A DNA stretch of 63,996 nt, counting the filler, from Basidiobolus ranarum (lineage: Eukaryota), in NCBI GenBank assembly GCA_040143965.1. It is 6 parts of 6 records of this genome, joined end to end, with 100 filler letters (N's around TTAATTAATTAA, not from the genome) between each part and the next. Parts side by side here need not be neighbours in the genome. Positions count along the whole stretch, not along the records: positions 43,748 to 54,566 come from JASJQH010007540.1; 5 more parts are not named here. The stretch is one strand, 5' to 3'. The position numbers and the translations under genes are program-made. Position 1 is the first letter of the stretch, and every line of letters begins with the position of its first letter. Shown piece by piece: positions 1-63,996 of the stretch. Under the pieces are notes generated by a model. That model made no database searches. It was not told the origin of the DNA and worked only from the letters and a program-made list of their open reading frames with translations.

Positions 1-9
1 AAATAATAG

Positions 10-759
10 AACGGTGTAAAAGCTAGAGCTATGAGAGTTTTAAAGCAGAAAAAATTGTTGGTTTTGTCTTTTGATTTACATATTGACCTTTATATTAACA
101 TATTCTATTCTACAGGTATGAAGGTCAACGAGACCAAATGCAACAGCAAGTATTTAATATGGAGCAGGCTAGCTTCGCCACTGAAAATTTACGTGACACT
201 ATTGTAACGGTAGAGGCTATGCAACTGGCAAACAAAGAGCTAAAGAGTCAATACAAGAAAGTGAATATTGACAAGATTGAGGTAAAATCCTACTTGTATC
301 TACATGTGTATCATATTCGACTTTATTAACTCTTTGTGTAGGATTTACAAGATGAGATGGCAGACTTGCTGGAGCAAGCTAACGATGTTCAGGAGACTCT
401 GGGTCGAACCTATGGACTTCCGGAGGATGTTGATGAAGCTGACCTAGAAGCAGGTTAGTATTAATGATAATCCTGAGGACAAGTTATTCACTTGAGGCTA
501 ACGGTGTCATTCTAACTTACAGAACTGGAAGCTTTGGGGGATGAACTCTTATTTGAGGATGAGGAAACGCCTTCCTACCTCCAAGATGGCGCGACAGTTC
601 CAGAATTTCCTGAAACCAATGATCTTAGCGATCCGAACAAAAAACAAGAGGTTAAACTGGACGAATATGGTAAATATGAGATCTCTAGGTCGATTGAAGA
701 ACGTATCTAATGTCAGTTACATTTTAGGTCTACCTGAGGCCCCTATGAAAACAACATAA
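10..759 (+). CDS. VPS60: ESCRT-III Snf7-family protein Vps60/CHMP5, 3' part (5' end outside window)
   Basis: Exons ~10-56, 116-281, 342-453, 523-669, 728-759 with GT-AG introns give [40 protein letters not shown]...[45 protein letters not shown], the CHMP5/Vps60 signature. Confidence 0.93.
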
Positions 760-1265
760 ATGACAGAGGAATCACAATAGCCGTGACCCTTTTACCTTTT
801 ATCCTGTTACTTCTAATTCTGGCGTGTAATCGAAATATAATGTTCGTGAGATTGATTGGTCACTTGTTTCCTTGTAGAGTTTGAATCAGAGCAAGAACGA
901 ATTTCGACCACAATCGCTTAGTATTTATTTTAATTAAACTTGAGAAGATGAATTTTATTTACATTCAGCAAGATTTCTTGAGCCCTACTACTTGGGAATA
1001 ATAAATAAGAAAAGATAATTCAATTTTGTACCTACATATATAAACGTAGTGAATGCTTCTTGAAATAAAGAAGGCAAAGAAAAATGCATCATCATATTTT
1101 GAAGAAAATATAAAGTGTTCCAAAATTGGCATTGTTAACGAAAGAGACGGGCTCGAGTCTCCTTCCCAAGGAATATTTTGTGCATAGAAATACATGAATG
1201 TTTCCAACATATTTGTATCACCATATTATAATTACTATTACAGCTCAAGCACTACAAAACTCCTC

Positions 1266-2429
1266 TCACATATACCCCAGTTTCCTTTTCAATGACTCCA
1301 GTTGTCGACGCGACTGATATAGCTCATGGGTTCTCTCTGTAAGTATACTAACCAGTTCGTCACGAGATGCATTTTGCGTATTTTTGCAGGAATCCAATAG
1401 CTCAACACAATTACGATCTACATCTTCAAACATTCCGGTATGTTCGGTTAATGGAGCACTTATAAAACGGTGAATGTTACTTTGGCCTCGTTCGTTTTTT
1501 GATCCTGTCACGTAAAGTATAACCAAAGCATCGGTTTCTTGGTGAAGTCTAGTGGCCTGAAATAAAACAATTGTGTTACCATTTAAAAATAGACGTGTTT
1601 GAAGTAGTAAGTATATTTGAATACCTTTTGGACAAGTTCTTCTGATAGTGCAGAGATATCGGAAGCCCGTCTTTGCGAATCTAGATGATCATTTTTTAGC
1701 CTCAGTTGTTCATGAAGAAAATAATTTGTGTATGTTACCTAAAGCGGGATAATTTCCAAGCGTAGGGTTGGGTACAAATTCGAGATTTCTTAGGAAAAGT
1801 GACACAAAAGAGATCAGTTTTAAGTCAAGTACTATGTTTAAGAGTAATGGTTATATTTACTGTGATGTAGTGTCATTTCCGGTAGCAGAAAATCCGTTAC
1901 TTAAGGGGATTTTCGAGTTTGGGGGTCCTTCACCTAAGATCCAAAATATAAGCTTGAAGATCACTGAAATAACGAGAAAACATGTTTACCATTATTACGA
2001 TACGTGTGAACTTGTTGCATGGGTTGAGGTACTTGTACAGTATGGGGAGGAGTCGTAGTGGATATACCTGGAGATGGCTGTGATATGATTTCATTACTAA
2101 GTGGAGGACCTTGAAGGGCGCTTAGAGTGAAAAAGCGGATAAAGACTTTAAAACTAGGTTATGACTTTAATTTAGTTGTGATATGATTGTACTTGAAGTT
2201 GATAGCTGGCTGAGATGGGTACGTCTCTGGCTGTGATGAGGCCTGGCGAGTACTAGAATCACTTTGACTATTAAAGAGATGGTTTAATTATCAACAACAG
2301 ATTACACCAAGTATTAAAGCTTTACCTGTCGTCTTCAACTTTAGCATCTACTTTGACATTAGGGTCACCGTATGGACAGATATGTCCCTTTCTTGGTTGC
2401 TTACACTTTGAGCAAATTTGAACACGCAT
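1266..2429 (-). CDS. Multi-exon hypothetical protein with N-terminal Cx2Cx6HxC motif and a possible divergent MADS/SRF-like segment; putative regulator
   Basis: ATG at 2429; exon 1 (2429-2326) MRVQICSKCKQPRKGHICPYGDP; S/P/Q-rich middle exons; last exons ...SALSEELVQK|ATRLHQETDALVILYVTG...HRFISAPL...coiled coil, stop at 1266; canonical splice sites. Confidence 0.65.
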
Positions 2430-2934
2430 GATAAGTCAAGTACAAAATAGAAACTAAGCACGTTTTTAAACTCCACTCGTCACGAAAACCAAAATAACTT
2501 AAGTATAAGGCAAATGGTGAAAGTTGGTTAGGATGAGAAGTTGATTATTGAATTCAGTAAAAAAAACTTTCTGAGAAATCAGATTACTTTACAGTCGGTT
2601 ACGTTGGCAAATTGGCCACTGAACCAATTATCACGTTGGATTTCAGTGAATATAGATATTCTATTTTTGACAAAGTGCGCTAGACAAGGGGTGAGAAAAG
2701 ATCGAAGATAAGGGATAGATCACTTTTTATCATTCGAAAAACACCATCTCACATCAAGTATAAGCTGACCGTTTTGGTTAATTTTATTTATATGTTTCAT
2801 ATTAAACAAGTCAATATAAACTTATATTGAAGTACGATAGAACCTTAATATATGCAGAGCATGTTAGTATCATTACTACAGATGAGAATGAGGCAGAAAT
2901 TGAATGGAGCATTTCTGTAGTGATTATGGTGGGT

Positions 2935-3686
2935 TTAGTTAGAACCATAGGTGTTATTTCTACCGTTGTTCACTAAGCGTCTGTGCTCTGCGAGCAATTC
3001 TTCGTCGCGCTCATTTTCATTCGGTAAGTAGCTAATAAGCAAGAAAGCAGTAATTAACCCAAGAAGTTGGACAACTACCAAAGCAATACCAGTGCTGGCG
3101 AGTGAACCTTGATGTTCTACTACTGCAGCTGAAAGCGCATCGTAGCAAGCTTGATCATAGCCATAGAAGGGGCTAGAGATGCATGAATCCTTTTTGTTCT
3201 TGGGATATGCACGATCCAACACATCACGGTAACCACAGCAATTGTATTGTTCTTCAATATCACGGATAGCTTTGGGGTGATGATCGTAAGCCTTTTGCCA
3301 AGCTTTATCCAAATAACCGTCTACGTTGTGGCGGTTAGAGTAAGCAACGATAGCCAGGACAATTTGGGTGGTGACAAGAGCAGCGAGAGGAACAAAATAG
3401 AGAAGTAAAGTTTTACGACTTTCCAAGAAAGCGCCAGTGCCACCGACAAACGATAAAACAAATACAAATGCGCCAGTTGCAATCATCGTGATGACAATAG
3501 CTTTGGAAGCAAATGCAGTCTCTGTCCAGGAGTACAGTCCCATGCCGATGAACATTATTCCTGATATCTATCCACAGATTGTTAATATATTACAAAGTTA
3601 AAGACAGGATAGTAGGTACTTACAGCACCGAGGACATTTAGACCCATCAGAATGAATCGCAATGCGTTGGTATTAATTTGGGCCAT
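2935..3686 (-). CDS. Tetraspanin
   Basis: Two exons (ATG 3686, intron ~3623-3569); four hydrophobic helices; large extracellular loop with CCG (YNCCGY) and two further Cys. Confidence 0.9.
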
Positions 3687-4149
3687 TGTGTATTTAGTAC
3701 TAGTAGTGAGGCTAGAAGAGTGAAGAGGAGAAAATATGTGTTATTAGAAGGTAGTCTTGCTCACCTTTATATGCAATGATCCTTGGAAGAAATTGTCGGT
3801 TTATTAGAATTAATTAATCTGATATTTTTGCTAGTCATGAAAGAGTAAAAGGTAGTTTCAATTCTTGGTCAATGAGTTTCATGTGCAGGCTCCCAAATTG
3901 ATAAATCAACAGTCACAAAAACGATGATGAGGCATGGTTGTTTCCAATAGAATTAGTTGGGTTTGTTCGTGGTCATCCTTATTGAAAACCATCATCTCCA
4001 AGACATGCCATGAGTAACTTGATGATGACATCAGTGTGAAGACCGCCGATTTCTCAGGCGGGGTCTGAAAGGTCAGCAATTGCTAACAGGCGAATGCACC
4101 TCACCTTATGCACCAAGAAATGCACACAAAGTAAATGCATGAAGTGTAG

Positions 4150-6200
4150 AGAATCGTCATCTCACCAACTATGTAATACATGGATATTGATCAAGAAGTA
4201 ACAGCAGTTTGATGCTCCAATCAATCCTCACTATACAAACCCTCTGATCCAGGTCCAATCGTGTACATACATGACAAAACCAATATCGGGGAGGTAAATA
4301 CAAACATGATTGCGTAAACCAAGCATTAGCGATGGTCACTTTTAGAATAGCCCTCAATATAAGCGCAGATTAAACTTGTTGGCTATTTACACCTCAGTGT
4401 GACAGGATGACATCTTCAAAGTCTGTGGCGAAGTAAAGGCACAGCCAAAGCTAGAGACACCATTGGTTCTTTCTTCCAGTACCAGAGCCAAGCCCTTCCT
4501 AGTCATGTTGATGAGCCTATTAAATTTGTTGATGAGTACACTCGATCTCGTTGACCAGAAATGAGGACGCAAGCTATATTGTTCGATCTGCACTGCGGTT
4601 AACCAATTTGGGATTAGGATTAGCGTCATCTACCAACTGCAACATGATAATCTGTAGCTAGGGACCGATTGATTGGTTTGCTATTCATCGTTGAAACCAA
4701 AGGGCAATTATGCCGGACCGTCATATGATTCAGAAAGTTACTTGGAAATAAGGACAGTTTAAATAATCCCAGTCCATCTGGTTCATATTGAATGCCCAAA
4801 TCAAATATCAGCGTAGTTATTTCCTCTGTAAAGACGTATGTGCTGCCAAAGCTGATAATATAGTCGATATATTGGAACATTTACTAGCTTTATGAGTGTG
4901 CATCCAGGTTCTCCATTTACAGAGAAATACTAAGGTGCGTTGACCTCAAATCCACATGACGTTATATCTTACACATATATGCAACACCACACATTTGGTG
5001 CTAGTCAAGTGTATATACAACGCAGGATTTACAATACGTTGATGCTGGTTAGAGGTAACCTTAACAATGCTCAAAGATTTGACACAATAACCTCCAGATA
5101 TCGGATCGACGCTGTATGTGCCAAAATACCAATACAGAACCTCAGTCTGTAAGCATCACGATTGCCAGAGCTTTCAGAAACTCATTGTTTGTTGTAGACA
5201 GTTAGGCTAACTATCGCTTATGTTTGAACGGACTGCTCAGCCTATTTTAATATCGAAATCACAACTGATTTATAGGACAAATCTACCACAGGAAGGAGGA
5301 AGAAGCCTGCACTCCTAAAATCAGGCACCTGATTCTTCTATTAAACCACCACTCCACGATGTTGACCCCTTCACAATTCCAGTCTATTGTTATAGATGCT
5401 AACTGAGCAAGCTACGTTCATGAAACCTAGCCACAAATGAAATAAAACAAAACTTCATCTCATCGACTCAGTCTGTTCAAGTTAACTTTGTTTTTGGATC
5501 TGTCATGGGATTGACCGATGTTGGTTGGCTTGATCTGTCTTAATACCTAGGTGAACGAGAGATACGGATCTGGCAAGGTGTATATGTGGGGATGCTCAAA
5601 TTGGAGAGCCAACTTGCTTGAAAAGTTACTCTTCGTCTCTGTAGCATCAAATCTCCACCTTCCACGTTCCAACACACACAAGACTTGGTACCTATAGTCG
5701 GTGGACCATTCCCTGAACTATTGGCGTGCTCATTGTTTGGTCTTCATAGAGAATCAATTTATCCTGTATTCTGCAGGACTAGGAGTAGTTGGATCACGCG
5801 ACTGTAGCAGTGCTGTATGTAACAACAGAAGTGGTTTGTTATCAATTAACAACCACCCCTTTTTACTCTAGCCTAATTAAATGATATTCATCGCTGCCAA
5901 AATAACTTTCTGGCGCTAAAGCCAAATCTAAAAAGGTAGGAGAATGGTTACACCCATACCTGTTGGCATTGACCTGTGAGATTGTGAATTATTAAGACTT
6001 GTATGATGCTGAATACACCTTAAGATCCGAAAGAGCCGTTCAAGCTCCAGTCTGGTAGAACGCTCTAGACTATGACGGATGGCTGATGCGTTAATCTGCC
6101 TTATTTGCCAAACACAAGGTATGAGGCAATATGAATATATGCTTATCAAAATTCCGGTTGCAAGCGATCAAGACGCCAGCAGTAGAGTAGCGTATAGATA
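4150..6200 (-). mobile_element. Highly degraded DIRS/Ngaro-like tyrosine-recombinase retrotransposon relic (tentative)
   Basis: Broken frames: TDYHVAVGR*..LTAVQ..FWSTRSSVLINKFNRLINMTRKGL resembles a fungal YR segment; near 5800-5990 PTGMGV, HLIRLE and VTYSTATVA resemble DIRS RNase H motifs; many stops and frameshifts. Confidence 0.35.
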
Positions 6201-7050
6201 CAGGCGTAACACTTTGTACTCGGAGTTGAATAATTTGGGAAGATGGTGTCACAATCCCATTAGAGTAGGACGTGAGTCACCTTTTTCCATGACATTATTC
6301 TGGGTAATGGGCTCGATATAGGCATGAGTTTAACAATGCCGGATACAAGGTGTGCGAAACCAATGAAGTAGGGGGGATATAGATGAAGTTATTATCAACA
6401 ATCAGTTGAGCACGGTTAGCATTCCTTTTTTATTTATGGAACGTGAGACATTGCAGGATACCAATTTTACTTCATTTCGTTTTCTGGATTAGCTAGGGTT
6501 TGGTGCTACTTGGAAATGTCCCTATCTCTAGGACATACCCTCATGTGGTCTGCCCAAGAAACCAGGGTCGCTCGAAACTATGCACCTTATTACATTGCTC
6601 ACTTCGATCCATGCTCGATCTGTACGTGTCGTATTACCAGTGTATGATATTTGGCGAGTGCGATCAATTATCTGACATCATGTTGATGGCATCGAGTGTA
6701 TAGATTATATAAACTAAGTCATGTGATGGGAAACTTATATGCCCCAACTTCATTCCCCCATAGCCACCTATCGTAAGTCAATTCTGACCAGATCATATAT
6801 GAATTGATTCAAGATATTTTCAATATTCTAAGTTGAAATGGAGCCGAGTATTTGCATCCTACCTTGACACCCCCCAGCTCTTCATGTATAAATGTAATAT
6901 CATTGACCATGAATACTCTGACTTGTTCAGCTTTCCTACACAGACTCTTTGTAGTCTCCTTTATCATACTTTCGTTAGTGCTATCTCATATTTTGCATAG
7001 GGGGTTTTTGACATCCTTATTCATCTGTTATATCGTGTGAATTCAAGTTC

Positions 7051-8823
7051 ATGGATAATAAGCTTGTACCTCAACGGCCTTCTCTTCAATCATTAACTTC
7101 ATTTAAGAACTCTCCCTGGATCGCCGACATTCTACAAGTGATATTCTCTTATAGCACAAATTTAACCCAATTAACTAGCTATTGTTTGGTGAACCGAGCT
7201 TGGTATTCGGAAGCGATTCGTATTATCTGGAGAGAGCCACAATTCGAAACGCAAGTCAACTTTCGTCAATTTAAATTGGTTATATCACATAGCAAACATT
7301 GTAAGTCTTTTTAATTTGAAATTGATAGGGAAATTCTCATCTATTTTTACTGACTTCATATTTTAGTGGCTAGTTTAGTTCATGTATTGGATCTACAAGA
7401 CTATCGATATTTTATTCTTAAATACGCAGCCTCCTTGCTTCAATATCTTCCAAATTTGACTGCAATCCGTTTCCCTCAGGCCATACCTATCACTAGAAAT
7501 GTGTTTTCCCTGTTAAATGCTTGTAATTTTAGCGCTCTAAAATCTTTGAACTACGTAGAGATCTATTTTTCTAAGGAAGAAGATATTCAACACCTTGAAT
7601 CCATATTACGCAACTGCCCAAACCTCGAAAAAATGGGATTAATTGTAAAGAGCGTGGCAGAATACGAAATACTCACTGATATCGTGCCATTATCTTCGCT
7701 TAAATGGCTTGAAGTTGCCGGACTCGAATTAACAGGGGATTTAATGAAATCTTTGCTACGACTGACACCGAATTTGGCAAGATTGGAAACTTTCACTACG
7801 GCCCATCCAAATGATTTTGTACCGATAATAGTTGATAGTTGTAAACATTTAGAGCATCTCCATCTTGAGTTTGAATACGCTGAAGAAGATATTCTATGGG
7901 ACCTTTGTGATGAATATGCCAAGGATTTAGTCTCTCATTTAAAACACTTCTCCTTAGTATACAATCAAATCGTACATGATGTACCGGAAGAATGGATGGA
8001 GATACTGTGGCGCTCTTTCAAGTCGGTAGAAACTCTTCGCCTGTGGCGAGTGGAGCTAAATGAGGCGATAATCTATTCTTTTTCAGAGGCACTCCCTAAA
8101 CAGCTACGAATATTGGACCTGTGCTCAATATCTGTTACGGAACCCAGCAGTCTAGGTGCATGGGAGGAGTTCTTTGTGAGTTGTGGAGGACAGTTGACTT
8201 CACTTACCATATCCCATAGCCTTCTGCCTGCTCGACTGGGCCACGTCATAGCCAAGTATTGCGTTCGGTTAGAGGAGTTGGTAATTCGTTCGTGTAAATT
8301 CACTGATACCTCAGTAATTGCAGTTGTTCAACGGTGTGGCTCTACCTTGACGAAGATTAAACTATATGACACCTCTTTTACTGAGTCATCACTACAAGCT
8401 ATTTGCGAGAATTGTAACAAATTAGAGGAATTGACGCTATTTCGTACTGAGCATTGGTTGCAGCCACTTGATACTTCACCTTTAGTCCCGTACATCGTTA
8501 ATCATGGGGCCATACTAAGGTCACTATGTATCCGCGGTTGGAAAACTACAAACGAACTACTAAATAATTTGGCGAATCACGCCCAAAACTTACGAGAACT
8601 TGATTTTGAAAATGACACGGGACTCCAAGACTCGATATTGCAACAGGTGATGAAATCATGTCAGTTGCGACAGTTGAACATCACAACCCGTCACGATTGT
8701 GGTGGCTTAACAGCGGAGATGATTGAGTTAGTTGACAAATATTACGTATTTGCCAAGAGAATCCAGAATCCTCTCTCCTTGGATATGGAAACGATCTATG
8801 GAATACTGTATGGTAGTCCATAG
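7051..8823 (+). CDS. F-box / RNI-like leucine-rich-repeat protein
   Basis: Exon 1 7051-7300 (DILQVIFSY..CLVNRAWYSEAIRIIW, F-box-like), intron 7301-7366, exon 2 with repeated CxxLxxLxL LRRs (CPNLEKM, CKHLEHLHL, CVRLEELVI, CNKLEELTL). Confidence 0.88.
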
Positions 8824-10748
8824 TCTGACTAGACCATCAGCTAGCAATGCATGCTACTATTTCAATTATCTCTTAATAGGGAACGATTTAATTTTATTGT
8901 ACAGCCAAAAACCCCATTCACACAACGACTTCAATAGTCGCACCATTTTCTTCCCCTCCAGAAAATCCCATCAATTTAATCACTTCTGATGTAAATATTA
9001 CGGTTATAAAAATCCGATTGTTAAATGAACTTCTTTTACTTTCGATGATGCCTTGGTTGGTTGCACAGTATACGAATAAATATGCACCCCTCCGAATTCC
9101 ACTTCAATGGACGAGACTCTAATCTAAATAAACTGGTTCCATCGGGCCTGGAGTTGAATCTTGGCTCAATATAATAGAATAGAACTGATTGAAACTGATG
9201 ATGCCCGAGAATACTATTACTACTTACTCTACTGGTATGCTCTAACTTTGTAACAATTTATCATAGATGTACATACTACTTACCCCTTTACAAGTACTAT
9301 CCATCATAAAGTCTCCTAATATTTGGTGTGGATTATCACGAGAGAGTGCTGGATGGTGCCAAATTGAGGAACAACTACACTATAGCCCATAGCTGACTCA
9401 CTTTTTTCATCATCATTTTTCAAATATTTAGAGCTCTGCATTTATGGCATAAATCCACTTTGTATTTAGCCCATTGATATAGCACAAGACTAAACTATAA
9501 ATGTGACAAGACCATATTTACGTATATTGAATGCACACAATTTCAATATCCATATTCGCTGCTACGTGAAGAAATGATTAGGTCCTGGATAATTTTAGCA
9601 TTTTGTTTACCATACATGGTTTAATTCATGAAAGTATATGTTAAAGAAATTGCTTGATTAAGTTGTCTTTCATGCATGGTAAGCAATCTATGTACTCTCC
9701 TTGATATTGTTGAAGATTATGACTGCTCTTTTCATGGTGACAGTTAATGTGTGCTATCTTTCATGATATTCATGATTCATTTCATTCTTCAATAAGTACC
9801 GTGTGATATGATTGATACATTGTACCAACACAATTTGGAATAGTGGCAATACCCAAAATGACCAAAATGTACCACTTAATATATATAGTAATGAGATATA
9901 TAGTCTATAATGCACAAAAGTATGGCAACAAAAGTAGTGAGCTCAAAGCTGATTTTCTGAGAGTTTTGCATTTAAATGCATGCGCCACAAAGAGTAACAA
10001 ATTATGAACTTTGGTCATGCTGGTTGTCAAGTAGAAAGGGGATACATAATATATGTAAAGATAGCATCGTTGGAAAATGCTTACAAAAGAATTGAATCAG
10101 TCACGGGTTATATTGAACATCGCAATGAAAAAGAGTAAGTGCTTTATTTCTGGTCTAATGAATAAACCAATGCTTGTGGAGAAATCCGAGTTGTCCATTA
10201 TAAATGATCCATGTATGCGCCATTAGCAGTGCCTGTGTTTGAATAACACTTCAGCATAATGTTTGTGACAACATGAGCCCTAATGGATAGAGTAAAGGTT
10301 TATTTATCTTTCCTCAAAAATCACTATAAATCGGAGCTCTCCTGATAGCAAGCGCCTCCATATGGGTACCAAACATATACAAGTAACATCAGTGATTGAA
10401 AGCAATCCAAGGAAAATGAACAATTCTGACTTTCCTTTTTTTTACAGCATATTCATTCACTGTTCGACTTGGTTGACAATAATATACTCAAAGAAACTCA
10501 TTGTTGGCCAACTTTCAAATATAAATGAAAGCATTCTGTCAACAAATATTTGAGTTTAGAACTGAGCTGCTCATGTACCATGTTCAGCACATACAATACA
10601 TGTCTTTCTGCATATTTCAACAATCAAAATTGGAATATCTATTTAGGGTATACTTCAGATATATGTTTCCATACCAATTATCCATTCAATAAAATCACAA
10701 CTACTTGAAGATATCCAACATTCTCTCAGGTATTGTTTGGGTTCTTTC

Positions 10749-10854
10749 TGTTGAAATTAGCATTGCCTAAACACCTATATAGTCATATATAGCTTAGTAC
10801 TTAGTTATCTTATAATTCACTAAGATATTATCAATTATTCTCAATCGGAATTTA
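10749..10854 (+). repeat. Dispersed repeat, probably the start of an LTR; same family as 59599-59925
   Basis: Begins with TG; ttagcattgcctaaacacctat.tagtcatatatagcttagta.ttagttatc closely matches 59599-59704; cut by contig end. Confidence 0.7.
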
Positions 10855-10954
10855 NNNNNNNNNNNNNNNNNNNNNNNNNNNNNNNNNNNNNNNNNNNNTT
10901 AATTAATTAANNNNNNNNNNNNNNNNNNNNNNNNNNNNNNNNNNNNNNNNNNNN

Positions 10955-11300
10955 GTTTAACATTTTGGATACTGTGTGGAATCTTGCCCAAAATCACCTG
11001 GATTTGAGCCAATTGTGGAAAAACCAAAAACCAGGCATTACTCTGAAGGTTCGTGGCTTATTTCATGTGGCTTATCCTGGGTTTTTGCAAGCAAATGGCA
11101 CTTGTGCTAGTATAGGCCTATACATGACACATCTCAAAATCATACACAATAATTAACTTGGAAAGGAAAGATAAGCAGCAAAAGAAGTACTCAAGGAGCA
11201 GGAAGTTTGTAAACCAAAGGGAAAAGCAAAGCAGCCAGTGAGTTTAGGCTCTACTGTTCCACTTACCAAATTCTTCACACCTTTACAAAGATCTGCAATT
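10955..11300 (+). mobile_element. Degraded CACTA/EnSpm transposase fragment (tentative)
   Basis: ITLKVRGLFHVAYPGFLQANG resembles the FTLRA..GDxPA..K..G block of Transposase_21 proteins. Confidence 0.35.
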
Positions 11301-11949
11301 CCCAAGTCAGATATATGGCATAAAATATTAATTTCACCATGGAACTAGGTATATTGGTTGAAAGAGTGCTAAATTTGGAAGATTATCCAACACCAGGCAT
11401 CCTTCAACTGGCCAAAACACCAGCAAATGAAATGCATGACTCTCCAACCTCAACTGGTACTTTTCAAAGTGTTGAAACTTGCCCCAAACTCAAAGGCAAG
11501 GAAAAAGCCACACAACCATCACAAAGCAGCCTCGGTAGTGTCACACTACAAGGATATATAACTGTAATTAAAGTGTTTACGAAGTATTCTCAAAAGTGTG
11601 AAAGGAAAAATGCAATGCAAGTATGCAAAAGGTGGCTATAGAAGAAGAACATTGAACTTGACATTCAGTCTGGTGTTGACCATGTGTATATCTAGGAAGA
11701 ACAAAATACAGAGTGGTGCAATATTGCAGGGTATCTGCCAGATAGTTGGAAGAATGTTGATTCATCAATATTAATACAATGGTGGGCTTTGATGGAGATA
11801 TTGATACACACTTGTGTTGGATATGAACTAAACCTTGGGTATGAAAACTTTATAAAAATCTTCAGGAGAATATATAAAGAATCTAGGAATTTTGAAGGAG
11901 ACAAATTAGCATTCAAGTGGTAAATGGGTGAAATTTAAGTTACATTTTT

Positions 11950-14609
11950 CACACATATGCTGATACATGGTTCTATGAGATTGTAGCCTACAATGTGCAA
12001 CTAATTTGCAAGATCTTGAAATTTAACTCCAGAAACTGAAAAAAGTGTTTGAAATCAAATATAACTTGACAATTTTATGACTGTAAGTAAATGGTCAATT
12101 CAAAATGGATTAAAATTGTGATAGTTTTCCTGCTATAAGAATCCTCAAATTTCTGCCAGGGTCCAGTGCTGTAACCCATGAGACAACCTTTACTACACTC
12201 ATGTCCACTCATCATAAGGAAAAGGCCTTTAATATCACTTCTTCATCTCACCCCCCTGTTATCCTTGGTAACTCATCACTTGAGTAGCACAACCCAGTAA
12301 TCAACTGGAAGAAGAAGATAATTGTGTTCAAGCATGCTACACCTCCTATCCAATATTTGCCAATATGTGCAGTATCCAGCCGATCATCTGCACAAATACT
12401 TAAAACATCCATTAAACCAATGTCTATTGACATTGTTGCTCAAGAGCTGAAGCAAACAAAACCTATAGTTCCTAAACTCCCACCCAAATACATAGCCTTT
12501 GCTAATATCTATTACAAGAAGAACATTAATATACTCCCTGCTCACCACCCATATGCTTGCCCTAGAGATCTGCCAGAAGGAAAATAACCACCATTTGGGC
12601 CTATCTATGGGCTGACCTAGCTGGAGCTCAAAATTCTGGGAGAGTAAATTGCAGAAAATCTGGAGAAAGGATTTATCTGACATTCAAAGTCTGCATCAGG
12701 CTCTCCAATCATATTTATTAAGAAAAAGGATGGATCCCTCCATCCCTGTGTTTATTATTGAGGCCTAAATGGAAGTACAGTCAAAAGTTGGCACCCCTTG
12801 CCATCAACCAACTCACTCTTGGATCAGTTTATCACAGCTAAGGTATTCACAGACATTGACTTAAGAGGTGCTTACAATGTTGTAAGAATCAAATCAAGAG
12901 ACCAATGGAAAACTGCCTTTTAGACTTGCATTGGACACTTTGAATACAATGTCATGCCATTTGGACTTACCAATATCCCAGCAGTCTTCCATCACAGGAT
13001 GAGTGGATCTTCCAAGAGTATCTTGACCAGTTTGTGGTAATCTACCTTGCTGCTATCTTGATATTCTCAAACTCTTAAGTAATACGTGAAGTTCATGTTT
13101 CCTAAGTCCTAAAAAAGTTGATAACCTCTGGTCTGTTGGCTGAACTTGAGAAATGTGAATTTGACTAAGCTCAAGTTGAATTCCTTGTATATACCATTGG
13201 CACATCAGGTATCTCCATGGACCCTAAGAAAGTTGAATTTGCTCCATCTTAGGATACTTGCAAGAATCTTAAGAATGTCAAATTTTTCCTTGGATTTGCA
13301 AATTTTTACCAATGGTTTGTTAAGAACTACTCCAATATATCAGCCCCATTAACAAATCTTACCAAGAAAGAACTTGCATTTGACTGGAACATATTTGCCA
13401 ACAAGCATTTGTAACTTTAAAGATTGCTTTTACCTCAGCACCAATCCAGGCATAACCCAAACTAGACAATCCATTCATCATTGAAACTGATGCATCTGAC
13501 TTTTTCTAGGAGCACTGCAATGTCTTTATAATGATGACAACTGACTGCACCCTGTTGCCTTTTACTGAAGAAAGTTCCCTGCAATAGAAATTCACTGTGA
13601 CAACTATGACAAGGAACTGTTGGCAATTATGGCTGCATTTGAATAATGGCAACAATACTTTTATGGAGCTAATCACACAATTACAGCCTATTGTGATCAT
13701 AAGACTCTTCAATATTTTAGGACAACCAAAGTACTCAACCACCATCAAGTTAGATGGTCATTATTTCTTGCCAGTTTTGATTTCATAATTACATGTCTAC
13801 CAGGTAGCCATCAAGGAAAACCTAATACCTCAGCATGTTGAGCACAATATCAACCCAAAGAAGGGCATGAGGCCTTTGGCCAACAAAATACTTTACTACT
13901 GAAGCCCCACCAACTTCAAATTGTTGCAACTGCTCTTTCTCTGCCTAGTTCAAGCACATTCCATGAAGACATCCACAAACTTCAATCTGAAGACCTATTG
14001 GTAATATCAATCAAGAAAGCCCAGGAAACACCCAAAAACCTCTCAAGCTTGAACCTGTACCACCATTTCTCTATCATCAATGATCTCTTGTTTAATAAGA
14101 AGCACCGTTATATTCCAGACCACACTTCCAGACTCAAAATCATGCAGGAAAGACATGACTCACCACTAGTAGGACACTTTGGTATTATGCCATTTGCTTC
14201 AAGGACATCCATAAAAAATTAATATTCAAGTTGAAGCATGCTCAGTCCCAATACAACAACTTTGCTGGTAAGAAAAGAAAGCTAAACCAAGATCCTAAGC
14301 CTGGAGAAATAGTATGGCCAATCTGTGAAATTACCAAGACCACTAGACCTAGTGATAAACTTGATAATAAGAGTGTAGGGCATTTCAAGATTATCAAGCA
14401 AATCAATTCAGTAGCCCTCTAGCTTGAGCTCCAACACCATTTCAAAGTTCACAATGTAATCCATGTGTCTCTTCAAGAACCACATTTCACAAATACCTTT
14501 CAAGGCTGATCCATTGACCCATCCCCTGCAATCCAAGTATAAGAACACTCTGAATATGCAGTTATTAAAATCCTAGAATCCAGAATTTATCAACATATAT
14601 TTAAATACT
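11950..14609 (+). mobile_element. Degenerate Ty3/Gypsy chromovirus-like pol (PR-RT-RH, partial IN, chromodomain)
   Basis: HNPVINWKKK; GFI*HSKSASGSPIIFIKKKDGS; IDLRGAYNVVRI; GHFEYNVMPFGLTN; VIYLAAILIFS (YLDD lost); IETDASDF; NYDKELLAI; HDSPLVGHFG joined straight to the IN C-terminus (core deleted); EYAVIKILESR..KYL chromodomain start. Confidence 0.92.
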
Positions 14610-14961
14610 TGATAAAAGTGTTTGGGGGATTTGGAAGAGTTTTGGACAAGATTTGGATTTGTGAATAAGACACTTAAGTTTTATTGAATTGAGGATATCC
14701 TAGTCATAGCTTAGTATGAAATAGAAATATTGGACATGCTTAAATCATAACAAACATTCCTATTAAGCATGGGTGAATATTTGACATGATTTGGAGAAGT
14801 TTTGTGAAAATAGTGAAAATTTGTAAAAGTGATCTGATTAATATTTCTATTAATTAGAGCAAAGAACACATGTCATTCAATAACAGAATTGGGTGCAAAA
14901 TAATCAGAACATGATTAAACTAACTACTAAATAATGAGTTGCCATTTACCTAATGTCAACA
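14610..14961 (-). repeat. 3' LTR of a minus-strand Ty1/Copia element
   Basis: Minus strand reads TGTTGACA...ACTTTTATCA, preceded by purine-rich TTGAGCAGGAA just after the pol stop; homologous to 20481-20620 and, inverted, to 20640-20758. Confidence 0.8.
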
Positions 14962-14972
14962 TTCCTGCTCAA

Positions 14973-15870
14973 CTAATTATTTTGTATTTCTCTTAAACGT
15001 AATTTATATCTTAATAATTCAAATTGTGCTTTGCCTAAAGGTTTGGTTAAGATGTCAGCAATCACTTCATCAGAAGGGCAATAAACAAGTTCAATTATTC
15101 CTTTCTTTATTACTTCTACAACATCATGATGCCTAATATCTTTTTGTTTTGTTCTAGCATGAAATGTAAGGTTTTTAGCTAATGAAATACAACTTTGATT
15201 AACTTCAAATATAGTAACAGCATGTTCTTGCATGTATCCTAAGTCTGTAAGTAACTTCTTTAACCACATGGCTTCTTACAAAGTAGCAGAGGCAACCATA
15301 TACTCTGCTTCTGTGGTGGAAAGTGCTACAGTTGATTGCTTCTTACTATTTGAAATCAGAGCTCCATTACCATAGAGAAAGGTGTACCAGTTGTTGAACT
15401 TCTATCATCAAGGTTTCTTCCTCAGTGTGTATCACTGAAGCCTTCAAATTTTGTGCACCAGGAGCTGCAGAGTATTCCAGACTAGATCCAGAGTTTCTCT
15501 CAAGTATCCAAATATTCATTTTACTGCAGCATTGTGCTCAGATCCTTGATTTTTGAGATAAAGGCTGACAGTTCCCACTGCCACAGCAATGTCTGAATGT
15601 ATTCCAACCATTGTTTACATTAAACTACAAACCATGGTTTCAAAAGGGAACTCCTGGCTTTGATTTGAGTCATTTTGGGCCAAATTTGATGAAATTTTGA
15701 TTAAGTTTATATTGAGATCAATGCGTATTGATACAGGCTTGGTATTCTCAGTGTTAAAGCATTATAGGATATGTAGGATGTATTCCAACTAATTCCCTAT
15801 TCAGTATACTATGTTTCACCCTGCCAAATATGTATATGCTCCCTGTTTTCCTTGTCAAACTGAGTGTGAT
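14973..15870 (-). mobile_element. Ty1/Copia RT-RNase H 3' fragment
   Basis: KKQSTVALSTTEAEY; NQSCISLAKNLTFHARTKQKDIRHH; EVIADILTKPLGK. Confidence 0.92.
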
Positions 15871-15989
15871 CAACACCAGGTATCAATGAAGATTTTTGCC
15901 AAAGTATTTTCTCTGTCTAATATTTTCTTGCCTTGAGGTCTACACCCAAGTACCCTCCTGGTTTCTAGCCTCTTATTGCTACTTCCAGT

Positions 15990-18900
15990 TCTTGTCCAGT
16001 TCCTTATTGTGACATCTCTAAATGACAATGACTTGGTTAAGACACTACTTGGGAGCCTGCCAGACAAATTCAGGAAGTTTCCACTTGCCCTAGAATTAAG
16101 ATCAAAGCCATTAATAATTGATTATGTTGGTGTTAGGCTATTGAATGAGGAATCAAGGAGATCTAATCCTTGGCAAAATGATACATATCAGTTTTTTTTT
16201 AGGGCTGTAGTAAGTCCAACAGGCTTGAATAATGGCAACTCTAACAGGAAATTAATCATCTGCAAGTATTGCAAACAATCAGGCCATTTAATTAAAAATT
16301 TCAAGAGAGGGATTTTTGGCAAAAAGCCAAATTTGGAAAAAACATATCTGGTCAGCACTGACGAGTATCATCCTTTTGTGTCTGCCCTATCTGTAACCAC
16401 TAAGGAAGACTCAAAAACATGGCACTTGGATTTAGCAGCTTCCCAGCATATGTCAAACAAGAAAGTTTGATTTTCCAGCAAAAAGCCAATCCAAACAAGG
16501 AAAGTCTACTAAGGTGATGACTATGCACTGGATGCAGTTGGTAAGGGCTCAGTTATGCCCAACTTAGACCATAAGTCAGCTCTACCGTCTGCAAAATTCT
16601 AAGATGTATTCTGTGTACCAAATATAGCCAAGGCTCTACTCTCAGTAAGCCAAGCAATGGCACAAGGACTAAAACTCATGTCCAGAAAGGCTCAATACAT
16701 TATTGCAGATCAGAATAATACTAAACAGCTACTGCAATCTGAAACATAACTTATTCAAGTTAGAAAGCAACAAAATTCATTCAGAACATACAAACTTAGT
16801 CAAAACCAATGAAAAAAGCTCCCAAATATGGCATAAAAGATTAGGCCACATTGAGGAACAAAGACTGACCCAAATGATCTGTAATCAGCATGTTGCAGGC
16901 TTGAAATCACAAATATCACCAAATTGGATCTGTGTTAAGGTTGCAAATAGGATAAAACCAGACAGTCATTTTCAAGCTCTGGAGAGATCAAATCAACTCA
17001 ATATCTTACCCTGATTCATTATGACCTATTTGGGCATATGAAAATGGCTCAATTGAGGGCAAAAGGTACTGTATGACCTTTTTTGATGACAAACAAGACA
17101 TACTTGGGTGTTCTTTCTCAAATCATAAGCTGTAGCCTTAAGTATGCTTAGGTACAACAAGAAAATGGTACAGACAGATTCAGCACTGAAAATATGAGTA
17201 CCAAGGAGTGATAATGGTGGAGAATACAGCTCCAAAGACTTTGCTAATTTTTGTTCCAAGTGTGAAATTAAGCAACAAACTACTGTACCTTATACTCCAC
17301 CACAAGGTGGAGTACAAAATGCTCTTATAGGACCACAGTAGAGATAGCAAGATGAATGTTACAATAACAAAAGTTAGAATACCAATATTGGGCTGCTTCT
17401 GGCTCCACTGCAGTGTGTACCAAAAGCAGATGCTCAACACAATTGCTATGGAATTCTACCCCATTTGAAGCCCTATATAGAAGAAAACAAAGTGTGTATC
17501 ATCTCAGGGTCTTTGGTTCATCAGCATATTGCCTAAATCCAGCTGAAATATGCACTAAACTGGAAGCCAAATGCAGCAAATGCATATATCCTGGTTGCTG
17601 TGATGGATCTAAGGCCTACAGACTAATTGATACCAGAAACCATACTTTTCCCTCTTCTGAAAAATTGGATTGAACCAATATTCAAGCTTGGATAGTAAAA
17701 ATGAAATTACTGCTACAAGAGAAAGGACTTTGGGATACTGTTGTAGAAGAAGAAAACAATGCAAAACTCTCTAAAAGCAAAGTTTTACTCCAGGTTAAAA
17801 AACAACAAAGTGCCTGAAACACAATAAATCTTAATGTTCAAGACAAATTGCTATTTTAATAGACTGTAACAGAGGCCCTGAATGGCCCTCACATGAAGTT
17901 TTGGAGATCTGCAAAGGTTGATGAGTATCAGGCTTTGCTTGATAATCAAACTTAGATTATAACCAACTTACCTGATGATAGAAAATCAAGATATTTGAAG
18001 TTAAATAAAACTCTGCTGGCAATATAGAAAGTTAAAATTCTAGACTAGTAGTCAAAGGCTGTTCCCAAGCACCAGGAATAGATTATACAGAAACTTTTGC
18101 TCCTGTAGCAAAGTTTAACTCAATTAGATTGATTTTAGCAATTTCAACTAAATATCAGTTTACTACATACTACAAGGATGTTAAAACTGCTTTTTTGAAG
18201 GGTGAACTTGCTTAGGAGATCTATACGTACTTGTCAGATGAATTTGTGGACCCAGAAAACCCTCAAAAAGTTTGCAGACTCTGAAGAACACTCTATGGCT
18301 TAGAACAATCTCCAAGAGCTTGGAATAGCAAGATAAACACTTATTTGGAAAAAACCCAAACTCCAAAAGAGTAATGTTTGCTGTAGTATATACTTCAAGC
18401 CATATGAAACAAACTCAGTTTTATTAGCCTCATATGTAGATGACCTTATTATAGCAACCAATTACTTGATGACTTTGGAGAAAGTCAAATTCAGCCTATG
18501 TGCCAAATTCAAAATGATTGATCTTGGTGAACTGACTATCTTGGAATCCAAATTAAGACAGATAGAACTACCAATACAATAACTTTATACCAGTCTAAGT
18601 GTATCCTAGATATACTAAGGAAGTCTAAAGTGGAAGAATGAAAACCAGCATCTACCCCAATGAAGACATATTGCAACTTGACTAAAAACTACTCAAATCT
18701 GATGTTTTTGGTTTCCAATGAAAGCCAGAAGTTTCCTTGTCAATCTATGGTTGGTAGTTTAATGTATATCATAGTTGGAATATGGCCAGATATTGCAAAT
18801 TCTATGGGAGTTATGTGCTAATAACTTTAGAATCATGGATCTGAGCAAATTGTAGCAGTTCAGTGGATTTTCAGATGTTTGAAAGGTACTATAGATCTGT

Positions 18901-19357
18901 GCTTAAAATACACATCTTCCGGTTTAAACTTTAATCTGTGGGATATTCAGATGCAATTTGGCCAAGAGATATTGAAGACAGGAGATCTATAACAGGATAC
19001 CAATTCTTAGCTATAATGGATCTATTTCTTGGAATTCAAAGAAACAGCCTACTGTTGCACTTTCAACAACAGAGGCAGAATACATGGCTGCCTTTGAAGC
19101 AACAAAAGAAGGCATATGGTTTAGAAAACTCTCAACAGATTTAGGTTATTCTCAAAATTCACCAACTACAATATTTCAAATGATTTAAGTTGCATCAAAT
19201 TAGCTGAAAATCCCATGTCTCATAATTGAAGCAAACTTATAGATATTAAGCATTACTTCATTAGAGAGACTGTAGAGAATATTTTATTGACTTAACTAAT
19301 TGTTTTAAAGAAGACATGATTGCTGATATATCAACTAAACCATTAGCTAGACAGAAA
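15990..19357 (+). mobile_element. Degenerate Ty1/Copia gag-PR-IN-RT-RH with no LTRs of its own; a second gag N-terminal fragment is embedded at ~17640-17860
   Basis: Zn knuckle [86 protein letters not shown]; many stops and frameshifts. Confidence 0.92.
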
Positions 19358-19359
19358 TA

Positions 19360-20460
19360 GTGCATCCAGCCTTGCTGACTACAGAATCTAGTCCTTGAGC
19401 TGTTGCTTGGGTTACTGTGACTATATTCTTGCCTATCTTTGGTACATAGAGTACATCATCCAATTTTGCACATGGTTAAGCTGAATTTTGTTCTATTTTG
19501 AGCAAAACTATGTTGTAACCAACTGCATCTGGTGCATAGTCCTCTCCTAGGTAGACTTTGCTTGTTTACATTGGTATTAAGCTAGAAAACTCATATCTCT
19601 TGCTTGACATAAGCTGGGAAGCTTCCGAATATATATACCATGTCTCTCAGTCCTCTTTAGTGGCTACTAAAAGGGCAGACACATAAAGATGATTCCCATC
19701 AATGCTCACATGATTTAGTTGTTTCAATTTTGGCATTTTGGCAAAAGTTTGTTTCTGCAATATTTGATTAAATGGCCCAGTTTCTTACAATACCTGCAAA
19801 TTATTGATATCCAATTAGGGGCACCATGAATGAGGCCTGATGGATGTTTTATGGCTCCAAAAAATGCCTGATCTGCATTATTATGCTGCCAATTGGTTTG
19901 CCATGTTCCTCATTCAAAAGCCTAGCACTAACATATACCATTTTTAATGGCTCTATTCTTGAATTTGGGGCAATTATGAGGTTCCTAAGTAGTGTTGTGA
20001 TAATAAATCTTCATTTAGTATAGCTGCAATGAATGTGAACTGATCTGCCATAGTTTTTATCCAATTTATATGATTAGCCACATAATCATCAGAAATCTTC
20101 TGAATTGGGAATAATAATTGTCTAACATTAACCCTATTAGCCAGACTCTGAGCTATGTATAGTCCCTTAATTGTTTCCCAAGCAGTTTGGTTATTGTTGG
20201 CTGAGTGTATATGCCTCAATTGAGAGTTGCTGATATGTAGACAAAATGTAGAGAATGCTTTCCTCTGCTTCTTGTAAAAGGCAAGGATTCATTCTGGTGA
20301 TCCCTTTGTCTCTATTTCTTTTCCTGTTACAAATCCCCAAAGGTCCTTGTCTTCTAGCACCATTTACATCTTGAACTTCCAATGGTGAAAGTGTTCACCA
20401 TCAAACTTCTCTGGAATGCAAGAACATTGGTAATAGTACTGCTAGAAGTTCCTTTAACAA
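19360..20460 (-). mobile_element. Ty1/Copia gag-protease fragment (5' part of the minus-strand element)
   Basis: PEKFDG gag start, AWETIKGLY..SLANRVNVRQLL, Zn knuckle and protease remnants; homologous to the gag/PR at 15990-16700. Confidence 0.8.
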
Positions 20461-20468
20461 CTAGCTTA

Positions 20469-20480
20469 GGGCTCAGAACC
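20469..20480 (-). promoter_or_regulatory. Copia primer-binding site, half-tRNA-iMet type
   Basis: Minus strand GGTTCTGAGCCC immediately after the LTR end; one mismatch from the Ty5/copia-type GGTTATGAGCCC. Confidence 0.7.
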
Positions 20481-20758
20481 TTATAAAAGTGTTTAAGGGA
20501 ATTGGAAGTGTTTTGGAAAAGATTTGGATTTGTGAATTAGACACTTCAGTTTTATTGTATTAGTATGTCCTAATTATGGTTGACTGTGAAACAGAACTTT
20601 TAAATGTGCTTATGTTTGTAATGATCTCAGCATCTCCAATAGTCCTTTTTCATAGCAAACTAAAAATAGGACATATTTATTCAACAAAACTGAAGTGTCT
20701 AATTCACAAATTCAAATCTTGTCCAAAACACTTCCAAATCCCCTAAACAGTTTTATTA
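20481..20758. repeat. Two partial copies of the same Copia LTR in inverted orientation
   Basis: 20483-20558 (taaaagtgtttaagggaattggaagtgttttggaaaagatttggatttgtgaattagacacttcagttttattg) is close to the reverse complement of 20682-20758. Confidence 0.8.
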
Positions 20759-20759
20759 A

Positions 20760-21794
20760 TTTAACCAGAACTCTCATCAACATCCATCTAGGCTTTTGTT
20801 TAAATGCAAAGAATGGAAGAATTGGATTTGTGTATATTCAAGTGGGATCTTTAACAGATTTCTGCCTGAAAAGTATTGGCAACATTGGGAGTTGTTTGTC
20901 AATACTGTTGATATATTCTTACACCATCATCCCATGTTGACAGATCTTGGGCAGATACAGCAACTAGGCAAAGATTTTTTAATTGTATGTGCAAACTTTT
21001 GTTACAGGTTTAGCAACAAAGGCTGAATCTATGCCAGTATTTAATACCTTCCTTGATGGATTCTTCACAATGCTTAGGGATTATAGGCCCTTGAAAAACA
21101 TTCTGGGAGATCCTGATGGAGCACAGCTGAGGTGAAATGATACTCCTTGTGAAATTGTCAGTATCACGTTATGCTAATCTGATTGACCATGTATCAACAA
21201 AGTCAGTGATTGATACAATGCAATGGGTTAAAGATGCTCTAGACTATGTAAACCTTCCAACAAAAGGCTCTTTTTAATGTGCTCATGGGTTTTTGTTTTG
21301 TTTGAGCATAATAATAGCAATGAAACCCAATTTATGGAAACAGAGTAAATACCTCAGTAATTTGGACTAATTTTTTTTGTGATAATCTTACTGTATTCTT
21401 GTGAAATATACCTGACAGGCTTCTTGGTGAGGTAGATTGAGATATGAAGCATTAATAAGAAGATCTACATGGATTAGGTAGTTGGAATTGTGGACCTGGA
21501 AGACCCTAAAAAAGCTTGCAGACTCCACAAATGCTCTATGGCCTAAAACAATCACCAAGAGCTTGGAATAGCAAGATTTATTCTTTTTTGGAAATGTTGA
21601 TATTTCAAAAGTGTGATGGTGACTGTTGCATCTACTTCAGGCCAGATAAAACAAGCCCAACTTTATTAATCTTTGATGCAGGTTATTAGCTTTAATAAAA
21701 TATTCACCCATCTGAACCCCATTAGATAACTGTTCAAATTCTGCAATCAAAGGCTCCAAGAAGCTATCTATAAGCACTGGTGATTTAGGTCCAG
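20760..21794. mobile_element. CACTA/EnSpm transposase fragments on both strands, with an interleaved Copia RT fragment (~21440-21680)
   Basis: Plus: KEWKNWICVYSSGIFNRFLPEKYWQHWELFV; minus 21690-21794: GPKSPVLIDSFLEPLIAEFEQLSNGV (Transposase_21 hallmark); Copia LYGLKQSPRAWN. Confidence 0.75.
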
Positions 21795-21949
21795 NNNNNN
21801 NNNNNNNNNNNNNNNNNNNNNNNNNNNNNNNNNNNNNNTTAATTAATTAANNNNNNNNNNNNNNNNNNNNNNNNNNNNNNNNNNNNNNNNNNNNACCTCC
21901 ACTTACCTGAGCATAGTCTATTCACTTAATTCATCTTGATACATACGAG

Positions 21950-22800
21950 CGCCCGCCACGCGTATGTTGTGGTGCTAGATATAGCTGGGACAACAATATA
22001 TTCCCACATGTATCACTCTAACACCTGCAGCACAGTGCTATAGCAATATCCCAGCTTTAAGGAGATAGAAATCAAACTAACAATCTCCTTTTCCATTAAA
22101 TGAAGCCAGAGGGCAGTTGCTTCATTAAACAGATTATGCCTAATAGATTGCGTTTCATATGTGGTGTGTTTAAAAACCTTGGGTTTCATTATACACCATT
22201 GTCCAAACTCATACATATGGCTCTCCCAGCGAGCATGTGAAAGCTTATCCATTGATCTCAGTGAGAGCTTATCGGAGTCCAATCATGAGCGCTGGATCCC
22301 AGTTGTTGGTAGCTTCTCCATATAGGAAACTCTGGGGTCTAGATAAGAAACTTGAGGATGTTGTATTCATGGAGTCGTATGAGTCATAGGCTGGCAGTAC
22401 ACACTGCCAACAGACCAAATCTCCCTGTTCACCACATGCTATTTGGCTCTGAGCCCTCCAAACAGGCTGGCATAGCCATGCACAACCGCCAGGGATAATG
22501 CTACTTGCAAACGGTGATAAACAAGAAGGGCACCGCGTGTTGATCTGAAAGAAGCGTTCGCTGCTGATTGGCCTGGCCATATGGAAATGATCTTGCTGCC
22601 CCTTTCACACTTCCTATTACACCTCGGATGATAAATATATTTGTTATGCTTCTGGGATACAATCAATCCAAGAGCCTCTGTGCTTGATTCTCTCCAGCAG
22701 ACTCATTGGTTGCCCACAGGCGGAGTCAATGATCGAGGCGACCGCAAGATACATTGATGAGAGATGCCAGGATTATCAACAGGGTAGTTTATAAATAAGA
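21950..22800 (-). mobile_element. Degraded DIRS-like element (RNase H end, methyltransferase-like part, YR N-terminus; tentative)
   Basis: FIIRGVIG..AARS (cf. HIPGxxNxxADxLSR), HGYAS (cf. xYANPPW), WESHMYEFGQWC...LGYCYSTV (cf. YR N-terminal domain); frames broken. Confidence 0.35.
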
Positions 22801-23414
22801 AACTATTGTTACAAGACTAGCACTCTGGACCAATAGGGCTCTAGGGGTTTTTAATAGCCGGCCTTGTGGTTGGCTCATCTAAGTTTGCTATTGTGTTTCT
22901 AACCATAATTTGAGCGATGCGCCCATAAAAAGAAATACCCATATATTGCGTGTTGCAATATTCTCTGCTTGTGATAGGCTACACAGAAAATACGATATTT
23001 GAAATTGGCACATCATTGCGCTTCTCTTTTTTGCATTTTTTTTCAAGTTGAACCAGAATCATGCTGAACGAGCCTCTATTTAATCAGACACCCGTTTTGT
23101 TGAAATGATCCGGCTTTCCGCCTTTTTCCTCCCAGCATATCATGCTAGATACTTTTTACGCCTATACCGAAGTTGTTTTACCTTCCTCAGCTTTAACTGT
23201 TTCTCCTTTCGTTACCTGCTGCGTTTCCCAAGTTTTCTGTGTTGCTCAATATACCTCAACTGACGGAGGCTAACTAGTATCATTGCTTATATATATATTG
23301 CTGCACTAGCCGTTTCTTTTCTGTAGCCTACTACTTCTTCTCAAAGTCTTATCCTTTGGTTACTTTTTTTTGCTAAATTCCTACCCAAGCTTTTTTCCAA
23401 ATTAAACCGACAAA

Positions 23415-24120
23415 ATGACCCTCCCTGCCTCTCTTCGTCTCCAATCTCAGCCACACAGGTCTGTTCTCAGTACTGTGGTTTCTTTCATTGAACATAAGAA
23501 TCTTCGCTTTCTCATCCTTGATTGTCCAACTGATTCGAACATCCACCTTTACCTCAAAGAATTTCGTAATTTCAACGTTACTCATGTTGTGGTAAGTAGA
23601 ACTCTATGGTATTTCAACACTTTCTGAACTTCAACTAACTCCTTTTCTAGCGTGTGTGCGAACCTACCTATCGTACCGAGGCCCTGACCAGTGCAGGTAT
23701 TGAGGTTCACGACTGGCCTTTCCCCGATGGAGGTATCCCACCCACTACTTTAGTTAAAGACTGGGTAGCATTGGTTAATACCTGTGCTAATTCCAACAAT
23801 ACTGTGCCTGAGACGATTGCCATTCACTGTGTTGCCGGACTTGGTCGAGCACCAGTTTTAGTTGCAGTTGCGTTGATTGAGCATGGTATGGAAGCATTAA
23901 ATGCAGTAGAATATATTCGTAAGAAACGTCGCGGTGCCTTTAACAATCGACAGATACAGTATTTGGATTCATACAAGAAAAGTAAACCCTCTATGGGATT
24001 CAAAATATCATTTAACAAGATGTTTAAGTTCTCCAAGAAAATTGAAGTCAGTTGCCTCTCTAGCCTATCTGATATACTTGTATTACAAGTATCCAGTCAA
24101 CCAAAGTCTTTCCTCTTTGA
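23415..24120 (+). CDS. PRL/PTP4A-type dual-specificity phosphatase
   Basis: Exon 1 23415-23591 ([13 protein letters not shown]), exon 2 from 23651 ([38 protein letters not shown]); probable 50-nt intron 24047-24096 giving terminal STKVFPL*. Confidence 0.9.
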
Positions 24121-26213
24121 ACCTTTTCACCTTTACTTGTTGGAGCCTATGCTTTTAAATCTAGCTAGGGGATATGTTCCTAATATCAAGCCGTTTGAAC
24201 CATTTTCATTTAACTCCTTTTACCGATTGCTTTTGTTTCATGTTCAAAAGTCACTCACTATCTCTATATCTATTCTGTTGCCTTTCAACTACGACATGAA
24301 ATTACTTCCGAAGTATTCAAGAATTCCAATTACTTCAATAAATTCACTGTCAAACGGCCACCTCAGTTATTTGTTAGTAAACATAAATGAACCAATCTAA
24401 TGGAAGCTAGATAAAGTCATTCTAATTCACCAATGGAAAGGTACATTTCACATTAAGGTATAACAGGTATGACAGTAGTAGTGATGACCTGAATATACAC
24501 TAAATAAATATATGGAACACGAAAAAAATCATCGGACCAATGGAAGCTATCCAGTCGATACGTTATCATTACCTCATCGGAGACTACTTTACTCAAAAAA
24601 GCAATTTCCTCATGAATGGGATATTTTAGGTTGGTCAGCCAAAGACTAAATAACCATTCACATATTAGTTTAGATTGAAGATTGATTAAAAACAGGGAGT
24701 ATGATGAATTCGATTCCATTCGAGATATTCACGAATTTCTTCACCAAACTGCTTTTCGTTCAAGGAAAATTCAATAGAAACTTCCAAAGTGAGCATTTCC
24801 TAGTGAGGGAAGGAAAATTCTCTTTTATTCAAAGGTTAATGACTATTCGAGTGTCGTAGATTTACTTTCAATGTTAATCTAGTATTAAATTGTCACCACC
24901 CTCAACATTCAATGTTTACCTCAATGAAGTTACATTCTACTGTCATCATTTGTGCACAATATCGCCATTATCTTGGACTTGGTTACCGATGCATTGACGG
25001 ATACTGTTGAATAAGAATCATCGTTGCGTCAATCTCTACGATCGAAGTAACTATTGATGCCATCAAATGACTTCCAGATAGCCTTCAATAGATTCGTTAC
25101 ACATTGAATGTTGAGGGTGACAATGTGGTGGAGGTGACCCAAGAGGTGGTGATGTCTCGATGAGCGAGGGGTTCGTTTCAATGAAGAATACGGCGTATCT
25201 TCGCAATTGGTTGAGATGAAATGACTCCATATCCGGCGTTGCCCTGTCAATCTTCGATAGATTTTAGTTTGTATATCTCTGTTTGTGGTTTAGTATAGCC
25301 ACTTTGATAAACAAACCCAATACAGTGCGATATATCGGAATACATTGAGTATGTTGGTGTTGGTGCTGGTGATTCAAGTGAGACCAGTCCATTCCTTATC
25401 CTATACTTCACGTGATTTCATTCTTGGGTATTCTGGATGTTTCAACCACCAAATTCAGTTAACAAATTTTACGGAGATCACTCATATTTCCTACACAACA
25501 ATGTCTGAGTACTTTTGTAAGCACCATCGAAGATCATGACCAAAGAGTCCATCTTTTTGGCTACAAAGATAGTGAAGAATGAATGATGAGTGTACTAATG
25601 AGTGATCAATTATCCACCTGTATATCATTCGTTGCATCGTGAACTGGTCCAGAAATCTTCTCTCAAGTTGACCTAATCAAGCTCAAAAGGATCTAGAACA
25701 AGTGTTCTGATTGATTCGGTGATATCTCAGTCATGCATTGCCAAAACCATTTCCAGACTTTTGATAGCAGGCTTCTTGGTAGAAGTCCCTACAATTGACT
25801 GAATTAAGTGAGGTGTACTGCGATAGTGAGATACCGAGCGATGTTCTCTCGATAGAAGAGGGTACCAAGAGAATATGGCTATACCCGGAGTAAATGGACC
25901 TCTTGGTGATAGGATAAGTCCACAAAGTGATCAAATGTTGATGTATTTATTATTAATGAAGGGCAATATTGGATATTGCTCCATAGCTGCCATTAAGATC
26001 TTAAACAAGGTGATCATTTAACAAAGTTATAGAATGAAAGTAAGTCATTCAAGTGAATTCGAATGGTCTTGATATTAAACTTTTTGATGTTGAAAATAGC
26101 GCCTTTCTAAACTTGGGATATGGGGAGCGTATAAATTACTTGAGTGGTCTGAGATCGGGGAAATGTAGCGTACGCATCACCACTCTTTAAAAATTATCTA
26201 AGTTAACTATGTC

Positions 26214-29200
26214 TTAACTTGGGGGCACATATATTTTCACCACTGAATCTGTACCACCGCTAGCAAGCCATGGAAGAGATAGATGATATCGAACGCAGCA
26301 AACCCCTTCATCGGATTTACGGCGGTGCGAACTGAACTCCTGCAAGCATGTATACATGGTGGTATCCCAAACTCGTATAGAGGAATCATGCCCTATTTCG
26401 TAACGAAAGATATAAAATTTGCAGCAAGTGGATGAGACTAATACACTAAGGACAAACCTCCAGAGACCAACTGCAATCCAGTGTGATTAATATCCAACGT
26501 AGAAACAGAATCCAGATGTGCAATCATGGAATGTATACATTGTCCTGGATATCCAAATGTTAACATGGAGTAGGGCGAAGCAACAAATCTCGTAAACAAA
26601 GTACCTGAATTGATATCGAAGAAACGGATATACCGGTCTTCATGGGCAGAAATTACCAGAGGAAGCGTGGGGTGAGCAACTATCTTGTTAATTTGGGTGG
26701 CATTCGTAGAGTCTAGATCATGTCAAAGTTTAGTAATCTTCAAGGGGGGCTCAGACATGGCACTTGAATATGTGTACCATAGGTTGAATCGCTATTGAAG
26801 TTCAAGATTGGTTGTCCAGTTTCGATGTCGAATAGTCGAATGATGGAGTTTTGGTAGGCAATCATCAGTTTGTTTAGTTCCGAATGACTGAACTCAATCG
26901 ATGTGGGGTTTGGCGAGTATTTGTCTAAAATGGCAAATGATTAATTGACTAATCCTAAAGGATTGAAATGCTGGATTTTACCCATTCCATTGATCTCCCC
27001 TCCGGCATTTATTCCATCATACCCAATTGAGCTCTTGAGTGGAGAGCTGTTGTTCTCAACATCCCAAAGTTTTACTGTTCCGTCAGCGGAGGCAGAGGCG
27101 ATCAAGCGTGTACCTCCGCTTTGCTCAGGATGAAGTCTCATATCCCAGATAGAATCAGTGTGTCCGATAAAGGCGCCACAGGAGATTGCGGCGTCTTTGA
27201 AACAATAGTTGAGAATAGGGTAGTTTGTAGTAAGAGAATATTACTTTCATATACCATTTGCGCTGTATAAATCTCTGTCAGATGGAGGAAGATTCCAAAT
27301 CCGAATGGTCGAGTCCAAGCTAGATGAGTAGCACTTGTTCTGCTCAGTCATAAAGAGTACTGAACTAACAGCAGATGTGTGTCCACGGAAGTTCATAAAT
27401 GGCTCACACTCTGGTGCTCTAAGTTGGTTGTTTAGCAGTTGATCATTAACAATAATAAGAAAACTATTTACTTTTTGCTAGTATTCTTACGAATGCGCCA
27501 AAGCTTAACAAGGCCATCTTCGGATCCAGAAGCCAGAATCGGGTTTGTAGGGTGGAAATCGATTGCTCGGACAGTATCCAAATGACTGAACAGTAGTTTA
27601 GAAAACAGTGCACACAATCGTATGCCTCAAATAGTTACCTTCTCAATGCCAATTTGGGCTTCCAGAGACGTTCGTCTAAGTTCTTGGATTCAGTCCTTGC
27701 CTAGTACAGAATAGAAGCAAACTGGTAAATACAGGATAAACTATGAGCCGCCAAAAATATCCAACCTCGTTAGTGGATGAATCGACGTCGTTATTATCTA
27801 AAGACCAAGTAAGCGAATCTAATTCGTTCAGCGATTCTATGTTCAAAGTTTTTGTTAAAATAACAATGGATGTGATGAAATATCTAGTTTGTGGAAACCT
27901 GTTGCCTCAGTCTTGGATTTACTATCGTATTTCTGCATAATAGTGGTTAATTTCTCAGAAGAGATATTGTACTGATCTTGGATTTCACGCATCTTTGAGG
28001 ATAACATGTTGTTGTTAGAATAGTTTCAGGAAATGCTTTAGATTCAAGAACTATACAAACCAATGTCTCTTCTTCATTATCTGCGTCTATAACCTCAGAG
28101 TTACTGTTGGTCAACTTCTCTCTAGTTTGAATTCCATGATCATCACCATCGTCACGCTTCTCAAGAGTTTCAAGTAAATCCCCATCGTAAGTAGGAGGAG
28201 CTAGAACGGTGATTCTGCGCTTCTTTTTTTCATCAGCTTCAGGGTCTCTAACACGAAGAGTGACATGCTCATCCCCGTTATCAGAAGATGGTTCTTCTGA
28301 GATGTACGGGATATCTTCAATAACTGAAGTATCCAAGTCTAAGGCCACTTGGACATTTAAATCCACAGCACCAATGGGGTCTTCAACCTCTCCCTTGATC
28401 TCGGGTTCCGGGGTTTTCTTTACTTGGCGTATCTTAGCGAGCAGGGTGGGAATCGGTTTTACAATAGATGTTTCTGATTGAGAGCGCGGTCTTGTGAATA
28501 TCACTTGCTTTTCAACTGGGGGTGTTTGGGACGTAGATTGACTCTCTAGATCTTCAGATGCGCTATGCTCCTGTTGTACTAGAGTTTCTTCCATAGGCTC
28601 AGGTGTTGGATCTGGAGCAGAAATATCAGTCAAATACCCAACCTCTTGTAAACATCTAAAGTTTGACAAAAACCATTAACATAATCATAAAATAACAGTG
28701 AGATTTTGTATAAACTAACGATCTAAGAATGTCCCGAGTTTTTGCTTTAGATTTGGTGTTATTTGCAGTATTGAAATGCGAATAAAGGGAAGGCGATGAG
28801 TAGGATTGAAGAAGGGAAGCTAAGATGAAATTTAGATATAAATAAATGATTTATTGAATAATTGGTTCGAAGAAAATCTAAATACCTCTGTTTTCACCAC
28901 TCAGTTCCTCACTCCTAGTCTTTGGCAACGTAGATGGACCGCTTTTCTCTTGGTCAGAATCACGCAACATTTCCATTGGAGATTTTTTGGTAGTGTTCTG
29001 CTCTACGTATTTGTTTCTGTATAGAAAAGATGGATTCAGCTTTTGATGAACTTGAAGTGATTGAAGAATAAGTCATATACCTTTCTTTACGCAAAGCGAA
29101 TTCGAGCATCTTTACTCTGCGCATCAAATCAGCTTTTATATTTTCAACGCCACGCCTTTCCCCTTCAAGGAAAGCAACCCGAGCCTGAATACGAATAGGT

Positions 29201-29585
29201 GTGAAGTTAGAGGAAAAATGAAACAAAGAGAAATTAAGGGACGATGATGTAGAATTCGAACTACATTATAGAGGCTAGCCTATATCAGAAGTGATAAAGG
29301 GGTTCGAAGAAGAGAGATGAATATATACCTTCATTGCAGCTTTTTCAATTTCCCACTCATTCCTATCTCTTTCAAATCTCCGCCATTCGACTTGAAGAAA
29401 ATGTAATACTCCAGGCAAAGTATATTCAGGAGTGATGGAAGGCTATGAAATGGGGATTTTAGGTGTTTAAGTTTCATTGATAAAAGTAGTGGAATGTTAA
29501 GAAGTGCTGGATGACAGTAAAGAATCTCCAAAATTAAGTAAGAGATAAGTTCGAAACTTACTTTAGTCTTTTCCATCAACGACAT
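26214..29585 (-). CDS. Striatin (STRIPAK scaffold; Far8/PRO11 homologue)
   Basis: [55 protein letters not shown]; acidic linker; WD40 repeats ([43 protein letters not shown]); many introns. Confidence 0.93.
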
Positions 29586-31055
29586 GTGACCATACATTTG
29601 TGCTAAAGAATAGATGTTTGCAGATGTCGAAGGTAGTAACAAATATACAAATTTAGCAAGTCAAATACAGAGTGAACAAATTTATCACAACTCGCGACCA
29701 AAGGTTGACTATTATCCACTTCATCCTATATCGGAGCAGATGATTTAAATCAACTTCTTCGCTGACTCAACAAATGTTGGCATCCAATATTTTGGATAAG
29801 ATCTAGTTTAAACTTACGCACCAATATCCAAGTCTCTTGAGATTAGAAACGAATGCGAGCAAAATTCTACGTGCTTCGATCCAACATTCATGTGGCTATG
29901 ACACTGCAAGAGCATTGAGAGTACCCATTCCGCAAAAAATGCAAAAATGATCGGAGAATCTCAATATCTAACCTGATTGAATGCGCGTCATGGGTATTAG
30001 AGGAGAATTAATTCTATTTGTCTGCCAAAATGCCATAATAAGATCAATCAGACAATCAATCAAAGCAGCTTACAAGTCTTGTGAGGCTGCTAGTGGTTAC
30101 AAAACCGAGCCACAGTTGAGCTTTCGGGTACCATACCCGATCTCAATCGGATTGAGGTGAGTCTGCTGGTAGGAAAGCCAGGTAAATATCATCAGCCCAC
30201 CAAGCAAATATTTCCCACGGCCTATCCTCAATTTTCTCTTTTACTCACGCATTCCTTCAAAGTGTACTATCAGGTGACCGTGAGCAAATCTTCGTATGGA
30301 TACTGTTGAATGAACACCTCTATGCTGCAGATGGTGAGACGGCTTGAGGTGTAGAAACAAGACATATCTCTAGCATGCTTACATAACATTCGGATATAGG
30401 ATGCCATATATTACCCTTCCTCTAAGTGGTGTAGTGGCCTAAACCTGTCCGTTTTTCCATGTTGCATCAGATCTTAAATCGCTCAAGACTGCAAGTCACT
30501 GTAAGAGCTAAGAGCGTGGGAATAGTCCATCCGCATTATGTTCGATATTGATAGAGTAGGCCCCATATCGGAAGTATTCTCAATATAGGTGGTTTATTGT
30601 GGCTCCAATACAGATCCTGACGTACTCAGAAATCTATCTCTGGCTCATTTAGAGCTTTGATATCAGATTAATTTGAGAAGCGGTCGCCACTAGTGTTTTT
30701 CTAATGGAATAGGCCTTGAAATATCAGTTGATATTGCTAAGCGACTGTATTCCTTGCTTATTAAGGTAACTCTGCTATGAAACTCCATTGACAGCCCCTA
30801 GGATTTGTTCCCTGGCTCCCATCGATGGGAGTGACAGAATCAGGTGAACGTTACTGCGATGTGTTAACCAATACTTTTTTCATTGTTTTATTCCCAATGT
30901 TTGACATGTTACCAGCTAATTTACCAAATTACTTACCCGAGTCTACCCTCCAATATTGTTTATAAATCAAATCACTCTACTATTTGAGACTTGTGCGATA
31001 TTGATATTATCTTCCGTCTGAACTATCCTCTCCTTATTTCTTCGCTCATACAGTC

Positions 31056-32419
31056 ATGTTGAAGACCATTCTCTCTCAAACCAACATTCTCTCTAAGGTT
31101 GCAGCCAACCAGGGCTCGAAGCTTCTTCGTCCAACCTTCTCTCTTGCTACCACTATTCAACAACGTGGCAATGCTTCAACTTCGGATGCTAATGTTTTCC
31201 GCGTAAGTAACCTCTAATTTCATCAGTCTCTATGTTCCCCTTCTAATACGTAAATTTTCCTTTAGGCTACCGAGTTAGAGAAAATCCCTAATTCTAAGCA
31301 AAAAGACCTTGTACCCAACCAAGACTTAATATTTGGACACACATTCACAGACAATATGTTAATGGTAGAATGGGAAGCTGACAAAGGTTGGGGAAAACCA
31401 GTAATTAAGCCTTACGGAAAGATCTCCATTGAACCTAGTTCTGTTGTATTGCATTATTCCTTTGAAGTAAGTAGTTATTTTCCCTTTTGGTTTTGTATTT
31501 TACCCATATTTATTTGATTGTTTATTAGTGCTTTGAAGGCATGAAAGCATACAAGCATATGCAAGGCAGCACCCTTCTCTTTAGACCTGATTTAAATATG
31601 CTACGTTTGAATCGTTCCTCAGAAAGACTTACACTTCCTAACTTTGATGGTAAAGAGCTCACCGAGTGCATCAAGGAACTTCTTCGCACCGATGACAGAT
31701 GGATCCCATCAGACCGTGGATATTCTCTTTATATCCGCCCTACCATGATCGGTACTTCCGAGTTCATTGGTGTGGGACCTAGTGAGCGTGCTATGTTGTT
31801 CGTGATCTGTTGTCCCGTCGGACCATACTATAAGACAGGATTCAAAGCAGTTTCTTTACAAGCCACCGTTGATAAAGTACGTGCTTGGCCCGGAGGTACC
31901 GGAGATTCTAAGATTGGTGGAAACTACGCCCCTGGCATTTTACCCCAAATCAATGCTATGAAACAAGGATTCCAGCAAAATCTTTGGTTGTTCGGAGAAG
32001 ATCACGAAATCACCGAAGTTGGTACCATGAACTGCTTTATTTTCCTCAAAAATGAAAAGGGTGAAAAGGAACTCGTAACACCACCTCTTAATGGTATGAT
32101 TCTTCCTGGTGTCACCAGAGATTCGATCTTGAGCTTAGCCAGAGAATGGAATGAATTCAAAGTCAGTGAGCGAAAGATAACCATGTCCGAGATCATTAAG
32201 GCAGAAGAAGATGGCAATCTTCTTGAAATGTTCGGTACTGGTACTGCATGTGTTGTTAGTCCCATTAAGATGATTGGCTATCAAGGCAGAGAGATTCAGG
32301 TTCCATTGAACCCTAAGGATCCTAACACTCAAGCAGGCCCATTGACTCAACGCTTCAATGACACCTTATTAGGCATTCAATATGGTGAAATTGAACATCC
32401 TTGGTCTGTGGTAGTTTAA
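31056..32419 (+). CDS. BAT1: Branched-chain amino acid aminotransferase, mitochondrial
   Basis: Exons 31056-31203, 31267-31466, 31528-32419; basic presequence; LIFGHTFTDNML, LHYSFECFEGMKAY, YIRPTMIGT, KIGGNY, EVGTMN, ILPGVTR. Confidence 0.95.
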
Positions 32420-33471
32420 TTTTCGATCTCTATAAAGTACCGCTGTAACATACAAGTTTATTTCGGAGATCAAGCCAGCTGATCGGAGTGCACTCTAAGA
32501 AATGATCTAAGTTCAATATTCTTTTTATCGAATGTTAGCTCCCCCCCCCAATTCAATTCAATTCAATTATATTATCATACATCACTCCAACATTCTTTTG
32601 TCTTCCAATTTGAGTATTTCCCATATTTATTGTCATCTGAATGCCATTTTTGTTTTCTATAAAGTAATCTTTAGAGTTTGGTTGAAAATACTTTGCGATA
32701 GAAAAAAACTAACAAGGAGATTCAACNNNNNNNNNNNNNNNNNNNNNNNNNNNNNNNNNNNNNNNNNNNNTTAATTAATTAANNNNNNNNNNNNNNNNNN
32801 NNNNNNNNNNNNNNNNNNNNNNNNNNCTAATAATAATAGATGTCCTGATTGTTACTTTGTTTAGACTAGTATATATGCTAAATAGAGTTCACACCACCTG
32901 GTGCTTTTCATCCTCCCCTGAGCTACGAGGCATTTGGTCTGCCAACTGCGTGGCTGTTGCAGGTAATTTTATGATGCAATAGTTACTAGCATTAGCAATT
33001 CTTTTTCTGATGTTCAGCTCCAGCTTACTACATATTCAAAGAGAAGTGTAAATTATTATGCACACTTATCGCGATTTTGAAACTTATATAATATTTTGTA
33101 TCGTTTGTTATATTGGTCTCTGAAGTTAGATATCTAGTCTATGCTGATTGCGCAGACTCGGATCCTCCAAGCCCTCCGGCTTCACTTCTTATTTTCTAAA
33201 CATTTATCATAAACAACATAATACTGCAGGGTCAATAATCTAATACCAATCACTGTCTTTATTATTTTCTGGATATATTCGTAGAACGCTTATAAATTAT
33301 ATTCATGTAGTAGGTGAACCAGTTTTTGTAAAGCATGATTGGTAAAATATTTGTGGTTGATATCAATCATGTCAAGAGCTGTCTGGGAGATTGAATAGGG
33401 ATGGTTGTAAAATCTCAAATCTTTGAGGAGATGGAAAACTGAGGCCTCGTGGCAATGTGTAATCTAGTAGG

Positions 33472-34698
33472 CTATTGAGGCTTAGGGAAACCAGCGGTTC
33501 ATCACACCCTTGATTTGCTCCTATTGCAAATAACAACACCTTGAATTAGTACATAACTTCTCACATCCCTCATACATACATCGTAATGAATCATACCAAA
33601 AATACAAATGTTAGGATTGTGTGCGGCCTGATGATTACCACAAATACTTAGTTAGTTAGGGTAGTTTTGAAGTATGAGGCAATAAACTTACCCAATTCTC
33701 AAGTAATGTGCCAGTACTCCCTTATATAAACCCGATACTCCCTCAGTATATACAGTACGTACAAAACAATGGATTGGATTCCTATATAGAGCACCTTTCC
33801 CTGTAGCTTGATTAGCCTTTTGGTTGTACATACGAGTGCTAACAACATCGAAAGGGTTCATTACAATGCAAACAAAAACACTAGTGATCATAGAGGCAAG
33901 GCAATGGGTATACACATTATCTTCAAAACTCGGAGACTTTAAAATGGCTTGTTTGCATTTATCGTAACTCGAAAGTTGTGCTGCCGAACCAATACTAGTT
34001 CGCATCATTGCTGCATCAACTCCTCTGAACAATCCACGAATTCCTTCTTGACGAAATATTTGACTTAGCCCACTAAAAGTACTTTTGTAGTGGTGCTGGT
34101 ATCCAATAGCATTTGTTGGAGAATAAGACTGCATACGAGTCTTGACCAAGTAGAATGGTGAAGAAATAGCTGCTGCGCAAACGCCAGAGGCAGCACCTGC
34201 GATTACAGCGGTAGTCATTGCATCATCAGAAGACAGTATTTCGTTAAAAAAACTTTTAAATGGGTCGTACAATGTAAAACGAGTGCCGTTCATGGCAACT
34301 TGATAACAATAAGCTGGACCCAACCCTTTTTGAAGTCCTCGAATACCTTCAGTTTTGAATATTATAGTGAGCGCTGAGAAACTATTGTTATAAGGGCGCA
34401 AACCAGCATTTTTAGCTGTTAATTCTCCCTGAAGCTGTAAGCGCGTTTTCACCACCTAAGATAGCATTAGTTTACGATGTAACAGCCGAAACATTTACGT
34501 ATCTCAAAAGTTAGAGAAACAAATCGATATGAAGCTTCTTACCTCCCACGGATTAGAAAAAGTAACAGCAGCGCATGTTGCTAAACAGGCAGAAACTCCA
34601 ACTTTAAGAAGTGAGCGATAACTCGAGGCTTTGGAATCGGTCCTCTGAGTTTGTGAGGAGTTGGATAACGAAACAGTAGAGGCATTAACAGTTGCCAT
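33472..34698 (-). CDS. OAC1: Mitochondrial oxaloacetate/sulfate carrier
   Basis: AVTFSNPWEVVKTRLQLQGEL, GLQKGLGPAYCYQVAMNGTR, PFYLVKTRMQSYSP, NPFDVVSTRMYNQ, HYLRIGPHTILTFVF; three carrier repeats; four exons. Confidence 0.9.
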
Positions 34699-35278
34699 TT
34701 GAAGCCAGAGGTAAAGTATTAGAAATTGCACTTGGTATTAAGAACCGGTACAAAATGAGAATCTTGATCAGTTTGAAAATAGCCTTGACTACCAGTCCTG
34801 TAATTAGGCACAGCAATCCTCGATAAGGACACTTGCCTGTTTCGGGCATAATTCAGGATATGTGTACATTAGGAAATGTAAAGAATCTATTAAATCCTAC
34901 TGTATATATTCGAGCTTTGATTCAAATTATCTGATATTTCTCACGCAATCGCTCATTCCTTTTAATTGCTTCGCATGGCTATTCGATAATTATTCCGTCA
35001 TGGCAGAAAGGAAGTTCGGGAACAAAAGCAGCTCCTACATGTGTGAATAAATGATCAGATTTATTTTAACAAAAATTACAAGATATACACAAACTGAAAC
35101 CTCAGTAGATGCCCTGTGAGATCACAAATATCAACATATCTCTGATCAATTACTATATTTATACAAACTAAAAATCATCATGTACACAACTGATTTTACT
35201 TTGAATGCGCATTGATGCTTACAATGTTCATGTTTAAAGCGCAAGTTGCACGACTTTCGTCTTTGTGTGCTTATCATC

Positions 35279-38200
35279 ATGGATAGTCATTATTATACTC
35301 CAAGCAGTGATCTAAAGGAAGAACAAAACTTGGAGGCCGAGGTTTTTGAAGGTGAATCTTCTAGTATTTTATATGTTAAATCATTTGGGCAATACATTGA
35401 TCTGTAAAAGAATATGCTACCCAAGATTCTGGGAATCGTAATGTCAATGAAGAACCCGATTACTCATCGAATTCCGAAGATCAGTTAAGCGCTCACTCAA
35501 TTGCCAGAAGACTTGGTATTGCCAAAGATGTGAATGACGATATGGTAGAGGGATATGGCTTCAATCGAACTTCAACCCCACCAAAAGTAGTATCTACAGC
35601 CAAGGCCCTCTCATCGTTTTCTAATGATATCAATTCGGATAGTCAATCCAATAATCAGTCCCCAAATCGGTACTATTTTATTTTTGAAAGTATTTAGTTT
35701 GATGTATGTTACATATCACAAATTTAGCACATCATTACGACAAACAAGCTTGGAGCCAACATTGCACCAACAAGAGTCAACCCCAACCGCTTTGTTTAGG
35801 GAAAAAACTACCACCTCGATTTCTTCAACTGCATACACTTACCATAAAAGAAAAAGGTACCATAATGAAGATAGGTTGGACCAAGACGAAAATACACTTG
35901 TAGAATTGGAACCTGTTGAAGTATGGAATCGATGCTATACTTATTTATGTATAATTTATTAAGTCATATTGAAGATTATCTTAGCGATCAACTATAAGCA
36001 AAAGAAATTAGGATGCGCCTATTATTCGTTCACCGATGGCGTGATGTATTTGATGGATGATTGTCAGGAAAATGAAAGTTTTGACTTGGTCCGAATACGT
36101 GAGTTTATCTCGCGCCGATTAACTTTTAATAACCTATTTTAAATCAGTTGATTCAGTAAATCTGCAGATTTCACCATCAGTTATCATTTCTTGCTTGCGG
36201 GCAGACGAGTCCTTTTTAAGTACTGTGGGAGAATTTGGTAATCATAATGTTTCTAATTAATCGGAGTAATAGCTAACACTAAATTTGTTTAAGCCAAAGC
36301 CAAGTTAAAGCTTCGCCCAAGTACGGAATTTTCATTCCAAAGTGGAAAAAACAAACTAGTATCTCTCAAAATTAGTAAACTTCGTAGTGTTGATAGTGAG
36401 GAGAAATATTTATACCTATCAACTTTTGCAAGTATAACTAATAATATGACGGTAATATATAATGATCCATATCTGTTAGTAAAGAGAAGTTTAAATAGAT
36501 GATAATTCATTAGATTGGATGTGTCAGTGCACTGCTTTCACATCTGAATACACAAAATGTTGTCAGACAAGCAAGCGTTGGTTCTCTTGCCACGTTCGAA
36601 ATATTGGATGTTCAGAAATTCTCTTTGTATGTATGCTTTCTTAAATATTACTGCTAATATTACTCACTACTTCTTAGAGAGTCTTTTCTAAATGTAAGCG
36701 AAGATACCATCGCGTAAGTCATACTTTGAGCAAAAAAATTTATCGGCCTGTTGCAGTAACTGGAGGTACTAGCTCTTTACAGATATTTGAAGAAGAGGCT
36801 CATCCAAATATGCATATGCAACTCAAAAACAAGGAAGGTGTTTCACTCTTTGGTAATAACACTACAGTATATTAGCAAGCAACGTAGATTTTTAAACCAT
36901 ACTACATAAGGCATATTAAATGAAACCAAAAGCTCCATTGGAAATCAACTTCTCCGACTATGGCTTCTTCGCCCAAGTAGAGATCTGGAGGTTATTAACG
37001 AACGACTGGATATAACTGAATTTTTTCTTCGCCCAGAGAGTGCTTATTTGGCAGATCAACTTAGAAACTGCCTCAAACAAATACGAAATGTACCCAGGGT
37101 TATGGAAAGATTACTTGGTAGAACTACAGTCCATGAATGGCAAGTAATTTTGAAGGTGTGAGTTTATATTATTATATCTTTACAATAGTTTATTACTCAT
37201 ATTCTTAGTTTGTCTACAACTGTTTACGGATAGGATATCTAATCAATGAAATGGCCGGAACTTCCATTTCTTTATTCTTGAAGGTAGTCAGTCTCTTTCC
37301 CATGTAGATTCATATATACTTCCCTAATATGAGAATCCTAGATGCACAAAGTGTTTGCCATTACTGATTTCAAAAATATTGGAGCATGGATTAATGATTT
37401 GGTATATATGGGTTTTGGACACAAGTATAGCTTAGATTTTGTTAATGAAAGTTCCTAGATTGATTTTGATGAAAGTCTCTGCGAGAATCGTGTAGTAGTC
37501 AAAAGTGATGTAGATGAGGTGAGTCCCCAGCGTTAATGATATTTCAGAAGAGGTAGAACTAAATTAAGTTAAGGAATTGGATGAGATGAAAAGACTATAT
37601 AATGGTTTATCAAGTTTTTTGGTAAAATCGAATGATATACTTTTTTGTATTCTCCCATTAATCTTTTCTTAACGTGATAGTCTCATGTCGCTGTGGAGAT
37701 TAGTAGAGATATCTCAACAGATTTGGCTCAAAATTTGAATGTAGTTTACTTTCCTCAACTGGGTTATCTTATCGCTGTTCCGTTTAAACGTGATTTAGAG
37801 GAAAATAACTTTACCATAGAGAGTCTTGAATTTCAGGTAACTCTCATGTTTGTCACTTAGTAATGTTCAGATACTTACCTCTTTGTCAGTTCTGTACTAC
37901 CAACACTATATACTACAAAAATAGTCGCATGAAAGGTATAGTTATTGCTGTTTGTTGTGGAAAATATATCGCATATTTATGATCTGGCTTATTTCAAGAA
38001 CTTGATAAGACCATTGGAGATATTCACGGATCTATAATTGGTTAGTATATTATGGCTCACTCTTCGGCTTTCTACAGTTGATTAAAAGACATCAATGGGT
38101 TCAAGATCGCGAAATTGAGATTATTCAAAGTTTACAGCAGAAAATAGTCACTTACCGACCAATGCTTATTGAGAGCGCTAATCTCTGTGCAGAACTAGAC

Positions 38201-39618
38201 TGGTTGTTCACCTTGATCCTTCTTTAAAATATTGACTCTTACACCTACACCTACATCAATAGCAATCTAGCCTTGACTTCTGCTGCGCGCAAGTACAATT
38301 ACACAAGACCTTATGTAACTCAAGAAAATGTTATAAAAATCAAGAAAGGGAGGTATAGTAACTACTCTATGTTTCTAAATAGCGTTCATAGAGCATTAAG
38401 CTCCGATAATTAGACATCCTCTACAAGAGCTTGCAACTGATGTGTTTGTAACTAATGATACTTGGATTGATGGAGAGAAAAGAATCACCATACTTAGTGG
38501 ATCTAACAATTCAGGGAAAAGTGTATATCTGAAACAGGTAACGTTTTGAAGTTATGATTGTATTATCACCAAGATTAATCATAAAATTGATAGATTGCGA
38601 TGATCACATATATGGCTCACATTGGATGGTTATAACTGCTTATTCATTGTTGTTGAAGAGTATATTCTAAATATATCGAAATTTGTTAAAGCTTCGTCCC
38701 TGCCGAAGCCGCAGTAATTGGGTTAACAGATAAAATATTCACTCGAGTGCAGACCAAAGAAACAGTATCGAAGGTTCCATATATGTTCCACAACTTTTAA
38801 GCTTCGACTGGAACTAATCAACTCATATACAGGTTCAAAGCGCATTCATGTACGATCTTCAACAGGTAGCCCTTGCAACACAGTACTCGACTAGTCGTTC
38901 CTTGCTTTTGTTTGATGAATTTGGGAAAGGGACTGTACGATCAGGTATATTTTCTAGCATTTGAGCACTGTGTTGTATAAATACTTGACTCAGCTCAAAT
39001 ATAGATGGTATAGGATTGTTTTGTAGTCTGATTAACCACCTTGCCAACAGAAGGGAGAACTGCCCCAAAGTCATAGCAGCCACCCATTTCCTAGGTTAGT
39101 AATACTATTTTATGTAGGATGGCATTTGTTTAACCGGGTAGTGATTAGAAATTCTCCAGTATAATTGGATTGAGCCATGTACTATGATTAATTGGTCGAT
39201 GACAAAGGTTCTCGAGCAGCCTAATAAGGAGATAACTTTTCTATTCACGTATAGAGTTTCCATTTCTATAAATATGAGACATCTACTCTAATAGATTATC
39301 ATTAGCATCGTGCCTGGGAAATCAATCTCCTCATGGGGATGTCATAGTGCACGGTTGGCTGGTATTCCGAACGAGATAGTTGATCGTGGTAAGAATCAAT
39401 TTCTGATTTTTCAATTAATTGAGTAAAGCATAAATGGGAATTTAGCTCAACAGGTGGCCGAATGCTTTAGTCAATTCAAATACCCAGATACATTAGAAGT
39501 GGTTCGCCCATCCAATTCAGATTGCGAACTAATCTGTAATAGCTTTATGAAACTCAACTGTCAAGATAGGGAACAATTGCAAGCATTCTTGGATTGGCTT
39601 GATACATTTCACCCGTAA
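35279..39618 (+). CDS. MSH5: Meiotic MutS homologue MSH5 (very many short exons; absent from the ORF track)
   Basis: Spliced motifs SLQIFEEEAHPNMH, LLRLWLLRPSRDLEVINERL, VVYFPQLGYLI, GRHPLQEL, SGSNNSGKSVYLKQIAMITYMAHIG.FVPA, TKETVSKVQSAFMYDLQQV, DEFGKGT..DGIGLF, CPKVIAATHF, SSWGCHSARLAGIP; start position tentative. Confidence 0.9.
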
Positions 39619-40630
39619 ACTCAGTTGGTCCAGTATAACTTGGTATATTTGTCATTGTCCTTTTGGCGTAAGCGTTACAACATGAGTTGCATAGCTCTAT
39701 GTCCTCTTTGATATTAAATGTTGTTATTGATAAAATGTAGGTTTGAAGATGTAAATATTATATTATGTAGCTGGAAGGTTTCATCTCCAGATTATAGAGA
39801 ATGACATAGGATTGATTAAGCTGGCCTTGAACTATTGATCAACATTATTTAATCGTTGGATAATCCTACATGTATACTTGAAGCTATGAAACAAGTAACG
39901 TAGTGAACTTTTATGAGTTTTATTTTTACATCAAAAGAAAAAACAGCCTATAATCTAGAAATAATGATTTGAATATAGCGGCAATAAGAGGACCGAATCC
40001 ATTGTTTACAGTTCATTAATAAATGAATACAAGCTATTCTAGCGATTCTTGATGATACTATAGCCGTACTAGATCAATACAACGCTAGTAAAATATACTC
40101 CCAGAAATACGATTTTTGACGATTATATTCATTAAACAAGGCTGAATGAGGACTTTCTGGGTTAAGAGTATATCATAACGTTCAACTGAACATTAAATAG
40201 AAGATACGATTCATAGCCCTGATTATTTTCAGTAAAGACCTCAGTTTGAATTCATCGGCAAGCACTGCAATTCAGTCCACCAGTGTTTTTAGACAAACGA
40301 GTGGGAAGTGAAGTAGACATTTGTTTACAAGATCAAATATTCGTCTAGGATGTTAGAACAATTCAGGCTATGGAGGGCGCGGACTCTATCAGATGTAGCT
40401 TCATATAGCACGGGCCACTATGGCTTCTCACAAATTACAATGCAGAACACTTGATGTCAGTTACTTTCAACTACTATATAAGGTTAAGACATTTCAGAGT
40501 ATGAGGCACCTTCAATGTGTAGACTACCATGTGAAAAAAGGTAAATAGACGCTGCTGTCAAGTCAGAAAATTGTACTGAATCATCACAAATTGAGCTCAG
40601 AATGAACGTGGATTTTATTTTACAAACGGT

Positions 40631-42088
40631 TTATATCGGTTGGGATACAAGTTTTTCCTCTTGCAAACATCTGTTACATTGACACACAAAGCCATATATA
40701 GGGCCTAGGTGTTCTCTTCTACTGCGAAGATCCATATTAGCAACCGGGTAGTAAAAGATATTTATCTCATCGCCAGACTTCACAATACCACCAGGATTGT
40801 CTCTAAGCAAAATTTGGACAGTCAAGCCATGAGTTTCAAATTTGGAGTTGGATTCACAGCTATGATTGACCATCGCCGCTAAAGTATACAGACCAATTCC
40901 CGCTTCAACTATTTTTTTAGTAGAAAGGGTAAAGGCATTAGGATCGATGATTAGTTGTAGATGTACAAACCAGGGAAAATCAAAGGAATGCAAAGTGTCT
41001 GATGCATGAAACCTGTCAAGCTCTAGACACTCCACAAGGCCAATATATTCTCGAAGATAATGCAAGATACATCCTTTCCCAGATGTCCCAGACACTGAAC
41101 GATGTATTTTGTCAATGAAGGAGTTGGTAGAAGTAGCCACATCGCCGAGACTAAATAGATAGGGGAGTCCCGAGTAAGATAAAGGTGTTTGATGATATTC
41201 GGAGTTGGGACTAGCCAAGCACTTTGCTGCGAGCTCACCACTAAGTTGTGCATTCAAGGACAATTCATAATGCACATAGCCTTTACGTGAAAAGTTACTA
41301 GTGCAAACAATGTTATGATGGTTTTTCCAAGCTTCATCTCGGCAGGTGGGCCCACAGTAAAATACTCCAGTGCATCCGCTTGCACATGTAACACGCTCTC
41401 TCCCCAAAGTGCTTATACAGTTGCTGCAGTATTTTCTTTTGTAGTTATCCTCTAAAATCCAGACAAGAGGATCTTGGTCAACGTATACTATTTCTCCGGG
41501 GAGCATGGTTTTTGTAGCGATGACACGGTTCCCGCAGCCATCATCTTCGTAATGAATCTTCATTTTTTGGGGCTCTCCCCTGGCTTTGCAGTTTTCTGAT
41601 ATCACCTTTTCATAATGTTCAATATCATTTCTTGATGTTGGACGATCAGTTAATTGAAACTGGAAATTCGGGGCTTTAAAATTGGTGGTTGGTAATCTTG
41701 GCTCTCCGGTAACGAGGTCCTTTATTGAGCTCTCATGGAAAGCTTCCAATTCTTCATCGTTCAGCTCTGGGTGTGAAGCCTGGGCGGAGGTGAGGTTTGG
41801 GATAAAATCTGGGACGAGATATTTCAGGTATTTGTCTGCGGCAGTACAGGATATAGCGTTGGCAATATCAGATGTTTCCCAACCAGTTGCAGTACAGATC
41901 TTGTTCAACAAGTTAAAAGCTCGATAACTCCAATAGCTGTCCCCAGGGGCTAGTTCCAGGCATTTCAGTACGTCGTATACTGCAATTTGTGGACAACTTG
42001 ACAAGTAAAGGTGTCTGGCTTTCTGATAGTGCAATGAGATAGTTGCGTCGGAAAAACTTTCGGCGGAGTTAAACGCACTCTGAGTCAT
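40631..42088 (-). CDS. SET-MYND (SMYD-type) lysine methyltransferase, intronless
   Basis: GNRVIAT..GEIV; MYND CSNC..CASGC..YCGPTCRDEAW..HNIVC; MVNHSCESN; GDEINIFY; post-SET YGFVCQCNRC. Confidence 0.9.
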   Translation of the reverse strand: MTQSAFNSAESFSDATISLHYQKARHLYLSSCPQIAVYDVLKCLELAPGDSYWSYRAFNLLNKICTATGWETSDIANAISCTAADKYLKYLVPDFIPNLTSAQASHPELNDEELEAFHESSIKDLVTGEPRLPTTNFKAPNFQFQLTDRPTSRNDIEHYEKVISENCKARGEPQKMKIHYEDDGCGNRVIATKTMLPGEIVYVDQDPLVWILEDNYKRKYCSNCISTLGRERVTCASGCTGVFYCGPTCRDEAWKNHHNIVCTSNFSRKGYVHYELSLNAQLSGELAAKCLASPNSEYHQTPLSYSGLPYLFSLGDVATSTNSFIDKIHRSVSGTSGKGCILHYLREYIGLVECLELDRFHASDTLHSFDFPWFVHLQLIIDPNAFTLSTKKIVEAGIGLYTLAAMVNHSCESNSKFETHGLTVQILLRDNPGGIVKSGDEINIFYYPVANMDLRSRREHLGPIYGFVCQCNRCLQEEKLVSQPI

Positions 42089-42824
42089 GTCAATTATTAA
42101 TATACTTGATCCGTTGGCAATTTAGAAATTCACTGCAATAGATGAACTGATGAATGATGGATGGATCAGTATTGCCTAGTGAGAGGCTATTTGAATAACT
42201 TTACATGGGTTAATTCTAATTCCTCCCAAAACCACCAAACTCTGATATTCTCACAAGCTGGCACGGAACAGTTCCATGGGTAGGATGATAGACTAGGTTT
42301 AGTAAACTCCTCAGATAATCCGGTGACCAAAGCATGACTTCATCAGGATGTGATACCTGTGTCTGATCTGATTGGTGTTAACAGAGCGATTTATTACCAT
42401 AGTCACTGAAAATATGCAGATTGTGATAGTTGTTGAAACTGACTTTACAAAGCCCAGCATCGGTTAATTTTTTATAGTATGGATGATGGCTAGTGAGGCT
42501 TCATTTATACAAGGGGCTTAAAGGACAGATAATCAAATCTTCTGATGTAACGTTGGATATTGTTTATGATTCGTGTATAAATATTTGGATTATTGAATAC
42601 ATAATTTAATTGCCGGAATTGTATGAGAAACTAAGCATAGCTAATGGCTTTATGGGAACTCTAATAGGTCTGGTGGATAATCTGACTTTATTATATATGC
42701 CTAGATACAAGAGAACTTGGTGTTACCATGGTTTCTTTTAAAACTTCAGTCTGGCCCGTAATATTATTTGTTTAAGGCTCTTTCCTATTGTTTGTTCTAT
42801 TGTCAGCTTTCAAAGGAATACATC

Positions 42825-43647
42825 ATGTTCGCCGCCCGCAGTTTAGTTGGAAAGGCTCTCAAGCCTCAATACAAAGTATGTACTCTTTAGAATATGTTTC
42901 TTGGCAAGTTACTGATATTTCTTCCCTCACCAATAATAGCGTTTCTCTACCTTCGGCTCTTTAGCCAAGCAATTGTCAGGTCTCGAGAATTCTCGCATGT
43001 ATCAGTTTCAGAAGTCCCTACCCAAACTTCCTGTTCCTGCTCTTGCTGATACCTGCTCAAAATATCTTCGTAGTGTCCGTCCATTATTGGACGATGCTAA
43101 CTATGCTAAGACAGAAGCCGCTGTAGAGGAATTCCAAAAATCTGGAGTCGGTGCCGAACTTCAACGTCGGTTAGAAGCTAAAGCTGCTGACCCAAAGTGC
43201 GTAAATTGGTTAGAGGATTGGTGGAACGACCTTGCTTACATGGGTTATAGAGACCCTCTTGTGCCTTATGTCAGTTATTTCTTCACATATAAGGATGATC
43301 CTCGTAGAAAGAACCAAGTTAAGAGAGCTGCTAGTATTTTATCCGCTGCTATGGAGTTCAGACAACAGTCTATTACCGGGGAACTCGAGCCTGAAAGAAC
43401 CAAAGCCTACCCATTCTGTATGTATTCTTACAAGTTCATGTTCAATGCATGCAGAATACCTAAAAAGCCTTGCGACTACGAGGTGACCTTTGACCCTCAT
43501 GCCAACACACATATTGCTGTTGTAAGAAAGAACAAGTTCTACACCCTCGATATGTTCCCCATTGGTCAGCAACTATCGGCCGCTGAGATTGCACCCCAAT
43601 TGGAGCGGTTTATTGCGGATGGTGGTAAGGAAAAAGGCCCTGCTCGC
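42825..43647 (+). CDS. CAT2: Carnitine O-acetyltransferase, 5' part (cut by contig end)
   Basis: Presequence exon 42825-42875, exon 2 from 42940: FQKSLPKLPVPAL..TCSKYL, NWLEDWWNDLAYMGYRDP, MFNACRIP. Confidence 0.92.
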
Positions 43648-43747
43648 NNNNNNNNNNNNNNNNNNNNNNNNNNNNNNNNNNNNNNNNNNNNTTAATTAAT
43701 TAANNNNNNNNNNNNNNNNNNNNNNNNNNNNNNNNNNNNNNNNNNNN

Positions 43748-43962
43748 ACGCATCTCAAGGTAGTCAAGCACTGTCCAACTCGAATCAATTCGATCAAGCT
43801 CGGTTGGGCGACCAGACTATATACCAACCAGCTCAGCCACCTCAACCCCAGATCATCATTCCCCAGTGGCCAATGCACCGTCCCAGAAGAACCTACAAAA
43901 AATATAAGAAATTTGCACACCGTTCCTTCAAGATCAGATATTTTAGTGGGAATAGACACTAG
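43748..43962 (+). CDS. Cationic-tail secreted protein family, copy C (3' part; 5' lost at contig end)
   Basis: Open frame ASQGSQALSNSNQFDQARLGDQTIYQPAQPPQPQIIIPQWPMHRPRRTYKKYKKFAHRSFKIRYFSGNRH*; paralogous to 52981-53535 and 54169-54566. Confidence 0.85.
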
Positions 43963-44140
43963 TGTATCCTTGCTGTATACTGACGATCCAGAAACCAGTG
44001 TTGTGTTCTGTGTGCTATTTGCTGCCCAGGTAGCTGAATATTACCAATAAACTGTATACTCAATCTTATGAATTACTAATATTTACGCTTGATCTAGAAC
44101 ACCAAGATTTGATAGGACATTCTTGGCGGTTATTTATTGT

Positions 44141-45726
44141 TCAGTAGTTCTCAACTTTTAAATCATTAATACCGAACTCTTCATTTTGTTCGTAACTTCT
44201 CACATACTCTGTTACTGTTAGATTGAGGTCGTCTCCAGTAGAATTCAATGATTGCACGAAGGTATTACCCAAGGGGTCATCTAAGATCAGTGTTAGTTCA
44301 TGACCAAGCTCAATAGCCATACCCTGGAATCAAAAAGTCAGTTGGCTATGAATACGAAAGTTGATATTCGTGCTTAACAAACCTTCTCAAGGCTTTCGAC
44401 GAAGCGAGCGAATTTCTCCTTCTTTTCTGATGAGACAGAGTCTCCAATGAGAAAGGGTGTGTGTGATTTGAAGTCGAGTAAAAGTCCCTCGATTGTAGTG
44501 TATTTGCCAGGAGATAGGATAGATTCGAATTGCAGCTCGGGTATCCTTATTTTACAAGAGTCAGATTTGATCACTTCCCGTGATAAATCGCTGCTATTTT
44601 TGACGCTTAATGTTATTAATTTTCCATGAGCTGCAATCGAACCACTCGGCTTTACTTCATTATTTTTATATCCACAACGCTCACACACTGTACTCATAAC
44701 TATAATCTCTTGGAAGTTTGGTATTTTCAAAATGCACATCCGGGTCTCACTTGGCACTCCACAGGAGTAGCAAGGCTCCTTGAACACACCAATTTCACTT
44801 GGTGCGGAAGAACCTATATCTGACGAGCACTCATTTGGCTTCTCTATTGGAATCTTATTATCGAACAATCCAAGACATTCATTCTGCTGCTTAGATCTTG
44901 TGTAAAATCTGACTTTGAGCTTTGGATCGAGGCTTGGTGGGCTCAGACTCTCAATAAAACTGTTTCCAGATACATCATCTATGGAAATGGTCAAAGGGTC
45001 ATAGCAACTCAAGTGCTGTTTCATTTTGGAGATTAGGTCTTCCAATTTGGCATATACTTCTGGATTCATTACCTAACAAACCGATCAGCACTATATACAA
45101 GTCGAATTTACAACGATCCAGCGAACAACTCAATACCTTACGAACTGGTTGCTCCATTGAGAGGTCTTCCATGATCCTTTGCATCAAACCTTCTAGAGTA
45201 GTTAGAACACCTTTTTTGGAGGTGTTGGGTAATTCCAAGTCTAATTCGTGTAAACGTATGGAAGCATACTCAGATCTTACAATTTGACGTGCATAATCCT
45301 AAAAGTTAACAACTTGTAGGTTAACAAACGTTTAATGAACCTAACTTTGTTATGGAAAAGAGTCAGGTTACCTCCTTTGAATTGAGAGTGCACGTATACT
45401 CTGCACCTTTCTCTTCAATTGCACCACCGTATTGAACTTGAGTATTCGCATCTTGGCAAAATGAACACTGAAAACTCATGATAATCACTTCTTTGAAATG
45501 TGGGATCTTGGTTAACATAATTCGAGTTTTCCCCTAAAGTAATATACAGTTTGAACCAGTTGTAATAATTGACAAGATATATAGCGAGAATATTTGTCTA
45601 TATGGTGTATGGATTTCTTTAAACATAAGAATAGAGGTTTTTTACATTTTGTTCACAACTCATACACAAACTCTCGACTTCTAATATAGGCGTATCTGCC
45701 TTTATATCGGAGAAAGTGATCTCCAT
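44141..45726 (-). CDS. ZPR1: Zinc finger chaperone ZPR1
   Basis: EVESLCMSC..GKTRIMLTKIPHFKEVIIMSFQCSFC; second finger CYSC..IPNFQEIIVMSTVCERCGYKNNEVK; DDPLGNTFVQ; multi-exon. Confidence 0.93.
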
Positions 45727-46024
45727 AAGAAACGTTACTTGAAATACTGTATTTTTGGTCTTTGGGTTGTTTGGAATACTTTATCAAGTATAAAGAGAAT
45801 TGAAGTAACTAAAGAAATGGAAAAAAATTGCCTTTTTGGAGTAAATTTAGGTGGTTAGATTTACTTCTATTTAATATTCTATCTAAGCTATTTCTAGTCG
45901 AATGATTTTGGTAGTACTGAATAGATGCCATCACCCATACCATCGATATAATTGGTCTATCTTTGAATCCTCTGAGAGTATATTAAGGAGAGGAGTGTCG
46001 ATTGCAACGAAGCCTTCGCTTACC

Positions 46025-46321
46025 ATGACCCTCTACCTCGAACACGTCCTTTTCCTAACCCTCCAACCCATGAGTGAGGAAGCTTGGGAAGACCTTCACC
46101 AGACCTTTATGGCCATGAAAAAGGAGGTTCCCGGTATCGTTGACCTCTCGTTAGGAAAGAACATATCTCCTGAACGCGCTCAAGGCTGCACTCACGCCTT
46201 GAGAGTTCTCTTCGAAGATAAAGAGTCTTTGAACATTTATGCCGACCACCCCGCCCACGTCCTCTTCAAGAGCAAGCTTCAACATCAATCACCTCCTATC
46301 TGTCTTGATTGGTATATTTAA
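46025..46321 (+). CDS. Stress-responsive A/B barrel (Dabb) protein
   Basis: MTLYLEHVLFL...VPGIVDLSLGKNISPERAQGCTHALRVLFEDKESLNIYADHPAHV; intronless; ATG at 46025 more likely than 45902. Confidence 0.85.
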   Translation: MTLYLEHVLFLTLQPMSEEAWEDLHQTFMAMKKEVPGIVDLSLGKNISPERAQGCTHALRVLFEDKESLNIYADHPAHVLFKSKLQHQSPPICLDWYI

Positions 46322-46434
46322 ACAATGCAGCACTCATAATCTGTCACCAATAAACCCCCATTCCGTATTATATATAATGATATTCAAGCTTAAATTAAGT
46401 CACAACTTTATGGATTAGCTTTTAAATACATGCA

Positions 46435-47369
46435 TTAGATCTCGGTTGTAGCAACCAATCTTCGAAGGGCTACTAAGACCTGTGAGAAATCTTCGAATGG
46501 TATGTATTTCACACCTTCCTTGATGCACCAAGCCTCTAAATCGCATCCTTTCTTAGCAAATAATATATCTGCCTCACGTGCAGCCGAGATATCCGACAGC
46601 CCATCTCCCAAAAACACCAGTGTTGGTTTAGTCTCTAGAGTCTCCTTCACTCGTCGCATAGTAAGTGATTTGTCATGACCAAAGTCGCTGTAAACCATTC
46701 TTGTCAACCATTGGAGGGAATAAAATGGAAGGATTGTTGAAATTTACCTGTCATCATGGTACACAGGTATCCAATGATTATCCACAATTTTCACTCCGTT
46801 AGCTTCGACTTGAATCTTGTTAGATAATTCGACTCCAAGGAAGGTGATTAAAAAATTTCGAATTAATGGAGCAATCCCACTAATCATAGGAGAATTGTCA
46901 GAGTGAATTATTTCCTGAGTTCTCATGGAATACTTACCAACTAACCACAGTTAGGGGTATATTCTCGGAATCACAATACTCAACAAAGCCCTTAAAATGT
47001 GGATCAGCGCGAGTAATCTCTATCAAAGTAGGTCCTTTAGTTAGTACCATTCTGACTTTCAATACCAAAGTGAAGAGATACCCTTTAAGAAACTCGAAGC
47101 TTCTTCCCAAGAAACATTGATGCCTTCAAATTGACGAATCATACCATCTCTAGAATGAATGCTCGAGTTAAGCTCATGAAAAAGGTGAGGGGTGAAAAGG
47201 AACGGGATAGTTACCTGAAATTTATGGTTCCTTGTTTGATGGCTTCATCGACCTTCTCTCTAACTTCAGCACCCATACATTTGTTGATTAAGAGAGTTAA
47301 AGAGTCCTCCCTAGTAATGGTACCATCAAAATCCGAAAATATAAATAAATTGTTCAATGTAGTAGACAT
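46435..47369 (-). CDS. HAD-superfamily phosphatase, yeast YNL010W/Pyp1- or MtnX-like
   Basis: FSDFDGTITREDS, DPHFKGF..IPLTVVS.GIAPLI, FGHDKS, FLGDGLSDISAAREADILFAK; several introns. Confidence 0.88.
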
Positions 47370-47717
47370 GGTATCAATATCAGGACACACAAAAGAAGTC
47401 AACCCACTGAATTCTATAACAACTGGGTTTTAATGTAAACAAATCCATGTCTTGACTTATTACTAATCGAGAGCAACAGTGGATTCTTAAAATAGATCAA
47501 TTTATTTCGAGATGGGGCTTGATTTAACCGTTTTGGATATGTTGGTGGATATGTTGGTAATTCTAGATGGTTAGGGTACATGCACTACGGTTCCATTAGA
47601 AGAAAATCAAATTCATTCAATATCTGAATAATACACGTTGATATGGGTTATTTTTGCTCTACAAATGCAAATCTAAGCGAAGTATTTAATACAAAACAGT
47701 GACGGTAATCAAAAAAA

Positions 47718-49018
<1,301 letters not shown>

Positions 49019-49452
49019 TGTATAGCGGTAGTAAGTTCAATAGAAACCTATGAATTTGTTGAGATTCCAAGCTCGGTCAAGTTATACCCAAATATTCAGG
49101 ATAAACTTATCGATGAACCCGAGTCAATAATAATAATAAGAAGCCACACAGAGAAATCATGGAAGCCACGGCCATGCAAATATGGACACAACTGTGTTAG
49201 GTAATTTTACTTTGTATAAACTATAACATAATCGATCGATAATCTGTCGAAATGTGGGTATTTTAATGGACAGAAGATATCCATGGAAATATTTCAATGT
49301 ACAGATTAAATCCAACGAACCGATAGAATGAGCTCGATGTGCATATCTGGCAAAATATAACAAATAGAGAGAATCGTGGAGATAAATAAAACTAATCCAG
49401 TTTAAGAATGATAAGTGATGGCTGGGCAACTGGGCAGTTTTCAACACATATG

Positions 49453-52400
49453 TCAAGCGTAATCATCTAAAATGTGTATATTTCGACGATCTACGTCTTT
49501 GGATTTCAAAGGATCGTCCGAGTCATTGCCCACCGACTTTCCTATCAGTTTTTTAGTACGAATGGGTGGCCTTCTCTCGGTTCCAAGGTCCAAGGACTGG
49601 CTCATTCTCATGGGAGTGACTTCCCGTAAATTGTCAGTCGACCCTGATGGCGTAAAGGTTATTGATGCTCGGCCATCCCATACATTGGTAGGTTCTTCTC
49701 CCCCGTTAAATATCCAATTATAGTTTGGATTATTACTAGAGCGGTTAGAAGCGAAAGGTGACTGTCCATCTTCGGCCAAAATACTCTCCAAAGATGATAA
49801 AACGTCCGCTTTTGGAGATACGTGCTTAGATGGTAAAAGTGTGACTTTGCTTTCGGCTTGAGTCTCCACTGCTGATTCGGAGGTTGCGGTATCTTGCTTC
49901 ACGCTCTCTCCATCGTTCTCTATGTTGGACTCTGATTGCCACGAAGATATTTCAAGTTGAGGGGATGTGGCACCAAGCACTTCATAAAACTGGGATTCAG
50001 CGGTACTGGGAGGGGCGGGAGATGCCTCGATTTGTTCTTCAATATCACTCTCTTCTAATTTGGGACTGGTTTCGCGTTGGACAGTAATACCGAGGGTAGA
50101 GGTGGCATTGAGTGATTGCTCATCAGAATCACTGTGATGTTCCACCAGCTCCCAATGATCATCACCATCTTGGTACCATTGCTGGTCAAGAATGTTGGGA
50201 TTCAAATCCACCGTTGTCTTATTCAATACATCTCTGATGTGCTTTAAACCAATCAGAGCAGTCACTATGTCCATTTCATTTTTGATTATATCGGGGCTTT
50301 TGGACGGAGTGGTGATTTGACCACTGAGGAATTGATCAGGTTGTGTTCCACTTTGAATTAGAGACTTGGCATATATCCCGTTTTCAAGTAAGCTTACGCA
50401 TTTATCCATCAGAGAACCAATCTCGAGGAATGCTGGGGAGTCGAGGGATTTGGACGCAGGCACGGATTTGTTGTTGCTAAATGATGGCTCATGGATGGTG
50501 GTGGGTGAGACAGGCGGATTCTGTGGTATGGCGTGTTCATAGATACTCTGAAAATCCGGCTGACTTGAGATAGTATCATGGGGGCTCGGTTGGTTATAGG
50601 ATAATGTACGTTTCAAGTAAGTTTGAAGAGGATTCACGGTTTTTTTGATATCAAGCATCGCTTTGTTTAGTTGAGCAATGGCTTCATCTCGTTTTCTCGA
50701 TGGTCGTGCCTTGGCTATTTGGTGTTTTGATACAGGTAAAGTTCCACTAGCGTCTGAAAGGGCCCTCCGTGGCCTTATGCTACTAGGCCTATTAACTTCC
50801 TCGATGTAGTTATTGTACAGGGTAGGTGCTTGACGACCAGCACTTTTAGCATTCTGAAGAATGATATTTGAACCTCCTTCAAATCCCAGATGGTCACGAA
50901 GTTGTAAAGCTTGCTTAACAAACTGGGTCGGATCAGGTACTGACGGAAACTTCATAATTCGGTGAAGACACATTGCGTAGTCAGCAGCAAGTACTAGAAT
51001 AAAAAAAGCAGTTACAGTTAGTCTGGGCATTGTAGTTGTCCAAGTGCAATGATTAGTACTAACAGTCTTCACGGATATACAGGAGCATGGCAATGCACAC
51101 GTAGTCCACTAGATTCAAGTCAGAGTTATCAGCGAATATACCATCCCATAGGCATAGGAGCTCCTTCAAAGGAAATTCGCGGCCAAAAAGAAGACGCAAC
51201 CACCGGCTAAGAAAAGAATATTTAATCAGTGAAATTCTTGTTGGCGGAAAAAAGAGAGTAGTCATCATTGCACTCACATTCCGTAGAGCTGAGGTTCAAT
51301 CTCTAAAGATTCCAAGTAGGCATAAAGTTGAGGATCATATGTCTTGAGCAATTCATGATGTATACGGTTGCATTTTACAACGATTGGTGTTTGGTTGGGA
51401 GGCTTGCAGTGACTCGTTAGTAAGCATCTATTGTAAGTTATGTATTCATGTGCATTATTACCATTGATGCCGGCGATTGATTCCCTAGAAGATTAGACGA
51501 GTCTAAATTCTAAGAACATATAGGTTAGACCAGGGATCGATGGATGAATTCCTAGTTTTTCTCTACCTTCCCCATACTTTTGAGGGCCTGAAGTGTCCTC
51601 TGATTCGATAATTCATCATTAAATTCGTACCACTCCTTTGCGGACTTCATCAGATTAGAGAATAGCGAGAAAGCATCATGTTCCACGTAGTCTGGATTAA
51701 GAACTACTTTCATCAGTTCTAGCGGTATATCACTTCATAGAGATAAGTTATGCATTAGTTGAAACATTGAATGCCAAAGATGTGGTGTCAATCCACCTAC
51801 TCTTCTTTTTCTGTGGGAATCGAAGAGAAATCTAGACACTCATCATCTACTACTTGAAGGATAGGCGCCAGTAACTCATGCATTCCTTGACGGTATGAAA
51901 CATCTTCATGAAGTTTACAATAAATAAATAACATGTTAATCAAACGCGTTTGGACGGTAGAAGCTCGAAAATATTCGCTATCAGGGAAACTTTTACGTGA
52001 GCTACGTTAGTATTGCTTCAATAGATTCGTAAATAAACAGAAGAATAGCAACATACGTGCGTTCAACATCTTGCTTAATGATCTTCCGAAGTTCACCATC
52101 TTTGAAGTACTGTATCCAGGGGCTCTAAAGAGTAGAACCTTTAAGTTTACTTCTTGAATAGTCGATGTTCTTCTTCAAAACAATTTACCTCCTGATCTAA
52201 AGATAGAGGGTTGTTGATAGCCAAGTTTTGCGCTTTTTGGGCAGTTTCTTCTGCATTAGGATCAAAGACAAACCTCTTTTTTAGGTCCTCATAATATTGA
52301 CGTTGTTGTTGAAGAGCTAAAGACCAAGAAGAAGTGTCCAGAGAAGGTAAACAATCCAAGTATACCTAAGAAAGTGTCCAGAACTTGTCTAGTATGGTTT

Positions 52401-52631
52401 CTTTGGGGGTTAATGGAGGGCGATATAAAAATACCTTCCAGCACAGAGATCTCAAACCCTCTTTACACGAAGTACCGAATATACCACGGTCTTTGAAAGT
52501 CTGGAGTGAAACGGTTGATGATTCTAAGGTTCCTCTCCATCTTATACTGTTTATTTACGAGGAGTAATCAATAATTATTCTAGCTTAATGAATATAGAAG
52601 ACAGTTACCCAAGAGAATTATACGTCTTCAT
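49453..52631 (-). CDS. TBC-domain Rab GAP, TBC1D5/Gyp6-like
   Basis: GLRSLCWK, NNPLS, IKQDVERTFP, YRQGMHELLAP, YVEHDAFSLF, IEPQLYGIRWLRLLFGREF, LLYIREDLLAADYAMCL; long low-complexity C-terminus. Confidence 0.92.
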
Positions 52632-52980
52632 AGTTCCTGAGCTAAGATTGATATATACATAAAGTGACACTAGCTGGCCTATAATCGGTACAAAAGGGGC
52701 AAAGCAAAAGCATGTCACAATTGAAAGTCCATACGTTTTTACATTTATCTATATATATTCGACATCTCAGTATTAAGAATAGGATCAGCATCATGGTGTG
52801 TATGTATGGTATATAATGCGATATTTCTTTTACAAATTAGTGATAATATAGTAGATAGTAATACCAATTAATAAATTGCTCCAACGTAAAGTTTATTGTA
52901 AATATTTAGCAGATAAGGAGCTGGATATTTTACAAGTAAACAAATTGATCATTGCAGCGCAGAGTTGTCAATTCATAGTT

Positions 52981-53535
52981 TTAGTGTCTTCTATTGCCAC
53001 TGAAGTATCTGATCTTGAAGGCACTGTGGCCATATTTCTTGTACTTCTTGTAAGCTCTTCTGGGTCGGTGCAAAGCCCATTGGGGAATGATAATTGGTGG
53101 TTGAGGTTGCTGAGCTGGTTGGTACACGGTTTGGTCAACCAACTGAGCTTGATCGAATTGATTCGAGTTGGACAGAGCTTGACTACCTTGAGATGAATGA
53201 CCTTTTACTTCATCCAATAATGCCTCCTTGGGCTGGAGGTGAGACAAGTCCACGTTCAATTTAGCTGGGGCCACTTCATGACGCTCGTAGATCTCAGGGG
53301 CCTCTTCACGGACTTCTGGCTCACTTACTGTGGTTTCTGGGACAGTTTCTTGGCTGATGGTACCATGTTCCACGGGCACAATGGCTTCATGGGTTTGGAC
53401 AGGCACCACACAAGGGGTTACTAGTTCTCCACAAACTGTACCACCATAGGCAGCTGAAGCGTCATGGACAGGAACTCCTGACACTGTATGGATCAGGATG
53501 CAAGAGGATACAAGAAGGGCGAAGACTGATTGCAT
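52981..53535 (-). CDS. Cationic-tail secreted protein family, copy A (complete, 184 aa, intronless)
   Basis: Signal peptide MQSVFALLVSSCILIHTVSG|VPV, Glu/Val/Pro-rich region, conserved core NVDLSHLQPKEALLDEVKGHSSQGSQALSNSNQFDQ, Q/P stretch, HRPRR|AYKKYKKYGHSAFKIRYFSGNRRH. Confidence 0.88.
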   Translation of the reverse strand: MQSVFALLVSSCILIHTVSGVPVHDASAAYGGTVCGELVTPCVVPVQTHEAIVPVEHGTISQETVPETTVSEPEVREEAPEIYERHEVAPAKLNVDLSHLQPKEALLDEVKGHSSQGSQALSNSNQFDQAQLVDQTVYQPAQQPQPPIIIPQWALHRPRRAYKKYKKYGHSAFKIRYFSGNRRH

Positions 53536-54168
53536 GGTTGAAGAGTTACAGATGTCGAAGAATTCGATGTCGAATGATAATCCAAGGAAGGATGAGGAGT
53601 GCTTTTATTGAAAGGAGTATTATTTAATTACCTTCCTTAATAACACAAACTTTCAACTCTCACTGGAGCAAAATAAGCTTCTACTCGTAATTGAACGAAT
53701 CTTCCGTAACAAGTATTAGCAATAAACGCTGAATTATACATTTCTCAGTGTTACTGGTGAGAAAACTAGAAGCTCAGGTTTTCAGTAAATTAAATTATTC
53801 GGGTTCAGAAAACTTTTCTCACATCATATGTACTCTGTTGATATCTCATTTCTGCTCAACACTTAAATTATATAGAGTGTTTGATTTCAAAGAGTCGAGT
53901 AAGATGAGAAAGAGCAATCAAATGATCTAATTCTTCATAAGCGATAGCACAAAGATACTTGAAAGTGAAAGGGTTTTTAGCCTTTCTTGATCGATCAACT
54001 TTGACTTCTCGATATTTTACTTTTATGATCTAGTCATTAAATTGTATGAGCTTAAGATTTACTAGTATTTATTATAACTGTTTGGTTGCTAGGAGAGCTG
54101 AATATTTCAAGTAAAGACAGTAGTCAACTAAATGAAAAAACTGTTCTTTGGTAGTTGATATACCACCA

Positions 54169-54566
54169 TTAGTGTCTGTTTCCACTGAAGTATCTAATTT
54201 TGAAGGAACGATGAGCAAATTTCTTGTATTTTTTGTAGGCTCTTCGGGGTCGGTGCATTGGCCACTGGGGAATGATGATCGGAGGTTGAGGTGGCTGAAC
54301 TGGTTGGTACACTGTCTGGTCAACCAACTGAGCTTGATCGAATTGATTCGAATTGGACAGAGCTTGACTACGTTGGGAAGAGTGACCTTTCACTTCGTCA
54401 AGTAGTGCTTGTTTGGGCTGTAATTGACTCAGATCAACATTCCATGAAGAAGGACTCGCGGAATATGAAGGGGCCTCTTGAGTTTGGTCTTCAAACTGTG
54501 ACTGGTCGCCTTCAGCTGGAGCTTGTTCCATTTGACCTTGATCGAAAGTAGATTTCTCACCTGCTG
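54169..54566 (-). CDS. Cationic-tail secreted protein family, copy B (5' lost at contig end)
   Basis: Frame open to the gap: AGEKSTFDQGQMEQAPAEGDQSQFEDQTQEAP..NVDLSQLQPKQALLDEVKGH...HRPRRAYKKYKKFAHRSFKIRYFSGNRH*. Confidence 0.85.
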
Positions 54567-54699
54567 NNNNNNNNNNNNNNNNNNNNNNNNNNNNNNNNNN
54601 NNNNNNNNNNTTAATTAATTAANNNNNNNNNNNNNNNNNNNNNNNNNNNNNNNNNNNNNNNNNNNNGGCTATAGATACGTTGCTTTCTGTTTCTGATAT

Positions 54700-55350
54700 A
54701 TGTATCATAACTAAAGTTAACTATGATGTTGAATAAAGATTAATTATCCAACAAAACCTCCATCCTGTTCACATATATGATCAACACCTGTTGATTTGGA
54801 AACAATTGAATGTGCTTAATTCTATTAGAAGCAACATATTATTTACACTTGCTAATATACAATGATGAATGTAGAAGAGGATAGCTTTATAAGGTGCTAA
54901 GGAAATGTGGAAAGCACTTCAGGATTTCTGAGGGGGTTTGGAATTCAATCTTTTTCTCGATATTTCTGAGATATATATAAATATTACACTCCTTGAAAAA
55001 GAAGTATTCAAGAAATCAGCTTTACAGGTGTTTAAAGCAGAATATGAATAGTAGTGGGGAGAAATTACTTTTCCCACAAAACAGTGTGAGGTAACTCAAC
55101 AGTAGTAAAAAATGGAGATGGTTTGCGCATGATATATGTTGCCAAATAATATAAGGTACATCTTCAAAATTGGCCAGTCAGAATACAACATACATGACTC
55201 TAATTCTTTATAGCTATTTGATGGTGCTTACATTCAAAGTTGCTCTTTTCCTGGTTAGCTACAGATTTTACATATACATACACTTATTGTTGAAGAAGAA
55301 TTAAAGTTTAACTGTAAAAATATCTTTTGAATGTAGGTAATTCTGCTCTA
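54700..55350 (+). mobile_element. Possible decayed Mutator/SWIM-type transposon fragment
   Basis: CpG-poor decayed sequence; FDGAYIQSCSFPG..THLLL near 55215-55290 loosely resembles a SWIM CxC..CKH finger. Confidence 0.25.
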
Positions 55351-56637
55351 CATATATTTTATGGCAGACAGAGTTCAAAAGGTTGAAATATATATATCAT
55401 TCATTTGATGATCAGTATGGGCTAAGAATCCTCAGAATCCGAATATTCTCTCGAGATAGATTGACAACATTTCTTATTAATATATCTATAATTCTAATAT
55501 CAATATTACTATGTCAACTAGCTTAAGTTACTGTTTAAGAACACAGATCAATTGGTAAATTTATGTAACAAATTAATATTTCAATTAGTTTATATCTTAT
55601 GCAGACTTTAGGTATTAGTATACTTACTGGTGAAGTTACTACTAGTCGCCGCAAGTTTTAGATACTTGTTAATATGCCATATTTGTTTTTTATCGTGATA
55701 TAAAATATGGATAATATTTCTCCTCACCCCTGCAATGTGATAAACATTGCTTGCGGGATTCTCGGATCATCACTGCAGGATATAGTGTTCTGAAATAGAA
55801 TTTCTGTGGTACGAAACAAGTTAAGAAAAAAATGATCTAGATTAAATCATTGGAGTAAATTTACTTTTATGGTTAATAGGTGGCAATCGAATCACTTAAT
55901 ATGGCCTAGATCTTTCAGATAGAACTTCTCTCTTTCTTCAATATTTCTAACATGTAAATTTAACAAGATTTTATCACTTAAACCAGATTATTACTTGGCA
56001 CTATTTGGGGTCATAGAATCAGAATTTTCTAGTCAACTTCCGGTGGTAAAAACTTTCTGAGTTCAAAATATTCCGAGATTGTTGGTAGAAGCAACACGGC
56101 AATTCTCTCCATTAACCCGAAAGTAAAGAGATGACAAATTCAAAAGGCTTAGGAAAGAAAGTGCCCTTGAATATTTACACAGCGGTAGTATTTCTAGTGT
56201 TAATCACTCTCTTAAAGTTATGAACAGCACCCATCTCTTGGCAAAATAAACATGTCTGGAGTACGATAGAAATTTCAACAACGACAACAATAACAACAAA
56301 AAGAAGTACTCACCAAAATATCCTTCTTGTCTGTTCAACAGCAGTTCTAGCGTAGGTATTCTGCGGAAAAACGGTGGTATACACACAGGCTCTAAATTCT
56401 ACAGCTTAAACTCATTCCTACATAGGCATATCAATCCAAAAGTAGGATTACGGTTCGGTACTGACAATTCACCGAAGAGGTATAGAAGGTACATCTCCAG
56501 TTGATGATCGTGGTTAGAATTATTGTTTATCATGAGAAAAGTAAAAGTTAATTTTCCCGATTGGGAACTTTCGAAGAAACTTCAAATCTATAAAAGCAAG
56601 CCATCCGGTACACTTTCATTACAGAAAAAAATTAAAT

Positions 56638-58514
56638 ATGACTTCGGATACCCCCTCAACAATAGCTGAAAAGGAAGTAAATTCCTCCACTAACAATGTT
56701 GACCCTTTGGACTTGATAAAACAAGGGGATTTGGAGAAAAGTGAAATGAAATCTGCCCCAATGGACGAAGAACATCAGGCCGTAGCATTACCGTTTGCTA
56801 AACTACTACTAGTCTTTCTTGGTCTTGCACTGGCCATTTTATTGGCTGGTCTCGACCAGACCATTGTGGCTACAGCTTTACCAAAGATCGCTTCGGACTT
56901 TAACGCATTCAATCAAATTTCTTGGGTAGCCACTGCTTATATGTTAACCGCCACAGCCTGTCAGCCCCTCTATGGAAAGGTAAGATCATGCATTTATCGA
57001 ATATTGTACAGTTTACGGCTCTAACATTGAATCTAGTTCTCCGATATTTTTGGTCGTAAAGCGGCTTTCCTATTTGCTATTGTCATTTTTGAAGTTGGTA
57101 GTGCTTTGTGTGGATGCTCTCAAAATATGACTATGCTGATTGTAGCTAGAGCAGTTGCTGGAATCGGTGGTGCTGGAAGTAAGTATTCATCGATGAAACA
57201 TCGTCTGTTTGCCGAAATTAACTCAATCTCTTTTAGTTCAAGGAATGGTGTTTATTATTATCTCAGAGATCGTCCCGATCCGGGAGCGTGGAAAATATCA
57301 AGGGTTCATTGGTGCTACAGTAAGTGACAACTTAACATGTGCTACATACTGCGATGTTGATCGCTAATTGTTTCCTTTTCTTCAGTATGGTATCTCCTCT
57401 GTTCTTGGTCCTCTTTTAGGTGGTATCTTCACTGATGACGTTACTTGGAGGTATGTATTCTCACTGATATCGCATTCTTTATCAAATTTACTCACAGTAT
57501 TCTTATAGATGGGCTTTCTACATTAATCTCCCTATTGGTGCTCTCACCGTCATCGTTGTCTTTTTGTTCCTTCATCTTCCTACACCCCAGGGCTCCCTCA
57601 AAGAGAAGATCAAGAGAATTGATTTTATAGGTACCATACTTCTCTTGGCCTTCATCATTACTCTTTTACTACCTACCCAGTGGGGAGGAAGCACTTACCC
57701 TTGGAACTCTCCCAAGATCATCGCTCTTTATTGCGTGTCAGGAGTATTGCTAATCGCATTCGTCATTGTGGAGTATCGCTATGCTGCTGAACCCATTGTT
57801 CCTTGTCGGTTGTTTGCTATGCGTACACCTTTGTTTACTTTCATCACCATGTTCTTCTTTGGTATGGCATTCTTCGGATTGATCTATTACATTCCATTGT
57901 ACTTCCAAATTGTTCGCGGAGAATCTGCTACGTCATCAGGACTTGAGATGTTACCCATGATGCTTTCAGCATCTGCACTCAGTATCATTACCGGAATTAT
58001 GATCTCCAAAACTGGTATAATCGTGATTTGGTGTTGGGTTGGATCGGTTATTATGACGGTTGGAACTGGTCTGTTAACCGTATGGAACGCCAACTCAGGC
58101 CGAGGTGATCAGATTGGATTCTTACTTATCTTGGGTTTCGGAGCTGGTTGCTGTGTGCAAACGTTAATTTTCGCCGGTCAGTCAGCAGTTCCCCATAAAG
58201 ATATGGGAGTGGTCACAGCTTTATGCGCTTTCTTCCGATCAGTTGGAGGTGTTCTTGGAATCGCCATTTTCGGAGCTTTATTCAACAATAAGTTGACTAC
58301 TGGTCTTGGAAATTTGGACTTTGATATTCCTATCAAGGAGGCCACTAATAACTTCAACTTTATCAACACTCTACCCGCCGGTGAAAGAGAACAGGTCATC
58401 GATGTGTATGTTAGTGTCCTTCGCACTCTCTTTATCATCGCTACCGTCATGTCCGGGCTTACTTTCGTGTCCTCTTTGGGTATCAAATATATTAAGATGC
58501 AAAAACACAATTAA
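56638..58514 (+). CDS. MFS drug:H+ antiporter, DHA2 / 14-TM type
   Basis: [88 protein letters not shown]; four short introns; TATAAAAG at ~56589. Confidence 0.93.
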
Positions 58515-58818
58515 GCAACAAGAGTAGTATCTCATATGTAATATATTCCAACCAGTAATTGCCCTTAATTTACAATAAACAACTATTCGTTCAATTAATC
58601 GAACACCGTTGAATATGGCCAATGAGGATATCATAGGTAGGAGAATGGAATATAGTAGCAAGCGAAGTCAACCGATACGACCAAAATGGATTATGGTGGA
58701 TCATTCATTCACATCTCTTTGCTCCTCTGCTTACTTACTAGAGCCGCAATAATAAACAAGATCTGGGGCAACATGGTTCTATTCAGAATATGGAAGAATA
58801 AAAACTCTTATAAACTCA

Positions 58819-58925
58819 ATATGGCAATGTATATATAGCAATAGGCGTCTATATGGCAATGTATATATAGTAATAGGCGTCTATATGGCAATGTATATAT
58901 AGTAATAGGTATCTATATGGCAATG
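58819..58925. repeat. 32-bp minisatellite, about 3.3 copies
   Basis: atatggcaatgtatatatag(c/t)aatagg(cg/ta)tct starting at 58819, 58851, 58883, partial at 58915. Confidence 0.9.
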
Positions 58926-59598
58926 GCCATAGATATCTAAATTCGAATCTCCATGGCTTTACCTCAGCTACCAAATATAAATAGAAATTCTATCAATGGA
59001 TTGTACTTTTAGGTCTCTTTATCTCTAGCTAATCAAAACCCGTACCTCGGTAATTGCGAAAAGTGACCGTAGTCGAACTAACTATATCAGATGGTAAACA
59101 ACAATTCAAAATCTTCTACGTCATCCGGTTTTGCGCACACGCTGATCCGAGCATGCAGACCTGAGCACTCGGAATATCTTCTTGATTATAAGTACTATTT
59201 ATAAGTTGCTCATAATTAGTTATTACATGTGACATGGTTATATTGTCTCCATAGTTCCGTACTTAACATATGGAAAGATTCTGGAATGTAAGTGAAATGT
59301 ATAGATTGTTAAATGCGTGCTATTCGGAGATAATTACAAGTCGTTGCTACTGCATGATTGAAGGAATATTAGCATACTATATATACCGCTTTTGATTACG
59401 CTCACTCAATTCTATTCATATATCCAAGTGATAATGTTATATAATAAATTTTATAATTCAGAAATGGTAACATGATAGAACTATTCTCCAAACTATTCAT
59501 CACTCATGTGTAGTATAATCTTTTTCCAACTTTCTTTATACCTTAGGAATTGAACATTGCTGGTATTCCCCGCTATTTTCAGCCCAAGTATTAGTAAT

Positions 59599-59925
59599 TG
59601 TTAAAGTTAGCATTGCCTAAACACCTATGTAGTCATATATAGCTTAGTATTTAGTTATCCTATATTGAACTAAGATATTACCCATTATTCTCAAGAGGAA
59701 TTTACTTGAAAGTTGAGGATATATAGATTTTGATAACTTGGGCTAGAAGCCCCAAACTTTGCACAAATGTTCCTAGGACCTTCATTAACACATTGTACAT
59801 GTTATTTTTTTGCATCTGGACAAAACTATATATGTCAACTTTCAACTCAACAAATCAATAAGTAAAACCACCAATTTCCCTAATTCTCCAAACCACTTCC
59901 AACAAGCTCCCAAAATACTTTAGCA
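59599..59925 (+). repeat. Probable solo LTR (TG...CA)
   Basis: Starts TGTTAAAG, ends TTTAGCA; 5' part matches 10749-10854; 3' part matches 60105-60290 inverted. Confidence 0.65.
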
Positions 59926-60104
59926 GTAGGTTTCACATATTCTGATAATGCATCAGTATATAATATTGCTTCATACTGTGCTAATTATACTACAGAATAA
60001 GCAACTATAAATCCCAAAATCTATTGCTAAGGCAATTCAGATATTTCAAGCAGTTGTATGCTGGAATTTGCTTCCATCATTTTAATAAGAGTGTGATTTA
60101 ATTG

Positions 60105-60400
60105 TGTTGAAGTATTTTGGGAGTCTGTCAGAGGTGCTTTAGAGAACTTGAAGAATTGATGGCTTTGACTTATTGATATATTGAGTGCAAGTTGATATTT
60201 ATACTTTTATCAAGAGGCAGATAAAATAATATGTAAGATATGCTCAGAAAGGTCCCAGAAGTGTGTTTATAAAGGTCGGGGTCTGTTGGAAAAGTCTGAG
60301 AAAATCAACAGATTGATGTATAATTTTAGATTCAACTTTTTGTTGAGAATACTATATTTATCACAGCACACAAACTCACTTAAAAATATAACTATGTTAG
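60105..60400 (-). repeat. Second, diverged LTR-like copy in inverted orientation
   Basis: tgttgaagtattttgggag..gacttattgat..aagttga aligns by eye with the reverse complement of 59760-59925. Confidence 0.55.
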
Positions 60401-62303
60401 AGTTCCAATAATTGCCTTTCATCTCGCAAACCTGTGAATAGGGATGTGAAAGTCCACTAGAAACAATGTTGAGTATACATAGTAGTTAAGCGCATCTGAT
60501 CATTACAATGATATAAGTAGTGTTGCTTAAATTTTCAGGCAACATATTTTTCAAGCACCATAAATAGTTCGGTGGCAAGTGATGTTGATGATTTCGATGA
60601 AAATCATGTAGGGTCATTAATCGATTAATTAGTCACTTGTCAATACGGGATTTTAACAAACAATGAAATGTATCAACAGATTCCGACTGTTCGGTCACAC
60701 TGACCACTCTTTCACTGTTGCGGTAATGACGACTTTAATTTGGATAGATTCAAAGAGCATATCTACTAACTTTAAACCTGTATTAGTGATCAAGTTTGCT
60801 GCTTACCCATCAGGTTCTGTTATAACCATGAGGATTCGGTAAAAGGAGAGTTTTCAGATTCTAGGTTCAACACGCCATACAAATCTAAGTTACTAGTTAA
60901 ATTCCAACCATGCATTGACTAGATTGTAGCAGTAGGTTGAGCTCCTATTTATAGATTACTTACTCAGTCAGTCTGTACTTTGCAATGAATATAGTCTGAA
61001 CTCTAAGTTCTAACTAGTTACAATTGGTAGAGAGTAACAGCAAACTATTGGAATTTATGACAGTGGCGTAGATGCAAATAAATTGAAGTTCACATAGGTA
61101 TTTTCCGATATTGTTATGGTAGACAGATAAAGAGGATCTTTCGCTCACTCTCATGTCTTAACGTATGCTCATAATCTTCCTCAAGTAATTGAGCATGGAA
61201 AAAATGTAATGAGAAGTACCTTTGATCATGAAGGTATTGGCTCCCACGTCTTATCGTTTCATCACTGGAAAGGCAGGGAGAGGCTAGGTTTGAGAGTTGA
61301 CGCTAAGTAACGATACTATCTACTGTGACTACTTCTGGTTGGGTAAAGAGTGGTACCTGATTGCTAAGATCATTGGTCCTAATTATGGTAATGAAAGTTC
61401 GGGCCATCACTATCAACTCTTAGAGAACTATGGCAGAAAAAGTGAGTTTCACACTCCCAAATATTTCACAATATTTAATGCAATCTCTTGTATTAAATCT
61501 GTAAGTTATTTCAATCGTAGTGTAGATGTGAAAGTTGATGTCAATAATAGAAACACCCTACTTGTACAGCCTCAATCTAAATAGAACCTTATTAGTCAAA
61601 TCAAACCTCCAATACCGTCGATTATTGCCACTACCGTCTCCAAGAAAATTGTCCTGATATCGAGAAACAGCAAAGATATTGATAGTAGACCAAGATTAAT
61701 TCATAGGTACTATCAAGGATTGTACCGCTTATTATTGCTATCGAGAGTTATACTGCTAAATATTATCAAGGATTGTACTACAAAGATGTCACCAGAGCAA
61801 TCCTTCTCGGCGTAGAGTTAGGATAAGGATATGTCACCAGAGCGTAGGGTTAGGATGCGGACATATTGAAATGGACTGAGTTTCGTAAATGGCTACATTA
61901 AAAATCACAATGACCCGAGTATTACCATGAATAGATTGTTAAGTAATATATAGGATTAGATGTAGTATTGCTGAGTAATATATAGTATTAGATATAGTAT
62001 ACAACGAATTGACTATGGTGATCCGTCTCATATCCGGTTCCACCCAGCTCTGATCAATCGCGTTAGGAGTAAGCGTCTAATTTCAACCAGACAAGTGTCA
62101 CAAATGAATCAAGTTCAATAATCTTTTTATGTTGTTTGTGCTAATTAGATGAAGACTACTTGTACTGCCATACCCACTTCTAAAGTAACGAAAATGTTTA
62201 CCAAACATTTGTACTCCATATCCCTTCCCCACCATTTACAACTTTAATTCATTATAAAAGTAACTGCTTCTTCGTCTATCATAAGATATCTCTCACTCTG
62301 ACC

Positions 62304-62546
62304 ATGAAGCTCACTATCGTCTTGTCTGCTATCGCTGCCTTATATATTACTGGAGCTGATGCCGCCTGCTATTGCCTTTCAGCCACCGGAAAAGGAACTT
62401 TCTGCGGTTTCCAGCTAGTCGGTGACTCGTGCTCTGAAAATAATCTCTACAAGTGTAATGCCTATCGTGAAGTAGCTGTAGATGTTGGAAAATGTGTTAA
62501 TGGATGTCGCGGGACCTTTCCCCAACAAAATGATCACTGCAAATAG
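62304..62546 (+). CDS. Small secreted cysteine-rich protein (80 aa, 8 Cys)
   Basis: Signal peptide MKLTIVLSAIAALYITGADA; mature ACYC..GTFCG..C..LYKC..CVNGC..DHCK; TATAAAAG at ~62253; ACCATG start context; AATAAA downstream. Confidence 0.85.
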   Translation: MKLTIVLSAIAALYITGADAACYCLSATGKGTFCGFQLVGDSCSENNLYKCNAYREVAVDVGKCVNGCRGTFPQQNDHCK

Positions 62547-63996
62547 AAATGACGTTAGAGGGGTTCACCTTAAACAACACCAACAAGTTGCGCTCAATAA
62601 AAGAATTTCTAAATAATCGAAAGATATCATTGTAAGCTTATTTCACCAAGAAACCCAAAGTCAGCATCAGATGTCATCAAAGGTGGTACCAAGATGTAGG
62701 CGCGATCCGATCAAATTGATTATATCATCTGAGCTACGAGGCACGCTTTATTTATTACGCTTAGTGATGTTAATAAATAGGAAAATGGGCGTCAGATCGC
62801 CATTTTGCAACAATCATCTCGTTGACACTGAATTAAGAACTAGAATTACTTCTGACTGGATAATGAGTAACTGTTAAATGAGTAATTGTTCAAATCCTTG
62901 TCCTTGATTATAACCATCAAGGTTAAGGCTATCACTATCAATTCCTAGAAAAGAATGATCAAACTTGTCATAACGTATGGAATAGTGATCCACACTCTCA
63001 TCTATTGGGTGACAACACGAACTTCCCTGCCGTTGGTTCAACCTTCAGAGTCAACAAGATGGAAGATCTCTTCGATGGCAATGAAAAACATAATGGTTTG
63101 TACTTGGTAATTGAGAGTACCCTAACTATAAGTTACACATTAGAATATATATTCAGTGTTCTCATTGTAAACCCCACTTAAGTATGGTGATCAATATATT
63201 CACACTAAGATTGCTACACAGCTTATCTTCAGATTTACAATAACAAGAGAAACGTACATTCAATACCGTTGAAATTTGTTACTTCATACATATTACTTAC
63301 TATTCAATTCCACAAAAATTCCACCAGAGAAATCATTATTCAGGTCAGGGTGCTCGTTCTCTGAAGTAGTAACTTGCGTTGATATTCTAAACATCACAAT
63401 ATTTCCATTTCTTGTTCCACGCAGCTAGGTTTAGCTTCTTCTGATGTTACTTATATTTGTATGCAATTCTGCCGTTGTCAGTTTCAAGCTCACTGTTTTG
63501 CAAGTATCTGAAGAGTACTAATGATCGAACTTCGGGGAAACATACCAAATATAGTTAGATTCGTAGAATGGTCTGATGACCGGAAAAACTGAGTTCAGAT
63601 TTGATAACATATAAAGTGATAACCAATGGAAAGTGATTTCTAATCAAATAGAGTTTTTGGTAGTGACTTCGAATCTACCCAACTTAATTAACAGTCTCGA
63701 TCTTGAAATAATAAATACATATTCCACGTTTCAAGGATTAAATTATTGAATAAATTGGTGGATAAGTTTGATCCATTTATTTAAGCTTGGTTGATTCATT
63801 TACTGAAACATCTAATCTGATATAAAGTAACCATAATAACTGCATGAGATAAATAGGATTTGCTATCTGGTTATGCTTATAGAGGTGTCATTTTTAACCC
63901 CAAACATCTTCATTGTATTTCCCATTCTCTTGTAATTCTTGGAAATATTGCTTAGCTTCCTGATCGTTCATACCTCCAATTTGTTGAATAATGGTG

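What the first reader, a model, noticed from the sequence alone, without database searches (positions are those of the whole stretch)
43748..54566. Three-paralogue secreted family that looks like a prepro-precursor of a conserved cationic/aromatic peptide
Seen: three related ORFs in one contig (43748-43962 +, 52981-53535 -, 54169-54566 -). The complete copy has a signal peptide, an acidic region that differs between copies, a conserved core, a Q/P linker, then HRPRR and a tail with no acidic residues: AYKKYKKYGHSAFKIRYFSGNRRH (24 aa; 5 K, 3 R, 4 Y, 2 F), or (A/T)YKKYKKFAHRSFKIRYFSGNRH in the other two. Established: R-x-x-R and RR are kexin/furin sites, and an acidic propiece ahead of a cationic C-terminal peptide is the layout of many antimicrobial and toxin precursors. 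Inference: an uncharacterised fungal peptide system (antimicrobial, cytolytic or signalling). Alternatively it is a Tyr/Lys-rich adhesive or cross-linking wall or spore protein, like the mussel adhesive proteins. I recognise no domain in it.
Basis: partly seen in the sequence, partly recalled or inferred. Interest (0 to 1): 0.8.

Follow-up and report, generated by a model that had tools for sequence, protein, structure and literature searches.

The report
Expanded Basidiobolus secreted two-module protein family
The three genes are a small part of an undescribed family of more than a hundred secreted, floppy proteins found only in the frog-gut fungus Basidiobolus; they more likely build a sticky or protective extracellular material, such as the spore's glue droplet, than release an antibiotic peptide.

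Summary
In detail: three paralogues lie on one 10.8 kb contig, two cut by its ends. They belong to a Basidiobolus-only superfamily with two conserved polar modules. The genome has 103 matches to module A and 83 to module B, as A-only, B-only and A+B genes in tandem arrays. There is no Pfam or PDB match, and AlphaFold2 gives no fold. Core and Tyr/Lys tail are under strong purifying selection (dN/dS about 0.06 and 0.03), so the genes are real. The released-peptide reading is weakened. A KR/RR site precedes the tail in 20 of 30 B. ranarum but 2 of 25 B. meristosporus copies, and 23 of those 25 have KR/RR inside the tail. The tail is invariant, not hypervariable, and spacer charge varies independently. 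The same core also carries Cys/Arg tails with no upstream site. In B. meristosporus, A-only and B-only genes share contigs and also occur fused. Best reading (0.5): a two-component secreted structural or adhesive material, the capilliconidium glue being one candidate. Released bioactive peptide: 0.25. Expression, cleavage and location are untested. The scan's notes showed no earlier report of this family.

The parts
52981..53535 (-). Copy A: complete intronless B-only gene, 184 aa; present in NCBI/UniRef as a gene model on a 10,819-base contig
53476..53535 (-). Predicted signal peptide, residues 1-20 (heuristic; SignalP not run)
53410..53433 (-). C-x6-C motif (C35-C42), shared by the Tyr/Lys-tailed members of both species and by most A-only proteins
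53257..53403 (-). Acidic, variable spacer (residues 45-93, net -8). Across 16 paralogues the region between signal and core is 48-154 aa, net -8 to -28
53119..53235 (-). Module B (residues 101-139): conserved Q/N/S-rich core around the SNQFDQ motif; dN/dS about 0.06; the element shared by all tail types
53071..53118 (-). Pro/Gln linker (residues 140-155)
53056..53067 (-). RPRR, candidate kexin/furin site; kept in the close B. ranarum clade, not across the family
52984..53055 (-). Cationic/aromatic tail, 24 aa, net +8, dN/dS about 0.03, not more amphipathic than shuffles
54169..54564 (-). Copy B: 131 aa visible, 5' end cut by the contig end; acidic spacer, module B (about 54298-54420), RPRR, 23-aa tail; tandem with copy A, 633 bases upstream
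43750..43962 (+). Copy C: 70 aa visible, 5' end cut by the contig start; second half of module B, linker, RPRR, 23-aa tail; faces copies A and B across about 9 kb of housekeeping genes
43648..43747 (.). Artificial contig linker (N44-TTAATTAATTAA-N44), left end of contig C7540
54567..54666 (.). Artificial contig linker, right end of contig C7540

Best explanation
The three genes encode the B-only, Tyr/Lys-tailed branch of a Basidiobolus-specific superfamily of secreted, intrinsically disordered block proteins that are made in bulk and assemble outside the cell into a material. Proposed working: (1) the signal peptide sends them into secretory vesicles (inferred from sequence). (2) The conserved modules A and B are the assembly units and A- and B-proteins act together (inferred from genes that carry A, B or both; no contact shown). 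(3) Acidic spacers and Lys/Arg+Tyr/Phe patches condense by charge and cation-pi pairing, and the tail is the surface-binding or cross-linking end (inferred by analogy). (4) C-x6-C and tail cysteines, and possibly tyrosinase-oxidised tyrosines, cure the material (inferred). Kexin may trim the B. ranarum copies at RPRR, but as a maturation step, not as the purpose of the family. The adhesive droplet of the capilliconidium is the leading candidate site; spore or zygospore wall and gut-stage matrix are the others. Shown: gene structure, copy number, selection, taxonomic range, module layout. Not shown: expression, secretion, cleavage, assembly, location.
For: Dosage-type expansion: 103 A and 83 B matches; nine core-bearing copies plus a remnant in the 11.7 kb contig C7471; separate expansions in each species. 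Tail and core are held nearly constant across 16 paralogues (dN/dS 0.03 and 0.06, against 0.26 for the spacer); module A 0.09-0.11 in two A-only subfamilies. Module B occurs with three tail types (Tyr/Lys; Cys-rich plus poly-Arg; short Cys-Arg), the last two preceded by acidic residues, not by a basic site. B. meristosporus P0111 reads as an A-only protein joined to a B-only protein, and 10 of 11 listed A-only proteins have a contig of the same length as a module-B gene, several with close locus tags. Arg/Tyr patches with RR pairs also sit at the N-terminus of those A-only proteins, so dibasic pairs look like a by-product of the patches. No fold in two AlphaFold2 runs (mean pLDDT 56 and 52). 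57 tyrosinase-domain matches on 33 contigs. Basidiobolaceae capilliconidia carry adhesive material at the beak (PMC13370150, PMC5126542; passages).
Against: No expression, proteomic or localisation data. Tyr is only about 5% of the mature B-only proteins and is concentrated in the tail, lower than in classic DOPA glues (recalled). No tyrosinase match lies on a family contig, and secreted tyrosinase domains mark all Zoopagomycota (PMC9391592 passage), so they are not specific. Modules A and B are not detectably related to each other (hhalign probability 3%). Codon usage is no different from other genes of the window. The RPRR site is a good kexin-type site in 20-21 of the 23 closest paralogues, and none of 30 B. 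ranarum tails has an internal KR/RR, which a released peptide would also predict. A/B linkage cannot be seen in B. ranarum, where the A-only and B-only arrays found lie on separate short contigs.
Confidence: 0.5

Rival explanations
1. One reading: a prepro-precursor from which a kexin releases the cationic C-terminal peptide, which acts as an antimicrobial, membrane-active or signalling molecule in the gut or soil; module B is a carrier or packaging domain, as the cathelin domain is for cathelicidins (recalled).
For: Signal peptide, acidic region, basic site, +8 tail. KR/RR upstream in 20 of 23 close paralogues and no internal KR/RR in 30 of 30 B. ranarum tails. Four kexin-type P-domain loci. 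One core with several tail types resembles a carrier with swappable peptides. B. meristosporus is the strain richest in Kex2-processed precursors (43; PMC7329392 passage), and Kex2 releases candidalysin from Ece1p (PMC5784256 abstract).
Against: Upstream KR/RR in 2 of 25 B. meristosporus and 0 of 7 more distant B. ranarum members; internal KR/RR in 23 of 25 B. meristosporus tails (many are near-copies, about three types). The tail is the most conserved part, whereas amphibian AMP precursors have a conserved signal, a hypervariable positively selected peptide and charge balance with the propiece (PMC7106915 passages). Here spacer charge runs from -8 to -28 against a tail of +7 to +9 (rho 0.27, p 0.31). 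Tails are 17-26% aliphatic/hydrophobic and their hydrophobic moment does not exceed shuffles (p 0.06-0.55). The model does not explain A-only genes or A+B fusions. The lack of internal KR/RR is about one independent observation (0 seen, 12.7 expected over 16 near-copies).
Confidence: 0.25
2. Host- or microbiome-directed secreted effectors that act uncut, binding polyanions (mucin, nucleic acid, bacterial surfaces) through the basic tail to colonise the herptile gut or shield hyphae.
For: Genus-specific, expanded, secreted, with broken copies (stops inside several matches), as effector families often are (general knowledge); poly-Arg tails in one branch; gut lifestyle (PMC7466969 passage).
Against: Purifying, not diversifying, selection in every region tested (all dN/dS below 0.7); no folded domain; near-identical tails in over 20 copies.
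Confidence: 0.1
3. Spore storage proteins: Gln/Pro-rich, intronless, tandemly amplified proteins deposited in protein bodies as a nitrogen reserve, in the manner of cereal prolamins (recalled analogy).
For: B-only mature proteins are 15.5% Gln and 9.9% Pro; tandem arrays with remnants; spacer length changes by repeat gain and loss.
Against: dN/dS of 0.03-0.06 on tail and core is tighter than a reserve needs; several chemically distinct tails and two modules.
Confidence: 0.08

Closest known systems
Uncharacterised Basidiobolus proteins (e.g. B. ranarum K7432_012792, K7432_009542-009549; B. meristosporus K493DRAFT_305788, K493DRAFT_304145)
   Same: The only sequence relatives found: 23 of 23, 44 of 44, 60 of 60 hits, and all 37 hits whose source name was seen.
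   Different: They are annotated as hypothetical, uncharacterised or secreted proteins; a few carry stray automatic labels (CBM1, SCP, C3H1, glutamine amidotransferase in a probable fused model) that Pfam did not support for the members scanned.
Amphibian skin AMP precursors (temporin/brevinin/palustrin; PMC7106915, passages)
   Same: Signal peptide, acidic region, basic site, cationic C-terminal stretch, multi-locus family.
   Different: There the signal is conserved and the peptide hypervariable and charge-balanced; here the signal is the least conserved part (56% identity), the tail the most (92%), and there is no charge balance. No homology found.
Fungal Kex2-processed repeat proteins, KEPs (PMC6339444, PMC7329392; passages and Table S2), including Ustilago Rep1 repellents
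   Same: Secreted fungal proteins with dibasic sites; Rep1 shows that Kex2 products can be structural surface material.
   Different: No peptide repeats between Kex2 sites; none of the 43 B. meristosporus KEP accessions matches a family accession seen here.
Mussel foot proteins and other Tyr/Lys wet adhesives (DOPA role from PMC13022425 abstract; the rest recalled)
   Same: Secreted proteins with adjacent Lys and Tyr, some His, that condense and cure; tyrosinases available in the genome.
   Different: No homology found; Tyr/Lys confined to a 23-24 aa tail on an acidic chain; two conserved polar modules with no counterpart; DOPA untested.
Arthropod low-complexity secreted proteins (DUF4794, GYR clusters in the ESM Atlas)
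   Same: Nearest by language-model features, scores 0.75-0.80.
   Different: Below the tool's 0.9 bar and within the range of shuffled proteins; the A+B protein P0028 gave no usable hit. A lead on composition only.

Membership tests
KEP (Kex2-processed repeat protein) | Signal peptide | tested here: met
   Hydrophobicity filter and predicted helix; SignalP not run
KEP (Kex2-processed repeat protein) | Three or more similar repeats separated by Kex2 sites | tested here: not met
   One tail per protein; spacer repeats are acidic and have no dibasic separators; absent from the 43 listed B. meristosporus KEPs
Amphibian-type AMP prepro-precursor | Acidic propiece before a cationic C-terminal peptide | tested here: met
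   Spacer -8, tail +8 in copy A
Amphibian-type AMP prepro-precursor | Conserved processing site before the peptide | tested here: inconclusive
   KR/RR 20 of 30 and 2 of 25; RxxR 23 of 30 and 16 of 25
Amphibian-type AMP prepro-precursor | Conserved signal with hypervariable, positively selected mature peptide | tested here: not met
   Signal dN/dS 0.47 at 56% identity; tail 0.03 at 92%
Amphibian-type AMP prepro-precursor | Charge balance between propiece and peptide | tested here: not met
   Spacer -8 to -28, tail +7 to +9, rho 0.27, p 0.31, 16 genes
Amphibian-type AMP prepro-precursor | Released peptide with antimicrobial activity | not testable with these tools
   Needs peptidomics and assay
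Dikaritin / ustiloxin-type RiPP precursor | UstYa (DUF3328) gene nearby | tested here: inconclusive
   No PF11807 match in the genome, but the control rang nowhere; no modifying enzyme among 28 neighbouring ORFs scanned
DOPA/Lys wet adhesive proteins | Adjacent Tyr and Lys in a secreted disordered chain | tested here: met
   Tail 12-17% Tyr, 28-38% Lys+Arg; no fold
DOPA/Lys wet adhesive proteins | Sequence homology to a described adhesive family | tested here: not met
   No Pfam family above E 0.006 for 56 members; no PDB match for either module at E 10
DOPA/Lys wet adhesive proteins | Tyr hydroxylated and protein located in the adhesive | not testable with these tools
   Tyrosinase domains exist but are unlinked
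HET-s-like two-repeat functional amyloid (recalled) | Two homologous pseudo-repeats that stack | tested here: not met
   Module A against module B: hhalign probability 3.3%, cross-HMM E above 0.3

The most novel reading that the evidence does not exclude
This superfamily is the protein basis of the Basidiobolus capilliconidium glue: a two-component fungal wet adhesive in which basic module-A proteins and acidic module-B proteins, encoded by over a hundred genes, co-assemble on secretion, with Tyr/Lys or Cys/Arg ends binding arthropod cuticle and curing by disulfide and tyrosinase cross-links, and kexin trimming as a possible trigger.
Probability: 0.22. Interest if true: 0.85.

Novelty: new variant of a known kind. 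Interest (0 to 1): 0.6.

Why it matters
A family of this size points to something the genus needs in quantity, and I found no description of it in 10 literature searches of an open-access library. The adhesive droplet is how Basidiobolus spores ride arthropods into frog and lizard guts, and none of the passages read names its components. The family gives exact peptides to look for in droplets, walls and secretomes, so the question becomes directly testable. If the material reading holds, it is a new sequence design for a biological glue or coat. If the peptide reading holds, it is a highly amplified cationic peptide from a gut symbiont and opportunistic pathogen. Genus-only modules could also serve as diagnostic markers.

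Tried and rejected
Complex prediction of three module-A plus three module-B chains gave no verdict (score 0.01, mark 0.34, alignments not used, no controls folded); it is no evidence either way. AlphaFold2 of copy A (20 rows) and of an A+B protein (56 rows) gave no fold, so no fold search was run. The idea that A and B are charge-swapped repeats was rejected (one search had rows out of register and was redone). Pfam: only sub-threshold hits (GvpK 0.049, ProSAAS 0.006 in 1 of 56). PDB: none. ESM Atlas: leads under 0.9 or nothing. Codon bias as a stand-in for expression: no signal. Shared upstream motifs: only TATA-like words. Neighbouring genes: ZPR1, Dabb barrel, protein kinase and TBC Rab-GAP in the window contig; amidohydrolase, RSN1, Hsp70 and DPBB elsewhere; no peptide-modifying cluster. 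Haplotype or assembly duplicates as the source of the copies: rejected, as copies B and C match others at 80-97% DNA identity and dS is high. Two weak non-family hits (P0062, a long repeat protein matched on 43 positions; P0063) were set aside. No RNA data could be examined. Dykstra and Bradley-Kerr 1994 on the droplet's ultrastructure was seen only as a citation. bioRxiv supplements were not seen.
Full report
Observation. The three ORFs exist as described. The window is a chain of contigs joined by N44-TTAATTAATTAA-N44 linkers, and 43748-54566 is one contig, G000:C7540. Copy A (52981-53535, -) is complete. Copy B (54169-54564, -) lies 633 bases upstream in tandem, and copy C (43750-43962, +) faces them; both are cut by contig ends. 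Between them lie ZPR1, a Dabb barrel, a protein kinase and a TBC Rab-GAP. Copy A has a gene model in NCBI/UniRef. Its database relatives are named Basidiobolus ranarum on contigs of the same lengths as those of G000, which identifies the species.

Size and range of the family. Copy A finds 100 matches at E up to 10 in the genome, including arrays on C7471 (nine core-bearing copies and a remnant in 11.7 kb), C1261, C1160, C2797 and C93. More distant members show two conserved modules: B, about 40 aa around SNQFDQ, which the three window genes carry, and A, about 45 aa around TRKHDNLN. Single-module searches give 103 matches among 128 candidates for A and 83 among 93 for B. These are lower bounds, include broken copies, and count A+B genes in both lists. 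Among the 90 loci fetched by then, 97 distinct ORFs carried a module: 38 A, 43 B, 16 both; partial ORFs may be misclassed. A signal-peptide filter kept 59 as complete: 29 A, 14 A+B, 16 B. All named relatives are Basidiobolus: 23 of 23, 44 of 44 and 60 of 60 (the last two scored only the best 8000 candidates). A profile search of 1.84 billion representatives gave 46 hits: 37 named Basidiobolus, 7 not looked up but plainly family members by sequence, and 2 weak unnamed ones. Pfam, PDB and the ESM Atlas gave nothing usable. Both AlphaFold2 models are unfolded beyond the signal helix.

The genes are under selection. For 16 complete B-only genes, pooled pairwise dN/dS is 0.47 for the signal, 0.17 for the N-terminal C-x6-C region, 0.26 for the spacer, 0.06 for module B, 0.12 for the linker, 0.39 for the four RPRR codons and 0.03 for the tail. 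Pairs are not independent, no intervals were computed, and the RPRR value rests on few sites. Module A gives 0.09-0.11 in two A-only subfamilies and 0.23 in the Cys/Arg-tailed A+B genes, where module B gives 0.18 and the tail 0.34. A tree of module B plus tail (61 rows, 96 columns, bootstrap not settled) puts all Tyr/Lys-tailed genes of both species on one side of a branch (100/97), with separate B-only expansions in B. ranarum (21 rows, 97/94) and B. meristosporus (11 rows, 97/89).

Test of the peptide-precursor reading. I counted sites in members with a recognisable core and a complete Tyr/Lys tail: 30 from B. ranarum and 25 chosen B. meristosporus proteins, many of them near-copies; fragments lacking either part were left out. 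Kex2 prefers KR or RR, less KK (PMC6339444 passage). KR/RR upstream of the tail occurs in 20 of 30 and 2 of 25, RxxR in 23 of 30 and 16 of 25, and KR/RR inside the tail in 0 of 30 and 23 of 25. Within the 23 closest paralogues, including the three window genes, the site is good and the tail free of internal sites, so cleavage of these copies is plausible. Across the family it is not kept: three A+B members have Pro after the last Arg, one B. meristosporus type has a single Arg, and Kex2 would cut most B. meristosporus tails into pieces. A site at that place arises in 49% of shuffles. Compared with amphibian AMP genes (PMC7106915 passages), the pattern is inverted: variable signal, invariant tail, no charge balance. 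The tails are not more amphipathic than shuffles. The family is not in the published KEP list for B. meristosporus (43 accessions compared by eye).

What the anatomy suggests instead. Module B, not the tail, is what the B-bearing genes share. It is followed by a Tyr/Lys tail, by an acidic stretch and a Cys-rich poly-Arg tail, or by a short Cys-Arg end. Module A occurs alone, behind Tyr-rich or Cys/Arg/Tyr-rich N-termini. In B. meristosporus, P0111 reads as an A-only protein followed by the C-x6-C, spacer, module B and tail of a B-only protein. Of 15 listed members of one cluster, 11 are A-only, 3 are B-then-A models (possibly gene-calling fusions of neighbours) and 1 is B-only. Ten of the 11 have a contig of the same length as a module-B gene. 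This fusion-and-neighbour pattern implies that A and B proteins work together. Many constant copies, disorder, charge blocks, aromatic-basic patches and spaced cysteines are the usual make-up of secreted structural proteins (general knowledge). Basidiobolaceae have a need for one: capilliconidia carry adhesive material at the beak that fixes them to arthropods (PMC13370150 and PMC5126542 passages). The genome has 57 tyrosinase-domain matches on 33 contigs and 4 kexin-type P-domain loci; the tyrosinase contigs do not overlap the family's, and secreted tyrosinase domains mark the whole phylum (PMC9391592 passage).

Against this reading: there is no expression or location evidence. Tyr is about 5% of the mature chain. 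Codon usage and upstream words give no support. A and B are not related repeats. Linkage of A-only and B-only arrays is not visible in the fragmented B. ranarum assembly. The glue assignment is a fit between an unexplained structure and an unexplained family, not a result.

Literature seen. Passages: PMC13370150, PMC5126542, PMC9391592, PMC6339444, PMC7329392 (with Table S2 rows), PMC7106915, PMC7466969, 10.1101/2025.03.31.646025. Abstract and outline only: PMC13022425, PMC5784256. Ten searches listed no paper on this family; subscription journals are mostly missing, including the 1994 Mycologia paper on the droplet. Cathelicidins, prolamins, HET-s and the composition of mussel proteins are recalled. 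Look-ups in the scan's own notes by sequence and motif found no earlier report of this family; one search showed other secreted multi-copy families of this genome.

Verdict. The finding is real and larger than reported: an undescribed, genus-restricted, two-module secreted superfamily. Structural or adhesive material 0.5, released bioactive peptide 0.25, uncut effector 0.1, storage protein 0.08. It shares no sequence with known families but probably works like known kinds, so I class it as a new variant of a known kind. Interest 0.6.

Noticed in passing
window 10855-10954, 21795-21894, 32727-32826, 43648-43747, 54567-54666: Five artificial linkers; the window is six size-sorted contigs, so genes across linkers are not neighbours.
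   Followed up: yes
window 49453-51108 (-): The 551-aa ORF without a Pfam match looks signal-peptide-like at its first Met but follows the TBC Rab-GAP exons on the same strand; it is probably that gene's long last exon (the match to TBC1D5 is recalled).
   Followed up: partly
L036:5900-6982 (+) (G000:C6971): An A+B member whose spacer holds tandem KPKKHHT repeats and MEMP repeats instead of an acidic stretch; net charge +18.
   Followed up: no
L026:862-1824 (+) (G000:C7255): An A+B member whose tail keeps the aromatic residues but has lost most basic ones and gained Cys and acids.
   Followed up: no
L071, L072 (G000:C7813, C7858): Arrays of A-only genes with about eight cysteines each, split between the two ends of the protein.
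   Followed up: partly
G000, 33 contigs: Large tyrosinase-domain expansion: 57 matches, about 32 of them at the start of the domain.
   Followed up: no
P0063 (unnamed ENA protein, 168 aa): Three repeats that resemble the start of module A (E 1.3e-4); the only hint of the module outside Basidiobolus, possibly chance.
   Followed up: no
P0029, P0030, P0079, P0080, P0101, P0107, P0114, P0119, P0122, P0123: B. meristosporus gene models that join a B gene to a neighbouring A gene or to an unrelated protein; probably annotation fusions, and a likely source of stray domain labels.
   Followed up: partly
L048:4559-5818 (-) (G000:C1240): A secreted-looking protein with Cys-rich ends and a long Thr/Glu/Lys/His repeat, on the same contig as an A+B gene.
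   Followed up: no
window 40631-42121 (-): SET and MYND-finger protein on the neighbouring, unlinked contig.
   Followed up: no
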